A stretch of 63,273 bases of DNA, filler included, from Folioceros fuciformis (taxonomy: Eukaryota): the NCBI GenBank assembly GCA_049999805.1. It is 8 parts of 8 records of this genome, joined end to end, with 100 filler letters (N's around TTAATTAATTAA, not from the genome) between each part and the next. Parts side by side here need not be neighbours in the genome. Positions count along the whole stretch, not along the records: positions 18,916 to 28,682 come from JBNGIO010004663.1; 7 more parts are not named here. One strand, written 5' to 3'. Made by a program: the position numbers and the translations under genes. Shown piece by piece: positions 1-63,273 of the stretch (position 1 is its first letter; the number at the start of each line of letters is the position of its first letter). The notes beneath the pieces are model-generated. The model was not told the origin of the DNA. It saw only the letters and a list, made by a program, of their open reading frames with translations, and did not search any database.

Positions 1-2248
1 GCCTGGGCCTGAGGATTCTTCGATTGGCAGCCTATCTCGTGAGATGCTTTGGCAAAGTATAATTGGTAAATAATTCATATGAGTAGTTGATAAATGCTTA
101 TGCATAGGTAAACATAGGAGATGTTTTCAATATGCCTCTTTTCCACGTTGATTAAGCATGTTGTGGAGTAAGGAATAGAGTGATTTTCCACCATCACCTT
201 AATTAGGGGCTAGTCCCTAGTGTCTTTGTTACCTTTTGGTGATTTGTCTCACCTCTTTAGAAGTAGATGGATTTCTCATTATGGTTTTTTAAAAATAAAT
301 AAACATTTTTTAACCTTATATAGGAACCTTTGAGAACATGTTGGTTAGTTTCAGGTCAATAGGTTAGGAACCCTAGCGGTTGTAATTGTCAATTGCTTGA
401 GTTCACGAGACATGGTCTATATGCAACACACAATATGCTATGCAAGCATTCCTTGCTTTGTAGGCGCGCCCCCTACTTGTCAACCTTTTGCTTACTAGTG
501 CTTTTGAAAGATGGGCTCTCTTCTTCTTAAGAAGATGCATGCTCTATAGCTTAGCATCTATGGAAGAACTTCTAATATGTTCCAATTAAGGTGTGAGTTA
601 TAATTTATTTAAGGGNNNNNNNNNNNNNNNNNNNNNNNNNNNNNNNNNNNNNNNNNNNNNNNNNNNNNNNNNNNNNNNNNNNNNNNNNNNNNNNNNNNNN
701 NNNNNNNNNNNNNNNAACTCCTAATAAGTTGCAGTTACAAAACTGGCAGGAATTTGTATCTCATAATAGAGTGACTATTTTTTGTAACTAGGAAAAAATG
801 TGAAGCTATCTAGTATACACAATAAGCATTTATCTTGTAAATATAGTAGTAGAGTGCTTGATTATTTAGATGGAACACTTCTTGTTGTTGTAAAGACAAT
901 AGTTGTGAGTCTTCCATAATTTATGATCACCATAAATATTTGTTTTGATTGTGTGGATAAGCATTTGGTTTTGAGTTCATAGCAAAGCTGTTCTCATACT
1001 ATAGCCTTGAGTTTAAGTGCACAAATTCTTGTGGCTTGAGTTTGATACAAGTAATTAAAACATAAATCATATCATAAAATACAAAATAATATCAATAATA
1101 AAATAGGAAATTTGAAATGACTCTAATGAATAGCGCTATATATGACAACGAAGCCACTAATAAGCATTACTTTATTCCTGTGATTGTAAAGATACATACT
1201 AAAGAGAAAGATTTAAGGGTGTGTCATCTTCATGGTATCAAAAGTAACTTTATATGTATCTCCATTTGTTCTTTTGCAAGGGATGATAAGGTAATAAAGA
1301 AAGCCATTACAACCTTTAAAGTTAAGATGAATAATTTTTAACATTTTTTATCTTTGTTGTGTATTATTGGTAAAATAATAAATTTTTCTTTATTTTAGTT
1401 AAATAGGATGAGAAAACTCATTTACTCCTAAAGGGGGATTAAATCATGATTAAGACACTAGGGGCTAACCTCTTGAAACTTAATGACTTCCATCGGGGAT
1501 TTTTGGTTGTTTTTTTTTCCTTTCTGAACACATGGTTGGCCAGAGCAAGTGTACCGGGGTAAAAAGTGGCGTGGAGGACATTGCGACGAGAGGCATTGAG
1601 TGATTGGGAATCCCATAATAATAACATCTTGCGCTAGACAGGCAGCCGAGCTCCTGGAGTTACCAGCAGCCGGACGAAAGAAGCTGTCTGAGTGAAAGAC
1701 GACGTAATGCTCGTGTGTTTTGTTCCCATCCCGGTGCAGTTTCTGTTCAAATCTGTTCCGTTAGTCTTTAGCTGCAACTTTGTCACGCTTCCTTCTTCCT
1801 TCTCGTGGGAAGCCAATGTAATCCGGCTCCTCATCGACTTTGCCGGCGTTGGCTGTGTCTGCGCACCGCCGGCTGATCCGTAGCCTCGCCTGTGTGGAGT
1901 TGTGTGACGATGGAAGCCTGATGGACCGGCAGTGTAGGTGAGGAGATAGGGAGGCAGGCGTATCACCAGCGGCGCGAATTCTTTCGTGGCAAGATTGCCT
2001 CGGGGTAGATCGGCGTGCTAGGTCTCAACTGGTAGCTCTTCAGTGACGTAAACCTAGGCTAGTGACAGGTACTAGATCCGAGGAAGAACCTCCAAGCCCG
2101 TCCTGCAAAGAGGAGTTGGCAGTACATAGCTTGCGAAGCAGCTGCCGTCGCGAGAACAAGTAACCAAGCCCGCGGGGTGAGGAGGCCTGGGAGTGCTAGA
2201 TCGGTTCTGATCCGGTGTCAGGCTGCGGGCCTGATCGCGCCCCTGAAA

Positions 2249-5200
2249 ATGCAGGGGATGAGCAGGGTTTTGGTGTTTCTCGTCGTCATAGGGTACCTGC
2301 AGCTGTGTGGTGCGTCCGAGTACGATCACAAGGTGGGATCAGTGTGGGATATCTGTCGTCTTTCGGTATTGCGGCTTGTGCGGTCCGTGGCTGTGTACTG
2401 GATGGGCTTTGTCTTGCCGTGTCGAGGAGGTCATTTGATCTTGCTTCGTGGCGTTCCTAGACTCTTCCGTCTTTGTATTTGGGAATGGCCTCTACTGGCA
2501 ATGGTCGCGGAGTCCTCCAGTGGCATTTGAGGGCTGATTGTTGACGCTTGTATGCAGTATGGGGATGGAGATTCTGTAACTTTGTGGGTGAACAAAGTGG
2601 GACCGTACAACAACCCACAGGAGACCTACAATTATTACAGCTTACCATTTTGCCGTGCTAGTATTAGCAATCCATCTCACAAGTGGGGAGGACTTGGAGA
2701 GGTTTTGCAAGGAAATGAGCTCATCGACAGCCAGTTCGAGATCAAGTTTAGGCGTAAGCACAAACAGAGCCCCTCTTTGTGGGACGAGTTGTTCTCATGG
2801 GATCAAAAGTATGGTTTTGGTTCAGCGTGGAAGCGCTGGCGAGCTTGTGGTGCTTTCCAAGGAAAACCAATGTCGGTACGTGGGCACACCTGACTTTCGA
2901 GTACGCACGTTCTTGCAGAACCGGTCGAGAAGGCTCCCATTTGTAAGATCGATTTGGACGAGGAGAGAGTGGCTGAATTCAAAGATGCAATTGAGAACCT
3001 CTATTGGTTTGAGTTTTTCATGGGTAAGAACGATCTTGATTTGTTTGGCCCGCATTAATTCCAAACCTCCTACAGTTGCCTGGCCAGATAGCTTTTGGGA
3101 TGCGTTCTAGACGGCTTTGACTAATCAAGAACTCTTTTCTGTGGTTTGTGTGGGCGCTTCTGTTGGTTTTATTCAGACGACCTTCCTCTATGGGGTATGT
3201 CCTCTTCCTGAAAGCCCGCTTTCTCTTCGATGCGTTTGCTGTCCGTTTGTTCAACGGACAGCCTGATTAATGGCACTTTCTCTTCACACTCAGGATCTGT
3301 GGGGAAATTGGACGACGAAATGAAACCTTATGTCTACTCGCACAAGAACTTCATCATCAAATACCGCAATGATCAGGTGAGTTTGACAACTTAGCTGCTC
3401 GAACTAGCTGGCATAATTCCACGGAGAATACTTCTGAAGAACTTGTTTTTGCTTGTGTGCTTAACAGATCATCAACGTCAATCTCACTCAGGACAACCCT
3501 GAGCTGCTTGAGAGTGGAAAAAGCTTGGAACTCAAATACTCTGTCAAGTGGGTCCCCACAAACACCACCTTTGCCAGGCGTTTCGATGCTTATTTGGACT
3601 ATCCTTTCTTTGAGCATCAGGTATTGCAAAAGGGCTCATGGCAGTCCTGCTCTCGATGTTGCTGTTCTGTTGTGTGATGTAATGCTTTGCTCCATCTCGG
3701 TGGGGTTTTGTGCTTGCGAAGATGTCTTGTAGATGCACAGAATGTTCCTTTTTTTTGCTTGTTTGTGGGCTCGAAAATCTGAAGACCCAAGGTTGAAGGA
3801 TTTGGTCTGCTGTGTGTTGTGATTCAGATCCACTGGTTTTCGATCTTCAACTCATTCATGATGGTGATATTTCTCACTGGGCTTGTATCCATGATCCTGA
3901 TGCGCACTTTGAGGAATGACTATGCAAAATATGCTCGGGAGGAAGATGATCTGGAAACCTTGGTAGGACGCCACATTCCTTGCTTCCTTTCAGACGAGGG
4001 GTCGTTGGCAAATGAAATCGTTCACCAAGGTCTACATTTTAAACATGTTGCTTGTTTTCATGCGTCTTTGATTCAGGAAAGAGATGTAAGCGAGGAGTCA
4101 GGTTGGAAGCTTGTCCATGGTGATGTCTTCCGATCACCTCGTAATCTGGTATTGCTGTCAGCACTCGTGGGAACTGGGGCTCAGTTGGCAACACTTGTTC
4201 TCCTTGTGATCTTCTTTGCCATTGTTGGCATGTTATATGTAGGGTATGTCCATGCCGCCTAAAATCATGCTGAGCTTCATCATGTCTTCCCTTGTTAGAA
4301 ATTGTGTGGGTGTGATATGCATGTTGTCGCTGACAGACGAGGAGCAATTGCAACTACATTCATTGTATGCTATGCTTTGACGTCCTTCATATCTGGATAT
4401 TTGAGTGGGGGATTCTATTCGAGGAATGACGGTACGACCTGAATTCATGTTTTGTTGAGTACTTTTGTGGCTGTAGGGTTTCCTGGTCATTTTGCCAAGT
4501 TTGTGATGCATCTAGTGATGAATTTTGTGGAATCTAATGGGAAACTCTGGGCCAAGTGCAGGTAAACACTGGATAAAGTCAATGCTCCTCACTGCCTCAT
4601 TATTCCCATTCTTGTGCTTCAGCATTGGTTTCTTCCTGAACACTGTTGCCATTGGGTATCACTCCCTTGCAGCCATTCCCTTCGGGACCATGGTGAGTGT
4701 TGAGGAAACTGATTCTCTGCGCCAGACATGGACGGTTTTGATCTCTGTTCAAGGTCGTAACATCTGGTTCCACAGGTAGTGGTATTTGTGATCTGGGCTT
4801 TTATATCCTTCCCACTGGCTCTTCTGGGAACTGTCGTTGGGAGAAACTGGAGTGGTATCCCCGACAACCCTTGCAGAGTAAAAACCATCCCAAGACCTAT
4901 CCCTGAGAAGAAGTGGTACCTTACGCCGTTGGTGGTGTCGCTTATGGGAGGATTACTGCCATTTGGAAGCATTTTCATCGAGATGTATTTCGTTTTCACA
5001 TCGTTCTGGAATTACAAGGTGAGTCAGTGTCCAGTTGCAACAGTCAGTGGGTCGTGTTTCTCAAAATCTGGGTGTTATGGGCTGACATGTGGGTTCTCTT
5101 CCAGGTGTACTATGTGTACGGGTTCATGCTGCTGGTGTTTTTGATCCTCATCATTGTCACAGTGTGCGTCACCATCGTTGGTACTTACTTCTTGCTGAAT

Positions 5201-5555
5201 GCGGAGAACTATCACTGGCAGTGGACCTCCTTCTTCTCCGCTGCTTCTACGGCTGGTTATGTGTATCTATACTCAATCTACTACTACTTCGTGAAGACCA
5301 AGATGTCTGGTTTCTTTCAGACAAGTTTCTACTTCGGCTACACCCTCATGTTTTGCATCGGGCTCGGCATCCTGTGTGGTAAAGACTCTGGTCCGGCTAA
5401 TTGCTTGAGCAACACGGCTGGTTTTTCTTGATCCCCAAGACAATGTCTTTGCTTACGTCTGTCTTTGCCATGTGTTGTCTCCGGCAGGTGCTGTCGGTTA
5501 TTTGGGTTCATCCATGTTCGTAAGGCGAATTTACAGAAATATCAAGTGTGATTGA
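2249..5555 (+). CDS. TMN1: Transmembrane 9 superfamily member (TMN1/EMP12-like), 13 exons
   Basis: Spliced GT-AG model: signal peptide [13 protein letters not shown]..., then [89 protein letters not shown]. Ends RNIKCD* (TGA 5553-5555), a KXD/E Golgi-retention motif. Start could be the ATG at 2258. Confidence 0.95.
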
Positions 5556-6090
5556 GCTCTTGAGGTAGTTGTAACGCTCCGGTCGAGGTCGAGCTGCTGC
5601 TTCTTGGAGCTGGGACCCTGACTTCTGGTGCCTCTCTGTGGGCACGGGAGGAAAGGTTTCTCTCTCCGTGTTGCTTTACAGGACTTCCCTTCTGTGTGCC
5701 TGTAGATGCAAGGAAGCGCACTGCAGATGTGGTGGTCCATCTTTGTACATGTTAGATCGTGGAGGAGCCAGCAGCCCAGATGGTCGCTACATGAATCTTT
5801 GACCAAGTAGTCTATAGATACGTAGTCTGCTGCTACTGCAGTCCATGCATTACAGGATCGGTAGGACTAGAGAATCAGATCCTCCTCCCTCTCGTAATGT
5901 CAAAGGTGGTCGCCAGTCTCCAAGTCTGCTATCAGGCAATTTTTTCTTGTCCTACATAGGCTAAATGTTATCTCTCAGCAGAGTTATGCAGACCCGGGTG
6001 TGAAGCTACATAGTGGCCTCCACTTCGTCTCCAGAGGTCTACGACATTCTTCTTGTGCTTCTTCGTGCGTCACGCAGGCCACAATTCACG

Positions 6091-7107
6091 ATGGGGATTC
6101 TGCGAGCGGAATGGCTAGAAGTGACGCAGCCCCAGGGCGCCCCTTCGCCACGGAGCTCTCATGCCGTGGCGGTGGTGGACAAGAAAGCCTACGTGTTCGG
6201 AGGTGAGCACGAGCCGCGAGTCCCCATCGACAACTATGTGCACGTCTTTGATCTTGAAAGCAGGGATTGGTCTGTGGCCGAGGCCAAGGGCCATGCCCCT
6301 CTTCCCAGGGTGGGCGTCACCCTGGCTGCCGTAGGCCACACCATCTACATGTTCGCAGGCAGGGACGAGAAGCACGAAGAGCTCGGGGAGCTCTACTCCT
6401 TCGACACCCGTACCAGCGAATGGAAGCTGCTGTCGGACGGAGCTGGTGATTGCGGCGCCAAGGCTCCACCCGCCCGGAGCTACCACGCCATGGCCGCCGA
6501 TCAGCACAACAAGCGGATCTACATATTCGGCGGCTGCGGCAAGGACGGCAGCATTGGAGAGTGCGGCAAGGCAGGCAGGTTCTACGACCTCTGGACTTAC
6601 GACATCGAGAGCGGGAAGTGGAGTGCCCTGCCAATCTTCCCTGCCTGCGCCCCGCGGGGAGGCCCTGGTCTAGAGGTGGCCGCCGGTGCAGTGTGGGTCA
6701 TTTTCGGCTTCAACGGCCAAGAGCTTTCGGATGTGTTCAGATACGACATCCAGACATCCAGCTGGGAGGAGGTTGTGGCGTTCGACGAGGACGGCAAGAG
6801 GCCGTTCGGAAGGAGCGTGTTTGGCAGTGCCGCCATCGGCAAGCATGTGTTGATCTACGGTGGGGAGGTGGACCCCAGCGATCTGGGCCACCTAGGTGCA
6901 GGCTCCTTCACGTCCGACGTCCTGGTGCTGGACACGGAGACGCTCAGGTGGGAGAAGCCCGCGGTGGAGAACAAGCGTGGTGATCCCGGAGCCAGAGGCT
7001 GGTTTGCCGCTGGCTCCTTCGACAACTCCATGCTCGTGTATGGAGGGAATTCGGAGAGCAATGACCGACTAAATGACATGTATTTGCTAAGCTTGGTGGA
7101 TGACTGA
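6091..7107 (+). CDS. Kelch-repeat beta-propeller protein, nitrile-specifier protein 5-like; intronless CDS
   Basis: Repeated Kelch motifs (PRSSH...YVFGGE, ARSYH...YIFGGC, PRGG, GRSVF...IYGGEVDPSDLGHLGAG, ARGWFA...VYGGNS). First ATG at 6091; the ORF track starts earlier at a GTG. Confidence 0.88.
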   Translation: MGILRAEWLEVTQPQGAPSPRSSHAVAVVDKKAYVFGGEHEPRVPIDNYVHVFDLESRDWSVAEAKGHAPLPRVGVTLAAVGHTIYMFAGRDEKHEELGELYSFDTRTSEWKLLSDGAGDCGAKAPPARSYHAMAADQHNKRIYIFGGCGKDGSIGECGKAGRFYDLWTYDIESGKWSALPIFPACAPRGGPGLEVAAGAVWVIFGFNGQELSDVFRYDIQTSSWEEVVAFDEDGKRPFGRSVFGSAAIGKHVLIYGGEVDPSDLGHLGAGSFTSDVLVLDTETLRWEKPAVENKRGDPGARGWFAAGSFDNSMLVYGGNSESNDRLNDMYLLSLVDD

Positions 7108-7179
7108 CTGAGCGAGCCCCACATGAATGAAACGTGACCGGGGTGGAGGCTCTGGTAAAATACATGGACGTTTGGTGCG

Positions 7180-8559
7180 TTAATCCGATGAAGCTGGCAC
7201 AGCAGCGGAGAAAATTTGGGGTCCTAATCTCTGTAGTTCCTCCAAAACCTCCTCTTCCGACCGGTAGATGAAGTCGCTCATTCTCCACATCTGAAGGGTG
7301 CCGCCCCCTCCTGGGGTTTCCCCGCCATCCGACACGCTCACCAGCGTCCACGGATCCCCCGGGTTCCAGTGGAAGTCCACCACCTTGCTGCGGTGGCCCG
7401 CATGCTGGAAGAAAAGGCCGGGTGAGGGTTTCGAGAATCGCTTGGATGCTTTGCTTACGTTATCCGTGGTGCTTGCCGCGGTGGTCTTCTCGTGGTCCCA
7501 GACATTGAGCAGGCCGTCTTCCGCACAGCTCCCGAAGACGGAGGCCTTGTCGGGGCACCACTGCACGCAGAGCACCGCGGCCGTGTGGCCCTCGAACCTG
7601 TGGATTGGCTGCCCCGGCTTCCGGAGGTCCAAGAGGCGGACGGAGGCGTCTGCGGAGCCGGTGAGCAGCAAGTTCTCGTCCATGGAGTTCCAGTCCACAG
7701 TGTGCACGTCCGCGTCGTGCGCCTTCTCCACCTTCACGGCGGGCTCGAATCCGGCTCTGGCATCCCACACGATGAGGCAGGAGTCGTCTCCCACGCTACA
7801 GAACTCGTCGGGGCTAGACGGCCGGAACTGGACGTCTTCCACGGTGGAGGAATGGCCCTTGAACACCCCGCGGGCCTCCACCCGATTGGAGCCAGACCTG
7901 GTGCGCTCGGTGGATCCCGACCCCCCGCTGTTCCAGCTCTGCCGCCCGGGGCCCTGCCCTGTCCTGGTGATGTGATCCTCGATTGCCCACAGCACTACGC
8001 TCCGATCTTTCCCTCCTGAGAGCACAAGCGCCTGCACGGGGCTGCACGCGAGGGCGAACTCCGCGTCGTCGGCGTGGCCTGTCAAGATGAGGTCGGGGCG
8101 GGAGGGCAGCGCTCCCAGCGACGCCGCGCGGTTAGGTTGCGCCTCCACGTTCCACACCAGGACCTCCGGACTGTCGGTGTGAGTGGCCACAATCTTGGTG
8201 TTCTGCGGGAGCTCCCTGATCCTGTTCACCTCGCCCGGGTGGATGATGGTCTTGTGTTTCTTCACGAATGGTGACTTGCCGTCAAGGGTGAAGTGGGAGA
8301 TGTGCTGCGCGTTGGCCACCCGCTGCTTCACCACGTCGCAGTTGGCCACCACCAGGGTGTTGGGCATGCTCCCATCCGTCTGCTCGCACATGTAGAGCCG
8401 CTGCCGGTTCCTATACGTGCCCTGCTCCAGCTTCGGTCCCCAGCGGCATGACAGGGATGGCCACATGAGCTGGTGGTTTGCAAACCAGTCGTACAGCACC
8501 GGCACCATGGCCTTCCACCCCGAGTAGGCATCTTGCTCTCCTTGCCTCTTCATGCTCAT
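7180..8559 (-). CDS. MSI4: WD40 histone-binding protein MSI4/FVE-like (RbAp46/48 family); intronless
   Basis: 459-aa single ORF: WKAMVPVLYDWFANHQLMWPSLSCRWGP, RQRLY..EQTDGS.PNTLV, IIHPGEVNRIRELPQN, FFQHAGHRSKVVDFHWN..DPWT, GGGTLQMWRMSD. Confidence 0.93.
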   Translation of the reverse strand: MSMKRQGEQDAYSGWKAMVPVLYDWFANHQLMWPSLSCRWGPKLEQGTYRNRQRLYMCEQTDGSMPNTLVVANCDVVKQRVANAQHISHFTLDGKSPFVKKHKTIIHPGEVNRIRELPQNTKIVATHTDSPEVLVWNVEAQPNRAASLGALPSRPDLILTGHADDAEFALACSPVQALVLSGGKDRSVVLWAIEDHITRTGQGPGRQSWNSGGSGSTERTRSGSNRVEARGVFKGHSSTVEDVQFRPSSPDEFCSVGDDSCLIVWDARAGFEPAVKVEKAHDADVHTVDWNSMDENLLLTGSADASVRLLDLRKPGQPIHRFEGHTAAVLCVQWCPDKASVFGSCAEDGLLNVWDHEKTTAASTTDNVSKASKRFSKPSPGLFFQHAGHRSKVVDFHWNPGDPWTLVSVSDGGETPGGGGTLQMWRMSDFIYRSEEEVLEELQRLGPQIFSAAVPASSD

Positions 8560-9311
8560 GCCGGCCCCTTGCTGCCGTCACGCCATCCCTGATGCTCCAC
8601 CCTGCCACACAGCAGATACATCGGTCACAGCCTGCTCCTTGCCCTGCCCTCACCCTGTTCCTACTCTGCTCCTGCTCAGCCCCTCCTGTTTAGCATCTTC
8701 TTGCTCTTGCTCCTGCTCTCCCCCTCACCAGACTTTCGGTTGCTCCGATCGCGGTGCTGTGATCCCCTCACCTCTTCCGCTACTGACCCGATCACCTTGC
8801 AATAATCCAGTTCCCAAGGATCCCACAACAATCCATTACCGGCCCACTGCATCAAGGGGCCTAATTAGGTCAACCAGGGCCATGAACACCTAAAACCATC
8901 CTGCCATCCACGCTTGCCCCCTCTGCTAACTTCCCTCTTCTTCTTCCCATTTCTCTCTCTTCTGAGACATGGCAATTTAATTGGTACTCAGTTTATCTCC
9001 TACAAAACTTACAGCAAATCTGACCCATGTTTTCTGTGTCCGGAGAGATCCCACGATCCACGAAACCCACGCTTCTCCTGCCAAGTGTAGGTCAAAGTTT
9101 GTCGAAGCTGTCTCTTTCGCCAGTCAGGGATGGAGCATGTGATACGTTTCTTTCTCAGGCTTTATTTGACTTTAGTCTGTGGAAAGGAGCTACACAGCAA
9201 AATTCGGACGCAAAAGAGTCGTTGCAGACCGAGCTAAACGAGAAACCGGGGGTTGCACTCTTCATGCTTTGCTGTGAAGATAAGTACGTTACTCTTACGC
9301 CGGATGAGTGA

Positions 9312-12300
9312 CTAGGAGCTTGCTTCCACAGTATATAGGCCCCTTGGAATCTCGATGGTGGCCTGCCTGGGTGAATTTTGGATTGCAAGACCGAGGCAAT
9401 AACCTAGCGCCCTAGCCACAGGGACTGCAACCGCATTCCCCACCTGCCTGTACCTGAGAATCGATTACTGCTTAGTAAGAAAAGCATTGTTGCGTGGAAA
9501 GATGTAAAGATGCGTGTCTTGCAAACTGCCGAACACACCTCTCCTTTGTGTCTCCGAAGAGCCTGTAGTGGTCGGGGAAGCCCTGTAGCCTTGCATTTTC
9601 TCGAACAGTAAGAACTCTGTCTTGCGTGGGGTGGATTACGATCTGCACAACGTTGAGGCACGGGAGCGTTAGATGCAGACTCATCGACGAAATGCTTCTA
9701 TGCCAAAGCCCACGAGAATCCGACCTGATTGTGTGGTTCAGCTCGGGTAACTACAGTTGAGACATTTTCGTCCCACCAAAGGCGACCGAAAGGCCTGCAA
9801 AGCACAGCTCGGAAGCATTAACCAAAGGAAAAATCAAACCACTTCAGCAGCACACGGTCTCTACGTAACCGTACTTGAATGACTTCCCTTTCTTGTATGA
9901 TAGAGCATAATCTGGAACCTGTGACAAACGTAGGGACGTCAGCAATACATTTCATGAACAAATCAACAGCCAAGATGGCGGTTCAGACTCACCAAGGGTT
10001 TGCCCGACTTGAGCAAAGCTCGTGTGCCTTCCTTGAGACGAGCCGTTTTGCTCGGCGACACCAAAACACCTTCCAGATTCCGAAAGTTGGCACCCTGCAA
10101 AATGGGAAGATGAGCAACGACCCATTACAGTGAAATGCTGCGGCCATCTGAGACACGTGTGAAGCGGAAGTACCTTTTCCTTGGGAATGAGGCGGACACG
10201 ATCGATGTCGTCCTGCGTCAGCTGCAGAGGTTTATGGTCGTAGACTTTCCTAGTGACTCGACCTTCAAATTGAGAGCGTCCATGGAGTCAGTTCTAAACT
10301 CCTCCGCCTGCCACCACCACTAAAGGCAACACTCAGATTGAGGTGCAAATCACCGTCTGCTCCGAGGCGCTGGAATCGCTGGAAGTCATGAAGAGGTGGA
10401 CTCTTCGAGATGATGAAGTCCCGTTTTTCAGAGTTGTTAACCTTTCAGTGGCAAGACCTGTCAGAACATGCATGTGACACGCATGTGCACTGAAGGAGGA
10501 TGAATCCCACCTCCTAACTTACTGGAGGTAGATCGGAGATGGCATCTTCGAGCACGAGGGCTTTTGCTAGCACTGGCTTGCAATCTTTATCATACGCGAC
10601 AACGTTATTCTGCACAATAGGTACCAGTAATATGAAAAACGGAGGGAGCTGGACGATACAGCATAGGACCACAAAGCATAGCATCGACTTACCTCCCAGT
10701 CCTTGGGAGCGTGCCCTCTTGTGTTCACCACATGGTGTGTGGGCAAAGGGAAGGAGGGTAAGATCTGCTCCGCACAGAACAGGTGCAGCATGTCAGGCTG
10801 GGATGGTGTGAAGGCGATCAGTAGGTGCCCTGCCTGTCTAGAATGTTTCTGAGCACCTCTGATGAAGAAGCCCCCCACAGAAAAGCACGCATTCGGAACT
10901 GGGGAAGACCGTAGCATCCCGCAGTCATGATGCCTATGGCAGCCTGCAAAACCTCGTAATCACGTGTAAGCTGGGCATGTGCTGACATGTAAAAGCCAGA
11001 AGCTCCGGAAGACAGGCACAGCTCACTTCCGCACCAACCTGATATCGCATGGCAACCAGCCGGCTCAAGGAATACCGTCCTAGGTATCCACCACAGAACT
11101 TGAGGAGATCAACAACATTTTCCATCAACACAAATCTCGGCTTCAAGAACTCCACAATGTCCATGAAGATTTGCAGCTGCTTGTTCTTCTCGTCTTGCAT
11201 TGGACTGTTGCGTTTTCGGAACCTGTTGAAGCCACTGATGCCCTGGCAAGGTGGTCCTCCACAGACAACATCTACTTCTCCCTGTGCAGGCAAGGCTAAA
11301 GATATGTGAGACCCACAAACACAGTCCTTCGGTAAAAGGCAGTGCACATCAGCACCTCACAAAGGAACTTACAGGCAGTGGAAGAAGTTTCTCCTTTTGT
11401 GCTTTCCAGATGAACTCAGCTATCCGATGGTCACTGATGCATTACACGACCACCGGTGGTCAATCGTGCACTTTTTGGATGAAATCCAATAACTGAACAG
11501 CATCATAACAACAACTGAGTCACTATCGAGCATACTCAAAGCTTGCAGCCGGCTGCCATGTATCGTGATCCTCACTGTATCCTTTCCAGCGTATCTATAT
11601 TGTTAGAGAAGTCTTACAGTTAGAGAAGTCAAGAGAGTCAGAGTCCATAAGAGGACACTGCAACGTTAATTGGAAGGTGAAGTCCGCCTACTTTGAATTC
11701 AATACCAGCTTCTCCCATCCTTACAGACATAATTTTATCTATTTCGAAAGTCTCTTCATCAGCTGCTTCCCCTTCGTCATCACTTTGAGATCCCTTTACT
11801 CCTAATGACAGGGGATGTCTAAGCAAAAGATCCTGCCAAGTGCGAATCAACTCCAAGAACTCTTCTGCTCCCATGTTGAACACCTGAATGGATGATACAA
11901 ATCGAAGATTTAAAGGGTTGGCATACATGCGTGATGAATTCAGACCCGCTCACAAATTTGTAAGCTCTTACAGTCGTCTCCCGGTGATTATGGTGCAGAC
12001 TCTCGGAAGCGGCCGGATTCTGATCAACAGCCCATCTCTGTCCACACAGCACACAGGGAATTAGTTTTGAGGATACAGCTGCAGCTGCAGATGCCAGCAT
12101 GCACATTCCATAAGCAAGTTGGAGAACCTAACCGTGACAAGATTGACTCCTGAGAACTGAGAACCAGAGCAAAGGCCAGTTGACATAGCCCCACATCCAC
12201 AGTAAAGGTCCAGAAGGAGAAGTGGTGGCCCTTCGACTGCCTTGCTACCCAAATTGTAGTCACAGCGGTTACTCCCCGTACTGCTCTCCTTGGATTCGGT

Positions 12301-13912
12301 GCTACTTCCTTAAGTCCTTAGATAACGTTAGCCCATGCATGAATCCTATAACCTGAATACTCGACATGAAGGTGGGGAACTGGTGCACCTCTTGGTAAAC
12401 AACAGAAAGCGGAAAACTTGGGATCATAGCTCATGTCGAAGTAGTACTCGGGACTCAGCCCGCCGAGTTGTCCAGAAGTTTTCTGCCAAGAGGAAAAACG
12501 ATCATGAGGACTGAAATGAGTTTTGGAGAAAAACGAGAGTATCTATCAAATTTACCACGGTTGGAACTTGCAGGACTGAGGTCGTCTTCAAAATGCAACC
12601 TAGCGGCCAATCTTCCTGGACCTTCGAGTAGAACACCCTCTTGAGATCCTTCAAAGTTTTAGCTGCATCCTTGATTGCCTGGTTCAGAACAAACCCGTTG
12701 TCAGCCTCCGCCGACGTCACAGGACAAGTACTTGTCAGCTAATGGTGAAGGCTGCCCAATATGGCATAACCGGTGTGGATTCAGAAACACGAACCGTGTC
12801 GTGGGCTTCAAAGAACCTTCGTACACGAACCATTCGCTGCCCATCATCGCATGCGAAAAACTCAGTTATTTTGCCTATGCAGCATTGCGGTTGATCGAGA
12901 ACCGTGTTGTTGCCTCGTCTCTTGACAAACATCAGACCTCGTTCAGTCTTCATCTTGCGTTGCATCCAAGCATATGAACCTATCGAGCATACAGGATGGG
13001 CATGAAGGAATCAAGCAGACCTTCAACTGCACAATGTCATCCAGCTCGTACACCACATTGTTCACTCGAGCCTTGCCATAATGTGCGTGGACTCTGGATC
13101 ACCAAACAGAGGTCATTAAACATCGTGTGGAAGCCAGGCAATAAACAGAAGCCGCCACGGAGCCCGCCCACCTTGAAGGACCTCGGTTCACGTTCTACAT
13201 CACAAGAAAAAAACCTTCAGTGAGCACTGCCTCCCACGCGACGAGCAAAATTTTGCACAGCAAGTAGTCTCAGCACCTTAGAAGCGTAGCGGAGAGGCCA
13301 TCTTGCAAGAGCCACCTCTTCCGGGAATGAGGTCCCCACAAAGTTCCCAGGAAGAAGCTCTTTCTCCTCAGGAGAGGGCTCCACAGGAGTCCTGAACACA
13401 ACCCGCTGGGGTGTCTCAACATCATCCGCAAAGTCACAGCTGCTGTTACTGCAAGGTGAACGAGGAGCGGGTGTTGGATGCCGCTTTCCTACTTTTTCCG
13501 CAGACCTCGAACCAGAGCCTTCTTCCGACGAGGCGCGAGGACTGCTCGTATGCGCCATCTCATTCGCAAGATCTCGCACTTTCAGCTCCGAACCTGGCTC
13601 TCGTGCGCTAGGAACACTCCCAGGAGTGACACCAGTTCCCATGGCAAGTGGATCCTCGTCTTCAGAGCTGTCCGAGAGCACAATCACGTGATTCTCGCGG
13701 TCCAACTTGCTCCCATCGTCACGAATTGGCATTGCCGGCGAGGTTACTTGGCTCCGCGCCCCACGAGTGGACGGAGCGTATTCATCGTCTGCCTCCTTCG
13801 GCTGCTTGTCAGTCTGTGCAACCTTAGAATTGGTGTCATTCGGAGACAGATGCAACAATCGCCTCCTCGTTTGCGGATCACCAGCTTGAGCTTCGCTCTT
13901 CCTCTTCTCCAT
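9312..13912 (-). CDS. CMT: Chromomethylase (CMT3-like DNA cytosine-5 methyltransferase; BAH + chromodomain), about 22 exons
   Basis: BAH ([30 protein letters not shown]), motif [16 protein letters not shown], chromodomain [20 protein letters not shown], catalytic [78 protein letters not shown] at 9312-9314. Start codon is less certain. Confidence 0.93.
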
Positions 13913-14655
13913 TACCCCTTGGACTCCGCTCTTCCTTTCGTCTATGATCGGTTCCTTGAGCAGACTAGCACCTCTTGTGCATTGCTCCTGCCAATTTGCC
14001 TGCGCACACGCCTAGGACACAGAGCCGGGCATCACGCCACAAACAATCGGTACTTACGACGCAATGCCAGCAATCCAGTGGGAACCGACCTCAGGTTGAA
14101 TTCGGCGCAATGGTGTGATGAACTCACTCCTGCACAGCGAAACAGAAACCGGTCCGCTCGGTGCTTTGATGTGCAGAACCCATGAAGCCAGGTAGCCTCA
14201 CCTGCCAATCATGAAAAAGAAAAAACCGAGGATCCAAGTGCGGTCACCAATGCGATGCTTGGGCCATCCCACGCAAGCCGCCTTGGTTGCAATCACTGGA
14301 GGGGGGTACCGGAGTGAATGGCAGGGCGTCTTCAAATTTTTGAAGAGCGCGAAAACTATGTAGACGGCATATACACGTATGTACACTTTTTGCCTGCATC
14401 CTCTGTACGGACAATCGTCTATCATGTTTACGGGGTTGGCCATCCTTGACTCAACATCAGAATGGATGGAGTCGGGGGGAGCTGATCGCGGATGGCATCG
14501 AAGCACGGAGAGCGGGTCCTCTTGGAGCGCGAGCTGGTGAATGAATGGGGTAGGGAGACTCGTCTCATTGCTTCAAGAGGGGGAGCTCCGGTGACGGATT
14601 CTGGTTCCTAGAACATGTGCCGGCCACTGGAGTTTGAATTGCGCTCGCATGCAGC

Positions 14656-16632
14656 ATGGTCCCAAACCCGGCGTTTCCAAAAAGCTCTGTCTGGGGAGTT
14701 CGGGTAGAAGCATGGCTGAAGAGTGGAGCATCGGAAGCGCAGCTGGCTGTTGCGGGTATCGAAAGGGGCAGTCGCTTGGCAGATTATGGTAGCCTTGGCA
14801 GCCGTGCAGGATACGGCGTGGGGGTGACGGCTGAGACTGTGAGGAGTCTGTGTGAGCAGGGGCAGGTCAATGAGGGTGTTGAGGCTTTAGGACTTCTGGT
14901 GGAGACCGGGTGTTCTATTTCCAAGTACCTAGTATACGCTCTGCTGAAGAAATGTGTTGTGACGAAGAATCTTGTTGTTGGTCGGCGACTCCATGCTTTT
15001 TCGGTGAAGAAGGGTTATGAGTTGGACACTTTGCTTTGCAATCACTTAGTGCGGATGTATGCGGCTCATGGCAGGTTGCAAGAGGCTGCGGATGTGTTTT
15101 CCGTGGTTCCACAGCCAGATGCCTTCATGTGGTCTTCTATCATCTCTGCGCATGTTAAGCACGGACAAGAAAAGGAGGCCGTGCGCTTGTATCAGACAAT
15201 GTGCAGGTCAGGTGTGAGGCCGGATGGGCATGTGTTTGTAGCAGTGCTTCAAGCTTGTGCAAGAGGTGCGGACCTGGAATCTGGGCAACAGGTGCATGCT
15301 GATATAATGGCGAATGGCGTTGAGCCAGATTTGTTTGTGAATAGCTCTTTGGTGGACATGTATGCGAAGTGTGGCAACTTGGAAGACGCTCAGAGAGTGT
15401 TTGACGGGATTGGGCAGAAAGATGTGGTTACGTGGAGCACGATGATAGCAGGATATTCCCAGCAGGGTATGGGGCAGGAAGCCCTCCGTCTCTACAGGGC
15501 TTTGCAAGAGGAAGGCAAGGTTGCACTTGATTCTGTCACGTTTTTGTCACTCCTGCAGGCATGTGCGAGTGTGGGTAGCCCGGCTTTGGAGGAAGGGAGG
15601 CGGCTTCATGCAAAAATCAAGGAACGAGGATTGGAAGCAGATGTGTTTGTGGCCAACAGTTTGGTGAACATGTATGCAAGGTGTGGCAGCCTAGAGGATG
15701 CTCAAGGCGTGTTTGAAGGACTGCCTCGAAAAGATGTGGGGACGTGGAATGCCATGATATCAGGGCATTCACAGAATGGAATGGGGCAGCAAGCCCTGGC
15801 TCTTTTTAGGGCTATGCAAGAGGAAGGCGTCGTTTCTCCCAATTCCTTGACATTTGTGTGCATCCTTCAGGCATGTGCAAGTGTGGCAGCTTTGGATGTG
15901 GGAAGGCAGCTTCATGCTCAGATTAAAGAACAAGGGCTTGAAGCTGACGTGCTCGTAGCCTGCAGCTTGATAAACACATACGGAAAGTGTGGCAGCATGG
16001 TTGATGCACGGCAGGTGTTTGATGCACTGCCCCAAAGAGATGTGCACACCTGGAGTGCACTGATTGCAGGATACAGCCGAGAAGGAGACAGTGAAAAGGT
16101 CTTTGACCTACTTGACAGAATGAGAGAGGACGGCATACAGCCCGACGGCGTTACGTTCCTCAGTGTACTAACAGTCTGCAGTCACACCGGTTTGGTGAAT
16201 AAGGGGCAATACTACTTTGAGGCTATGACCACATGCTATGGCATCTTTCCCACAGCGGACCACTACACATGCATGGTGGATCTCCTCGGTCGTGCAGGAG
16301 AACTGGATGCCGCACTAGCTGTAACAAAGACAATGCCTGTACCTCCCACCGCTGCAGTTTGGCGCACACTGTTGGGTGCTTGCCGAAAGTGGAGCAATGT
16401 GGGCTTGGGACGTCTGTCGTTCGAAGAAGCAGTAAAGCTGGACAGTAAAGATGCCGCCCCTTATGTCTTGATGTTTAACATCTATACTGGTGCCCTCATG
16501 TGGGAGGAGGCACAGGAGGTGTACCACAGGAGAATGAGAGTTAGCGCGCGGAAGCCCCCAGGTCATAGCTGGTGGGCAGACATGGACGGACTGGTGCACG
16601 GCTTTTTAGTGGGAGACCATAGGTTTGCCTAG
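14656..16632 (+). CDS. PLS-class pentatricopeptide repeat protein with E/E+ domain and no DYW domain (organellar RNA-editing specificity factor)
   Basis: Intronless 658 aa. P-L-S triplets (LVDMYAKCG..EDA..VFD....DVVTW..MI.GY), E domain HYTCMVDLLGRAG...VWRTLLGACR, PG box KPPGHSW, ends HGFLVGDHRFA*. Confidence 0.93.
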   Translation: MVPNPAFPKSSVWGVRVEAWLKSGASEAQLAVAGIERGSRLADYGSLGSRAGYGVGVTAETVRSLCEQGQVNEGVEALGLLVETGCSISKYLVYALLKKCVVTKNLVVGRRLHAFSVKKGYELDTLLCNHLVRMYAAHGRLQEAADVFSVVPQPDAFMWSSIISAHVKHGQEKEAVRLYQTMCRSGVRPDGHVFVAVLQACARGADLESGQQVHADIMANGVEPDLFVNSSLVDMYAKCGNLEDAQRVFDGIGQKDVVTWSTMIAGYSQQGMGQEALRLYRALQEEGKVALDSVTFLSLLQACASVGSPALEEGRRLHAKIKERGLEADVFVANSLVNMYARCGSLEDAQGVFEGLPRKDVGTWNAMISGHSQNGMGQQALALFRAMQEEGVVSPNSLTFVCILQACASVAALDVGRQLHAQIKEQGLEADVLVACSLINTYGKCGSMVDARQVFDALPQRDVHTWSALIAGYSREGDSEKVFDLLDRMREDGIQPDGVTFLSVLTVCSHTGLVNKGQYYFEAMTTCYGIFPTADHYTCMVDLLGRAGELDAALAVTKTMPVPPTAAVWRTLLGACRKWSNVGLGRLSFEEAVKLDSKDAAPYVLMFNIYTGALMWEEAQEVYHRRMRVSARKPPGHSWWADMDGLVHGFLVGDHRFA

Positions 16633-18643
16633 ACTAAAGTGAACCTCAAATTTTATAATATATTTTTCACAAACAATGTTTACGATTTTTAGTTTAATAA
16701 TATTACTTAAAAAAAACAAATCTTCACATTATCAAGTTTTCTAAAGGGTATAGTAATAGTAGTTTTTACTGCAAACAATTGCTTTCAATTGACTATATGC
16801 CAGTCTTTGATGCCCAATTAAGTATGTACACGAATATGCCTAATGTGTGAATAATAGTAATTATTTATTATATAATTATGTATTATACATAATTAATTAT
16901 AACAGCTTCATTAGCATATAGATTAAATTGGTAGTACAAAGTATCAAGACCTTATAAAATATATATCATAAAAATTTTAATAGTTACAATTATTTGANNN
17001 NNNNNNNNNNNNNNNNNNNNNNNNNNNNNNNNNNNNNNNNNNNNNNNNNNNNNNNNNNNNNNNNNNNNNNNNNNNNNNNNNNNNNNNNNNNNNNNNNAAA
17101 AATCTAGAACTTTATTGTATCCATCAATAGTAGAAGATCGTACCATAATTTGATTAACATTGAGAATTTTAAATTTGATGTGTTCATCAATGAAAGAACA
17201 ATATGAGATTAATCATTAGTAACAATGATATTAGTTTAGAATATAAGAAACGCAATGCATGCTTAGAACATACTACCAAAACTAAAACCATGTTAACTAC
17301 AAGAAAATACAAATAGCTCTAAATCAGTTAAAAAATAGCTCTAAACTTTGGGACACAATCTTTAGTACTTATAATTATTAAATTATAATACAAAAAAAAA
17401 TTCAAAGACTATTAAAACAAAGACAATAGATTATTATAACCAGTTTTCTTGCAAGCAGGTTTTTCTTTTAGCAAGGGAGAGTAGGTTTATCTTGTTGTAT
17501 ATGTGGTTATCACCAATCCCACTAGAAACTCTTTTTTTGAATACATCATAATCAACTCTCTAGACTAGGCAACAAAGTCAAGTGATGCGCAAGAAGCAAG
17601 GCTAACAAGTTTGCTCTTCTACAAGGCAGTCACAATTTTATCCCCCTTGATCTAGAGGCCTATAGGGCTGTATACAAGGATTTCTCAAGACTTATCAAAA
17701 CTTGTGCAAAGGCTAATCATAGTCACATGAGTAAATTTCTTCTTCTTTCTTTGGCGGTGGCTTTCTTTTAGCAGCGCATTTTCATTGCTCTACAAAGAAT
17801 CTTAATGAATGTGGTTTACATATAAGCTAGTAATTCATATTTAACAACATTAATGACTTTGGTTCTAGATAGGCCTTTTACTATATCCAGCCATAACATC
17901 TTAGGAGTGCAAAGTACTTAAGGGCTTGTATGCATCACAGATGGTTCTTTTTTTTCTTGGAGTTCTTTCCAGGTCTTTTCTTTCTCTTGTTCAAAGTAGA
18001 TGGGATCTCTATCTCTTTTAAATAAAATAGACGAAACAACAAACTAAAGGTTGAAGAACTAAGATTAAGAGAGGTAGCTCCGAGAGCTGATTCCAAAATT
18101 AACAACTATCTTAAATTCATTCTAATAAAAAAAATTATATAAAGTCACAATTATTTTTTTCACACCACATAATTTTGAGATTAGAACTATTGACTATACA
18201 TATGCATAATATTAAAAAGAAAACTCAATCTTCAAAGCTATGATATAAAAACTATGTAATGTATATAGTTAATATATTTTCTAATATAATAAATATGTTA
18301 TTACAATACTAGAATTGAGGTCAAAATTATTACATATAGTTGTTTTTTTCTTTTCTCTCTATTATCTTAGAAGAATAGAACAGTAGAACAAATTTTGAAG
18401 CATATTAACNNNNNNNNNNNNNNNNNNNNNNNNNNNNNNNNNNNNNNNNNNNNNNNNNNNNNNNNNNNNNNNNNNNNNNNNNNNNNNNNNNNNNNNNNNN
18501 NNNNNNNNNTCATTAGTGAATAATAACTACTTGAAGTTAAATCTCCCTTTCATACATTTAAAAGACCGAGAGATCATTTCAAAAATCTTTAATTTTGTCC
18601 TCTTCTATGCCACTTCTCAAATCTTCAATTGTTGTTTAATGAG

Positions 18644-18815
18644 CATGAAACCACTTCATAAATCTTCCATTGTGATCTCTAATTAGCATGAAACCACTTC
18701 ATAGATCTTCCATTGTGATCTAATCAACATGAAACCACATCATAAATCTTCCATTGTGATCTTTCATTAGCATGAAACCACTTCATAAATCTTCCATTGT
18801 GATCTCTAATTAGCA
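18644..18815. repeat. Tandem repeat, ~43-bp unit x4, running into a gap
   Basis: Unit catgaaaccacttcataaatcttccattgtgatctctaattag repeated with small variants. Confidence 0.9.
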
Positions 18816-18859
18816 NNNNNNNNNNNNNNNNNNNNNNNNNNNNNNNNNNNNNNNNNNNN

Positions 18860-18871
18860 TTAATTAATTAA
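18860..18871. other. Artificial scaffold linker TTAATTAATTAA inside N runs (also 28727, 34566, 46975, 52953, 54409, 58208)
   Basis: Identical palindromic 12-mer with stops in all six frames, centred in seven N gaps. Confidence 0.95.
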
Positions 18872-18915
18872 NNNNNNNNNNNNNNNNNNNNNNNNNNNNN
18901 NNNNNNNNNNNNNNN

Positions 18916-19458
18916 GCGTGGCGTCGCGCTCCTCCTGCTGCTGCCGTACATCTGCTGCGGGTCCCGGGATGGCGGCCGCCACACGTCCGGGTCGTGAGGC
19001 CGCCATGCGTCGGGCTCCTCGTAGAACCCCGGACTGCTCCCGGCTGCAGGCGAGGCGGAGTGCCATGGATACTCCTCCTGCTGCACTTCGTGCACAAACT
19101 GCTCCTGCCGCGACGGGATCACCGGGGCCGGCGCAGGGTGAGAATGGAGATGAGAAAGAACCTGCTGCTGATGCTGCGGCTGCGGCTGCGGCTGCTGCTG
19201 GTGCGGCTGGGCCACGCCTTTGAGAGACTGGCGCTCAGCGTCCAGGCGGCGCACAATGCTGCACTCCTCCGCAAGCTCCTTGCGGCAGTCCATCCATCGC
19301 AGCTTCAGGTCCGGGCTGGTGACACCGCTCAGGTGCTTGTTGATCTGCGAGAGTACGCCCTCGAAGAAAATGACGGCCGTGTCGTAGCTTCCCAGCAGAG
19401 CGTATTCCCGCGCCAGCGTGAGGTGCTCCAGCAGCCCCAACGTCGAGCCTGCTGCCAT
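18916..19458 (-). CDS. KTN1: Katanin p60 catalytic subunit, N-terminal (MIT) part; truncated at a scaffold gap
   Basis: LLEHLTLAREYALLGSYDTAVIFFEGVLSQINKHL...RWMDCRKELAEE and DPDVWRPPSRD are katanin p60 N-terminal signatures. The AAA domain is not visible. Confidence 0.85.
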
Positions 19459-19845
19459 CGCCGTCTGCTTGCGCTCATGGACGGAGGAAGAATGCCAAGA
19501 ATCGATCCAGGCACCGGCGTCTCCCGCAGCCGTGCCCTTTGCCGGTTCCGTTAGACGCCAATCCAGAAGGATATCGTCAGCCTACGAGCACGCGGATGGC
19601 ATTTCGAGTCGCGTCGCGACTGTGTGCTAGTAGGTGCAGTATTGGCGTTTAGGATGTGCACTAAGCGAATCGAGACGTCTCGCAACTTGAAGTTGGTGTG
19701 AATTGCAAATCGTGAACCCTGTTGCGTAGGGCAAACAGAGGTTCGGAGGCAGCCCGAGTGGCAGGCGTCGGATTTTATGCTGGGGGCAGCACGTTAGCCG
19801 CCTCGCGTCGGAGCCTGTGGCTGAGCTTCGGGAAGGGAAAGGACC

Positions 19846-20179
19846 ATGGGGTTTATTGGAACTAGGGTGATGCAGGTGGTGTACAAGCAAACAGGAGGTT
19901 TGGTGTGGAAGCATTGGCCGATGAATCACACGCGCCGTGCCAACTCCAAGAAGCGGCACCGCCGCATCCGGCAGGTCTGTGAGCGGTTGCATGATTGGAT
20001 TGGGACAATGGATTGTACTGGATGACTTCCTTTGCGGAAACTGAGAGCAATTTTGTTCTTGTGGGGTGCAGGTTGAAGACATTCTTAGGGCTTGCGCGGA
20101 GGGTGAGCCTCCTAGTCATATCAAGAAGGAGCAAGTTCAGGCTGCGGCAGTGGAACCTACTGGGGCAACGTCGAGCTGA
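19846..20179 (+). CDS. Small 2-exon gene (19846-19974, 20072-20179), 78 aa, likely mitochondrial ribosomal protein mL60 (MRPL31-like)
   Basis: Spliced protein MGFIGTRVMQVVYKQTGGLVWKHWPMNHTRRANSKKRHRRIRQ|VEDILRACAEGEPP...SS*. The intron is GT..AG, phase 0. The GGLVWK...TRxAN.KKR..R pattern resembles plant mL60 from memory. Confidence 0.7.
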
Positions 20180-20569
20180 ATGAAGCTGATTAGAGGGAGC
20201 AACATCTCAACCCCTATTGTCCCCAAGCTGCAGACGGTTGGCAGTTGGAATGGTGGACGTGCGTATGACGTGAGGTGACGCTTGTGGAGCCACAATTCCA
20301 CCCCATATGGAGGACAAAGATTTGAGGGACATTGAAACGTTGTAACTTGGAATGTCGCCTGAGTGACCATGGCATTGGAGGGTGCTGGCGGTGACAATGC
20401 TTTGCCCGTAGTTTCTCGTCGGGCATTTGATGTATGCAGTTAATTTGTTCACCGAGGTTGAGAGCTAGGGAAAGGGACCCTGAATGCGCCTTCTGTGAGA
20501 GGGAAAACTTACAGGCGGAGGCGGAAACTAGTTTACACTGCATGAAGGATTGAGGATGATTTGCTAATA

Positions 20570-23500
20570 TTACAGTTCTAGTATGGTTTCTCCAGACCTC
20601 TCCCCCTGAAGTTGTGCACCATCTGGCGGCCTGCGAGAGTCGGCATATCGCAGCCGGAGATTGGCTGGGAGATGTGTTGCGGCCAGGTCATCCTTAGCCG
20701 CATCGCCACCCTTGAGAGATAGAGATTGCTTCCAGACCTCAGCTGCCTCGTTTCTTTGCTTTGTTCCGTGCCGGAAGAAGAAAACGATGACTGTCATATC
20801 ATCGTGATAGTCTCTTCGTTGACCTCCAGACATCTGAAGCAGCTCGCTGTATGCCACCTCGTGCTTCCTTGCTGCCTTCTGTAAAGCGTATTTAACCAGG
20901 AAACGCGCAATGTCCTGCGAGACATCCCACGAATCGTTTGGAACGAGAGAACTACGCTGGGGGCCGATTGCTTAAGAAACGTTCATCAGATAACATTGTT
21001 TACCTTTCTGCCGTGTGCCGAAACGATTTCCACAGCTTCTTCGTTGCTCACATATTCCCACAGTCCGTCAGATGCCAGGATGAGGAACTCGTCATTACCT
21101 GAAAGCATGTGAAGTGACACGGATGGCTCGGAGGACACTAACGGCGGTACAAACGGCCCCGGAACACGAAATCTGGAAAACAATGGATCTCGGTTGAATT
21201 CCAGGTGTTTCATGAACAAATCTCCAAAGCAGTGAGTCACCTGANNNNNNNNNNNNNNNNNNNNNNNNNNNNNNNNNNNNNNNNNNNNNNNNNNNNNNNN
21301 NNNNNNNNNNNNNNNNNNNNNNNNNNNNNNNNNNNNNNNNNNNNGCACTCCACTGACCTGGATTTTTCCTTTTATCCTCCAGATCCCATTCTTCTCCCAG
21401 ACCACATTCCCACCACAGCAAGCTTCATGCGCTCGACTATAAGCCTCCCTGACATCAGGCATGTTCACGTTGTCATCCTGTGACAGCTGAACGGGATATA
21501 GGCCGTCCTTCCCCCTACAACCCAGGACCGCTCTGCTATCTCCCAGGTTTGCAATGAACAAGGTCTCTCCTGTTATAATGGCTACGATGGAACAAGAGCC
21601 AACAGTGGCTAAGTGCGGAGATTTCTGAAAAGCATCTCGAACAATGTCTATAAACTGTCCCTCTGTGGTTGCAAATGCAGCCTTTATCCCTTCCACAGAC
21701 ACCTTTCCATGATTTTGCACAAAGCGACCTGCCCCACAGCCAGTAATCAATCAGGACCCACTGCTGCATCGTTGTTGTACGACAGGCTGCATCACTAGTC
21801 ATCAATCAGTCGAACAAACCAACAATGAAATAGTACACAAGTGACATACTTTTTAAATTATCGTACAGATGATCCTTCAAATATTTTGATGCTTCAGTAC
21901 CCCCATGACCGTCATGGATTCCCAGATACACACCACTGAGAGTTGCCTCCACCTTACATCACCCATTGACTACGGTCAGCAAAGACTTTCATGGCGACTA
22001 CCTCAACACTTCAAACCTGCAAAGCTTGTTTGTTTAACCTGCATATGGTCTCACCTCACCAGTGTCCTCCATGAAATAATTGGCTTCATACATTGCAAAT
22101 GAGAATTCCCCAAAAGCTGTTCGCTTTAGGGACTTGTGCCAGAGTGAGCTTTTCAAAGACCTGTCTCCTTTGCGAGGTAGCAGGACAGCTTTGATTCGAC
22201 GAAATTGTCCCACAGAAAATATCTTCCTATCTCTCACAAAATCAATACGACTCCGGCGGTCCCGGCGGAGAAACTCAGGTGTGTCCTTGTCCTCACCGCC
22301 ATGAAATGCTAAGTCCAAGCCAGCCTGCAATAACAATAACTCTGGATGAAGTCTGCGAAAATCTGAGGCAAAGCTCTCCAGCACATGCACCCTCATGGAC
22401 TGTGTCGAACATCACCTCTTCTTCCTGCCGGTCCACCCGTAAAGCATTGAAGAAGGCAAGAAGATAGAATAATACAAAACTTGATATCCCAACCCACAGA
22501 TACACTGTGAATAATCCTACTATCTGGATGCCAGGAATAGGTAATCAGGATATATTATATCATTCCACAGCCTCCCACAACGGAAACGAAACTGTCGGGA
22601 ATCTTGCCTGGACGAACAACTGGCTGAACCCACCACCATGGAACAGCCCGTAACTTTTGGGTTGCAGAATGTTGAAGGACTTGCGGATATTGTAAGGAGT
22701 GGAGAACAAGCCGACTGCCAGACCTCCCCAAGTTCCACAGAACAGGTGTACAGGAGCAGCCATAACCACGTCATCTATCTGGCACTTTATCATGACCTTG
22801 ACTCCCGCAAGATAGAAAAAACCAGATATCACACCTGCACACATCATGCCAACCAGAACAGACGTAATTACGCATGATAACAAGGTAGCAAGAGACTTAC
22901 TTTGATGCATCACCAACCCAATTTCCACCCGGACAATGAAGGGAGTAACGGAGCTCACCTATGATAGCGGCACCATATGGCTGCACGACACTGCTTGTGG
23001 CACATGCTGCTACCAATCCACCGATCACGGCATTGAACACATCCTCGGGTTTTGATTTTTTGTTGACCGTTTGGGTAAAAACGTAGACCACAAACCCCGA
23101 GAATGCTGCTGTTAACGTAGTGTTCTGAGCCACTCGTGCCAGCTCTACTGTCCAGACTACATTTTGAGCCTGTATAATGTCAATAGGACCTGTGTTGAAG
23201 CCAAAAAAGCTAACCCACAGCAACACTGTGCCTGCTGCCACCAAAGCCTGCGGGACGCATCAGCACATGTCAATGTTTGGTCAACAGCCAGAAGAGAAAG
23301 CATGCGAATCCTCCACAACCACAACGTTGTCGCTGACTGACTCAAGGGGAACAAGCATCCATACAAATTGCCAAAGGAAGGATTCAGAAAACCTAAACAC
23401 CAGTGAGATTGATTCACGAACCACGGAGTGACTTTGCATAGGTACAGGATTCCCCTCAATGTCAAATCTGCCAATTCTAGGACCCACCATCCACGCCCCT

Positions 23501-24366
23501 ACAAGTGCAGTCACTCCCCCGGTGACATGGACCACCATGGATCCCGCATTGTCTAACACGCCATCTGTACCAAGTATTCTTGCCGAGCTGTTGGCACTCA
23601 GCAGGCCCTCTTTCGACCATATTAGATGAGCTGTTATTGGGTAGATGAAGGAACTCAAGAAGAAGCTGGTACACGTGTCCCAATGTGTCAGAAACTTAAA
23701 CACCCACAAGACTGGCTTTGGAAGGCTGCGAAGAAGAGCAAATTGCAAGCCTCGGAGCTAGTTGAAACCCCAGGAAAGGAACTCGCCACGAGAGGAGAAC
23801 CCGTACCTGTAGATCAGATAAGCACGCAGTTGCGTCCGTTCAGCAATAGATCCAGCAATGATATTCGCACACGTTGTTGCGAAAGCCAGCTCAAAGAAAA
23901 ACTTGAGCTGCTCACGATCACCGGAAAACGCAGGCTTGCCGTCTGAATACTTCCAACCTACAACCTCGTTCCCGTACCCAAACCCGATGGCATACCCAAA
24001 CAGCCAGAACGAAATGACACAAATGCACATATCCAGCACATTCTTGACCATAATGTTGCGGGTGTTCTTCACACGCACAGTGCCAGCTTCTATCAAAGAG
24101 AATCCGACCTGCAGCAAAATCCAACCACAACCCGCAATGTTAACAACACAACAAGACCACGACACTCTCAGCTCAATCCAGCAGCACAGCGACCATACCT
24201 GCATAAGGAAGACGAAAAAAGCCGCCTGGAGTTTCCACAGGTCAGCAGAGATCCTCCCATTCTCAGAATTACTCCTCGCCAGAAAATCCAGTACGGACGA
24301 AATGTTGGCAATTTGGCTCTGAATTTCTCCAATTACAGAAGGATCCAGCTCCTCCCCCGGATCCAT
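20570..24366 (-). CDS. AMT1-family ammonium transporter fused in frame to a clade-D PP2C protein phosphatase; 11 exons, 887 aa
   Basis: Exons 24366-24199, 24108-23807, 23665-23422, 23247-22959, 22834-22608, 22523-22416, 22324-22055, 21952-21850, 21728-21358, 21240-21004, 20914-20570 total 2664 nt with consistent phases. AMT motifs: FLMQVGFSLIEAGTVRVKN, GSIAERT, DNAGSMVVH, GPRIGRF, FGFN, DD..AAPVH, LRV..EEEAGLD..HGG. PP2C motifs: GEFSFA..ANYFMED, DGHGG, ANLGDSRAVLG, WRIKGKIQ, LASDGLWE, HDDMTVIV. Confidence 0.85.
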
Positions 24367-25825
24367 ACCTCGATTCTCACACCCCAAACCTGGACTCTGG
24401 CAGCCAATCCTTGACGTGCACCTTCGTCAGACCTCCCTGTACGGACTCGGCCGCGTTTGTTCCCACACAGCTCATCCCCCTCAATTTCAGGCCAGGAGCC
24501 TCCATTCCACTCACTCCCAACCCGCAACCCCAGACTCCGTCGCCCCCTCGCCTCCGATGCCGACGGTCTCGCGATCGGCCCTCCCGAGCTCCAATTCTTC
24601 ACCTCAAATTGCGGGTCCGACCACCTCNNNNNNNNNNNNNNNNNNNNNNNNNNNNNNNNNNNNNNNNNNNNNNNNNNNNNNNNNNNNNNNNNNNNNNNNN
24701 NNNNNNNNNNNNNNNNNNNNNNNNNNNGGCCTATACGATCCCAGCCAAGGCCCAGCCTCCAACGACCTCCTCGGCGGCAGCAAGGCCTGCTGCCGCCCTC
24801 TGCTGCTCTGCGACCCCCAGAACTAGCACTTCCCATGAAAGGACTGCCAAAGTTAGTGGAGACGTAGCCTTGGTGTAATCGACTCGATTCGACTCGACTC
24901 CAATTCGAGGGTAGCATGAGACGAGGTCTTACCGGAGACGTCTCAAGGCCGGGGATCGGAATTCGGGCCTTTGACGTACACGATGTCGGCTGCTGCGCCT
25001 CGGAGATGGCGGAGCCAGGGGAGTTGCCAGGTACTGTATGTACTTTCGGGACGCGGGACGCGGGTGCATCCAATCGTTGGCGTGTTGTTATCGGGCTCGG
25101 GGCCTGACGCGACTGTCCGGGGAAGCAGTGACAGTGCGGGGAAGGGATGTGTGAAATAGACTGCCATCACGGGAAATTGCTGCACGAAATTTAAACACAT
25201 GCTACCCACTCAAGACTAGCCATTTGATTAGGAATCTGATAAGGAATTAATAACTGGCCAAAAAGGACAAGCACTTACACCAAAGGGGCGGGCAAGTTGC
25301 AACCGCAAACTTCGGTGAAGCTGCTCACGTCACCTGGCCCAAAGAGAGCAGCTTCAATGCTTCAGTGATTCGGTGAGGAGGCAACACATGGCACCTGTTG
25401 TACAAGTACCGAATGTGTCACAAAGCTCAAGTCACACTAGGTTCAAATGGGGAAGCTAGAAAACCACGATATCCTTAAACGTGACTCTAAACTCGAACTG
25501 TACAGACCGTACTACAACATGAAGCTCACATGCATCTCGGGCAGCGCTGTCCGACCCCCATGCACCGCAACCATGAGCTTGTCGAGAAGTGGTGTCGTCG
25601 TCGTGACCCTACGGCAGCTGGGTTGCATGGAGGGAGGCCAGTCCGATTCTTGGTCCTGTTGTGGAATAGAGGAGGAGGTCTTCAACACTGAGCACTGGGG
25701 TAGAAAGAGAGAACGCGGTTGGAGAGGCAATGACCCAGGGCCCGAGTGCCCAACCATGCATCTTGAGGTGGCGAGGTGTTCGGTGCGACGTCACATCCGT
25801 TCTCTTGCTGCCGTTGTAGTGAGAG

Positions 25826-27160
25826 CTAGCCGCTCCTCCCTCTTTCATGGTCATAGGGGGGATCATATATTTGGGAGGGATCGTCATCCCACACATCATC
25901 TAAGCCAATGACGTGGTGCCCTTCTTCCTCGTCCGAGGAGGATAGCCCAGATCCCATCCAAGACTTGCGATAGCCCTGATTCACTCTCCTCTCCAGTATA
26001 GACTGTGGCACAGGAGTAGCTTCCAGTAGCTCAACTCCTGACATGTGGTGGCCATAGAACTCGCCTTCATCCATTATCACGGCCGCTTTTCGCCTTAAGA
26101 ACATCGCTGTTCCTCCAAGCAAGATACAAAATCCCCAACACAGCACTTCGTAGCACCAAAATAAAACATAGGAGCAGTTTGTCTGCAACATGAGAATAGA
26201 CGAGCCTAGGAAAAGGGACATGACAGCGATGGCAGTAGTGAAGCAGATATTCAGCGTTGCCAGGCAGCGTACACCTCCTGCAAACGCAATCGCACATCAG
26301 TTGTGAGCAGTTAGCGTGTTGGAACCACCATACAGCTCGGACAGGTCCAAATCAGGTGAAGCAGGGTGGAAAAGGCTAGTACGCAATATGCAAAGCCAGA
26401 AAAGAGCTACTACCTCTCCTTGATGCACAGCAGTTGTTCTCCACAACCTTTAAACACCCGTGTCTCTCAGGTGCAGTGTAAGCCACCGCAATGCCTGAAC
26501 ACCACCCAAACAAGCCTCAGTTCTTGAAACAACCTCAAGCCACCACAATTCAACATCCACAAACTTTGGCAGCCCCGAAAAAGCATGGACAACCATACAC
26601 ACAACAACACAGATACATCCGGCAAAGCACCACGTCTTCCCATCCTGACATCCATTCCGGCGCAAGCTAGGGTTTCTCAAAACGTCCCAACTCCATCAAC
26701 CACAATACACGCTAACATCAGGCACGCAAGCACTCCAAAAATCGCAGACTTCAGAGCAGCGGGACACAATCGACCACTTGCCTGCCATCAAGTACATGGT
26801 AGCCACGGCACAGACGACAGCAGTCGGAAGGAACACGACAAGCCAAAAATACTGCGCTGCCTCCTCTTCCGTGTAAGCATACGCACTCGTCATTGTCTCC
26901 TGGCTCTGTGGCCGCATCTCCGCCAACGGGATCTGATCCAAGCGTTTTTTCTGACAAAATGGATACTCCTCTCCCGTCACCGCAAACACGATATGAATCA
27001 TAACTGCCACCGCAATCAACACGCAAATCCAAATCACCGTCACGACCACCATGAGCAGCGGTCGTGTAAGCTTCCCCCACACCTTCTCCTCATCCCTAAG
27101 ATTTTCGTAATCATCCCTGGACATGAACGCCTGGAGCAAAGCAGTCTGCGCCAAATTCAT
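25826..27160 (-). CDS. Conserved plant multi-pass membrane protein of unknown function; 3 exons (27160-26782, 26494-26414, 26277-25826), 303 aa
   Basis: LLQAFM...YENLRDEEK.WGKL.RPL; AYTAPERHGCLKVVENNCCASRRGGVRCL; LFWCYE...FLRRKAAVI.DEG...WMGS.LSSSDEE. Hydrophobic segments, in-phase splicing, GC-AG first intron. Confidence 0.8.
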
Positions 27161-28782
27161 CTTTTCCGATCCAATCACGCAGCACACGCAACGCAAATTG
27201 CAACCCGCAGCCCCTGCCTAGAGACTGTAAAAGCCTGCCCTCTGTCCCTGCCCTCTGTCCCTGCCCTAAGTCCCACAGCAAGGTAGCACCACAGTGCCAA
27301 CGCAGCAAGCGCTGCGAAAATCCTTCCCCAAGACCCCGTGCCTTCGTCTCGCCGATCAGCATGCCACTCCTCGCTCCCAGCCAAATCCCAAACCGCTGTC
27401 TGTGCCAGCTCCGCACCTTCAGACCGTGCCGGCAAACACATCCATCCTTGCCGGCGCAGGATTACCGTCAGACACGCGTCGAAGACTCTGCGTTGCTAGG
27501 CTGTTGCTCATCTGAGAGAGGGCTCGTGTAGTAACAGCCGTAACATAAAATGCAGAACTACGACCTTCACGCATGCCTACATTTATAGACGAGGACTTTC
27601 AGCATTTCAAAAATACAAATTTCTCCATCGTGGAGACCCATGAACTTTCGTGGTAAGCCCATCACCCCAGGATCCATTATCTCGTTTTTGACACACAAAA
27701 ACTAGTCAATTTCACTTTTATAAATCTATTTATAATATAAATAATAGTAATATATTATTCATAATTCAAACTGCCTTTTTTGGAAAATAGAGAGACACTT
27801 AATTAACCTGGGAAATAGAGAGACACTTAATTAACCTAGGATGAGGTATTTTTTATAATTGAAAAAGATATGGAAAGTTCCATCTACTTCCAAAATTGGA
27901 AGAACAACCCCGCAAGGTCAAAGGAGGAACAACCCTGCAAAGCCTAAGGTTGAAAGGTACTAGCTCCTTCGAATATCATTTTAAAAAACTATTTATTATT
28001 CCCGAAATCATGATTTAGAATTCCAAAAAGGCATACCTACCACTTGTGCTAAAGAAGTTGCTTGACTTACGCTTGTTGCTATTTTAAAAACTGCATTGGC
28101 CATTAATGATTGTAAAGCAATGAGTAGGCGTTGTCGAAAAAAACAAGGCCACCACGGAGCAAAGAGGGGAAATATCATTCTTATTACTTTGATAAACCTT
28201 GGCGCACCATTTTTACTACTTTGATAAACCTTGGCGCACTCCTTGATAAACCTTGAAAAGTTTTTTCCATAAACTCATAAGTCTTAAGAGCAAGGGGGAT
28301 AAAAGTATGCCATCTTGTANNNNNNNNNNACTCATAAGTCTTAAGAGCAAGGGGGATAAAAGTATGCCATCTTGTAAGGGAGATTTGGCACTTGCACAAC
28401 CCTTCGCTGCCCAACGGATTGATGATATTTGCTTGCAAATTGATTTCCTAGTGGGATCCGTAACAACCAAATCAACAACACAAACCTATTCCCCTTAGTG
28501 AAAAAAAAGTCAGCTCTAAATGAAACTCTGCTATGCAGGGTATATGAACGTTCATTATATGGAAGAAAACCATACTTCCTAGCATTTAAGAACATGACAT
28601 CCCAACTGCATCATGGGTGGCAATGGGAGCACTATGCTAGATAGGACCCTGTATTGACAATGACAACCTCACAACATGGGACNNNNNNNNNNNNNNNNNN
28701 NNNNNNNNNNNNNNNNNNNNNNNNNNTTAATTAATTAANNNNNNNNNNNNNNNNNNNNNNNNNNNNNNNNNNNNNNNNNNNN

Positions 28783-31700
28783 GCGACTCGACTTGACTAC
28801 TCTCGCTTCGCGGCCAACAGACCCACAACCAAATCCCTTACAGGCTCCACGCACACCCGCTTTTCGGTCGCTACCCAGTGACGGCTCGCTCATCGCGTAC
28901 TTACTTGCCCTCAGTTACACACCCACACGCACCGCAGCTCACCATACATCGTCAAGATTTTCACCCTCACACACACACACTCCGGTCACATAGCCAGCTC
29001 ACCCAGGCCGAGACCTTCCCACAGGTCACTCACATTCCACCAAACCGAGGATCAGTTACACACCCAAACGGCCATGTCTTCCGATCCCAAGCACATTCCA
29101 CGGCGCACATCCACACATACATTCAGCCACGGCTCGACTCTCAGGCTCACACCCTCAGCAGTCAACCACGCTGCATCTCAGTCACTCTCTCGTTGCCTAT
29201 GTCGTGACTTCCCTTTCACATACACCCAGTTCCGACCACTCAATTTCACAGTCACGTTTCACACACTAGTCGATTCTCCTCCTCCTTCTCCTCTACTCGC
29301 ACACTCCTCTCTCTCTGAATCTCTTCTCACCTCCACACTCGATTCTCAGTCAACTCACGTTCTCAGCTTCCTTCCTCCAACTCGCTCGTCCCAGGGCTTC
29401 TCCTCCTTCTCAGTAGTTAAGGGGGTGGTAGGAACGCTCGAGCTAAGGGAAGCAACTATCGCTTCCACTCCGCAATGGCGGATTCGGCCCTTTTGCCCCC
29501 ACCACCGTACACGACCAGTTTCGGGGATAGTAAGGAAGCACGGCTTCCACTCGGTGAGGCTCCTCCTCCCGATTCGTCCCCGGAACCTTGATCGCGGGGC
29601 ATCCACAACCAGCACGCCGCACCTTTAGGACACTACATGCGCTAGCCTGCCTGGACCTCCCTGTCCAGCAGTGGCCATTGCTAGGCTCCCGCGAGGTCGG
29701 AATGACGGTCTTGTTTCTTGCTGATTTTTTGAGGCACCAAACCGGCCTCTTGTACACGCTAGTGGCGGGTTCTTTCTGCCATAAAGTCTATCAGGGGTCA
29801 GTCAGTACTCTTAATTTTTGAGCGGCTTAGGTCCAAGCAAAAGCAACCTAAAAAAAACTATCCTAGGATGCAATTATTGTCGCCTCTCTCCTCGCCGTTA
29901 TCGCCTCCCTCCTGGCCGTCGCGCTCTGCCCCTCATTGGCCCGCCTCTGGCCCTCCTACCTTGCCGTTGGTCGGGCAGGTCCTCCCAGAGGACCTCCACC
30001 TCACTGCTGCTGCTGCTGGACCTCGCTGGCGGCGGCGCAGGTGGGTCCCGTCGCGGGGACTCCTCTCCTCCCTCCGTCGCCGATTGCTGAGGATGAGGAC
30101 GGGTTCCTGCTCAACCCACTACTACGCCTCCTCCTATGTCAATTCCTCGAGGAGTGCCTCGGAATAGCAGTGAGGCAGTCCCCACACCTGCCAGCGGTAG
30201 TAGTAGGACCCCCTGAGGGTCCTCAGTTGCAGGCCGTAGCCCCGCGTCCCTCTTAAGCCCATACGCACATATAAAAATACTTTCAAAACTCGTGCTCCTT
30301 CCACATAGAGGCCTCCTCCTCATACTGCAGCACAACCCGACCCTCTGTTGTAAAGGAAGTGCTTACCTCTTCTTCCCTTGGGCTACCTCGGGCTGCCTGC
30401 TCTCTGCTCTCTTGGGGTACTGGAGGATCCTCCACTCCCCCAGCTGCTGCTCCCCCTTGCTCAGTTCTCCTGGCGCAAGTTGCTCTTTCAGAGCATCGGG
30501 TCGCATGCGCTTCCACTACCACCTCCTCGGCTACTGGGGTCGGGGGTTCCGCTACCGGCATTGTCTCTCCTCTACCGGTAGCCTCTTTGGCCACCTCCAT
30601 TGTCGCTCGGCTACCTCGCCGTGTTTTGCCCTTCCCCTTCACCCGCTCTCTGGCCTCGTCTTGTTCTTGCTTGTACCTATCGGCCAGTTTCTGGGCCTGC
30701 TCCACTAAGGCCGCTTCCTGCTTCTGTGCCCTGGCTACCTCGTGTTGCATCTCCAAGTTAGTTCCATGGGCCTCCCTCACCTAAGCTAGGAGCGACTCCT
30801 GCTGCTCCTTTAGCGCTGGAACCTCTGCCCTCGTCTGGTGGGCCTCTTCCTCCACTTGTACTTTGGCTACGCTTAGGGACTGTTGCTTCTCTTCCAGAAG
30901 CCGCCGTGCCATCTCGGACTCCACCAGTTTCTTCCAGGCTTCGGCCTCCTTCTCTCAGGCTTCTGCCTCCTTGCTCTGGGCCTCAACCTCCCTCTTCGCC
31001 TGCATACTCAACTAAGTCAATGCTCTGGCTGCCTGGCCCAGCAAGTTCGCCTGAGCCTGCACCATTGCTGAGGTCAGTCCCGACAAATCCACCTCCTGCG
31101 ACTCCCCCACAGGAGCCATTCCCCCGTTCGTGATCTGCCTCCTCAGCAGCGCTCGCAGCCTTTCCAGGTCTCTTGCCTACAGCATGTCCACCAGAGGGAT
31201 TCTCTTAAAAATTTCTTCCCATCCTGGGAAGGGTTCCTGTTCTGGAGCGTGCCCTAATTCACTCATCACCACAAGCGGGGCCACTTCCATTTCTGGCACC
31301 TGCTCCTGAGGCGCCTCTGACTCCTCCTCGGCTTGTTCCTGCTCTGCTGGCTCCTGGATAGCCTCTTGCTCCTGTTCAGTCTGTTTCGGGGCTGTCTCCT
31401 ATGGTGCTGACCCGCTTCCCCTCCTGGTGACCTGTCTGCTTGTCCGTCTCCTTTTGGCAGGAGTCCTCTTCCCTGTCCCCGCCTTCCTCTTCTGCTCGGC
31501 TACTCGACTACCGGTAGTCCCGTAGACTATCGGGCTATTGGTAGTCCCGGGGACTACCGGACTACCGGTAGTCCCCTCGACTACCGTTCCCCTGGTTCGG
31601 CTACCGGTAGCCCCTTCTGCTACCGGGGTCGCCGACTGACTCGGACGCCCAGCCTTGCCCTTCCCCTTCACTCTCTCTCTGGCCTCGTCTTGCTCCCGCT

Positions 31701-34365
31701 TGTATCTGTCAGCCAACTTCTGAGCCTGCTCCACAGCGGCTATCTCCACCTCCTGTGCCGTAGCCATTTCCTGTTGCATCTCCAGGTTAGTCTCGTGAGC
31801 CTCCCTCACCTGAGCTAGCAAGGTCCCCTGTTGCTCTTTCAGCGCCTGCACTTCAGCCCTCGCCTCGCGCGCCTCTTCCTCGGCTTGAGCCTTTTGCCTG
31901 TCCAGGACTCGTTGCTTCTGCTCCAACAGTTGCCGCGCTGTCTCTGACTCCGCCAGTTGCCTCCTTACTTCAACCTCTCGCTCACGAGCCTCCTCCTCCT
32001 TTCCTTGAGTCTCGGTTTCTCGCTCCGCTTGTACACTTAACCAGGTCAGGGCCCTAGCAGCCTGATCCAGGAGGTCTGCTTGGGCTTGCACCATCGCAGC
32101 AGTCAGAGGAGCGCTTGCAAGGGCTGGGCAAGCAGCACGGACACCCGGCTACGGGGAGGCAGCCTAGCCTGGCTGCAGGCAGGCAACCTGGTAGCTGGCG
32201 GGTGGGTGACCACGGCGTCGGGATCCAGGCAACCAGGGCTGGCTGGCCAAGATCGCGAGGGGGCTAGCTAGGGGCTACAACAAGCGGCCCCGTGAGTGGG
32301 CTGCTTGGCCAGATCCAGGAGAGCGGGCAGGCACCCTTGCGGCGCGGGCAGCGCCCGACCAGCAGTAGGAGCAGGCCGGCGGGCTGAGGGGAATCCTGGC
32401 CAGGGAGGATCTGCAGGCTGGTAGACGAAACCGGCAGGCCGGATAGGGCCAGATCCTGAAGCCATGCAGGCTGGCCGGGCTGGCTGGGGCTAGTCCAGCC
32501 CAACGCAGGCAGGCCGAGCAGGTGGGTGGCCTAAGCGAATTGGCCAGGAGGGCGGTGTGTGGCCTTGCTAGTAGGCGGATCCAGCCAGGCAGCCAGGTAG
32601 CCACCTGGCCGGGGAAGGCAGGCCTGGCTGCTAAGACAGATAGATAGAGGGCCGGCCTGGCTGCAGCTAGAGAGGCAAGGCTAGACAGCCTGAGGCAGCG
32701 CTGGATCGTAGCTAGACGGGCCTTGGGCTAATTTAGGCCGTGCTGGCCAGCAAGGGAGGCTCAGGCCTGCGACAGGCTAGCAGGGAAGCTGGCTGTCGGG
32801 GCGGCTGGCCGCAGCTACTGGCTGATGGCGGGCTGGGTACGGCCTTACAGGCAGGGTCAGTAGGCCGACTAGCTAGGTGGATCCGGGTAGGCGACCTGGC
32901 TGACTAGTGGACGGGCTGAGGGAATTTAGGCAACGGCCTGGCCAGATCTTAGGCAGCAGCAGGTAGGCGGCCTGGCTGGAGGTGGCAGCTGAGAAGCCTA
33001 GACCGGCAGGCGGCCAGCTAGAGCGAGATCCAGGCCAGGCCCGGCTGCTGGAGATCTGGTAGGCTGGCTGGCGATGCCAGATGCAGGCAGTCAGCTGCTG
33101 CAAGCGGCAGCCCCGACCAGCGGTTGAATCCAGCGGGCAGCCAGGTCGAGCAGGTTGGCTGCCTGGTTGGATCTGGAGACTAGAGGTCGGGTAGTGGCCT
33201 CTGGCCAGTCGGCCAAGCTGTAGGCGAGGAAAGCGGGCTGGATCACGGCCAGGCCAACCCGGCAGGGAGCATGGCACTACCTCGAGACACGGATAGGCTG
33301 ATGAAATCCAGCAGGTAGGAGGTCGGCTAGCAGGCGGGTTGTCCACGAAATCCACGCAAGTAGGTGGAGCCAAGACGTGCAGAATCGTGCTTAACGGAAT
33401 TGAGGCAGGCAGAAGGCAAGCTGGGGCGGTCGAGTCCTCCAAGCGGATCAGAGGTGGGCGCTAGCGTCCAGGCGCCCGACGCTCCAAGTAAGTAGGTGCC
33501 AGGGTCAGTCTAGCAGGTCGGTGGGTGGTAGAGACTCCAAGTCCTGCCTGGATCGCATTCGGCAGGTTGGACCATGGTGGTTGGTTGGCCGGATCCGGCC
33601 AAGTCCCTAACAAGTGAGGCACAGGCGGGCCTCGGGCTGATCCAAGCGATGATGGCTGGCAAGTGAGACTGTGGTGGATCAAGGAAGGTGGATTGGCCAA
33701 ATGAGAAAGGGCCAGGCACGAGATCCAAGCAAGTGGCCCTTTCTCAAGGGGCTGAGTGTGGAGGCAAAACCCCGGGCACTGATTGCCGACGGATTCCACC
33801 TTTAGTGGCCACACTTATCCCACTGTCGTTGAGACATTGGGTTTCGTTCCCACGAAGGAGCGATGGGGTTCCTTGCTGCTGTGGAGGGAGGGTCGGACTT
33901 GATCAACTCGATGATGGATTCAAGGGCTCCCCTCCAGCTCCGATCAGGCGTAGGACAGGCCTCGCTGTCCGGCGGTCAGCTGCACCTCTCTCGGTGCCCA
34001 CAAACTCACTCCAGTCACTACAATGACTCTAACATCTCAGATCTGCGACTTCCTTCACTCACTCTCTCGCTCCAGCACCAACACCAACAACTACCAGCAA
34101 CCAGCAACGACACCACTACCTTGTACACTTCCCTACGGACTCCTCCTACCCGGCAAGAGTCACTAGACTAACCCCAAACAAAAGGAAGAGGGGAACACAC
34201 TCCCCTCTTGGGTATCTCCTCCCCACAACCTTACCAGACGCCATGAGACATGGCCGGCCTACAGCACTTGACCAAGCAAGGAACGAGAGTGGACAGGTTG
34301 AGAGAAAAACACACCCTTTACAATCAAGAGCTAGGGGCAAGCCCCTACACCCTGGTCATTACACC
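28783..34365 (-). mobile_element. Probable degenerate repeat/TE-derived block with a duplicated coiled-coil ORF module and a GC-rich low-complexity region
   Basis: Two related E/Q/A/R-rich ORF segments (~30283-31071 and 31399-32094) with in-frame stops, and GCTGG/GCAGG-rich sequence at 32100-33800. No introns and no recognisable host domain. No diagnostic TE domain seen. Confidence 0.4.
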
Positions 34366-34368
34366 TTG

Positions 34369-34521
34369 TGATCCTACCAGACACTATACAACCGGCAACA
34401 CGCTGCCCGCGATCCTACCAGACACTGTACAACCGGCAACACGCTGCCTGCGATCCTACCAGACACTGTACAGCCGGCAACACACGGCTTGCGATCCTAC
34501 CAGACGTTGCACAGCCGGCAA
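34369..34521. repeat. Tandem repeat, ~41-bp unit x~4, running into a gap
   Basis: Unit gatcctaccagacactgtacaaccggcaacacgctgcctgc. Confidence 0.9.
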
Positions 34522-34621
34522 NNNNNNNNNNNNNNNNNNNNNNNNNNNNNNNNNNNNNNNNNNNNTTAATTAATTAANNNNNNNNNNNNNNNNNNNNNNN
34601 NNNNNNNNNNNNNNNNNNNNN

Positions 34622-34702
34622 ATGCGTCACCCATGTGAATTAGATGCGTCACCCATGTGAATTAGATGCGTCACCCATGTGAATCAGATGCGTCACCCAT
34701 GT
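34622..34702. repeat. Tandem repeat, 22-bp unit x~3.7, at a gap edge
   Basis: Unit atgcgtcacccatgtgaattag. Confidence 0.9.
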
Positions 34703-35432
34703 GCGGAGGCATTTCGTCGAGTCTTCCGATTCGACCCGTGAACCTCGTGATGAGATGTACGGTTTCGGATACCTTTGATGGTGGACAATATCGTTAAACA
34801 TTGAACCTAGAAACGTTGTTTCCCCGACTTTTGAACTCATAGGAGCTACTCCAGTCGGGTATCACATTGGAGACAACACAGTCGCTGGTTAGAAAACCAC
34901 AGGCTTGTTACGTACACGCCAGAGGTGCGACAAGGCTTCGAAACGCCTCAAGTACTGGTAATAAGATCCGATATAAACTCTCGGCCTGAATGGCTACCAT
35001 GTGGACTCCAGGCACCCTAAACTCAGAACAGAAAAGCGTATGTCCCACTGTGCGCGAAATCTCGAGCTGTTAAAAGAGACAAAATTCCTGGCGACCCCTT
35101 CACAAAAGCACTTTTACTCTGAAAGTTCAGCTAGAGCCAAGCTTATTCCTCCACGGGTGAAAGATGACATTCAACCAGATTGCCAGCAGGAATGCTAATA
35201 AAACTCCCCGGACATTTAAGTACATCGCAGAAAATCCTGAAGAGCCGGCAGAACAGTACACATGATAGAGAGAAACACCCCCTAATTGGCTGGTGTGCTC
35301 CACGGATCATAGAATTACGATTCCAGGGCTCACGAACTGCCTAAACCACCAAAAGAATGCCGCAATGGCAATTACGGGCAATATGTAATTACTTCCGAGG
35401 GCCGCAGACACCACCTGATTGGCTTTACAAGC

Positions 35433-38400
35433 CTAGTGGCGCCATGCTGAATGAGGGAATCCACTTTTAAATGAGTCCCCCCAACCACCTTCTGGCTCCT
35501 TTCTCTTCAGAGTGCCTGTGTGAGGACCCTTCAACTGGTCATTGTATAGACTGCTTGCGAGACCCGGCTGTCTCCCAGCCATAACATCTTCCTTGATCTC
35601 AGTTTCAACTGACTCGGGACCAGCATTGAGATCTAGACTTGGCCTCGTCCAAGTATTGGCCATGGCCACATCCTGTGCAGGCACCTCGGCAATACCCAGA
35701 ACATAAGGGGGTCTCAAATAGGCTGCATTTAGAACCCCTGAAGTCAATGTGTGAGAGGACACAGACGCTGTCAGTGATGTGGATCCAGCAGGCTCGAGAT
35801 ATGGTGAGGAGCTGGTTGCAAAACTAGCTGAGGAGCCGAAAGGGAAACTGGATCCAAAAGAATAAGCACAGAAAGCAGGAGGTGGGTTCGTGGGATAAGC
35901 AATGGACACTGCTCCTGGAGGATTGTTTACTGCTCTATACCTTTCGCTAGCAAATGAGACAGAACTAGGTCTAGCACCTAAATACTGTGCAGCAGCAGCA
36001 ACTGAATAGGATGGTTCAGCACGATTCATAGAGACAGACGGCAGAGCAACAGCAGAGAATGAACTGTTTGGAACAATCCAAGGGGGTGCATGCATCACCT
36101 CATTGCCCAACCTCAGGTTGGCTATCAGTGACATAGGGGGATTTATCAAGCCTGAAGAACTTCCAGAGAGACCTACAGCATCATCAACCAAACTGTCTTC
36201 AGAAGCAGGACCATCATTCAAGTCAAAATCTCGCAACACTGGCCTGAATGTTTTAGTTTCAGTGGAAGACCCAACCGTCTTTGGAACTCTCCAATCTGAC
36301 ATCAATAAAGATCCACTTTCCTCACTTTCATCAGCTCTATTGAGATCTAAATCCAGCTTCACCAGGGTGTGAATCACTGGAGAATCCTTCATGAATTCAG
36401 TGGAATCTGGGCATAATTTTGAGCGCTTTGGGCATGATAATTCCTGAAGACCCAACACAATGTCGGACATCTGGAACTGCGGGCTTGGAATTCCAGATCC
36501 ATCATCCAAGCCTCTTTCGTCCACCACATTCAGGTCAATGTCCAGAGGTGGCCTCATCCGCCTCAACCCCGAGCTCAGGTCACTGTCTAAAGCCCCTGCT
36601 TGTCTTTCGGGCGTCCGCCTGGGTTCTGCCGGACGAAAAGCACTGGTAGCTGCGGAACCTTTCCATCCAAGCTCACCCTTAAGGCGCATAGGACTAGCCG
36701 GTGGGATAAAAGGGCCCTTTGTAGCTGCTACTACTGCAATAGGAGTCGTCAAGTTTGCAGCTGCTGGATGGTTGATCACTACAGCAGGAGAATCTACAGA
36801 TGGTAAGTTTGTTGAAGCATCATCCTGAGGATGTTCTTCAACTGGTATGCCTTCGTTGAGATCGAAATCAGGCCTTTCAGATGCATCACTGCCTCCAACA
36901 GGGCCATCGCTGGGCCCAAGAACTTCAGTTGCTTGCTCAGGTGTGGTTGGTTCCCCAGCTTGAGAATTTCGTTGACCAGATTTGAAAACATTATGAGGAA
37001 CGTTCTGAGGAAGATTCTGAAGATGGCCAGCCTGATCTGACGACGACCTGCTAACAGGCCTACCACCTGAATTTGTAAGGTTCTCCTCTACGCCACCTCC
37101 AACTGGCAACGACTCAGACTCTACAGCTGTCGCAACAACTGTTCTTTCTTGGTCGGAACAGAAGCCCAACTGATCCACTTCGTCCCCTGCACCTAGACCT
37201 GTGGCTCTATCAGCAACATCTTCAGTCCGTTCTGTGACAGTCTCTTGGCTGTCATCGGAACAGCCAGCATTCCGTGCAGGGAGCTGCTGGTGAGCTCCAC
37301 CAACATCCTTATACTGATCAGAGAACTCACATTCAACAAGTGACTGCCATCGGTGCTCCAAATTGGACTCCGAGAGGCCCACAGCAGCAGTGCCAGCAAC
37401 TGGAGCTGTGTGTTCCACTTTATCATTACCCATGCTGTCCATATCAGCACATGAACTCCCTCCTCGCTTTCCAAAACGTTTAATATCCTGCTCAGCTTCT
37501 TTTCCCACTTGCTGTGCCACCTGAAGTGCATCATCCTCGAAAAGACAGTTCTCACTGGACATGAGGCCCCCCCCTGCTTCAAGATCTCTCTTCCCTGCAC
37601 ACAGATTTCCAGAATCACTACAGCTGTTTCCTTGACCGCCATGGTTCACTGAGGGTATACTGCAGTCAATACAATTAAGTGAAACAAACAGGCAAGGTCC
37701 ACAGAAAGCTTACCACTTTTCAAGTGGGTCCGGGATACCTTTCGATCATCAATGACACCTTCCCACCTGCCAGACTTCCCTCCAATAGGATATACAGTCT
37801 GGTTACCCAGCACCCCATGCATATCTTCATCGGTTATTACATTTGAATCTTTCTCTGAACCTGCTTCACATGATTGTGCACATAGTTGCACCTCCTCTCC
37901 AGTGAAAACCCTTGAAGCATCCCCTAAATCTTGCGAAGTAGTAAGAGGGCCCACTGCACCAGTGACAGCACGCTCCCTCTCAGGGAGAGACGGCCTTCGC
38001 TCGAGTGCATCACTGTTGATCTCATTGACTACATTTACATTGGGTGTGAAGCTTTCTTGCTTTGTGTCAGTCTCATTTGCGACACCAGTGCCAGGTGGAC
38101 TGTTACCTCCCTTGCTATCCGTGTCCATGCCCACCCTCTCCCGTGTACATTTAAGTGCAGGGACATCCGCTGCAATGGCCCGTCCAACCTCAGAGGCCAC
38201 AGTGGGCGGACTTGGTATACTGTCACAAACAATTCCCCGACCTTTATCGATGCTGCTGCCTTCCCTTTTGCAATCATCTCTTTGAGTCGCCATGTCAAAT
38301 GAGCACCTCACAGCTCTCTCTAGTACACCTTCAACAGGCCTAACTATACTAGTCCCCTTTGACACCTCGACTGCCAGGACATTTGCCAGCAAACTTATGC

Positions 38401-40231
38401 CGCCCACATCAGCAGCAACATCTTCCTCAACAACGACCAAATGAGGCTGCAGACCCTTCCCTCCCTCTATCTCCCTCTCTCCCTTCAATAAGCAGTCCTC
38501 TGTGCTGCAGTCAGTTTTACTGGGTGGAGCTGACTCAACTTTCCGCATCTCATCAATGGACCTCCCATGGTTGGTACTTTCACTGATCAAAATCTCGGAA
38601 TCACAGCTTGGAATCCTTGCACCAGAGACCTTCTTATCGTCTTCTCCAGTGTATGGTGCAGTTTTTGTCTCGTCAGAAGCCTCCAATATGCCAATTAACC
38701 TTCCATTGTTCAGTTGCCTTCCTTTAGCTTCAGTGACATCTGCCAAATTGGATAGAGAGGAGCTCCCAGTTTGTCTGTCCGTGACAGTTGCTAAAGGTCC
38801 TCTCCCAGATTGAACTGCGGGTGCTTCTGCTCCTCCACTCACTCGCGCAGGACTCTTTCCATAGCTTGGGATTTTTCCAATTAACCTCCCTTGAGCACCA
38901 GAACTTTCTGCGCGCGAAACATCAATTGTGCTCTTCTCCATGGTGGGTCCTGCAGCACATGCCTTGTCATTAGCAGCATTCCTACTCCAGACTAGAGGTC
39001 TTCCAGCGACCATCTCCTTCTGAACCCCTGATACAACACCTGAAAATGCTTTCCCAGATACACTGTTAGGCCAGAGTCCAGATGGGAGCAACTTGGGATT
39101 GATCCCTGAAGACGAACAGCTCTTCACATTTTCCTTCCAGGTACACCCTTTTCCCGCCCCACTTGACCATACTTGCCCATTGTTCTGAGCATGGGTGGCG
39201 TCACTGCCTTTCTCTTCCTTGGGCAGAGATGCAGGTGTGTCAGTGGACACGTTGTTCACTGAAAATTTACTGCAACCATCCTTCAGACCTGCAGAGTTAG
39301 GGGAGAGAGATTCTGAGGTTTTAGGACCACCAGCAAGGGACCTTGTCTCTCCAGGACAGCAGCTATTTGCGTTGGTCTTTGGAAAAGCCCCTGAACCACT
39401 CTTTACAGTAACTTCAGCAGGCACACCACTTTTCAGATGTACATGCACAAGGTCTGCTGAGGATTGCTTGCAAGACCAGGCTATCTCATGACTTGAGCCA
39501 GACTTCCCTTCTCCGTTTAACTTCATCTCAGCATCAACAATTTTCTTCCAAACATCCACCAACTTGCGTGCCCGTTTCTGAATTTCCGAGTTCTTATGGC
39601 TACGCAGCTGATTTACTGACTTACCCACCACAGAAGTTCTTAATGCCTCAAAATTCACAGGAAGTCTGTCAAGTGCGTGCAGAAGCGTTAACAGAAAATC
39701 CTCCACGGCCTTGTCCCCTTCTTTCGGGCTCCCAACGTCACCATTCGCTACTTTCTGAGCCTCCTGGAGCCAGTCTTCCAGCAAAACCAGTCCCCCTTGC
39801 TGCACAAATCGCTCTAGACAATCTTCCCGCTCACTGGCCACAATGACCCCTGCTAGCATACTTCGTCTGCAACCTGGATCATTGACTTTACTGGCATTCT
39901 CCATCCTCTCCTGCTGCATAAGGTGCACCAGGCGATCAACTGCAGCAAGGTTGGAGAGGCCTCCTTCCTTGTCCGTGATGCTACCAATATCTTCAGGTCT
40001 CGTAGGGCGGTCATACTTTAAGAGAGTTGAATCATTATCATCTGGCTTCAAAGGGCGCTCGCGTTTACTGGGATCAAGGTGCTGATCAGCTCGATCCCTT
40101 TTCTTGCCTTTTCCAGGTGCTGGATGCACTACAGCTGCATTTATATCAGTTCCAGACTTTAGCTGCTGAGAAGAAGTTGGCCCTGTGACAGCTCTTGGTG
40201 CGGGCCCCCCAGATTGCACAGCTGCCTGCAT
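35433..40231 (-). CDS. SUO/SHUTTLE-like TFIIS N-terminal domain protein, apparently without BAH domain; 2 coding exons (40231-37714, 37648-35433), ~1577 aa
   Basis: TFIIS-N: CLERFVQQGGLVLLEDWLQE...LLHALDRLPVN...GKSVNQLRSHKNSEIQKRARKLVDVWKK. Also GELGWKGSAATSAFRPAEPR, five DLN motifs and C-terminal LKRKEPEGGW. One 65-nt GT-AG intron joins the two ORFs in phase. Confidence 0.85.
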
Positions 40232-42085
40232 CTCTGCGTCGTCCTATCCAACAAATGATCTACCTCTTGGTGCTCCTGCTCCCGGAATCACGAAGACCAG
40301 TAAGGCATCCTGGGTCGCTTTGACGATCATACATGTCATGGCACCTCCCGACTGCCCCGCTTCCGCCTCAAGCCAGCGTGTTCCTAGTCCGACAATGTGC
40401 TCACTACTGCGATGCCGTGCCAAGTTATGAAACATAAGCCCATCATCATCCAAGGGAAGAACCGAAGAGAAAATGTGACAGCTGAGAAAGGGTAGGGGCT
40501 AGGGAGCGGCAGAAGACGAGTGTACGCGAACGCAATCACCTCCTAGGCTAGGACAGCAAGCGCAGCGCAGTGCACCACTAGAGGAAAACCTGCTGTAGTG
40601 TTAGTACGGAGCCAGAAAGCGTACAGTACAGAACGCAGCGACCTCCAGTGCCCGCATCAGTCGGTCAGAAACCGCAACCAAGCCGTACATTCTCTCAAGG
40701 AACACGCAGTACTCGAGGACATTTTCGAACTAGGTTAATCGTTCTTCTATCCTTGTTGAGGTACATAGGAGATGGATTGCAAGTGTTAAAAGGGAACACG
40801 GAGGTTACTGTATTGTCAGCAGCGTGCGGAGGACTTTCCGATTATCCTCACCACCATCGAGTGGCATTTGCCAATAGGAGTGATAAAAAATAAACGGATC
40901 CATCCAAAGTTCAGTTTTATCTTTTATGATATAATATGTATATATATAAAGACAATACCCGAGTACATTGGGGTAGGTGTTGCCTCGAGCTCGAGCAAAG
41001 CCTTATTAACCTTTAGGCATGGCTATAGCAATCAATTAACCAATTTTATCAATCAATCAAATTTATTTATATCAATGATGGATGAAAAATTCATCATGGG
41101 ATAAAAATTCTATAAATTAGAAAGAAGTATCATTGCGTTGTACACATAAGTTTGAACTACAGACTCAAACTAAATGATTTCTATAAAATGCAAGACCAAA
41201 CGAGGAAAAAAGAATAGAGTTATAACAAATCCAATTTAGACTATCAATAATCAAGGAGTTTAAAGAGGCAAAGGCCAAGGAAGAAGAAAACAAAGGGTTA
41301 TAAAGAATCCAATTTAGACTACCAATGAGCTTAGTGACATGGAAGAAGGAAAAACAATGTAGAGGAAAACCAATACATTCAAAGAGGAGAGTGTAACGGG
41401 CACAAATGTATGCATAAACATGGCAAAAGAAAAGAAAGTGGGATTTGGATTCAATATTAAGGGAACAAAGATGGTAGAGACGAGCCTACCAAGGAGCCAC
41501 ATTATGAAGCTATCAATCAGTTTCAATACGAAGATAATGGTAGCGAAGTCAAAAATGATTAATAAGAGTACAAAGCTTGAAAGAGAGAGGAGAACTAAGG
41601 TAATGAGGAAGGACAAGGAAGCCAAAGGGGAAAATGATATGAAACTCTTCTTTGTAGAAATAGAACTTCGGTGAGAGGGCAAGGTCAAATAAGAGGGGGT
41701 TCCAAGTGAGGCCTCTAAAGGTAAGACAACTTAATGTCTTGGCGAACAAGGTGATTCAGAGGAAGATGCAGAGGTGGGTAGCGGAAAAGGAGTAGGCTAG
41801 GTAAGAAGTTCACAAGGGCTAAACCTGAATTTGAGGAGCCAAGCAATAGATTGTGAGAGCCATGAAAAAGAAGCTTAGGGATCAATATTAAACCATAAGA
41901 AGCTAGAAGACCTATAAGCAAGAAGATGGTAAGGGAAAAGACTGGAGTCCTCCAATTGAAGAAGGTGGAGACAATAGAGGAAAGAAGATAGGCGAAAAAG
42001 ACCATCAAGTTCATGGGGAAAGGTAACAAATTCAGTTAAAAGAATGGTTAAGGGCATAATCTATTTTTAGATGTCAAGTAGAAGA

Positions 42086-45000
42086 TGTTAGGAAAGAAAT
42101 TAAACCTAACCCACAGTTATTTAAGAGCGAGTTACTACAACCTAGGGTTACATCATGAAAGGACACAAAGAATACTTAAACACTTTTTGACATTGAGGAC
42201 AATTAATTATTTATTTTCATACAAGTTGTTGCGCATGCTCTCGTATTCACTCGTTGTACTCATGGTATCAAAGCCTCATTCATGAGGCTAAAACAACATG
42301 CCGAGGCGCGGTGGCTATAGAGGTCCTCGTCCTGGTGGACCTCCAAGACTTTCTCGTCGTGGAGGACATCTACCAAGATATTCAGCACCTTTGCCAAGAA
42401 ATTCAGTGCTGGACCCCTATGAATGTAGCCACCCTACCTTTCGGCTGACAAATTTCTCTTATCTCGCTCGTTGCGAGGGGAGAAGAAGGCAAAACCCTGA
42501 TTCATAGGAGGCTTTTGGACTATTTGATTTATTATTTAGGTCACGTTCTAATTGTGAGCATTATCTCCGAGCCGAGAGATCACCATTTACTCGGCACCTT
42601 GTGTCACTGCTTGAACAGAAATATATCAGGAACGTCATTAAGCTACAAGAAATTATCGTGGATGAGACACAATCTCTGTTATTTAGGGTGGAGAAAGTAC
42701 TTTCTATTGCAATCTGCAATTTAAAAACCCTCAAAGACAGACTGGATAGTTCCTCGCTTGACACTAAGCAATCTATTACCAAATATAAATAGAATATCCA
42801 GGAGAACATCAATGAAGTTGCTGATCTTTTGAGGTTTATGGACCCTAAGCTTTAAAGAGTGGAGGCTGGATGCTCTCATTCAATAACTGATCCCTCAGCG
42901 CCATGAATTCTTCCGCTGCGAAGGAGCGGAGCGAGAGCAGCAGGAGCAATACCTGTTTAGATTCGAAGCGGTGCATTTCCACTTGCATCTCTTCCATACT
43001 GCTTTCCGTGTTATTGTGAATGGTGTACCTAACCTGTCGTTTCACATGGACAAGACACGACGGTTAGGTTTTCGTTTTTAAGAAAGGTCTCTTTTGAACA
43101 TGAAACTTCTTTTAAGATTTTAGGGTTCTTTTCTACTTACCCGTTCACACTAGACCTGGATGACATGCTTTATTAATTTCTTAGAGACCAAACTAGTCAT
43201 CCACTCACATAATGCATAAGTGTACTCACCTGTTGTTCAGGAACCATAGTTTCCTGATGCTCGTAGGTACCTTATGACCTCAACCTCTCAGTTGGATACG
43301 TTGATAAGAAGCTTCAACAGTTTAAGTTTGCAGCTTGCACTCAACACAAGCATGGCAAACCATGTCTCGTTTAGTTCTGATGTCAAAGATAAGGATAGGT
43401 TTAGAGGTACTGGCTATTCTATCTGGCAAGTTCGAATGAGAACTATTCTCACAGCTCGAGGTGTTTGGTCTAGTGTCGATGGTTCCTTTAAGAAACCTGA
43501 CCCACAAACCAAACCTGATGAATTTGCCAAATGGGAGCATAACAATGGTGTTGCAATGGCTCTGATAGTGAATGGGCTAGATGTAGCCCTTATTCCCAAT
43601 GTTGAATTCCTCACATTAGCATAAGATATTTGGAACCAGTTGGAGAAAACCTATCACACAACCATCATGGCCACATTGTCAGCAGTTCATATGGAATTCT
43701 ATACACTGCGTGTGAAAGAAGGGGACAAGATGGCTGCACATACCACCAAATTTCGTCACCTTTGAGCTCAAATTCAATCTATTACCAAAACACAAATGAC
43801 GGAATCTGAATCAATCTCCCAGTTACTTACCAGCCTGCCTTCTTCCTATCAATCTTTTGTCACTAGTTATCAGAATGGCCCTGTTGCAGCTGCTACATCA
43901 GGAGGCGTCCTGTTAGTTTCTATTACAATGGAAGACGTAATAAGAGCCCTTTACCAGGAAGAGCAGACCCGGCTAACATCATCCGGGGTTGCAAAAACAA
44001 CACAAAGGAGAGCGGGCGTTAGTTGTAAACTTTCGCCCTAAAGGGAAGGGAAAATTCAGTGGGGGCACCTCCTCAGGACAGCCCAAGGATAGGACTGAAT
44101 TTTCGAATTCAAAATGACTAGGAACATGCAATTGGTGTGGCATTCTTGGCCATTGGGCATGCGAGTGCCATAAACGTAAAGCTGGTGAGCCTCAAAAACA
44201 GGCCAAGCCTACTGCAAGTGTTGCAATGAGGGATAAGCCTGTAGAGAAGGCACCAGTCAAGATACTTACCATATGTTTGTCAAGCTCAACATATGATGAA
44301 GAGAGCTGGTACTTCGATTCCGGGGCTACCACACATATCTGCAACAGAAGGGAGTTGTTCGCTTCCCTTAGCCTTGCTCATGTCCATGACAAGGTCTTCT
44401 TAGGTGATGAGCAATCTAAAACTAGCTTGAACATAGAGGGCAGGGATCAGTGTGTGTTCAAGTTACATGATCACACAGATCGTATACTTGAAGATGTACT
44501 CTTCGTTCCTAGTATGGCGAAGAACCTTATGTCCATGAGCCAGCTCATGCGTTTGGGTATCTCCTCAATGGTGGCCCACTCCCAACATTGCTCGTTTTAT
44601 AAGAAGTTGCTTCCCCCTAGATGTGTCTTCAGGGGGATCCTTGATAACTCGTTGTACCGCCTGGATATTGTCTGCACATATAAAACATCCAATAAGCACA
44701 TAGCTCACTCTACTACTACTCCTACACTCACTGCTGAACAGGAGGCAATATTGTGGCATGCAAGACTAGGACATGTTAACAGAGGAAAACTGATTGATAT
44801 GTCTGTCACTGAGTGCCACAGAGAGCCATTGCCCAAGTGCTTCAAAAATTTACCTGTGTGTGAGTCATGTATATTGGCAAAATAGAAGGAATCTCCCTTT
44901 CCTAAGGCAGCTGCACATAGAGCAACTCAGGTCCTTGAGTTAGTTCATGTAGACATCTCGGGGAAAATTCATGTGCCCTCTTTAGGGGGTTCCCATTACT

Positions 45001-46754
45001 TCTTCACCCTAACAGATGATTATAGTAGGTATACCTAGACTTTCCCCCTTCAAGTGAAGAGTGACACCTTTGAGTGTTTCAGAGATTGGTTCCACGTTAC
45101 TCAAAGGCAATCTGGAAAACTGTTAAAGATACTGAGGTCTGATAATGGAACAGAGTTTGTCAATGCTGCATTTGATGATTTTCTCCAGGAGCATGGTGTG
45201 CTTAGGCAGCTTATTGTACCTTACACACCACAACAGAACGGAGTGACAGAAAGGAAAAATCAGACCCTACTTGGTATGACGCGCAACATGCTTATCTAGG
45301 CAGCTTTACCTCAAGGGTATTGGGCAGAAGCAGTGGTGACTGCTACATTTATTCTCAATAGGGTACTATCAAGCTCTGTTCCGTAGAAGACACTATACGA
45401 GGTATTTTGGCATAAAAAGCCAAGCCTCTTATATCTGAGGGTCTTTGGAGCATGAGCTTTTGGTCACATACCTGCTGAGAAAAGAAGGAAATTAGATCCT
45501 CGAGCATAGGGACTACCTTTTGTAGGTTACAGTGAAAGGACAAAAGCCTACAAACTTTACAGTCCGAAGACTGGTGCCATCCTACTCGCTCGGAGTGTCA
45601 CTTTTATTGAGCCAGGAACCCCTGCCCCTCAGTCATTCCCAACACAGTTACAGGATGAGCACATTATTGAAGAAGACTCTCCATTGGAATTAGATACATC
45701 TTGAGGTGTTCCTACCACTTATCCACTCGATGATATGGATCCTGCTGATATCCTCACTAAAGGATTGACAAGACACAAACACTACTATCATATGGAGGGC
45801 ATAGGGTTGAGGGACTACTCAGCCTATGTTGAGTAACTGACGAAAGTGCAGGATCAGGTGGATGAAGCGTGCAGGATATACTCAATCACCTGTATACCTG
45901 TCTTCTTATTCGTCGAAATCCAGCTCTTTGAACCCGTTCAGTATTCTGCTGATGCGCTCCAGCTGAGTGACGAGACCTTGTTTTCTCTCCTCAGTTTGCT
46001 CGCGAGTTGGAGGTTCAGAAGTATGGGTGTCCCTATCTCTGACTCTGCTGATCAGCAAAGACACGTTCAGTTCTACATGATAGTTCCCTAGGCGCAAATG
46101 CTGGCCGACCACGTGCTTGTTGTCCCACAGCCTTTCATCGCCTCCTCGTTACTCAAAGGAGTAATCTCTGACGAGGAAGACGATCCTGTCCTCATTGCTG
46201 TTGGAGATTGCGGATTACCGGGACGATTGTCGACAGCCTCACTCCTTCTCTGCCTCCTTGCAGAAGGTACCTGTTTTTCCCCATTGCTTCTCCTCCTCAT
46301 GCTTGATCAGAAAGCGAAGACACAAAACCCTGAAGATGAAGAACATCACTTGTGAGATACCGATGACAACTGTGTGGAGAAGATTCATTCTTCTAGCCAC
46401 GGCCTTCAATGCGAAGCAGGATTACGACCATCAGCTCCAACCACCGAATTGCTTCCACACATGTGCAGAGAACTGGCTGTTCCTCGTGCTTCGCTATCCA
46501 TTATCTTCTCATAAAGGACACTTCTATTCCAGAGTTCGACCATCGAATACTAACAGTGGTTAGTTTAAGAGGGGGTGTTAGGAAAGAAATTAAACCTAAC
46601 CCACAGTTAGTTAAGAGCAAGTTACTACAACCTAGGGTTACATCATGAAAGGACACATAGAGAATACTTAAACACTTTTTGACATTGAGAACAATTAAAA
46701 ATTTATTTTCATACAAGTTGTTGCGCATGCTCTCGCATTCGCTCGTTTTACTAA
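42086..46754 (+). mobile_element. Ty1/Copia LTR retrotransposon, non-autonomous (RT deleted, stop codons), with both LTRs and TSD
   Basis: LTRs 42086-42262 and 46576-46754 (~94% identical by hand count). TSD GAAGA at 42081-42085 and 46755-46759. PBS tggtatcaaagc (tRNA-Met) at 42263; PPT aagaggggg before 46576. gag with CNWC..GH....C knuckle, protease WYFDSGAT, LWHARLGH, integrase SDNGTEF/PQQNG, and only the RNase H tail ADILTKGL. Confidence 0.95.
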
Positions 46755-47030
46755 GAAGAGTTTCAAATTAAGCATATTGTTCATTAACAATGAGAACAAT
46801 AATTTAGGTAGGATCTTGAATACATCTCGAAAAGGGGTGTGACCTTTTTTAGTTTGCTACTTAGCTAACTATGTAGAAAACTAAAGGCTATTTTGATAGC
46901 TCATCTACTTAAAAAGGAGGAGGAACAACCNNNNNNNNNNNNNNNNNNNNNNNNNNNNNNNNNNNNNNNNNNNNTTAATTAATTAANNNNNNNNNNNNNN
47001 NNNNNNNNNNNNNNNNNNNNNNNNNNNNNN

Positions 47031-48217
47031 AACCAAAACAAACTACTACCCCAAACTTTGGAGGTTCACACAAGGCCACACCAAGACTCATTGTCAAGGG
47101 GCCAAGGTGCATTTGTTGGCCTGTGAAGGGGAAGGAGAGGAGTGGCCGGTGGAGGACTCCTACCAAATTCAGGAGTTTTCCCAAGGGCAGCAATACCCCA
47201 AGACGGCCCACTCTTCCATTCTGCGAAATCCCATGGGCATGGGTGGTCGCATCAACCAAATGGGGAGGGTTGCTAATCAAACAGCGGGGGTGGTCCAATG
47301 CTACAATTGCCGGGGCTTTGGACATTATGCCAGTAGTTGCCCCTCAGCAACCAGGCAAGCCAATGGGGATTATGATAGGTTGTGCCAGAACTGCAAAAAG
47401 CTGGGGCATGTGGCGGGTAGCGTGCTTTGCCAGAACCCTAGAAAGAGTGTGAGGATCGCCCAGCCAGTGGTGACAGGGGTGCAGCAAGCAGCACCTCAAG
47501 GGGCTACAACAGCCATGCACGTGGAGGACGCCCTCATGGCTGTTTGGGAGGAGGATGAGGCCAAGGTGCTTAAGGGATTGGAAGGCCTGGACACCACAAT
47601 GGGGGGTTACTACGGGGAGGCTGCAGCTATGGCAGTATGCACCCGTAGTGGAAGGAAGAGAGGGAAGCAACGGAGTGCCAAGAAGAGAAGGAAGGAAGCT
47701 GAATCCACTACTGGATCGCAGGAGGAAGGGAAGAGCACTCCACACGTGATCGGGGGACAAAGCTCCGAGAGGGAAAAATTAAGGGCTGGAAAGGAAGTAG
47801 CTCCAGCAAAGGAGGGGAACCTGGAATTCCCACCAGATGTGCGGGGAGAGGTCATGGACATGATCCAGGAGGAGCTGGATAAGGCAGCAAAGGTGGCAGG
47901 GCCTGTGGCTGCAAGTGAGCCACCTAGGGAGGTGGCAGCAGTGACTAAAAGTACAGCCAGGGCTGTCTAGAAGCCATTCGACCTTGCTGGGGCCATCATG
48001 GATCAGCAATTCGTTGTCACCTTTGGCCAGCTCTTGAAGGACAACCCCAAATACCGGCAGCAAGTCCGGAAGGCCTTGCAGGAAGCCCAACCCAAGAAGA
48101 AAAGGCTGCCTAAATCAAGGCCAAGAGTGTCAGCCCCTATGGTCAACATGGTGTCCATGGTGGACCAAGGGCCGGACGAGTTGCTGGTGGAGATTGCGGG
48201 CTGCGTGATTAAGAGGC
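47031..48217 (+). mobile_element. Gypsy-type gag C-terminus (zinc knuckles) and start of protease, fragment
   Basis: CYNCRGFGHYASSC and CQNCKKLGH knuckles. Same family as the 54465-58162 copy. Breaks off just before the protease DTG motif. Confidence 0.8.
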
Positions 48218-49560
48218 TGGTCCCCATACTTGTCAACCAAGGTGGTAAACAGCTGATAGTGAAACAACGAATCAGTCTCCAAGGCAGCTAGAAACTTTTG
48301 AGCCGCCTCTTGGTCGGTCAGCATGCTCGTACCATCTCTTAGCTTGTGTAATCGCCTAAAGGCCATCTGGACAGTCTCAACTTTCTTGCGTGCAAAGGTT
48401 GCAAGCTCCGCAACCTTCTCTGGAGTCTTGGTTGGAAAAGCTTTGTCCAGAATCGCAAAGAAATCCTCCACGGGGTTGTCGTGCTTGGGCACGTCTAACT
48501 TGTCCGGGATACCAGCTATGGCAGTGGCCATCTTCTGCTAAGTCATGTTTACTACCGTAGGTGGTGGGACTAATGTGGCAATGGTGCCAGCTGCAATCCC
48601 TGCTTGGTGAGTGGCCACCGCAGTGGCCAACAAACTCTTGCATGCCACTTGAAGGGCTGCCGTGTAAGCAGGGTTGAGCTTTTCTACCACTGCCAACATC
48701 TCTGGTGCATGAGTCTCAAACAGGTCCAGAGCTTCATTAGCCAGATACCTAGGTAGCTGTTCAAACATATATCTATGAGTATAAGCAGCTCCATGCTTAA
48801 ACTTAACACGACTGGTTAAGAAGCCATAGAACAACTTGAAATCCTTGAGGGTCTGCGTCCCTGGCCTGCCAGAGAACTTTTCAGACTTGTGAACAGGTGC
48901 TCCGATCCCTCCATGGTGTCAGACTCCTCGAACTCCTTTTCATCCAAACTGGTGTCTCCACCTACAGCCTGAACAATGTTTGACAGAGGCGACCAACTTA
49001 CTCCTATTGCCCCAGCAGACCCAAACACTTCCCCAATGCTACTCTAGTTTGTGACACTCTGGTTAAGGTGGCGCTCACTCGACTCCTCAGCTGGTCTCTA
49101 CTCTGGTGAACTAGGCTTGGCAGTCCATTGACGCTGTGCCCTCCGCCGAGGTACCCAAGATTGCCGTGGAACGGTCCTACTTCTCAGATGGCAAGCTGGC
49201 TCATCATCACTCCCATCAGATGGCATATATAGTCCATGCAGAAACCAAACAAGGTCGATGATTAGCAGTGATTTAAGAAAAGTAAGAATGTAAGAGTGCA
49301 CAGCAACCTGTGCCTACTAACTGACTCTAACTCCCTGCTAGACCATCATCAGGACTACGCTATCGACAACCAAGTGTCCACTAGCCTGAAGTTCTGCTCA
49401 CTCAGGGTCTAGGCCAAACCAGTACTTACAGCTCAGTAGTCGACGTACCACCCTCAACCAGACCCCCAGCAAGGTGAGTATCCTCTCCTTCTCTTAGCTC
49501 ACCAAAACTTTAGCACGGTGAGTCCACACCCTGATCCTAACAAAGAAGGGCGGGTATCTC
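48218..49560 (-). mobile_element. Degenerate gag-like retroelement fragment of a different family, opposite strand
   Basis: EKFSGRPGTQTLKDFK..., FEQLPRYLANEALDLF, FARKKVETVQMAFRRLHKL (retrotransposon gag-like), with stops and frameshifts. Left end abuts the previous element; right boundary is approximate. Confidence 0.55.
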
Positions 49561-51404
49561 TCTGTGCAAATAGCCAGCACCACATACGGTTATGGACAAA
49601 AACTCGCAGCACACCAAATTGATGGCCACAAAGTTCAGGACAGTTGTTAGAAGTGGCATCTCATACAAAAACGTCACCACACATCCTCACGACATGTTCA
49701 AGTGATGTCCAGCTAGAGCAGTTGTCTGTATCAACTGACTGACCCTCAATCGTCCAACACACATTACTACATATGTCAGTGTCCCCATGAAAGTCCCGCA
49801 AGTGTTGATTCTGATCCCGGTGGTCAAACCTCCACAAATAGTGTTGGCAGTGCTCGTCACCGCCCTCACAGCTTTGTCCGTGGCTCAAGTCCCCCCCTTG
49901 CTCACAGCCTGCCCAGGCCAGGCCAGCGCTACAATCGAGGCTCAGCCTCCCGATCCAGGCACAGTGTCAAGATCCAGGCACAGCTTCGCGATGGAGGCGC
50001 AGTGTCACGATCCAGACACTACGTCGCGATCCCTAGCTCTTCAATCTTGAAAGTTAAACAAGAATGGTTCATTAGTTTGTGGCTCATTAGTTTGCATAGG
50101 TAGAAGCCATAGCAATCAGCAGATAAGAGAAAGATTATAAGAAAAAGGGGTTGGCAAGGTACAAGAAAGTGTGTGAAGGGTCGTAACCATTCGTAACCCT
50201 AAAAAAAAACTTAAAACAACGTTTCAACTTGACCTCTAACCCTAATTTAATTAATAAGTTAGGGCTGGACCCTTTAAATAATAAACCCATTATTTAATAA
50301 AAGTGGCAACTATGGCTTTGCGTGCGCATAGACGTCATCTCCCACACACGATCCGCATCTGCCACACACGATCTGCACTTGCCGGCTTCAGCTCAGGACT
50401 GAACAAGTTTGGATTCACCTGGGTGCCCCCTGCAGATTACAGACTATACAGTCACCTTCTTAGCTCCGTGAGTGGGCCTTCTACGCAGTCGGCTCAGCTC
50501 ATGGACAGCTTCAGCTTGCGCTCATTGAGTCCCTCCCTCCCGGGGCGCTCACGCACACGTCAGTCCATCGTTGTCCACCAGTCTGTTGCTCAACACCTCC
50601 ATGCATTGACGCTGCCCTGATGCCCGCGGCATGACACCACAGCTTGCAAGAATTCCCCTGGCGCTTGAGCTGAGTGTCTCAGCTCACTGTTCAGCACTGG
50701 CGCTGCTCTGATGCTCGCGACGGGACACCACAGCTTGCATGAATTCTCCGGGTGCTTGAGCTGAGTGTCTTAGCTCATCGTCCAGCGTTGTCGTCCACCG
50801 GCGTCGTGCTGATGCCCACGACGGAGCACCACAGTGCTTGTGAACTTGCTTGCCTGATCTCTGGGGTTTGTGAGCCAGATCTCGGTCCTGCAATCACAGC
50901 GGCTGGGTTTGCGAGTCGTAGTAAGTTCTCCACCTAGCCCCGGTGTGGCACGCTCAGATTGTTAGTCACACATGCTCACACCTTGATGCAACTCATCAAC
51001 GCTTTCATTCTGAATTTTGAGCAGTGGATTCACAAGCAGTTCCTTGGCCAGCCACCTTGAACGCAGGCTTAGGCTCAATGAGAGAACTTCTAACAACTAC
51101 GGGACTGAGCCTAGAAGTCAAGCACTTATCTATCACGAAGTCAAGCACTTATCTATCACGTTGCTCCTGGCCGTTGCCCTCAGTCCTCCTCTTCTCCATC
51201 GGCGCCATGCCGCCCACACTCAAAACCTCTTCACCATTTCGCACAATGATGTTTCTGAACCCTAAAAGCGTCACATGTTCCCTACCTAGCTATCCCTGAT
51301 CTACCTAATCATATAATCAGAATAATTACATACGATTAGCCTAATCATATCTATTTGATTAATTAGATACCCTAATTAATCAACATGGCTTGACACAACT
51401 GATA

Positions 51405-51727
51405 CAAGTGCAATATTTTAAGAGTGGGAAGTGTGAAATTGAATGGAGTTTTGGAGTTGGAAGGAAGAGATGGTACAACTGGAGCACATGAAAAATTGTG
51501 CGCCATGTCATTTACCTCATTTAAACCCAATAATTGATGTGCAAGCTTTTGTACCAAAGAAGGGATTTGCTTGCACAGGCTATGGAGACCCTGGAAAGGA
51601 TCATTGCATGTTGTTGTGTGATAGGTGCAATGATGGTTGGCATATTTTTTGTTTAGAGCCTCCATTAGAAGCAGTGGCTAATGGGCCATGGTTTTGTCCA
51701 ATGTGTGTGGCAGTTAATACGTTGTGA
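51405..51727 (+). pseudogene. Isolated PHD-finger coding remnant, probably the integrase C-terminal region of a retrotransposon
   Basis: MLLCDRCNDGWHIFCLEPPL...GPWFCPMC (PHD; first pair degraded to CTGY). Preceded in another frame by ILRVGSVKLNGVLELEGRDG. No introns, TE context. Confidence 0.6.
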
Positions 51728-51854
51728 AGAGCAGTGTGGTTAGCATGCATCGGAATGGGTTTAAGTGATGAATTTTGGGGCAAATTCTGTTAGTTTGTCT
51801 TGCCAACGAAAGATAATTAGCAGATTAAGGGAAGAAGGTGATGATGTCACGTCG

Positions 51855-52145
51855 AGGGTGGAGGAGTACAAAAAGCTACTCCTTTTGTCGATCTCGTATA
51901 TAGTAATCCACTGAAGAGTGGAAGGACGGCTAGTAGCCTTGGTGTGCACGATGGGGAGGAAGCACCCAAGGGGAGGCATCTATGAATTATAAACGTGATC
52001 ACTTACTCACATTGAGGGAGGAGGAGTAGAGAAAGCTACTCCTTTCATCGATCTCGTGTGTAGTAAACCACGGAAGAGTGGAAGGATGGCCAGTAGCCTT
52101 GGTGTGCATGATGGGGAGGAAGCACCCAAGGGGAGGCATCTATGT
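51855..52145. repeat. Direct repeat pair of ~130 bp followed by TG/TA microsatellite
   Basis: gagggtggaggagta...gggaggcatctatg at ~51855-51985 and ~52015-52145. Confidence 0.8.
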
Positions 52146-53008
52146 GCAGTGTTATTAGAGTGTGTGTATATTTCTATAGGGGCTGGCCACCTCATATATA
52201 TATATATATAGATACATATAGGTATATAAATGTAGGCTTACATGTTAGAGTTGAGGGAAGTTGGATGTAAGAAGTCAAGGTCTTTTAGAGCACGACAGCT
52301 GTCATGACTTGAAAAGTCTGCTAGAATACTGTATATGTGAAAACTTTGTGTGCAGGTCATTAATGCACAAGCTGTTAAGTTATAACAAATGGATGTGCAG
52401 TAAAGAGGAGGTTGATTCATTTTTGGTCAAATAAATAGCTAATGACTGAAAGTTATCGCAAAAGAGCAGTGAAGAGTTGCGAGCTGTTTTGGTAGTTAAT
52501 TTTTATGGGCAGTGAGTTCCTTCTCCACATCCAAGGCTGGGTGTACTTTGATCTCACCTCCTCGAGTTGTTTCTCGAACGTACCCACCTGCTCCGCGCTC
52601 TTGCTCTTTAGCTCCTCAAGCTCTTTCATGCAGCAATCGTGTTCCTCTTAGAGTTGGCCGGACTCCTCTTGGACTTCGGCGGTGTGCCCAACTGCCTGTT
52701 CTTTAAGGGCAATTAATTGAAGTACCAGTTTAGTCATCCACCTCCGGAGGGCGATGTTCTCGCCCCCCCTTGTAGCTACTTGTCTGAAGGACCAGGCCAG
52801 TCCTTCGGCTACGGTCGTCACAATCCCTTGTGTAGCTTGTGACGCTCCTTCTACGGTAGCCCTAGAGTAAAACCGGTAATTGGGAGGCATTCTGGCCCTC
52901 CAGCAGGANNNNNNNNNNNNNNNNNNNNNNNNNNNNNNNNNNNNNNNNNNNNTTAATTAATTAANNNNNNNNNNNNNNNNNNNNNNNNNNNNNNNNNNNN
53001 NNNNNNNN

Positions 53009-54363
53009 AATAGATCATCTTCGGTGCATCTTCTTCCGCATTAGCATTTCTAACTTGGTATCAGAGCCATGCTCTAAAAGCCTATGCTCATTTTAGTCTA
53101 GAAGATTCCGTGCACTAGTATGCTTAGGCAGCATGCTTGCTTGCCTTCGTAGTTTCTAGGCAGGAAGATCTCTAGGACAAGGAAGGTTTATAGTTCTAGC
53201 ATGTCTAGGTAATAGAGTGTCTAGGCTATACAAGCCATCAAACAAAAACAAAAAAAAGAGAAAATGAGCACATGGTTGGACCCCCATCTGAGTCCTGATC
53301 CAACCCACAGGCACTTAACAAAGGAGTTCTGACTGAAGGCGGGCTATTCGCAACCCCGTTCAAAATCTCCATATGTTTTGGTCATATAAAGCGTACTGCG
53401 TCCGATGTGGCTTAGGATGAAAGGGAGAGGCACCCACGCCTCTCCCCTCACCGTGCGCTCACCCTCAGCACGCGTTCTGTCCCCAAAATTATGGCGAGAT
53501 CCCGTCGATCCAGCAACCGGTCTTCTCGCCATTCTGAGGGGCGATTGCCCAGGCAAACTCGCCCTCCTCCTCTCCCTCGGACAGCCATCTTTGGATTAGG
53601 ATCAGCACCAAGATGGGTGTCGAATTCCCTGTTCATCTGCCCTCTTCTACCAGATCTGGTCTTGGTAAGGATGGACATGATAGCGGGATTTCGAGATTAG
53701 AGGCAGAGGAGAACAGAGGCTCTCATCTGCGGACATTCTGCACCAGCACCCCAAATCCTGGTCAGAATTCACGCCAGTACCGTCAGAATTCCTGTTTATC
53801 TGGCAGGCAGGGGGAGGCGCCCAGGCTCGCTTGCTCAGCACCAGGAAATTGCCGAGTCTGCGACCACATCCAGCATCTCAGCCCGTCCCCAGCCCTCGCT
53901 CCTCAGCGCGCCGGTGTTCACACACTCTCGGACGCGAGCGCGTGGCGAATCGGCGTGCCCGGCAAAACGGCACGGGCGCCTAGCCCGAATCGCCGTGTGC
54001 TCGGCGAAACGGCACGGGCGCCGCAGGTTTCTACGGGCTCCGGCCATGAAACGGCACGGGCATCGTTTGGTTTTTCGGGCTTAGTTAACGATATTCTTCC
54101 GTTAACTCAAGACCAAAAACACAAGGAGGAGATCCCCTTTTGTGCAGATTTTTCTACAGTTTTTTCTCATCCTTCAAGTGGAGAAGAGTTCTATTCTGCA
54201 CCTGTGAAGATAGAGCCCAACCCCGTGCCTCCTCGACATCGTGGTTTGGCGATGCGCGTCCATCCTCGACGGAAATCAATTGAAGACATTTATGCTTCGT
54301 GCAGCGATCCTCTCACGTCACTTGATCCCCCGGCTCGACGTGATAGACTACTCACTCTTTGGC
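53009..54363 (+). mobile_element. 5' portion of an LTR retrotransposon (LTR end, PBS, leader)
   Basis: Canonical tRNA-Met PBS tggtatcagagcc at 53056-53068; contig bounded by gaps. Confidence 0.6.
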
Positions 54364-54464
54364 ANNNNNNNNNNNNNNNNNNNNNNNNNNNNNNNNNNNN
54401 NNNNNNNNTTAATTAATTAANNNNNNNNNNNNNNNNNNNNNNNNNNNNNNNNNNNNNNNNNNNN

Positions 54465-57400
54465 TTGTGTCCCCCACGGACGTGTACCCCTCCGTGTTCG
54501 TTGGGGTCTCACCGAGGTAGACATCCCGGCTCCAGCTCAAACAAATCCTACCCTCCTTTGTCTTGGGGTCCCATTTAGGTGGTTTGAAAGCCACCTCCTT
54601 CCTCCCCCATGACAGCCTGCACCTCGATCCATACATCCAAGTCCTGCCCAACAAGATGTCGTAGCCTGGTGCCTTGTGCTGAATGACCACAAAATCGAGA
54701 AGGTAGGGAATGGTCCCTATGGTCGTGGTTACCCCTCTTAGCTCCCCCACTGGCTACATTCTAGACATATCGGCCAACCTCAAGACCTTGGTTGTGTGCT
54801 CGATCTCCAATCCGAGTTTCTTGGCGGTATCCTCCGTCATAATATTCACCCCTGAACCTGTATCCAGCGGCACCCTCTTAATCACACAGCCTGCAATTTC
54901 CACCTGCAGTTCAGCCGGTCCTTGGTCCACCATGGACACCATGTTGACCATGGGAGCCGACAACCTTGGCCCTGATTTAGGTAGCCTCTTCCTTCTCTTG
55001 GGTTGGGCCTCCTTCAACGCCTTCCGGACCTGCTATCGATATTTAGGGTTATCCTTCAGGAGCTGACCAAAGGTAACAGCAAATTGCTGGTCCATGATGG
55101 CTCCAGCCAAATCAAATGGCTTCTGGACAGCCCCATTGGTGCCTTTGGTCACCGCTGCCACCTCCCTAGGTGGCAGACTTGCAGCCACGGGTGCTGACTC
55201 CTTTGCTGCCCTATCCAGCTCCTCCTGGATCATGTCCAGCACCTCTCCCCTCACATCTGGAGGAAATTCCATGTTTCCCCCCTTTGCTAGGGCTGCTCCC
55301 TCTCCAGCCCTTGATTTTTCCTCCTTGGGGGTCTGCCCTTCCTGGTCTCCTTCCTCCCGACCTGATTCCTCCACATTTGGGGTGCCCTTCTCCTCCTCCA
55401 ATCCTGCAGCAGATTCCACTTCCTTCCCCTTCTTCTTGGCACCCTGTTGCCTTGGAGAGGGAGCTAAGGAGGGTACAGCCAGGGCATACAATAGTGAGGA
55501 GGAGGAGAGGGGCAAGCAACCAGCAGATCTTGGGGGAATCAATCACGTTGGAACAAGACCCTCAACTTTCAGCTATTGGGGGGAAACCTAATCCAGGGCA
55601 ACCTAATCCAAGTGTGCTCCTTGGTCTTCATCCTGGACTGGTGCAGGTGATTAGGAGTGCAGGGGCTGAAGGATTCAGCAACATCAGCCCAACTCCAGTT
55701 GCTGGAGCTGCTAGATCCGCAACTGTAGTGGTGAGTGCAAGCACCATGGCGGCCCCAGCTGTTGCAATGTCCACCAAGCAGTTGTACCCCTTGTATGGGG
55801 AGAAGAAGGGGTATGAGGACCCGGATGAATTTATGGAGAGGTTTGAGCAGCTGACCCTTGCTAACCAGGAATCAGCAAATGCACAGCGCATCCAATTGTT
55901 TTGTGGTGTACTGCGTGGAGGGCCTGCCAAGTGGTACAGGAGGGAGTACCTCAAGGCCGGCACATTTCCAGCAACTTTTGATGTGTTGAAGAGGGCCTTT
56001 TGTGAGCGGTTCAGGGGGATAGACGTAGAGGGCTACATGCTGTCCAAGCTGGAGGCCTTGAGGAGGAGGAAGAAGGAGACCTTGCAGGCCTATGTGGAGA
56101 GGTTCCACAGCCTACAGGATTGCTGTGGACCTCATTCAGACTTACAAGCCATTAGGTGGTTCGCTGGAGGCTTAGGATCGAGGATGGGAGGCCATGTGAA
56201 ATTGTTCACAGAAAAAGATGTGGACAAGGCTATAAGGGCAGCCCTCAATTATGAGGAGTCTCATCCGTGGGGCAAAGGGAGATCCAAGAAGGAAAAGGAG
56301 AGAGTGAGGGAGAAGGACAAGAAGCAGAACAGGCCTAGGAAGGGGAAGACGAAGAGGGAGTCATCTTCCTTGGATGAAGATTCCTCCGAGGACTGCGATT
56401 CTTCAGAAGAATCAGCAGCAGAGACCTCTTCATCGTTAGCAGGGGACAGCCTAGAGGAGGAGTCCTCGGAGGACGAGGCTATCAAGAAAAGACTGAAGAA
56501 GAAGGAGCAAGAGGTGGCTAGGCGGAAGAAGGAAGCAAAGAAGGCAAAGGATCTGGCCAAGGCCAAGCAAGAGGTGGCTAGTGCCAAGAGGGAGGTGGAG
56601 CAGCTCAAGAAAGAGGCTGAGGCTGCAGCCAAGAAAGTGGAGCAGCAGGAGTCTAAGATGGAGGAGATGATGAGCAAGTTTGAGAAGTTTCACCTCCATG
56701 CTGTCAAGGAACATAAGAGAAGGAGGGTTGCAACTAGTGGCAGGGCTAACTTGTTTTGCTCCATTTGTGGTGAGCAACGCCACACCAAGACCCATTGTCA
56801 AGGGGCCAAGGTGCATTTGCTGGCCTGTGAAGGGGAAGAAGAGGAGTGACCGGTGGAGGACTTCTACCAAATTCAGGAGTTTTCCCAAGGGCAGCAATAT
56901 TCCAAGACAGCCCATCCTTCCATTCTTTGAAATCCTATGGGCACGGGTGGTCGTAGCAACCAGGTGGGAAGAGTTGCTGGTCAAGCAGCGGGGGTTGTCC
57001 AATGCTATAATTGTCGGGGGTTTGGACACTATGCCAACAGCTGTCCATCAGCAACTAGGCAGGCCAATGGAGACTACGGTAGGTTGTGCCAGGACTGCAA
57101 ACAGCAGGGGCACGTGGCGGGCAGCGTGCTTTGTCAGAACCCTAGGAAGAGCGTGAGGATTGCCTAGCCAGCGGTGACAGGGGTGCTGCAAGCAGCACCT
57201 CAAGGGGCTGCAATGGCCATGCACCTGGAGGACGCCCTCATGGTTGTTTGGGAGGAGGCCGAGGCCAAGGTGCTTAAGGGGCTAGAAGGGCTGGACAACA
57301 CTAAGGAGGGTTACTATGGGGAGGCTGCAGCCATGGCGGTATGTACCCGGGGCATCCATCAACCCTGCCACATTCCCCTATCTAGGTCAGTCCTCTCCAA

Positions 57401-58162
57401 ACCTTGACAGCAATGTCACTCCCCGGAAGCGGCGCCAAAATGTGGAGTGATTTCTTGCACCCAAGAACCACCAAAGGACCACACATCCCCTTATTATCGT
57501 TGCAGTACTATGATTCACTCCCAAGGGAGTGAACTAGTGTCAAGGTTTTCTACAATCTTCCCACACTACCCTAATCTAACCCTATTTATCAGCCGGCTCC
57601 TAGCCCTAGCCTCACTACAGCAAAAAAAAATCAGAATCCTTAGCCATGTCTTCAACCCCAACCACAGCTCCAGCTGAATGAGAACTCCAGCATCATCTTC
57701 AGCTCCCACCTACAGCTCCAAGTATCAGCCGCCTCAGCAACTGAGAGGAGGTCCCAACCCTAGCCTTAGCCTCAACTCTCAGCCCTAAATGCTAGCCACC
57801 TCAGCAGCTGATTGAGAACTTTAGCACCTAATCTCCTCACCTCAGCACTTCAAATCTCTACTCCAGCACTTCAGCTTTTCAACCCTTCATCCCTTCATCC
57901 CTTCACCCTCACGGTTCACTCCTAGATTTTGGAACACAACAACCCCTCACTTGCAGTCCTTGAGGCAGGGATGTGCAGACCTAGGCTGCATAGCCTCCTT
58001 GGCTCATAGCCTTGCAATCCGTCACCTTGGAAACCCCTTAGGGACGTCAAGGTACCCCAACCACCCAACCAGCATGCAAGAAAGGTCAACCCTTGCGGAT
58101 CTGGCCATCCAGATCTCAGCAATTTTGGGAGCCGCCACGTTCCCCTAGTGGCATGGGGAATC
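54465..58162 (-). mobile_element. Athila/Tat-like Gypsy element (partial LTR, PBS, gag, protease) with internally inverted gag
   Basis: Minus-strand LTR end ...ctccaCA (~57441) and PBS tggcgccgcttccgggga (57437-57420). gag on the plus strand at 55452-57350. Protease PLDTGSGVNIM...YDILLGRTW on the minus strand at 54465-55017. Confidence 0.8.
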
Positions 58163-58263
58163 ANNNNNNNNNNNNNNNNNNNNNNNNNNNNNNNNNNNNN
58201 NNNNNNNTTAATTAATTAANNNNNNNNNNNNNNNNNNNNNNNNNNNNNNNNNNNNNNNNNNNN

Positions 58264-58625
58264 CAATCCTAGAGAGGTGGCTGCACTCACGGAAAACAAG
58301 TTCTTCCCCAAGCCTGGTACGTATAGCACCCTTTTCAACATCCCACGCACTACTCCGTTAGGTGTGGTCATATCCATTGCCACAACACCTTCCCCCTCAC
58401 ACATTTGGATTGAATTATCACCCAAATAGATCTTGGTAGCAGCAATGGACTTGAAAGATTGGAACCACTCACGCCTATTGGTCATGTGCTCCGTAGCTCC
58501 CGAATCAATGTACCATTCTTCGACTTGCTTGGAGGGATGATGTGTGCACACAAAAGCTTCCTCATACTCTTCCACGAAGTTTCCTTGACTCTTTGTCTTC
58601 TCATCTCGATCTCACTTGCAATTAC
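58264..58625 (-). mobile_element. Copia protease fragment
   Basis: WYIDSGATEHM...VLYVPGLGKNLFSVS. Confidence 0.8.
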
Positions 58626-60043
58626 TGTGGCAAGGTTGGACATTTTGCAAGGAATTGCAACTTATGAGAAGTTGAAAAAGCTGTTCTATTGGCAAGGAAT
58701 GGATCAAGATACATTGGATTATATCAAGGCATGTGCTATTTGTCAATAGGATAAGGTTGAGCAGGCTAAGCCGAGAGGTTTGTTATAGCCCCTACCTATC
58801 CCAAGAGGGCCATGGAAAAGCATTTTTATGGACTTCATCATGCAATTGCCTCCTAATAATGGATTTACAACTATCATAATAGTAGTGGACAGATTCACCA
58901 AGCAAGTACACTTCATCCCCACTAAGAAGAGTGATCGCTTCTGAGGTAGCAAAATTGTTTAAAAAGTATGTGTACAAATATCATGGCTTGCTCCTGCAGA
59001 TTGCAGATAAAGATCCAAGATTTATAGGGGAGTTTTGGTAGCACTTGATGAGGAGTTTGAATGTGCAGCTACGCATGAGTACTGCACACTATCCAGACTG
59101 ATGAATTAACTAAGCGAGTTAACTGAATCCAAGAAGAATATTTGAGGCATGTTGTGAAGATTGATTAGAGAGATTAGGTTGATCATCTTGATGATGCGGA
59201 GTTTTGTTACAAGAACATAGTACATAGCTCCCTGGAATGTAGTACCTTTGAGATGAGTGGAAATTCAGCTTTGGATGTAGTATCCATGTTAAATGTTGAA
59301 GTTTTCGACACTACCAGTGCAAATCCAAGCAAATTCATTGAGCAGTTGAAGGCTAGGCATGAGGTTGCCAGAAAAATATTAGCCAAGGCTCAAGCAAGTT
59401 AGAACAGATATGCTGGTAAGTACAGGAGAGAAATTGTCTTCCATGTTGGGGATAAGGTTTGGGTAAAATTAAAGCATTTCACACTACCCTAAGGATTGTC
59501 TCTGAAGTTGAGATCGAAGTATGGAGGTCCATATGTTGTCTTGAAGCGCATTAGAGAAGTAGCTTACAAGTTAGATTTGCCTTAGATTTTTGCACACAAC
59601 TTGTTTCATGTGCCTATGTTGAAACCATTTGTGCCAAGCGAAGAGAAGAAGGAAGTGGACAAGAAGAGGTACACTATCTTGGTTCAGCATAATCAAGGAT
59701 TGTGGGAGATTGAGGAATTCCTTGCAAAGGTAGCATGGCTACGAAACGTGGAACTCTACCACAATGCATGGTAAAGTTGCATAGGATCCTTGCAAGAGGA
59801 TATCCAGAGAGGCTCATGGATGATTGCTCATTACACTGGTTATCAATGAGGGCAGTGATTCTTTCCTAGTAGGGGAGGAAGTAACAAAGCTAGTTTGAGA
59901 GCCAAGCAAGAAAGCTTCATGCAAAAGCATGTTTAGCAGAGTAGCTTACTAAGAGCATGATCAACATGCAGCCCTAGGAAGTGTGTACTAGTAAATAATA
60001 GCTTAAACCTTAAGTAAGTAGTTACTTAGTTAGTGACTAGAGC
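58626..60043 (+). mobile_element. Degenerate Gypsy (chromovirus-like) integrase, PPT and start of 3' LTR
   Basis: FYWQGM....YIKACAICQ zinc-binding motif, PWKSIFMDFI, VVDRFTK, GPY motif (KYGGPYVVLKRI), possible chromodomain trace (WEIEEFL). PPT aggggaggaa at 59871-59880. Many stops. Confidence 0.8.
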
Positions 60044-63000
60044 TTGTGTATAAAAAATGAAGGATCGCTAGAGGAGCCACATGGTGAAGGGGGAGAGGAG
60101 AAAGAGAGATCACACTCTTACACAGAGTCTCTATTGCAAGGGAGCTCAAGGGAGGTATTTATACCCTCTAAAAGAGCTCCCAAGGAAGCTTCACAAGAAG
60201 CGCACAGAAAGCTGCGCAAGAAGCTTCCTACATATTAGCTTAAGCTAATCTAAACTAATGATACTTAACTAGACACTAATCTTAGACTAAACACATTAGT
60301 CTAAGCACATTGGGCTTTAATAACCCTACAACCTCCGACTTAAAGGCCAATTTACCTTCATAGGAGAGTGGTCTACCTCATGCCCATGAGTGTCCGAGCT
60401 TGTGCAAATTGCTCCGAAGAGAGCCCCTTGGTAAGAATATCTGCAGGGTTCTAACTAGTGTGAACTTTGACAAGCTGTACCCTCTTGGCTTCCAACACGT
60501 CTCGAATGAAGTGATACTTCACTTCCACATGCTTGGTCTTCGCATGAAACACTGGATTCTTCGCCAATTGGATAGCACTCTGGCTATCACAATGCAACAC
60601 TGGCAGCTCAACCTTGATCCCCAAATCTCCCACCAAACGAGCAAGCCACATGGCTTCGTTGCAAGCCTCAATCACTGCAACATACTCGGCCTCTGTGGTA
60701 GATAGTGTTATGCACAATTGCAAACGAGATAGCCATGAGACTACCTCTCCAGTGCACATGAAGACATACCCTGATATGAACCTCCTTTTGTCCATATCCC
60801 CTGCATAATCAACATCCGTATATCCCACGACAAATGCATCTTCACTACCAAAACATAAGCACAAAGCTTTCGTACCATTTAAGTACCTCATAACTCCTTT
60901 CACTGCCTCCCAATGCTTCCTGCCAGGGTTTGACATAAACCTACTAACCACTCGCACTGCAAAAGCAATGTCAGGACGTATAGCAATAATTGCATACATC
61001 AAACTCCCTACAGCTAATGAGTATGGAACCTTCTCCATTTCAGCTTTGTCCTCCGCAGAACTCGGGCAATCCTTGCTCAAAAGTTTCACAGATGGAGGCA
61101 ACGGAGTACTCAATACCTTCCCCTTCTCCATGTTGAAACGTTGAAGCACCATGTTAATGTATTCAGTCTGAGACAAATAAAGCAAATGCTTATGTCTGTC
61201 ACGATGAATACGCATGCCAAGAATATGGCTTGCCTCTCCAAGTCTATCATGTCAAAGCGACATTCAACTTTGACTTCAACGTTGAAATCTCATCACTACT
61301 ATTCCCAGCAATTAGCATGTCATCCACATAGAGGACCAAAATGAGCAAGCTTCCATCCTTAGCTTGCTTTGTATAGAGGTAATGATCCTCCTCACTACGT
61401 TTGTAGCCTTGAGAAAGCATAAATGAGTGGAACTTGTAATACCACTCCCTAGGTGCCTATTTCAAACCATAAAGGCTCTTCTTTAACCTGCACACCAGAT
61501 TCTCTTTGCCCTTCTCAATGAAACCCTCTGGTTGCTGCATGTATACCTCTTCCTAGAGATCACCATGCAGAAATGTTGACTTCACATCCATCTGAACAAG
61601 TTCCATATCGTTCCTCACAACCAGAGCAAGAACACATCACAAGGTGGTCATTTCAACAACTAGCGAGAAAATCTCATGAAAGTGAACACCTTGCTGTTGC
61701 TTAAAACCCTTAGCAACCAATCGTGCCTTGTACTTGGGTTTGCCATAATGGGGTATGTCCTTCATCTTATATACCCATTTGCATGGTAACGCCTTCTTGA
61801 CCCTAAGCAACCAAACCAACTCCCAAGTTTGGTTCTTATGGAGCGAATCTATCTGCGGTTGCATCGCCTTCTCCCACTTGTCCTTGTCAGTCACTGACAT
61901 GGCCTCTTGATAACAAGAGGGCTCCCCACAATCCATCAGCATGACACAATCGGGACATGCAACATACCTGTCAGGAGGACGTGAAATCCTTCCTGACCTA
62001 TAAAGCACAGGCGCCTCGATCAAAGCTGGTTGCACTCTCTCCTCTTGTAAAAGTGGAGGAACTTGTTTCTGCACATCACGTCGTTCAACTTGCGTGGGAT
62101 GATCAAGTCCATCTTCTTGGAAGACCACCCGTCGCACCTCCACAGTTGGAGTGGGCTTCTTATGCATCTTGGTCTCATTGAAGAACACGTCATTGCTGCG
62201 AACCACCCTCTTGGCCTCTGGATCCCATAGACGACATCCCATCTCACCAGATTCACCATAGCCAAGAAAAATACATTTCTTGGACTTGGGTGCCAACTTG
62301 TCCTGAAACTCCTTCGGAACATGGTAGTATGCCTCGCAGACAAACACTCGTAGATGCTTATATGATAGCTTCTTTCAAGACCACATCTCCTTTGAAACTT
62401 GCTCATCCACAGCCTTATTAGGAGATCTATTAATAAGATGCACCGCAATAACCACTGCTTCTGCCCAAAATCCGTTAGGCAATCCAGAGTTTGACAACAA
62501 ACTACGCATCCTCTCCTGGATGGTCATGTTCATCCGTTCAGCCACACCATTCTGGGGAGGAGTATACCGGGCAGTCAATTCTCTCTTGATTCCCTTGAAA
62601 TCACAAAATGACTAGAAAGCCTTTGAAACGTACTCTCCCCCATTGTTTGTCCTTAGACACTTCAATCGGAGGCCAGACTGATTCTCCACAAGGGTGACGA
62701 ATTTCTGAAACACTGTCAAAACATCATCCTTTTTCCTCAAAGGATAAAGCCACACCTTGCGTGAGAAATCATCTATGAAATTGACAAAATAGGATGCACC
62801 GCCTAACGATACAGTGGGCATAGGTCCACAAACGTCACTGTGAACCAATTCAAGAGGTTTACTTTTGTGTTTACCTCTTGCTCCATGTGGTGACTTCGTC
62901 TATTTCCCATACAAACAATGCTCACACACTGAGAAATCAGAGAAGTCAAAAGCAGGGACGTAACCAAAACGAGATAAGATCTTCATTCTTTTTTGAGACA

Positions 63001-63273
63001 TATGTCCTAAGCGACAATGCCACAAGGAAATACTTGGTTGTTCCGTTACACAGATCACATGATCCTTAACAGTGGTTACCTGAAGTGAGTACAAATCAAT
63101 CCACGAGCTAACACAAGAGAACCTTTGGAGATCTTCCAAGAATGATCCCCAAACCAACAGTAGTAGCCAGCGTCATCCAACTGCCCTACGCTAATCATGC
63201 TTTTTGTCAACTTCGGAACATGCCTAACATCTTGTGGACTCCACATGCTGAATAGGTCCTTGGAAAATGGTAG
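60044..63273 (-). mobile_element. Ty1/Copia element (integrase, RT, RNase H, 3' LTR ~60044-60330), degenerate, continues beyond the window
   Basis: LWHCRLGH, VHSDVCGP, NNGGEY, PPQNGVAER, CKWVYK..YKARLVAKGF, TKHVEVKYHFIR, in Copia IN-RT-RH order. PPT aagtcggaggt precedes TGTAGG at 60330 on the minus strand. Confidence 0.92.

What the first reader, a model, noticed from the sequence alone, without database searches (positions are those of the whole stretch)
20570..24366. Ammonium transporter (AMT1) fused to a clade-D PP2C phosphatase: candidate plant ammonium transceptor-phosphatase
Seen: the conserved AMT1 tail LRVDRQEEE|AGLDLAFHGG has no stop after it. The same exon (22324-22055) continues through a ~50-aa basic linker into the PP2C.D N-terminus (SLWHK..GEFSFAMYEANYFMED). 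Four more exons complete the phosphatase with its metal-binding aspartates (MED, DGHGG, ASDG, HDD). The junction lies in gap-free sequence (21345-24627), all 11 exons are in phase, and exon 7 has no in-frame ATG ahead of the PP2C core. Established: prokaryotic Amt proteins fused to signalling domains act as ammonium sensors (Ks-Amt5 histidine kinase, Sd-Amt1 diguanylate cyclase). Plant PP2C.D enzymes dephosphorylate plasma-membrane H+-ATPases and are inhibited by SAURs. AMT1 trimers are gated by C-tail phosphorylation. Inference: the protein may couple ammonium occupancy to dephosphorylation of H+-ATPase or partner AMT subunits. I know of no described plant AMT-PP2C fusion but cannot search. 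If the host has N2-fixing cyanobionts, a symbiosis role is worth testing.
Basis: partly seen in the sequence, partly recalled or inferred. Interest (0 to 1): 0.95.

Follow-up and report, generated by a model that had tools for sequence, protein, structure and literature searches.

The report
Known AMT–PP2C fusion gene (AMPC)
This is a real, expressed plant gene that joins an ammonium transporter to a protein phosphatase in one protein, but the same design was already described in 2024 in streptophyte algae and bryophytes, and its function is still untested.

Summary
On the minus strand, 24366-20570, eleven exons encode an 887-aa protein. It has an Amt-family domain (Pfam PF00909, exons 2-5), a 49-aa basic linker and a PP2C domain (PF00481, exons 9-10). 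The junction lies inside one exon, 22324-22055.

Assembled contigs from four public runs (four coded organisms, four studies) each hold one spliced copy. All ten introns are removed exactly at my predicted borders.

Orthologous fusions exist in Marchantia (65%/64% identity in the two halves), Closterium, Klebsormidium, Chara and others. Both halves form single clades with similar branching.

The claim of novelty fails. A 2024 PNAS paper (PMC11665922) named this architecture AMPC (AMT-PP2C) and proposed autoregulation.

Details I did not find in the texts I read:
- The regulatory Thr (T460 of AtAMT1;1) is Ala or Val in all 16 AMPC rows.
- The transporter half is a sister lineage to land-plant AMT1, not a member of it.
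- It keeps most ligands of the bacterial ammonium-receptor N1/N2 site.

Function is untested. Verdict: new member of a known kind, moderate interest.

The parts
20570..24366 (-). Whole AMPC (AMT-PP2C.D) gene from start ATG to stop: 11 exons, 887 aa
   Evidence: Gene model. All 10 introns are confirmed by spliced contigs in runs X1, X2, X3 and X17. It is colinear with the 875-aa Marchantia protein P0001.
24199..24366 (-). Exon 1: start codon (24366-24364), N-terminal region and start of TM1; Gln56 (Q22 of Sd-Amt1) at 24201-24199
   Evidence: An in-frame stop lies upstream, because the open frame begins at 24426.
23807..24108 (-). Exon 2: Amt domain. N1/N2-type residues Glu63 (24090-24088), Lys78, Asn79, Asp82, Asn138, Tyr153; Phe132 (F107 of AmtB)
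   Evidence: PF00909 E 3.6e-21. Residue mapping.
23422..23665 (-). Exon 3: Amt domain with Trp173 (W148), Asp195 (D160), His203 (H168)
   Evidence: PF00909 E 1.5e-16.
22959..23247 (-). Exon 4: Amt domain with Phe255 (F215) and Pro259 in place of AmtB Ser219
   Evidence: PF00909 E 1.4e-15.
22608..22834 (-). Exon 5: Amt domain with His364 (H318); followed by a GC-AG intron
   Evidence: PF00909 E 5.9e-12. The joint 22523|22608 with ends CT..GC is seen in 4 of 4 runs.
22416..22523 (-). Exon 6: last transmembrane helix and start of the cytosolic tail (LRVDRQEEE)
   Evidence: The joint to exon 7 is seen in 4 of 4 runs.
22055..22324 (-). Exon 7, the junction exon. Amt tail AGLDLAFHGG, with Ala452 (22309-22307) where AMT1 has Thr460; 49-aa basic linker (residues 457-505); PP2C.D N-terminal block from Trp508 to the MED motif (Asp533 at 22066-22064)
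   Evidence: P0001 matches 99% of this exon at 59% identity. The exon is bridged on both sides in the same contig in 4 of 4 runs.
21850..21952 (-). Exon 8: PP2C, DGHGG motif (Asp550 at 21913-21911)
21358..21728 (-). Exon 9: PP2C core, GDSRA motif (Asp634)
   Evidence: PF00481 E 1.7e-10.
21004..21240 (-). Exon 10: PP2C, SDGLWE motif (Asp752). The preceding intron 9 holds the 100-N gap 21245-21344.
   Evidence: PF00481 E 3.2e-15. Contig X1 joins 21238/21356 with no letters between, so no exon is hidden in the gap.
20570..20914 (-). Exon 11: end of PP2C (YHDDMT; Asp811/812), low-conservation C-terminal tail, and stop codon 20572-20570

Best explanation
The locus is a genuine, transcribed member of the AMPC (AMT-PP2C) family of streptophyte algae and bryophytes. 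One 887-aa polypeptide carries three parts. (a) An Amt-type ammonium transporter or receptor domain with an intact pore. By the established Amt topology its C-terminus is cytosolic. (b) A poorly conserved, basic linker of about 50 aa. (c) A complete PP2C.D-type phosphatase with its metal-binding motifs. Shown here: the gene structure, the single spliced mRNA, the integrity of both domains, and co-inheritance of the two halves since an early streptophyte ancestor. Inferred working model: the Amt trimer places three phosphatase domains on flexible leashes at the membrane. Ammonium occupancy of the Amt module, which keeps most of the N1/N2 receptor-site ligands including the switch Glu and its Lys partner, would change the docking of the conserved C-tail. 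That in turn would change the reach or activity of the phosphatase toward nearby membrane phosphoproteins. The plasma-membrane H+-ATPase C-terminus is the likeliest target class, because that is what PP2C.D enzymes act on. On this model the protein is an ammonium-responsive, membrane-tethered phosphatase, not a transporter that removes phosphate from its own Thr-460-type switch.
For: - Gene model and open frame.
- Pfam domains: exons; ortholog P0001 (PF00909 E 1.1e-100, PF00481 E 1.1e-40).
- Single spliced mRNA: one contig per run in X1 (0 mismatches), X2, X3 and X17. Each spans all 11 exons with all 10 introns removed. The eight coding pieces listed per run show no indels in internal exons. 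Exon 7 differs by 7-13 of 272 letters, like the other internal exons, whereas the two pieces that include UTRs carry 37-74 differences plus indels.
- Conservation: 15 of 113 listed hits carry both domains. The AMPC Amt halves (12 rows) form one clade, SH-aLRT 100. The PP2C halves (12 rows) lie on one side of a branch, SH-aLRT 100, with similar internal order.
- Pore residues, AmtB numbering from the alignment: W148, D160, H168, F215 and H318 are kept in 12 of 12 AMPC rows, F107 in 11 of 12.
- Sd-Amt1 N1/N2 positions Q22, F25, E29, K44, N45, D48 and Y119 are kept in 12 of 12 rows and T104 in 11 of 12 (the window has Asn). Land-plant AMT1 has Cys, Thr and Gly at E29, K44 and T104 in 13 of 13. 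Roles of these residues come from passages of PMC11152129.
- C-tail docking partners R69, K71 and R149 are kept in 12 of 12 rows, and R223 in 11 of 12 with Lys in one (roles from PMC13745463).
- The T460 position is Ala or Val in 16 of 16 AMPC rows and Thr in 13 of 13 AMT1.
- PP2C motifs are present in the window and in 15 of 15 AMPCs.
- The linker is 6-26% identical to the algal AMPCs (44% to Marchantia), against 49-65% in the domains, and its length varies.
- PP2C.D acts on the penultimate Thr of PM H+-ATPases, and Chara single-domain PP2C.D binds CbHA2: passages of PMC11665922.
Against: - No experiment on any AMPC was found.
- The E29/K44 pair is not special to fused proteins. It occurs in 17 of 31 (Glu) and 25 of 31 (Lys) other, mostly unfused, relatives, so it may simply be ancestral.
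- S107 is Ala in 9 of 12 AMPC rows, and T104 is Asn in the window itself.
- A disordered, variable linker suits proximity better than allosteric transmission. Bacterial receptors use structured linkers (HAMP in Sd-Amt1; PMC11152129, abstract and passages).
- Contigs cannot show transcript starts, so a PP2C-only isoform is not excluded.
- Membrane localisation, transport, phosphatase activity and substrates are all inferred.
- According to PMC11665922, Chara H+-ATPases lack the penultimate-Thr site, so the ancestral substrate may be something else.
Confidence: 0.45

Rival explanations
1. Self-regulating transporter, the proposal of the 2024 paper. The fused PP2C removes inhibitory phosphates from the C-tail or loops of its own or neighbouring Amt subunits and so keeps the transporter active.
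For: - PMC11665922 proposes this.
- AMT1 is shut by C-tail phosphorylation at T460 (PMC13745463).
- A PP2C, ABI1, activates AMT1s (PMC9516733; start of the abstract seen).
- The linker and tail hold Ser/Thr residues: T461, S471, S483, S502, S505, S506, S511.
Against: - The canonical switch residue cannot be phosphorylated: Ala or Val in 16 of 16 AMPC rows, against Thr in 13 of 13 AMT1.
- The S450 position is Arg in 11 of 12 AMPC rows, with a gap in one.
- The linker Ser/Thr residues are not conserved across AMPCs.
- Action in trans on true AMT1 subunits would need mixed trimers between clades that are only 35-41% identical.
Confidence: 0.2
2. Passive co-localisation. The Amt half is an ordinary working transporter that serves only as a membrane anchor for PP2C.D, replacing the N-terminal leader of stand-alone PP2C.Ds. 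No ammonium information passes to the phosphatase.
For: - The linker is variable and poorly conserved.
- It is the lowest-confidence stretch, together with the C-terminal tail, of an overall weak AlphaFold2 model: pLDDT 25-29 for residues 440-500, model mean 53.
- The fusion point sits where stand-alone PP2C.Ds have a 30-50 aa leader. The conserved W..K/D..GEFS.A..QAN block was found in 108 of 120 stand-alone hits and starts at residue 31-86 in the 12 of the first 14 that were printed with it.
- Pore residues are intact.
Against: - The fusion has been kept, with both halves under constraint, from Klebsormidium and Chara to bryophytes. That is a long time for a mere anchor, since simpler anchors exist.
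- The Amt C-tail is almost invariant right up to the linker.
- Receptor-type N1/N2 ligands are retained where land-plant AMT1 has lost three of them.
Confidence: 0.28
3. Artefact or mis-joined model. Two adjacent genes (an AMT and a PP2C.D) are falsely merged by assembly error, read-through or chimeric contigs, or the main product is a PP2C-only protein started from the ATG at 22396.
For: - The window is a pseudo-scaffold with artificial joins of the form 44 N, TTAATTAATTAA, 44 N.
- One 100-N gap lies in intron 9 and another lies 261 bp upstream of the ATG.
- The runs' 'RNA' label is only the tool's guess, and contigs cannot show transcript starts.
Against: - The junction is inside one gap-free exon with a continuous frame.
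- In 4 of 4 runs, from four coded organisms and four studies, one contig carries exons 6-7-8 spliced together and lacks all ten introns. That is not expected of genomic DNA.
- Independent genomes of Marchantia, Chara, Klebsormidium and Closterium encode the same architecture.
- The artificial joins lie outside the gene, at 18816-18915 and 28683-28782.
Confidence: 0.02

Closest known systems
AMPC (AMT-PP2C) isoforms of PP2C.D in charophytes and bryophytes (PMC11665922, PNAS 2024)
   Same: N-terminal Amt domain plus C-terminal PP2C.D in one polypeptide. The window's protein groups with the Marchantia, Closterium, Mesen1, Klebsormidium and Chara fusions in both halves.
   Different: Nothing architectural; this is a further member from another land plant. 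The passages I read do not give the T460-to-Ala change, the N1/N2 signature or transcript evidence. The paper's SI figures and datasets could not be seen and may cover some of this.
Bacterial Amt-like ammonium receptors Sd-Amt1 (Amt-HAMP-diguanylate cyclase; PDB 8QJ3/8QJ4) and Ks-Amt5 (Amt-histidine kinase; PDB 6EU6)
   Same: An Amt module with a C-terminal cytoplasmic signalling enzyme. They are the best PDB matches to the Amt half (E 1.4e-51 and 4.1e-49, against 5.5e-33 for AmtB). The N1/N2 ligands Q22, F25, E29, K44, N45, D48 and Y119 are shared.
   Different: The origin is separate: bacterial fused Amts form their own clade. The output is a phosphatase. The linker is variable, not a HAMP. 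The full Amt C-tail is kept. T104 is Asn and S107 is Ala in the window. The closer PDB similarity is not specific to AMPC, because canonical Marchantia AMT1 (P0039) also hits 6eu6 and 8qj3 best.
Bacterial Amt-SpoIIE (PF07228) fusions
   Same: Amt plus a PPM-superfamily phosphatase. Eight such proteins appeared among the 113 hits.
   Different: They sit in the bacterial fused clade (P0090, P0095 and P0105). PMC11665922 states that they arose independently.
Land-plant AMT1 transporters (AtAMT1;1) with the T460 phospho-switch, CIPK23 and ABI1
   Same: The same broad Amt (non-Mep) lineage; the pore; N80/D83/Q57/Y155-type residues; the tail motif LR..(x)E..G.D...HGG; and the loop arginines that dock the tail.
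   Different: A separate clade, 35-38% identical. The T460 position is Ala. Glu, Lys and Thr (Asn in the window) stand where AMT1 has Cys, Thr and Gly. The phosphatase is fused instead of recruited.
Stand-alone PP2C.D phosphatases (SAUR-PP2C.D-H+-ATPase module)
   Same: They are the nearest stand-alone relatives, named 'probable protein phosphatase 2C 38/42/46/48/60' by their sources, at 42-49% identity and E about 1e-85. They share the N-terminal block and all catalytic motifs.
   Different: The N-terminal leader is replaced by an 11-helix membrane protein. The AMPC phosphatase halves lie on their own side of the tree. SAUR regulation is unknown; PMC11665922 reports that the ancient C-type SAURs did not bind PP2C.D.

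Membership tests
Amt/Mep/Rh ammonium transporter family (PF00909) | Match to the family profile over the whole domain | tested here: met
   Exons 2-5 each exceed the gathering score and cover profile positions 16-350 of 399. The ortholog P0001 covers 2-397 of 399 at E 1.1e-100.
Amt/Mep/Rh ammonium transporter family (PF00909) | Pore residues: Phe gate, twin His, vestibule Trp, Asp160 (AmtB numbering) | tested here: met
   F132, F255, H203, H364, W173 and D195 are present. The vestibule Ser219 is Pro259, as in Marchantia only.
Land-plant AMT1 subfamily (AMT1;1-type) | Placement inside the AMT1 clade | tested here: not met
   Quick ML tree of 68 rows. The 12 AMPC rows form their own clade (SH-aLRT 100), apart from the 13-row land-plant AMT1 clade (100), which includes Marchantia's own AMT1, P0039.
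Land-plant AMT1 subfamily (AMT1;1-type) | Conserved regulatory Thr (T460 of AtAMT1;1) in the C-tail | tested here: not met
   Ala452 in the window. Ala in 13 and Val in 3 of 16 AMPC rows; Thr in 13 of 13 AMT1. The numbering is anchored on P0036, which has Thr at 460, and on PMC13745463.
Amt-like ammonium receptors (AmR: Sd-Amt1, Ks-Amt5) | N1/N2 signature motif | tested here: inconclusive
   In the window, 7 of the 9 listed ligand positions are kept (Q, F, E, K, N, D, Y). T104 is Asn and S107 is Ala. The same Glu/Lys pair is common in unfused relatives.
Amt-like ammonium receptors (AmR: Sd-Amt1, Ks-Amt5) | Cytoplasmic transducer module fused to the Amt C-terminus | tested here: met
   A PP2C domain follows the tail in the same exon and the same mRNA.
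Amt-like ammonium receptors (AmR: Sd-Amt1, Ks-Amt5) | Ammonium binding changes transducer activity; little or no net transport | not testable with these tools
   Needs electrophysiology and enzyme assays.
PPM/PP2C phosphatases (PF00481) | Profile match and metal-binding acidic motifs | tested here: met
   Exons 9-10 match PF00481. The MED, DGHGG, GDSRA, SDGLWE and HDD motifs are present in the window and in 15 of 15 AMPCs. Which Asp binds which metal is recalled, not tested.
PP2C clade D | Closest to clade-D members; clade-D N-terminal block | tested here: inconclusive
   The best stand-alone hits are named PP2C 38/42/46/48/60; that these are clade D is recalled. The N-terminal block is shared with 108 of 120 of them. 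My tree held no other PP2C clades. PMC11665922 assigns AMPC to PP2C.D.
AMPC (AMT-PP2C) architecture | Amt domain N-terminal to PP2C.D in one polypeptide, in streptophyte algae or bryophytes | tested here: met
   Sister to the Marchantia AMPC in both trees.

The most novel reading that the evidence does not exclude
AMPC proteins are eukaryotic Amt-based ammonium receptors. NH4+ entering past the twin His occupies an N1/N2-type pocket (Glu63/Lys78/Asn79/Asp82 in this protein) and re-docks the invariant, non-phosphorylatable C-tail. This switches the reach or activity of the tethered PP2C.D toward the plasma-membrane H+-ATPase or other membrane phosphoproteins. It would be a direct ammonium-to-phosphorylation signalling device in the ancestors of land plants, later lost in vascular plants when SAUR control of free PP2C.D took over.
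Probability: 0.25. Interest if true: 0.75.

Novelty: new member of a known kind. Interest (0 to 1): 0.38.

Why it matters
Whether plants sense ammonium through an Amt 'transceptor' is an old open question. [quoted passage not shown] AMPC proteins are the one plant-lineage case in which an Amt module is hard-wired to a signalling enzyme, and an ortholog exists in the genetically tractable Marchantia (P0001). That makes the question directly testable. This window adds three things: a second land-plant member, transcript proof that the fusion is a single spliced mRNA in four related organisms, and residue-level predictions (no T460 switch; receptor-type N1/N2 ligands kept) that separate the published autoregulation idea from a sensor model. 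As a discovery claim it is not new, because the architecture was published in 2024.

Tried and rejected
- Complex prediction, Amt half (1-455) against PP2C half (496-820) of P0001: verdict 'no answer', score 0.00, alignment not used by the tool. This is no evidence either way.
- AlphaFold2 of full-length P0001 with an 11-row alignment: mean pLDDT 53.2, pTM 0.41. The model is too weak for domain arrangement. I note only that the linker and the C-terminal tail are its lowest-confidence parts. No fold search was run on it.
- The look-up of sequencing runs: no RNA holder listed; all 22 runs are labelled 'RNA?' by guess. The splicing evidence comes from laying the contigs, not from the labels.
- The genome search 'own': no genome is held for this window, so paralogues and stand-alone AMT1 or PP2C.D genes of this organism could not be counted.
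- The search of earlier findings: nothing on record.
- Idea rejected: that the Amt half is specially related to the bacterial sensor Amts because 8qj3 and 6eu6 are its best PDB hits. The control with canonical Marchantia AMT1 gives the same ranking.
- My own first reading, from memory, that AmtB W148 was replaced by Leu was wrong. The HMMER alignment to AmtB shows W148 conserved.
- Exon-7 search of 1.84 billion representatives: 11 hits at E up to 0.001. Five span nearly the whole exon. Two of those carry both domains (P0006, P0007). Three (P0003, P0004, P0010) are fragmentary or mis-modelled, with only the PP2C profile. The six short ones match only the PP2C N-terminal block.
- Rows left out of trees. 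One search omitted P0018, P0021, P0023 and P0024 (near-duplicates or visibly mis-modelled) and 42 of the 52 hits P0071-P0122. One search used every third of the 120 listed stand-alone hits (40 rows). Both trees are 'quick' (SH-aLRT only, LG+G4). One search carries long-branch warnings.
- dN/dS among the four relatives was not computed, because only 40 of 238 differences were listed.
- Supplements of PMC11665922 (Fig. S4, S5, Dataset S3) and of PMC11152129 could not be read. They may already list this species, the tail substitution or fused-domain tallies.


Full report
**1. What is in the sequence**

Reading the minus strand of 20000-25000 and translating it in three frames gives a clean 11-exon model:

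| Exon | Coordinates |
|---|---|
| 1 | 24366-24199 |
| 2 | 24108-23807 |
| 3 | 23665-23422 |
| 4 | 23247-22959 |
| 5 | 22834-22608 |
| 6 | 22523-22416 |
| 7 | 22324-22055 |
| 8 | 21952-21850 |
| 9 | 21728-21358 |
| 10 | 21240-21004 |
| 11 | 20914-20570 |

- The CDS is 2664 nt and encodes 887 aa. Nine introns are GT-AG and intron 5 is GC-AG.
- Pfam on single exons gives PF00909 (Ammonium_transp) for exons 2-5 and PF00481 (PP2C) for exons 9-10.
- Exon 7 carries the end of the Amt C-tail (AGLDLAFHGG). It then runs through a 49-aa linker with 16 K/R and 8 D/E into the conserved PP2C N-terminal block up to the MED motif. There is no stop in between.
- The N gaps lie at 21245-21344 (inside intron 9) and 24628-24727 (upstream of the ATG).

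**2. Is it one transcript?**

A search for sequencing runs returned 22 runs. All are labelled 'RNA?' only by guess. X1 held 0.64 of the sampled words, which is close to the exonic share of the queried stretch (2082 of 3283 bases).

I laid X1, X2, X3 and X17 on 20300-24627. They come from four coded organisms and four studies.

- Each run gave one contig (4876, 4129, 3460 and 4145 nt) running from the 5' UTR to the 3' UTR.
- All ten introns are skipped at exactly the predicted borders. This includes the GC-AG intron (22523|22608, ends CT..GC on the plus strand) and the intron holding the N gap. In X1 the record positions 2231 and 2232 abut across that intron.
- X1 has no mismatch.
- The three relatives differ by 7-13 of 272 letters in the junction exon, like the other internal exons (7-21 per piece). 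The eight coding pieces listed per run show no indels in internal exons. The pieces that include UTRs carry 37-74 differences plus indels.
- Contigs that lack every intron cannot be genomic DNA, so they show a spliced mRNA joining exons 6-7-8.
- Contigs cannot show transcript starts or rare isoforms, so a minor PP2C-only transcript is not excluded.
- X1 may come from the same source as the assembly. That does not weaken the splicing evidence.

**3. Relatives**

- Exon 7 alone, searched against longer proteins, found one hit: an 875-aa Marchantia polymorpha protein (P0001) carrying PF00481 and PF00909. It is 59% identical over 99% of the exon.
- The exhaustive representative search found 11 hits. 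Five cover nearly the whole exon at positions expected for fusions or fragments of them.
- Searching with the Amt half of P0001 gave 113 listed hits, of which 15 carry both domains: Marchantia, eight Closterium entries, one 'Mesen1' entry, two Klebsormidium nitens, one Chara braunii and two unnamed.

Identity of the window's protein to other AMPCs:

| Compared with | Amt half | Linker | PP2C half |
|---|---|---|---|
| Marchantia P0001 | 65% | 44% | 64% |
| Algal members | 49-60% | 6-26% | 50-54% |

- Colinearity with P0001 confirms the GC-donor choice and shows that no exon is hidden in the gap.

**4. Phylogeny**

- Amt domains, quick ML tree of 68 rows. The 12 AMPC rows form one clade (SH-aLRT 100). 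Its order is Klebsormidium/Chara, then (window + Marchantia) sister to the Closterium/Mesen1 group.
- Land-plant AMT1 (13 rows, including Marchantia's own AMT1, P0039) is a different clade (100). Bacterial Amts fused to GGDEF, histidine-kinase or SpoIIE domains form a third (100).
- PP2C halves against 40 sampled stand-alone relatives. The AMPC rows lie on one side of a branch (100) with a similar internal order.
- Both halves therefore appear to have travelled together since one early streptophyte fusion.
- Both trees are short searches, and one search carries long-branch warnings.
- The nearest stand-alone phosphatases are named PP2C 38/42/46/48/60 by their sources, at 42-49% identity. That these numbers are clade D is my recollection. 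The 2024 paper assigns AMPC to PP2C.D.

**5. Prior description**

- A full-text search led to PMC11665922 (PNAS 2024, 'Origin and evolution of auxin-mediated acid growth').
- The passages read state that many PP2C.Ds of charophytes and bryophytes carry an N-terminal AMT domain and name the construction AMPC.
- They also state that bacterial AMT-SpoIIE fusions arose independently and that vascular plants lack the fusion. The authors suggest the phosphatase might autoregulate the AMT.
- Two further searches found no other paper on it and no functional study.
- The paper's supplements, which hold the species table and the trees, could not be read.

**6. Residue-level reading**

AmtB numbering was fixed from the HMMER alignment of P0001 to chain 2nmr.

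- W148, D160, H168, F215 and H318 are kept in 12 of 12 AMPC rows and F107 in 11 of 12. W212 is Phe in all 12. S219 is Pro only in the window and Marchantia.
- The C-tail LRV.R..EE.GLD.AFHGG is nearly invariant up to the linker.
- The residue at the AtAMT1;1 T460 position is Ala in 13 and Val in 3 of 16 AMPC rows, against Thr in 13 of 13 land-plant AMT1. The numbering is anchored on P0036. The role of T460 comes from PMC13745463.
- The loop residues that dock the tail in AtAMT1;1 (R69, K71, R149) are kept in all 12 rows, and R223 in 11 with Lys in one.
- For the ammonium-receptor pocket of Sd-Amt1 (roles from PMC11152129), Q22, F25, E29, K44, N45, D48 and Y119 are kept in 12 of 12 AMPC rows. 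T104 is kept in 11 of 12 (Asn138 in the window). S107 is Ala in 9 of 12.
- Land-plant AMT1 has Cys, Thr and Gly at E29, K44 and T104 in 13 of 13.
- The Glu/Lys pair also occurs in 17 and 25 of 31 other, mostly unfused, relatives. It is probably ancestral and not a mark of fusion.
- The higher PDB similarity to 8qj3 and 6eu6 than to AmtB is shared by canonical AMT1, so it says nothing special.
- All five PP2C motifs are present in the window and in 15 of 15 AMPCs.
- The fusion point matches the place where stand-alone PP2C.Ds have a short N-terminal leader before their conserved block.

**7. How it most likely works**

Shown: one mRNA, one ORF, two intact domains, and long co-inheritance.

Established for the family: the Amt C-terminus is cytosolic and Amts are trimers. 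The protein should therefore hold three phosphatase domains on flexible leashes of about 50 aa under the membrane.

The missing Thr-460-type acceptor argues against the simplest form of the published autoregulation idea. The intact pore, the invariant tail and the retained N1/N2 ligands fit an ammonium-responsive module.

My preferred model, at about 0.45, is an ammonium-responsive membrane-tethered PP2C.D acting on neighbouring phosphoproteins. H+-ATPases are the likeliest target class (PP2C.D function as summarised in PMC11665922).

Rivals:
- passive tethering without coupling (0.28);
- cis or trans autoregulation of Amt subunits (0.20);
- artefact or separate products (0.02).

The variable linker and the ancestral nature of the Glu/Lys pair count against my model. 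A docking prediction gave no answer and the structure model was weak (see Tried and rejected).

**8. Verdict**

This is a new member of a known kind (AMPC). It has moderate interest because the family is uncharacterised and offers a direct test of ammonium sensing by an Amt module in the plant lineage.

Noticed in passing
window 18816-18915, 28683-28782, 34522-34621, 46931-47030, 52909-53008, 54365-54464, 58164-58263: Seven identical spacers of 44 N, TTAATTAATTAA (stops in all six frames), 44 N. They look like artificial joins between contigs. If so, order and adjacency across them are not evidence of true linkage. The AMPC gene lies wholly within the piece 18916-28682.
   Followed up: partly
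window 14638-16632 (+): Intron-less 664-aa open frame with many PPR repeats and an E motif (PF13041 E 9.4e-64; PF20431 E 3.2e-07). It is a PLS/E-type pentatricopeptide protein of the kind linked to organellar RNA editing in land plants.
   Followed up: partly
window 18919-19581 (-): Open frame with a katanin p60 MIT domain (PF21126, E 1.6e-21), about 1 kb downstream of the AMPC stop on the same strand. The frame runs into the artificial spacer at 18816-18915.
   Followed up: partly
window below 20300 (X1 contig record positions 1-1381): The X1 contig extends 1381 nt beyond 20300 on the 3' side. That is far enough to reach the katanin gene if it is colinear with the genome. It could be a long 3' UTR, overlapping transcripts or read-through. 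The relatives' contigs diverge or end near 20310-20456.
   Followed up: no
window 23187-23185 (Pro259) and 23865-23863 (Asn138): Two lineage-specific changes in the Amt half. The vestibule Ser (AmtB S219) is Pro in the window and Marchantia only. The N1/N2 ligand Thr (Sd-Amt1 T104) is Asn in the window only, among 12 AMPC rows.
   Followed up: partly
proteins P0003, P0004: Two database gene models (586 and 1003 aa) contain repeated copies of the Amt-tail segment (…GLDVAFHGGEDE…) before a PP2C domain. P0004 also has a long low-complexity repeat. They are probably mis-assembled or mis-predicted AMPC loci in an alga.
   Followed up: no

What the first reader, a model, noticed from the sequence alone, without database searches (positions are those of the whole stretch)
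23180..23900. The AMT half keeps its gates but has altered ammonium-binding residues
Seen, by motif alignment to E. coli AmtB numbering: F103/F107 (FELAF), W148 (LIWS), D160, the twin His H168 (VVH) and H318 (APVH), and F215 are retained. The WFGFNAGS motif reads FFGFNTGP (W212->F, S219->P), DFAG reads DNAG, and FQ reads FE. Established: S219 lines the S1 recruitment site and W212 lines the pore. Inference: reduced or altered transport, which fits a sensor role rather than decay because the frame and splice sites are intact.
Basis: partly seen in the sequence, partly recalled or inferred. Interest (0 to 1): 0.72.

Follow-up and report, generated by a model that had tools for sequence, protein, structure and literature searches.

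The report
Ammonium transporter fused to a phosphatase
This is an expressed plant-lineage gene that joins an ammonium-transporter domain to a protein phosphatase, a fusion already named in print, whose ammonium-binding pocket is changed in a conserved, family-specific way that hints at signalling but does not prove it.

Summary
An 11-exon gene lies on the minus strand at 20570-24366. It encodes 887 aa: an Amt domain (about residues 40-456), a variable linker, then a PP2C phosphatase. Intron-less contigs in four public runs carry all ten junctions, so both halves sit on one spliced molecule.

The gene is an orthologue of the streptophyte AMPC (AMT-PP2C.D) fusion, named in 2024 and found in Marchantia, Chara, Klebsormidium and zygnematophytes.

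Against E. coli AmtB:
- **Kept:** the twin His, the Phe gate, W148 and D160.
W212F, F161N, S219P, Q104E.
- **Also changed:** W146L, T273C, C276S.

F212, N161 and C273 mark nearly all 19 AMPC proteins. They are rare in 232 other AMT1-type domains (17, 1 and 15). P219 occurs only in the window and two Marchantia species, and once elsewhere. So this is neither drift nor an ordinary AMT1 trait.

These residues do not carry the sensor inference:
- Solved receptor Amts keep them, as do 31 of 31 other signalling-fused Amts.
- S219A and W212A mutants still transport.
- The F212/C273 pair also occurs in unfused Amts.

A transceptor role remains the best guess (about 0.5). It rests on the conserved fusion, the tight constraint on the Amt half, and the lack of the AMT1 T460 switch.

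The parts
20570..24366 (-). Whole coding region of the AMT-PP2C (AMPC-type) gene: 11 exons, 887 codons plus stop
   Evidence: Collinear tblastn with Marchantia P0001. Exon model. All ten junctions are seen in intron-less contigs of runs X1, X2, X3 and X17.
24199..24366 (-). Exon 1 (M1-Q56): variable N-terminus and the start of TM1
23807..24108 (-). Exon 2. Holds the N1/N2-pocket residues E63, K78, N79, D82, M83, N138, A141 and Y153, plus FFFELAF (F103, E104, F107 equivalents)
   Evidence: Alignment to Sd-Amt1 chain 8qj3..
23422..23665 (-). Exon 3. Holds AHLIWS (L171 = W146 equivalent, W173 = W148) and LDNAGSMVVHVTGG (D195, N196, H203)
   Evidence: The exon end at 23422 comes from the joint.
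22959..23247 (-). Exon 4. Holds WVSFFGFNTGP (F252 = W212, F255 = F215, P259 = S219), N310 (Sd-Amt1 N269 equivalent), C320 (= T273) and S323 (= C276)
22608..22834 (-). Exon 5. Holds AAPVHLF (H364 = H318). It is followed by a GC-AG intron (22524-22607)
   Evidence: The joint with ends CT..GC on the plus strand is.
22416..22523 (-). Exon 6: last transmembrane helix and the start of the conserved cytosolic tail (RVDRQEEE)
22055..22324 (-). Exon 7. Holds the end of the Amt tail (GLDLAFHGG, with A452 at the position of AtAMT1;1 T460), the variable linker (about residues 457-515) and the start of the PP2C half
   Evidence: The linker has pLDDT below 50 in the model of the Marchantia orthologue.
20570..21952 (-). 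Exons 8-11 (21850-21952, 21358-21728, 21004-21240, 20570-20914): PP2C phosphatase domain with GIHDGHGG, NLGDSRA, ASDGLWE and HDDMTVIV, then a variable C-tail
   Evidence: Pfam PF00481, E = 2.3e-27. PDB alignment to pyruvate dehydrogenase phosphatase 1..
21245..21344 (.). Run of N inside intron 9 (21241-21357). It does not touch the coding sequence
   Evidence: The 117-base skip is bridged by the X1 contig.

Best explanation
SHOWN. The window carries an expressed orthologue of the streptophyte AMPC family. This is one polypeptide with an N-terminal AMT1-type ammonium-transporter domain and a C-terminal clade-D-like PP2C phosphatase, joined by a variable, probably disordered linker.

The Amt half keeps the conduction core: W148, the Phe gate F107/F215, D160 and the twin His. 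It also keeps most residues of the internal N1/N2 pocket. Its outer binding region carries a remodelling that is fixed across the family (W146L, F161N, W212F, T273C, C276S). The land-plant members add S219P.

INFERRED. The Amt half still admits ammonium at least as far as the twin His. It serves as the ammonium-responsive membrane module of a transceptor or receptor. That module places and probably modulates the PP2C.D phosphatase at the plasma membrane, acting on other phosphoproteins (candidates: the H+-ATPase or AMT1 tails). It is not a bulk-uptake transporter that regulates itself. The changed S1/S2 residues most likely retune affinity, selectivity or dwell time rather than abolish binding.
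For: - **Domains and gene model.** PF00909 matches exons 2-6 and PF00481 matches the PP2C part. The gene is collinear over its full length with Marchantia P0001. A 4876-base contig of run X1 has no mismatches and carries all ten junctions. The same junctions appear in X2, X3 and X17 at 90-95% identity.
- **Family.** Fused relatives occur in Marchantia polymorpha and M. paleacea, Chara, Klebsormidium, Closterium and Mesotaenium. They form one clade with support 100, and the window is sister to Marchantia with support 99. The architecture is named AMPC and placed in PP2C.D in PMC11665922 (passages).
- **Constraint.** Mean pairwise identity is 0.61 for the Amt half, 0.57 for the PP2C half and 0.25 for the linker. 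56 of 70 family-wide conserved Amt columns are kept, including W148, D160, H168, F215 and H318.
- **Clade-specific remodelling.**
  - F212 in 19 of 19 AMPC, against 17 of 232 others.
  - N161 in 18 of 19, against 1 of 232.
  - C273 in 17 of 19, against 15 of 232.
  - P219 in 3 of 19 (window and two Marchantia species), against 1 of 232.
- **N1/N2 pocket.** The Q, E, K, N, D, Y and N269 equivalents are present.
- **Not self-regulation at the known site.** The T460-equivalent is A (15: 14 database members and the window) or V (3) in the 18 AMPC proteins that have a residue there. It is S or T in 16 of 18 plant-like AMT1-type domains.
- **Precedent.** Ks-Amt5 and Sd-Amt1 are receptor Amts. They are the best sequence and Foldseek matches.
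Against: - No functional datum exists for any AMPC protein in what I could search.
- The linker is variable in length (about 60-130 aa). It is predicted disordered in the model of the Marchantia orthologue (residues 448-497, pLDDT below 50). Sd-Amt1 has a helical HAMP connector instead, so rigid conformational coupling is not supported.
- The published receptor signature is only partly met. The [FT] position is M83, T104 is N138 and S107 is A141. A at the S107 position is family-wide in the crown group.
- The N1/N2 residues that are kept are generic. E, K, N, D, Y and N are present in 201-228 of 232 AMT1-type domains. Plant AMT1 transporters share the pocket without a demonstrated sensing switch (PMC13745463).
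- Homologous single substitutions (S219A, W212A) leave transport largely intact.
- F212/C273 occurs in unfused Amts that the tree places, weakly (support 85), as sister to AMPC. That pair may therefore predate the fusion.
- The top structural rank of the receptor Amts may only reflect shared subfamily. TM-scores are alike (0.90 for Sd-Amt1, 0.92 for Af-Amt1), and AtAMT1;1 is not in the PDB copy searched.
Confidence: 0.5

Rival explanations
1. A working ammonium transporter with a tethered phosphatase. The Amt half transports normally or nearly so. The odd residues are a tolerated or compensated variant state. The PP2C half acts locally, either on the protein itself (the autoregulation idea in the 2024 paper) or on neighbours, without being gated by ammonium.
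For: - The whole conduction core is kept.
- S219A raises AmtB activity. AtAMT1;1 W255A and S262A lose activity only modestly or moderately.
- W212 and T273 covary across the family: 13 F/C, 206 W/T, 4 F/T and 2 W/C, Fisher p = 3.8e-16. This looks like a compensated pair, and it occurs in unfused Amts such as amphioxus P0065.
- The flexible linker suits tethering.
- Autoregulation was proposed in PMC11665922.
Against: - The canonical AMT1 phospho-switch position is A or V in all 18 AMPC proteins that have a residue there, so self-dephosphorylation at that site is excluded.
- N161 and P219 are each seen in only 1 of 232 other AMT1-type domains. They are not an ordinary transporter state.
- The long stem branch of the clade (0.56) suggests a change of function after the fusion.
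Confidence: 0.33
2. The Amt half is an inert membrane anchor (a pseudo-transporter). It only holds the PP2C.D phosphatase at the membrane, and its binding site has begun to erode.
For: - S1 and S2 residues are changed.
- Vascular plants do without the Amt half altogether (PMC11665922).
Against: - An anchor would not need W148, D160, the Phe gate and the twin His, which the AMPC proteins keep.
- It would not need to be more conserved than the catalytic half (0.61 against 0.57).
- The changes are the same in lineages from Klebsormidium to liverworts. They are fixed, not eroding.
Confidence: 0.08
3. An artefact or a dead gene: two neighbouring genes wrongly joined, an assembly error around the N runs, or a pseudogene.
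For: - Two runs of N lie near or inside the locus (21245-21344 and 24629-24727).
- No run is on record as RNA.
Against: - Single contigs in four runs of four studies span all exons with every intron removed at GT-AG or GC-AG borders.
- The N run lies inside intron 9 and is bridged.
- The frame is open for 887 codons.
- The same fusion exists in at least six other genera.
Confidence: 0.02

Closest known systems
AMPC (AMT-PP2C) isoforms of PP2C.D in charophytes and bryophytes (PNAS 2024, PMC11665922; passages read)
   Same: Same architecture and the same clade. There is an N-terminal PF00909 domain and a C-terminal PP2C. The window protein is 69% (Amt half) and 64% (PP2C half) identical to the Marchantia member and groups with it.
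   Different: Nothing categorical: this is a further orthologue. The residue-level remodelling of the Amt pocket and the missing T460-type site were not in the passages I could read. That paper's SI Appendix figures could not be read.
Bacterial ammonium receptors Sd-Amt1 (8QJ3/8QJ4) and Ks-Amt5 (6EU6)
   Same: An Amt module with a C-terminal signalling enzyme. They are the best PDB sequence matches and the best Foldseek matches (TM 0.90). The Q22, E29, K44, N45, D48, Y119 and N269 equivalents are present.
   Different: - The transducer is a PP2C, not a kinase or a cyclase.
- The linker is variable and disordered, not a HAMP domain.
- The receptors keep W212, S219 and F161, while this family does not.
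- Signature positions F/T49, T104 and S107 read M, N and A here.
Plant AMT1 transporters (AtAMT1;1; PMC13745463, passages read)
   Same: Same AMT1-type subfamily with the N1/N2-like pocket. Same conserved cytosolic tail motif ending in HGG.
   Different: - It is not in the green AMT1 group of the tree.
- It has E63 where AtAMT1;1 has C64.
- It has A452 where T460 lies.
- It has F252, P259 and N196 where AMT1 has W255, S262 and a Phe.
- It carries a phosphatase.
E. coli AmtB (reference for numbering)
   Same: Same fold (TM 0.85-0.87). F103, F107, W148, D160, H168, F215 and H318 are kept.
   Different: About 28% identity. The differences are Q104E, F161N, W212F, S219P and T273C. There is no GlnK partner domain. 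It belongs to a different subfamily.
Single-domain PP2C.D phosphatases of land plants (nearest unfused hits are named PP2C 42, 43 and 60)
   Same: The PP2C half is 39-47% identical to them. The catalytic motifs are present.
   Different: They lack the Amt half. That these names mean clade D is partly my recollection; the clade assignment of AMPC itself is from PMC11665922.

Membership tests
Amt/Mep/Rh superfamily (PF00909) | Significant match to the family profile over the whole domain | tested here: met
   Five exon pieces match PF00909 positions 11-393 of 399. Four score E = 1e-14 to 1e-21. Exon 6 scores E = 1.5e-4, 21 bits, just under the 23.2 cut-off on its own.
Amt/Mep/Rh superfamily (PF00909) | Twin His, Phe gate and the conserved Asp (H168, H318, F107, F215, D160) | tested here: met
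   H203, H364, F132, F255 and D195, by alignment with AmtB.
Amt/Mep/Rh superfamily (PF00909) | Canonical S1 and S2 residues W148, S219 and W212 | tested here: not met
   W173 is kept, but S219 is P259 and W212 is F252. This is a departure within the family, not a reason to exclude it.
Amt/Mep/Rh superfamily (PF00909) | Amt fold | tested here: met
   Tested on the Marchantia orthologue P0001, not on the window protein itself. The Amt half has pLDDT mostly above 90. TM 0.85-0.92 to solved Amts.
AMPC (AMT-PP2C.D fusion of streptophytes) | Amt and PP2C in one polypeptide, Amt first | tested here: met
   One spliced contig spans both halves.
AMPC (AMT-PP2C.D fusion of streptophytes) | Groups with the known fused proteins, not with free Amts | tested here: met
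   FastTree of 120 Amt domains: the fused clade has support 100, and the window plus Marchantia have support 99. Rows P0014 and P0057 were left out as partial.
AMPC (AMT-PP2C.D fusion of streptophytes) | PP2C half of clade D | tested here: inconclusive
   The nearest unfused hits are angiosperm PP2C 42, 43 and 60. I built no PP2C tree. The clade D assignment is taken from PMC11665922.
Ammonium receptors (AmR) as defined by Pflueger et al. 2024 | N1/N2 signature Q-X6-E-X15-N-X2-D-[FT]-X54-60-T-X2-[ST] | tested here: not met
   Q56, E63, N79 and D82 fit. The [FT] position is M83, T is N138 and [ST] is A141. Marchantia has T, T and A.
Ammonium receptors (AmR) as defined by Pflueger et al. 2024 | Fused cytoplasmic transducer module | tested here: met
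   A PP2C domain, but of a kind not described for AmRs in the passages read ('phosphatase' occurs 0 times).
Ammonium receptors (AmR) as defined by Pflueger et al. 2024 | Ammonium binding without full translocation; ligand-dependent switch | not testable with these tools
   Needs electrophysiology or structures with and without ammonium.
Plant AMT1 transporters | Membership of the green AMT1 clade | tested here: not met
   Chara P0027, Chlorokybus P0028 and Volvox P0042 group elsewhere in the tree.
Plant AMT1 transporters | Thr or Ser at the C-terminal phospho-switch (AtAMT1;1 T460) | tested here: not met
   A452 in the window. The position is A or V in all 18 AMPC proteins that have a residue there, and S or T in 16 of 18 plant-like AMT1-type domains. 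The mapping rests on the alignment column and on equal spacing from the second pore His (88 residues; numbering). It is an inference.

The most novel reading that the evidence does not exclude
AMPC is the plant lineage's own ammonium receptor. Occupancy of the remodelled Amt pocket would set the activity or reach of a membrane-held PP2C.D phosphatase. [quoted passage not shown] The land-plant S219P change, together with G/A217T, would then be a retuning of what the receptor recognises or at what concentration.
Probability: 0.15. Interest if true: 0.8.

Novelty: new member of a known kind. Interest (0 to 1): 0.45.

Why it matters
How plants perceive ammonium, as distinct from taking it up, is unresolved. 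The 2026 AtAMT1;1 structure paper states that transceptor function is not demonstrated.

AMPC proteins are the only plant-lineage Amts I found hard-wired to a signalling enzyme. They occur in Marchantia, which is genetically tractable.

This work adds three testable points to the published naming of the fusion:
1. The Amt pocket carries a fixed signature specific to the family: L146, N161, F212, C273 and S276.
2. Liverworts and the window's organism add P219.
3. The AMT1 T460-type switch is absent. This argues against the published autoregulation idea at that site.

If the Amt half proves to be an ordinary transporter, the F212/C273 pair and P219 still show how much of the 'invariant' S1/S2 sites can be replaced.

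Tried and rejected
- **Whole-genome search for paralogous AMT1 genes:** no genome is held for this window. 'Ordinary AMT1s of the lineage' were therefore judged from other green-lineage proteins, not from the same organism.
- **Earlier notes of the scan:** none.
- **Expression:** no RNA holder is listed. All runs are labelled 'RNA? (a guess)'. I rely on the intron-less form of the contigs, not on the label. No DNA run was laid as a control.
- **P219, F212 and N161 codons in organisms B-D:** This stays open.
- **Do characterised insect Amts carry F212/C273?** The search and the passages of PMC5905399 do not mention position 212. They name two conserved threonines in AeAmt2, which may include the T273 equivalent. 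The thread was dropped.
- **Trimer prediction:** three Amt halves exceed the 1000-residue limit of the complex tool, so it was not run.
- **The fold:** The tool gives no coordinates, so contacts among N161, F212, C273 and P219 could not be measured.
- **Structural comparison with AtAMT1;1:** it is not in the PDB copy, which runs to April 2026.
- **PNAS 2024 supplements:** only Dataset S3 (bacterial AMT-SpoIIE list) matched my terms. The SI Appendix figures S4 and S5, which may list species or alignments, could not be read.
- **My first guess that the PP2C half is POL/PLL-like (clade C):** rejected in favour of clade D.
- **Literature on the fusion:** searches found only PMC11665922. Subscription journals are not covered.
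Full report
**What is there**

The region is eukaryotic and the gene lies on the minus strand. Stop-to-stop frames between 20570 and 24426 carry pieces of an ammonium-transporter domain, followed by a PP2C phosphatase. Pfam places PF00909 positions 11-393 on five successive pieces and PF00481 on 20986-21750.

A tblastn of the Marchantia polymorpha protein P0001 (875 aa, PF00909 + PF00481) is collinear with the window over its whole length. I built an 11-exon model. Contigs from public runs then tested it.
- Run X1 holds one 4876-base contig with no mismatch that covers every exon with all ten introns removed.
- Runs X2, X3 and X17 (three other coded organisms, 90-95% identity) show the same joints.
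- Nine introns are GT-AG. Intron 5 (22524-22607) is GC-AG.
- The joint at 23246/23421 moved the end of exon 3 to 23422, adding one codon.

The final product is 887 aa. The runs are only guessed to be RNA. What they show is the intron-less joined form spanning both halves. The run of N at 21245-21344 lies inside intron 9 and is bridged.

**The observation**

I aligned the spliced protein with 120, and then 250, Amt domains and with E. coli AmtB read from NC_000913.

| AmtB position | Window residue | Status |
|---|---|---|
| F103 | F128 | kept |
| F107 | F132 | kept |
| W148 | W173 | kept |
| D160 | D195 | kept |
| H168 | H203 | kept |
| F215 | F255 | kept |
| H318 | H364 | kept |
| Q104 | E129 | changed |
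| F161 | N196 | changed |
| W212 | F252 | changed |
| S219 | P259 | changed |

Only H318 (22746-22748) lies outside the stated coordinates.

That S219, W148 and F107 form the S1 site, and that F215, W212 and H168 form the S2 site, is stated in the review PMC10433425 (sections 9 and 11, passages).

**Is it more than chance?**

I split the 250 database domains into 18 fused (AMPC) proteins and 232 other AMT1-type domains; the window makes 19 AMPC. Among the 232 others:

| Position | Residues in the 232 other domains |
|---|---|
| 161 | F 200, Y 16, N 1 |
| 212 | W 214, F 17, Y 1 |
| 219 | S 211, A 12, P 1 |
| 273 | T 211, C 15, S 6 |

In the AMPC set:
- F212 is present in 19 of 19.
- N161 is present in 18 of 19 (L in Klebsormidium P0012).
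- C273 is present in 17 of 19 (G in Chara P0122, S in P0012).
- P219 is present only in the window, M. polymorpha and M. paleacea. All 14 algal members scored keep S.
- E104 is peculiar to the window. That column is variable anyway.

Of the 70 columns that are at least 85% conserved in the 232, AMPC keeps 56. The clade-level departures are W146 to L/I/V/M, F161N, W212F, T273C, C276S and L266I. S219P is added in land plants. T113N and G211S occur in the window alone. The changes are therefore few, fixed for a very long time, and concentrated around the outer binding sites. That is the opposite of decay.

**What family it is**

Fused relatives were found in several ways.
- **By word search.** Marchantia, Mesotaenium, several Closterium strains, two Klebsormidium paralogues and two unnamed Logan transcripts turned up.
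- **By exhaustive HMMER search.** This scan of 1.84 billion representatives added Chara braunii.
- **From the Marchantia cluster.** M. paleacea sits in the same cluster as M. polymorpha.
- **Land plants.** No land plant other than Marchantia appeared in any of these searches.

A FastTree of 120 Amt domains (P0014 and P0057 left out as partial) makes the fused proteins one clade (support 100). Its branching follows streptophyte phylogeny: Klebsormidium first, then window + Marchantia (99) beside the zygnematophytes.

The fusion is in print. PMC11665922 (PNAS 2024; passages read) names it AMPC and places it in PP2C clade D. The paper reports it in charophytes and bryophytes and its loss in vascular plants. 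It suggests that the phosphatase may autoregulate the transporter. My three literature searches for the fusion found no other paper.

**The phosphatase half and the linker**

The PP2C motifs GIHDGHGG, NLGDSRA, ASDGLWE and HDDMTVIV are present. The nearest solved chain is pyruvate dehydrogenase phosphatase 1, which explains the name given to the Marchantia protein. The nearest unfused proteins are angiosperm PP2C 42, 43 and 60.

Across 12 AMPC orthologues, mean pairwise identity is:
- 0.61 in the Amt half,
- 0.57 in the PP2C half,
- 0.25 in the linker,
- 0.23 at both ends.

The linker varies from roughly 60 to 130 residues. In an AlphaFold2 model of the Marchantia orthologue (mean pLDDT 87.6, pTM 0.62) both domains are confident and residues 448-497 fall below 50.

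**Does the pattern mean 'sensor'?**

The closest solved proteins by sequence and by Foldseek are indeed the two ammonium receptors, Sd-Amt1 and Ks-Amt5. But TM-scores are alike for receptors and transporters (0.90 for Sd-Amt1, 0.92 for Af-Amt1). The rank probably reflects a shared subfamily, which also contains plant AMT1 transporters (PMC11152129).

- Those receptors keep the Trp/Ser vestibule, the Phe gate and the twin His.
- All 31 Amts that are fused to MCP, GGDEF, kinase or cyclase modules keep W212, S219 and T273.
- Altered S1/S2 residues are therefore not a known mark of sensing.
- AmtB S219A is more active than wild type. AtAMT1;1 S262A and W175A are moderately reduced, and W255A (= W212A) is modestly reduced.
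- W212 and T273 covary strongly: W/T 206, F/C 13, F/T 4, W/C 2, Fisher p = 3.8e-16. The F/C state occurs in unfused Amts such as amphioxus 'ammonium transporter 1'. The tree places these, weakly (85), next to AMPC. That pair may be older than the fusion and mutually compensating.

**The published receptor signature**

Pflueger et al. propose Q-X6-E-X15-N-X2-D-[FT]-X54-60-T-X2-[ST]. By the HMMER alignment to 8qj3 the window has:
- Q56, E63, K78, N79, D82 and Y153, which fit;
- N310 at the Asn-269 position, which also fits;
- M83 for [FT], N138 for T104 and A141 for S107, which do not fit.

Marchantia has T, T and A at those three positions. The signature is thus only partly met. The parts that are met are generic to the subfamily (201-228 of 232).

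**What then supports signalling?**

1. The fusion has been kept from Klebsormidium to liverworts, with the Amt half under at least as much constraint as the enzyme.
2. A mere anchor would not need W148, D160, the Phe gate and the twin His.
3. The remodelling is clade-specific and fixed, and the stem branch is long (0.56).
4. The position of the AMT1 phospho-switch is not phosphorylatable.
   - It is A (14 database members and the window) or V (3) in the 18 AMPC proteins with a residue there. It is S or T in 16 of 18 plant-like AMT1-type domains.
   - The window's A452 lies 88 residues after the second pore His, as T460 does after H372 in AtAMT1;1 (numbering).
   - This mapping is an inference. 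It argues against self-regulation at the known site and for substrates elsewhere.

The disordered linker argues against rigid coupling of the Sd-Amt1 kind. If the phosphatase is modulated, it is more likely through the conserved cytosolic tail and loops of the Amt trimer, or simply by placement.

**Verdict**

- The gene is a new orthologue of a family already named.
- Its altered pocket is real, family-specific and not an ordinary AMT1 trait.
- The step from these residues to 'sensor' is not carried by what is known of receptor Amts or of the equivalent mutants.

I put a transceptor or receptor role at about 0.5, a working transporter with a tethered phosphatase at about 0.33, an inert anchor at about 0.08, and an artefact at about 0.02.

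Noticed in passing
proteins P0125-P0135, P0143, P0168; not in the window: Long eukaryote-like proteins (1500-2800 aa) hold two Amt domains in tandem, followed by a guanylate/adenylate cyclase, a cNMP-binding domain, an ion-channel domain or a protein kinase. Of the 20 long multi-domain proteins I checked (these among them), 15 keep F161, W212, S219 and T273. Amt-signalling fusions seem widespread in eukaryotes.
   Followed up: partly
window 22524-22607 (minus strand): Intron 5 of the gene has a GC donor (GCAAGA) instead of GT. The joint is seen in contigs of all four runs laid.
   Followed up: yes
window 22307-22309 (A452): The position that corresponds to the AMT1 phospho-switch T460 is Ala in the window. 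It is A or V in all 18 AMPC proteins that have a residue there. This bears on the autoregulation idea published for this family.
   Followed up: partly
Amt family at large: AmtB positions 212 and 273 covary across 232 AMT1-type domains: W/T 206, F/C 13, F/T 4, W/C 2. This suggests direct contact or compensation between these pore residues.
   Followed up: partly
window 21245-21344 and 24629-24727: Two 100-base-class runs of N. The first is inside intron 9. The second is about 260 bases upstream of the start codon, so part of the promoter or 5' leader is not readable.
   Followed up: no
window, beyond 20500 and beyond 24450: The X1 contig runs 1581 bases past position 20500 on the 3' side of the gene and 477 bases past 24450 on the 5' side. 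This means long untranslated regions, or a contig that reaches a neighbouring feature. I did not examine it.
   Followed up: no
P0123 and P0298 (Closterium sp. NIES-65): A 1003-aa protein with only a PP2C by Pfam and a 461-aa Amt-only protein of the AMPC type are both listed with a longest contig of 879057 bases. They may be one AMPC gene split by annotation.
   Followed up: no
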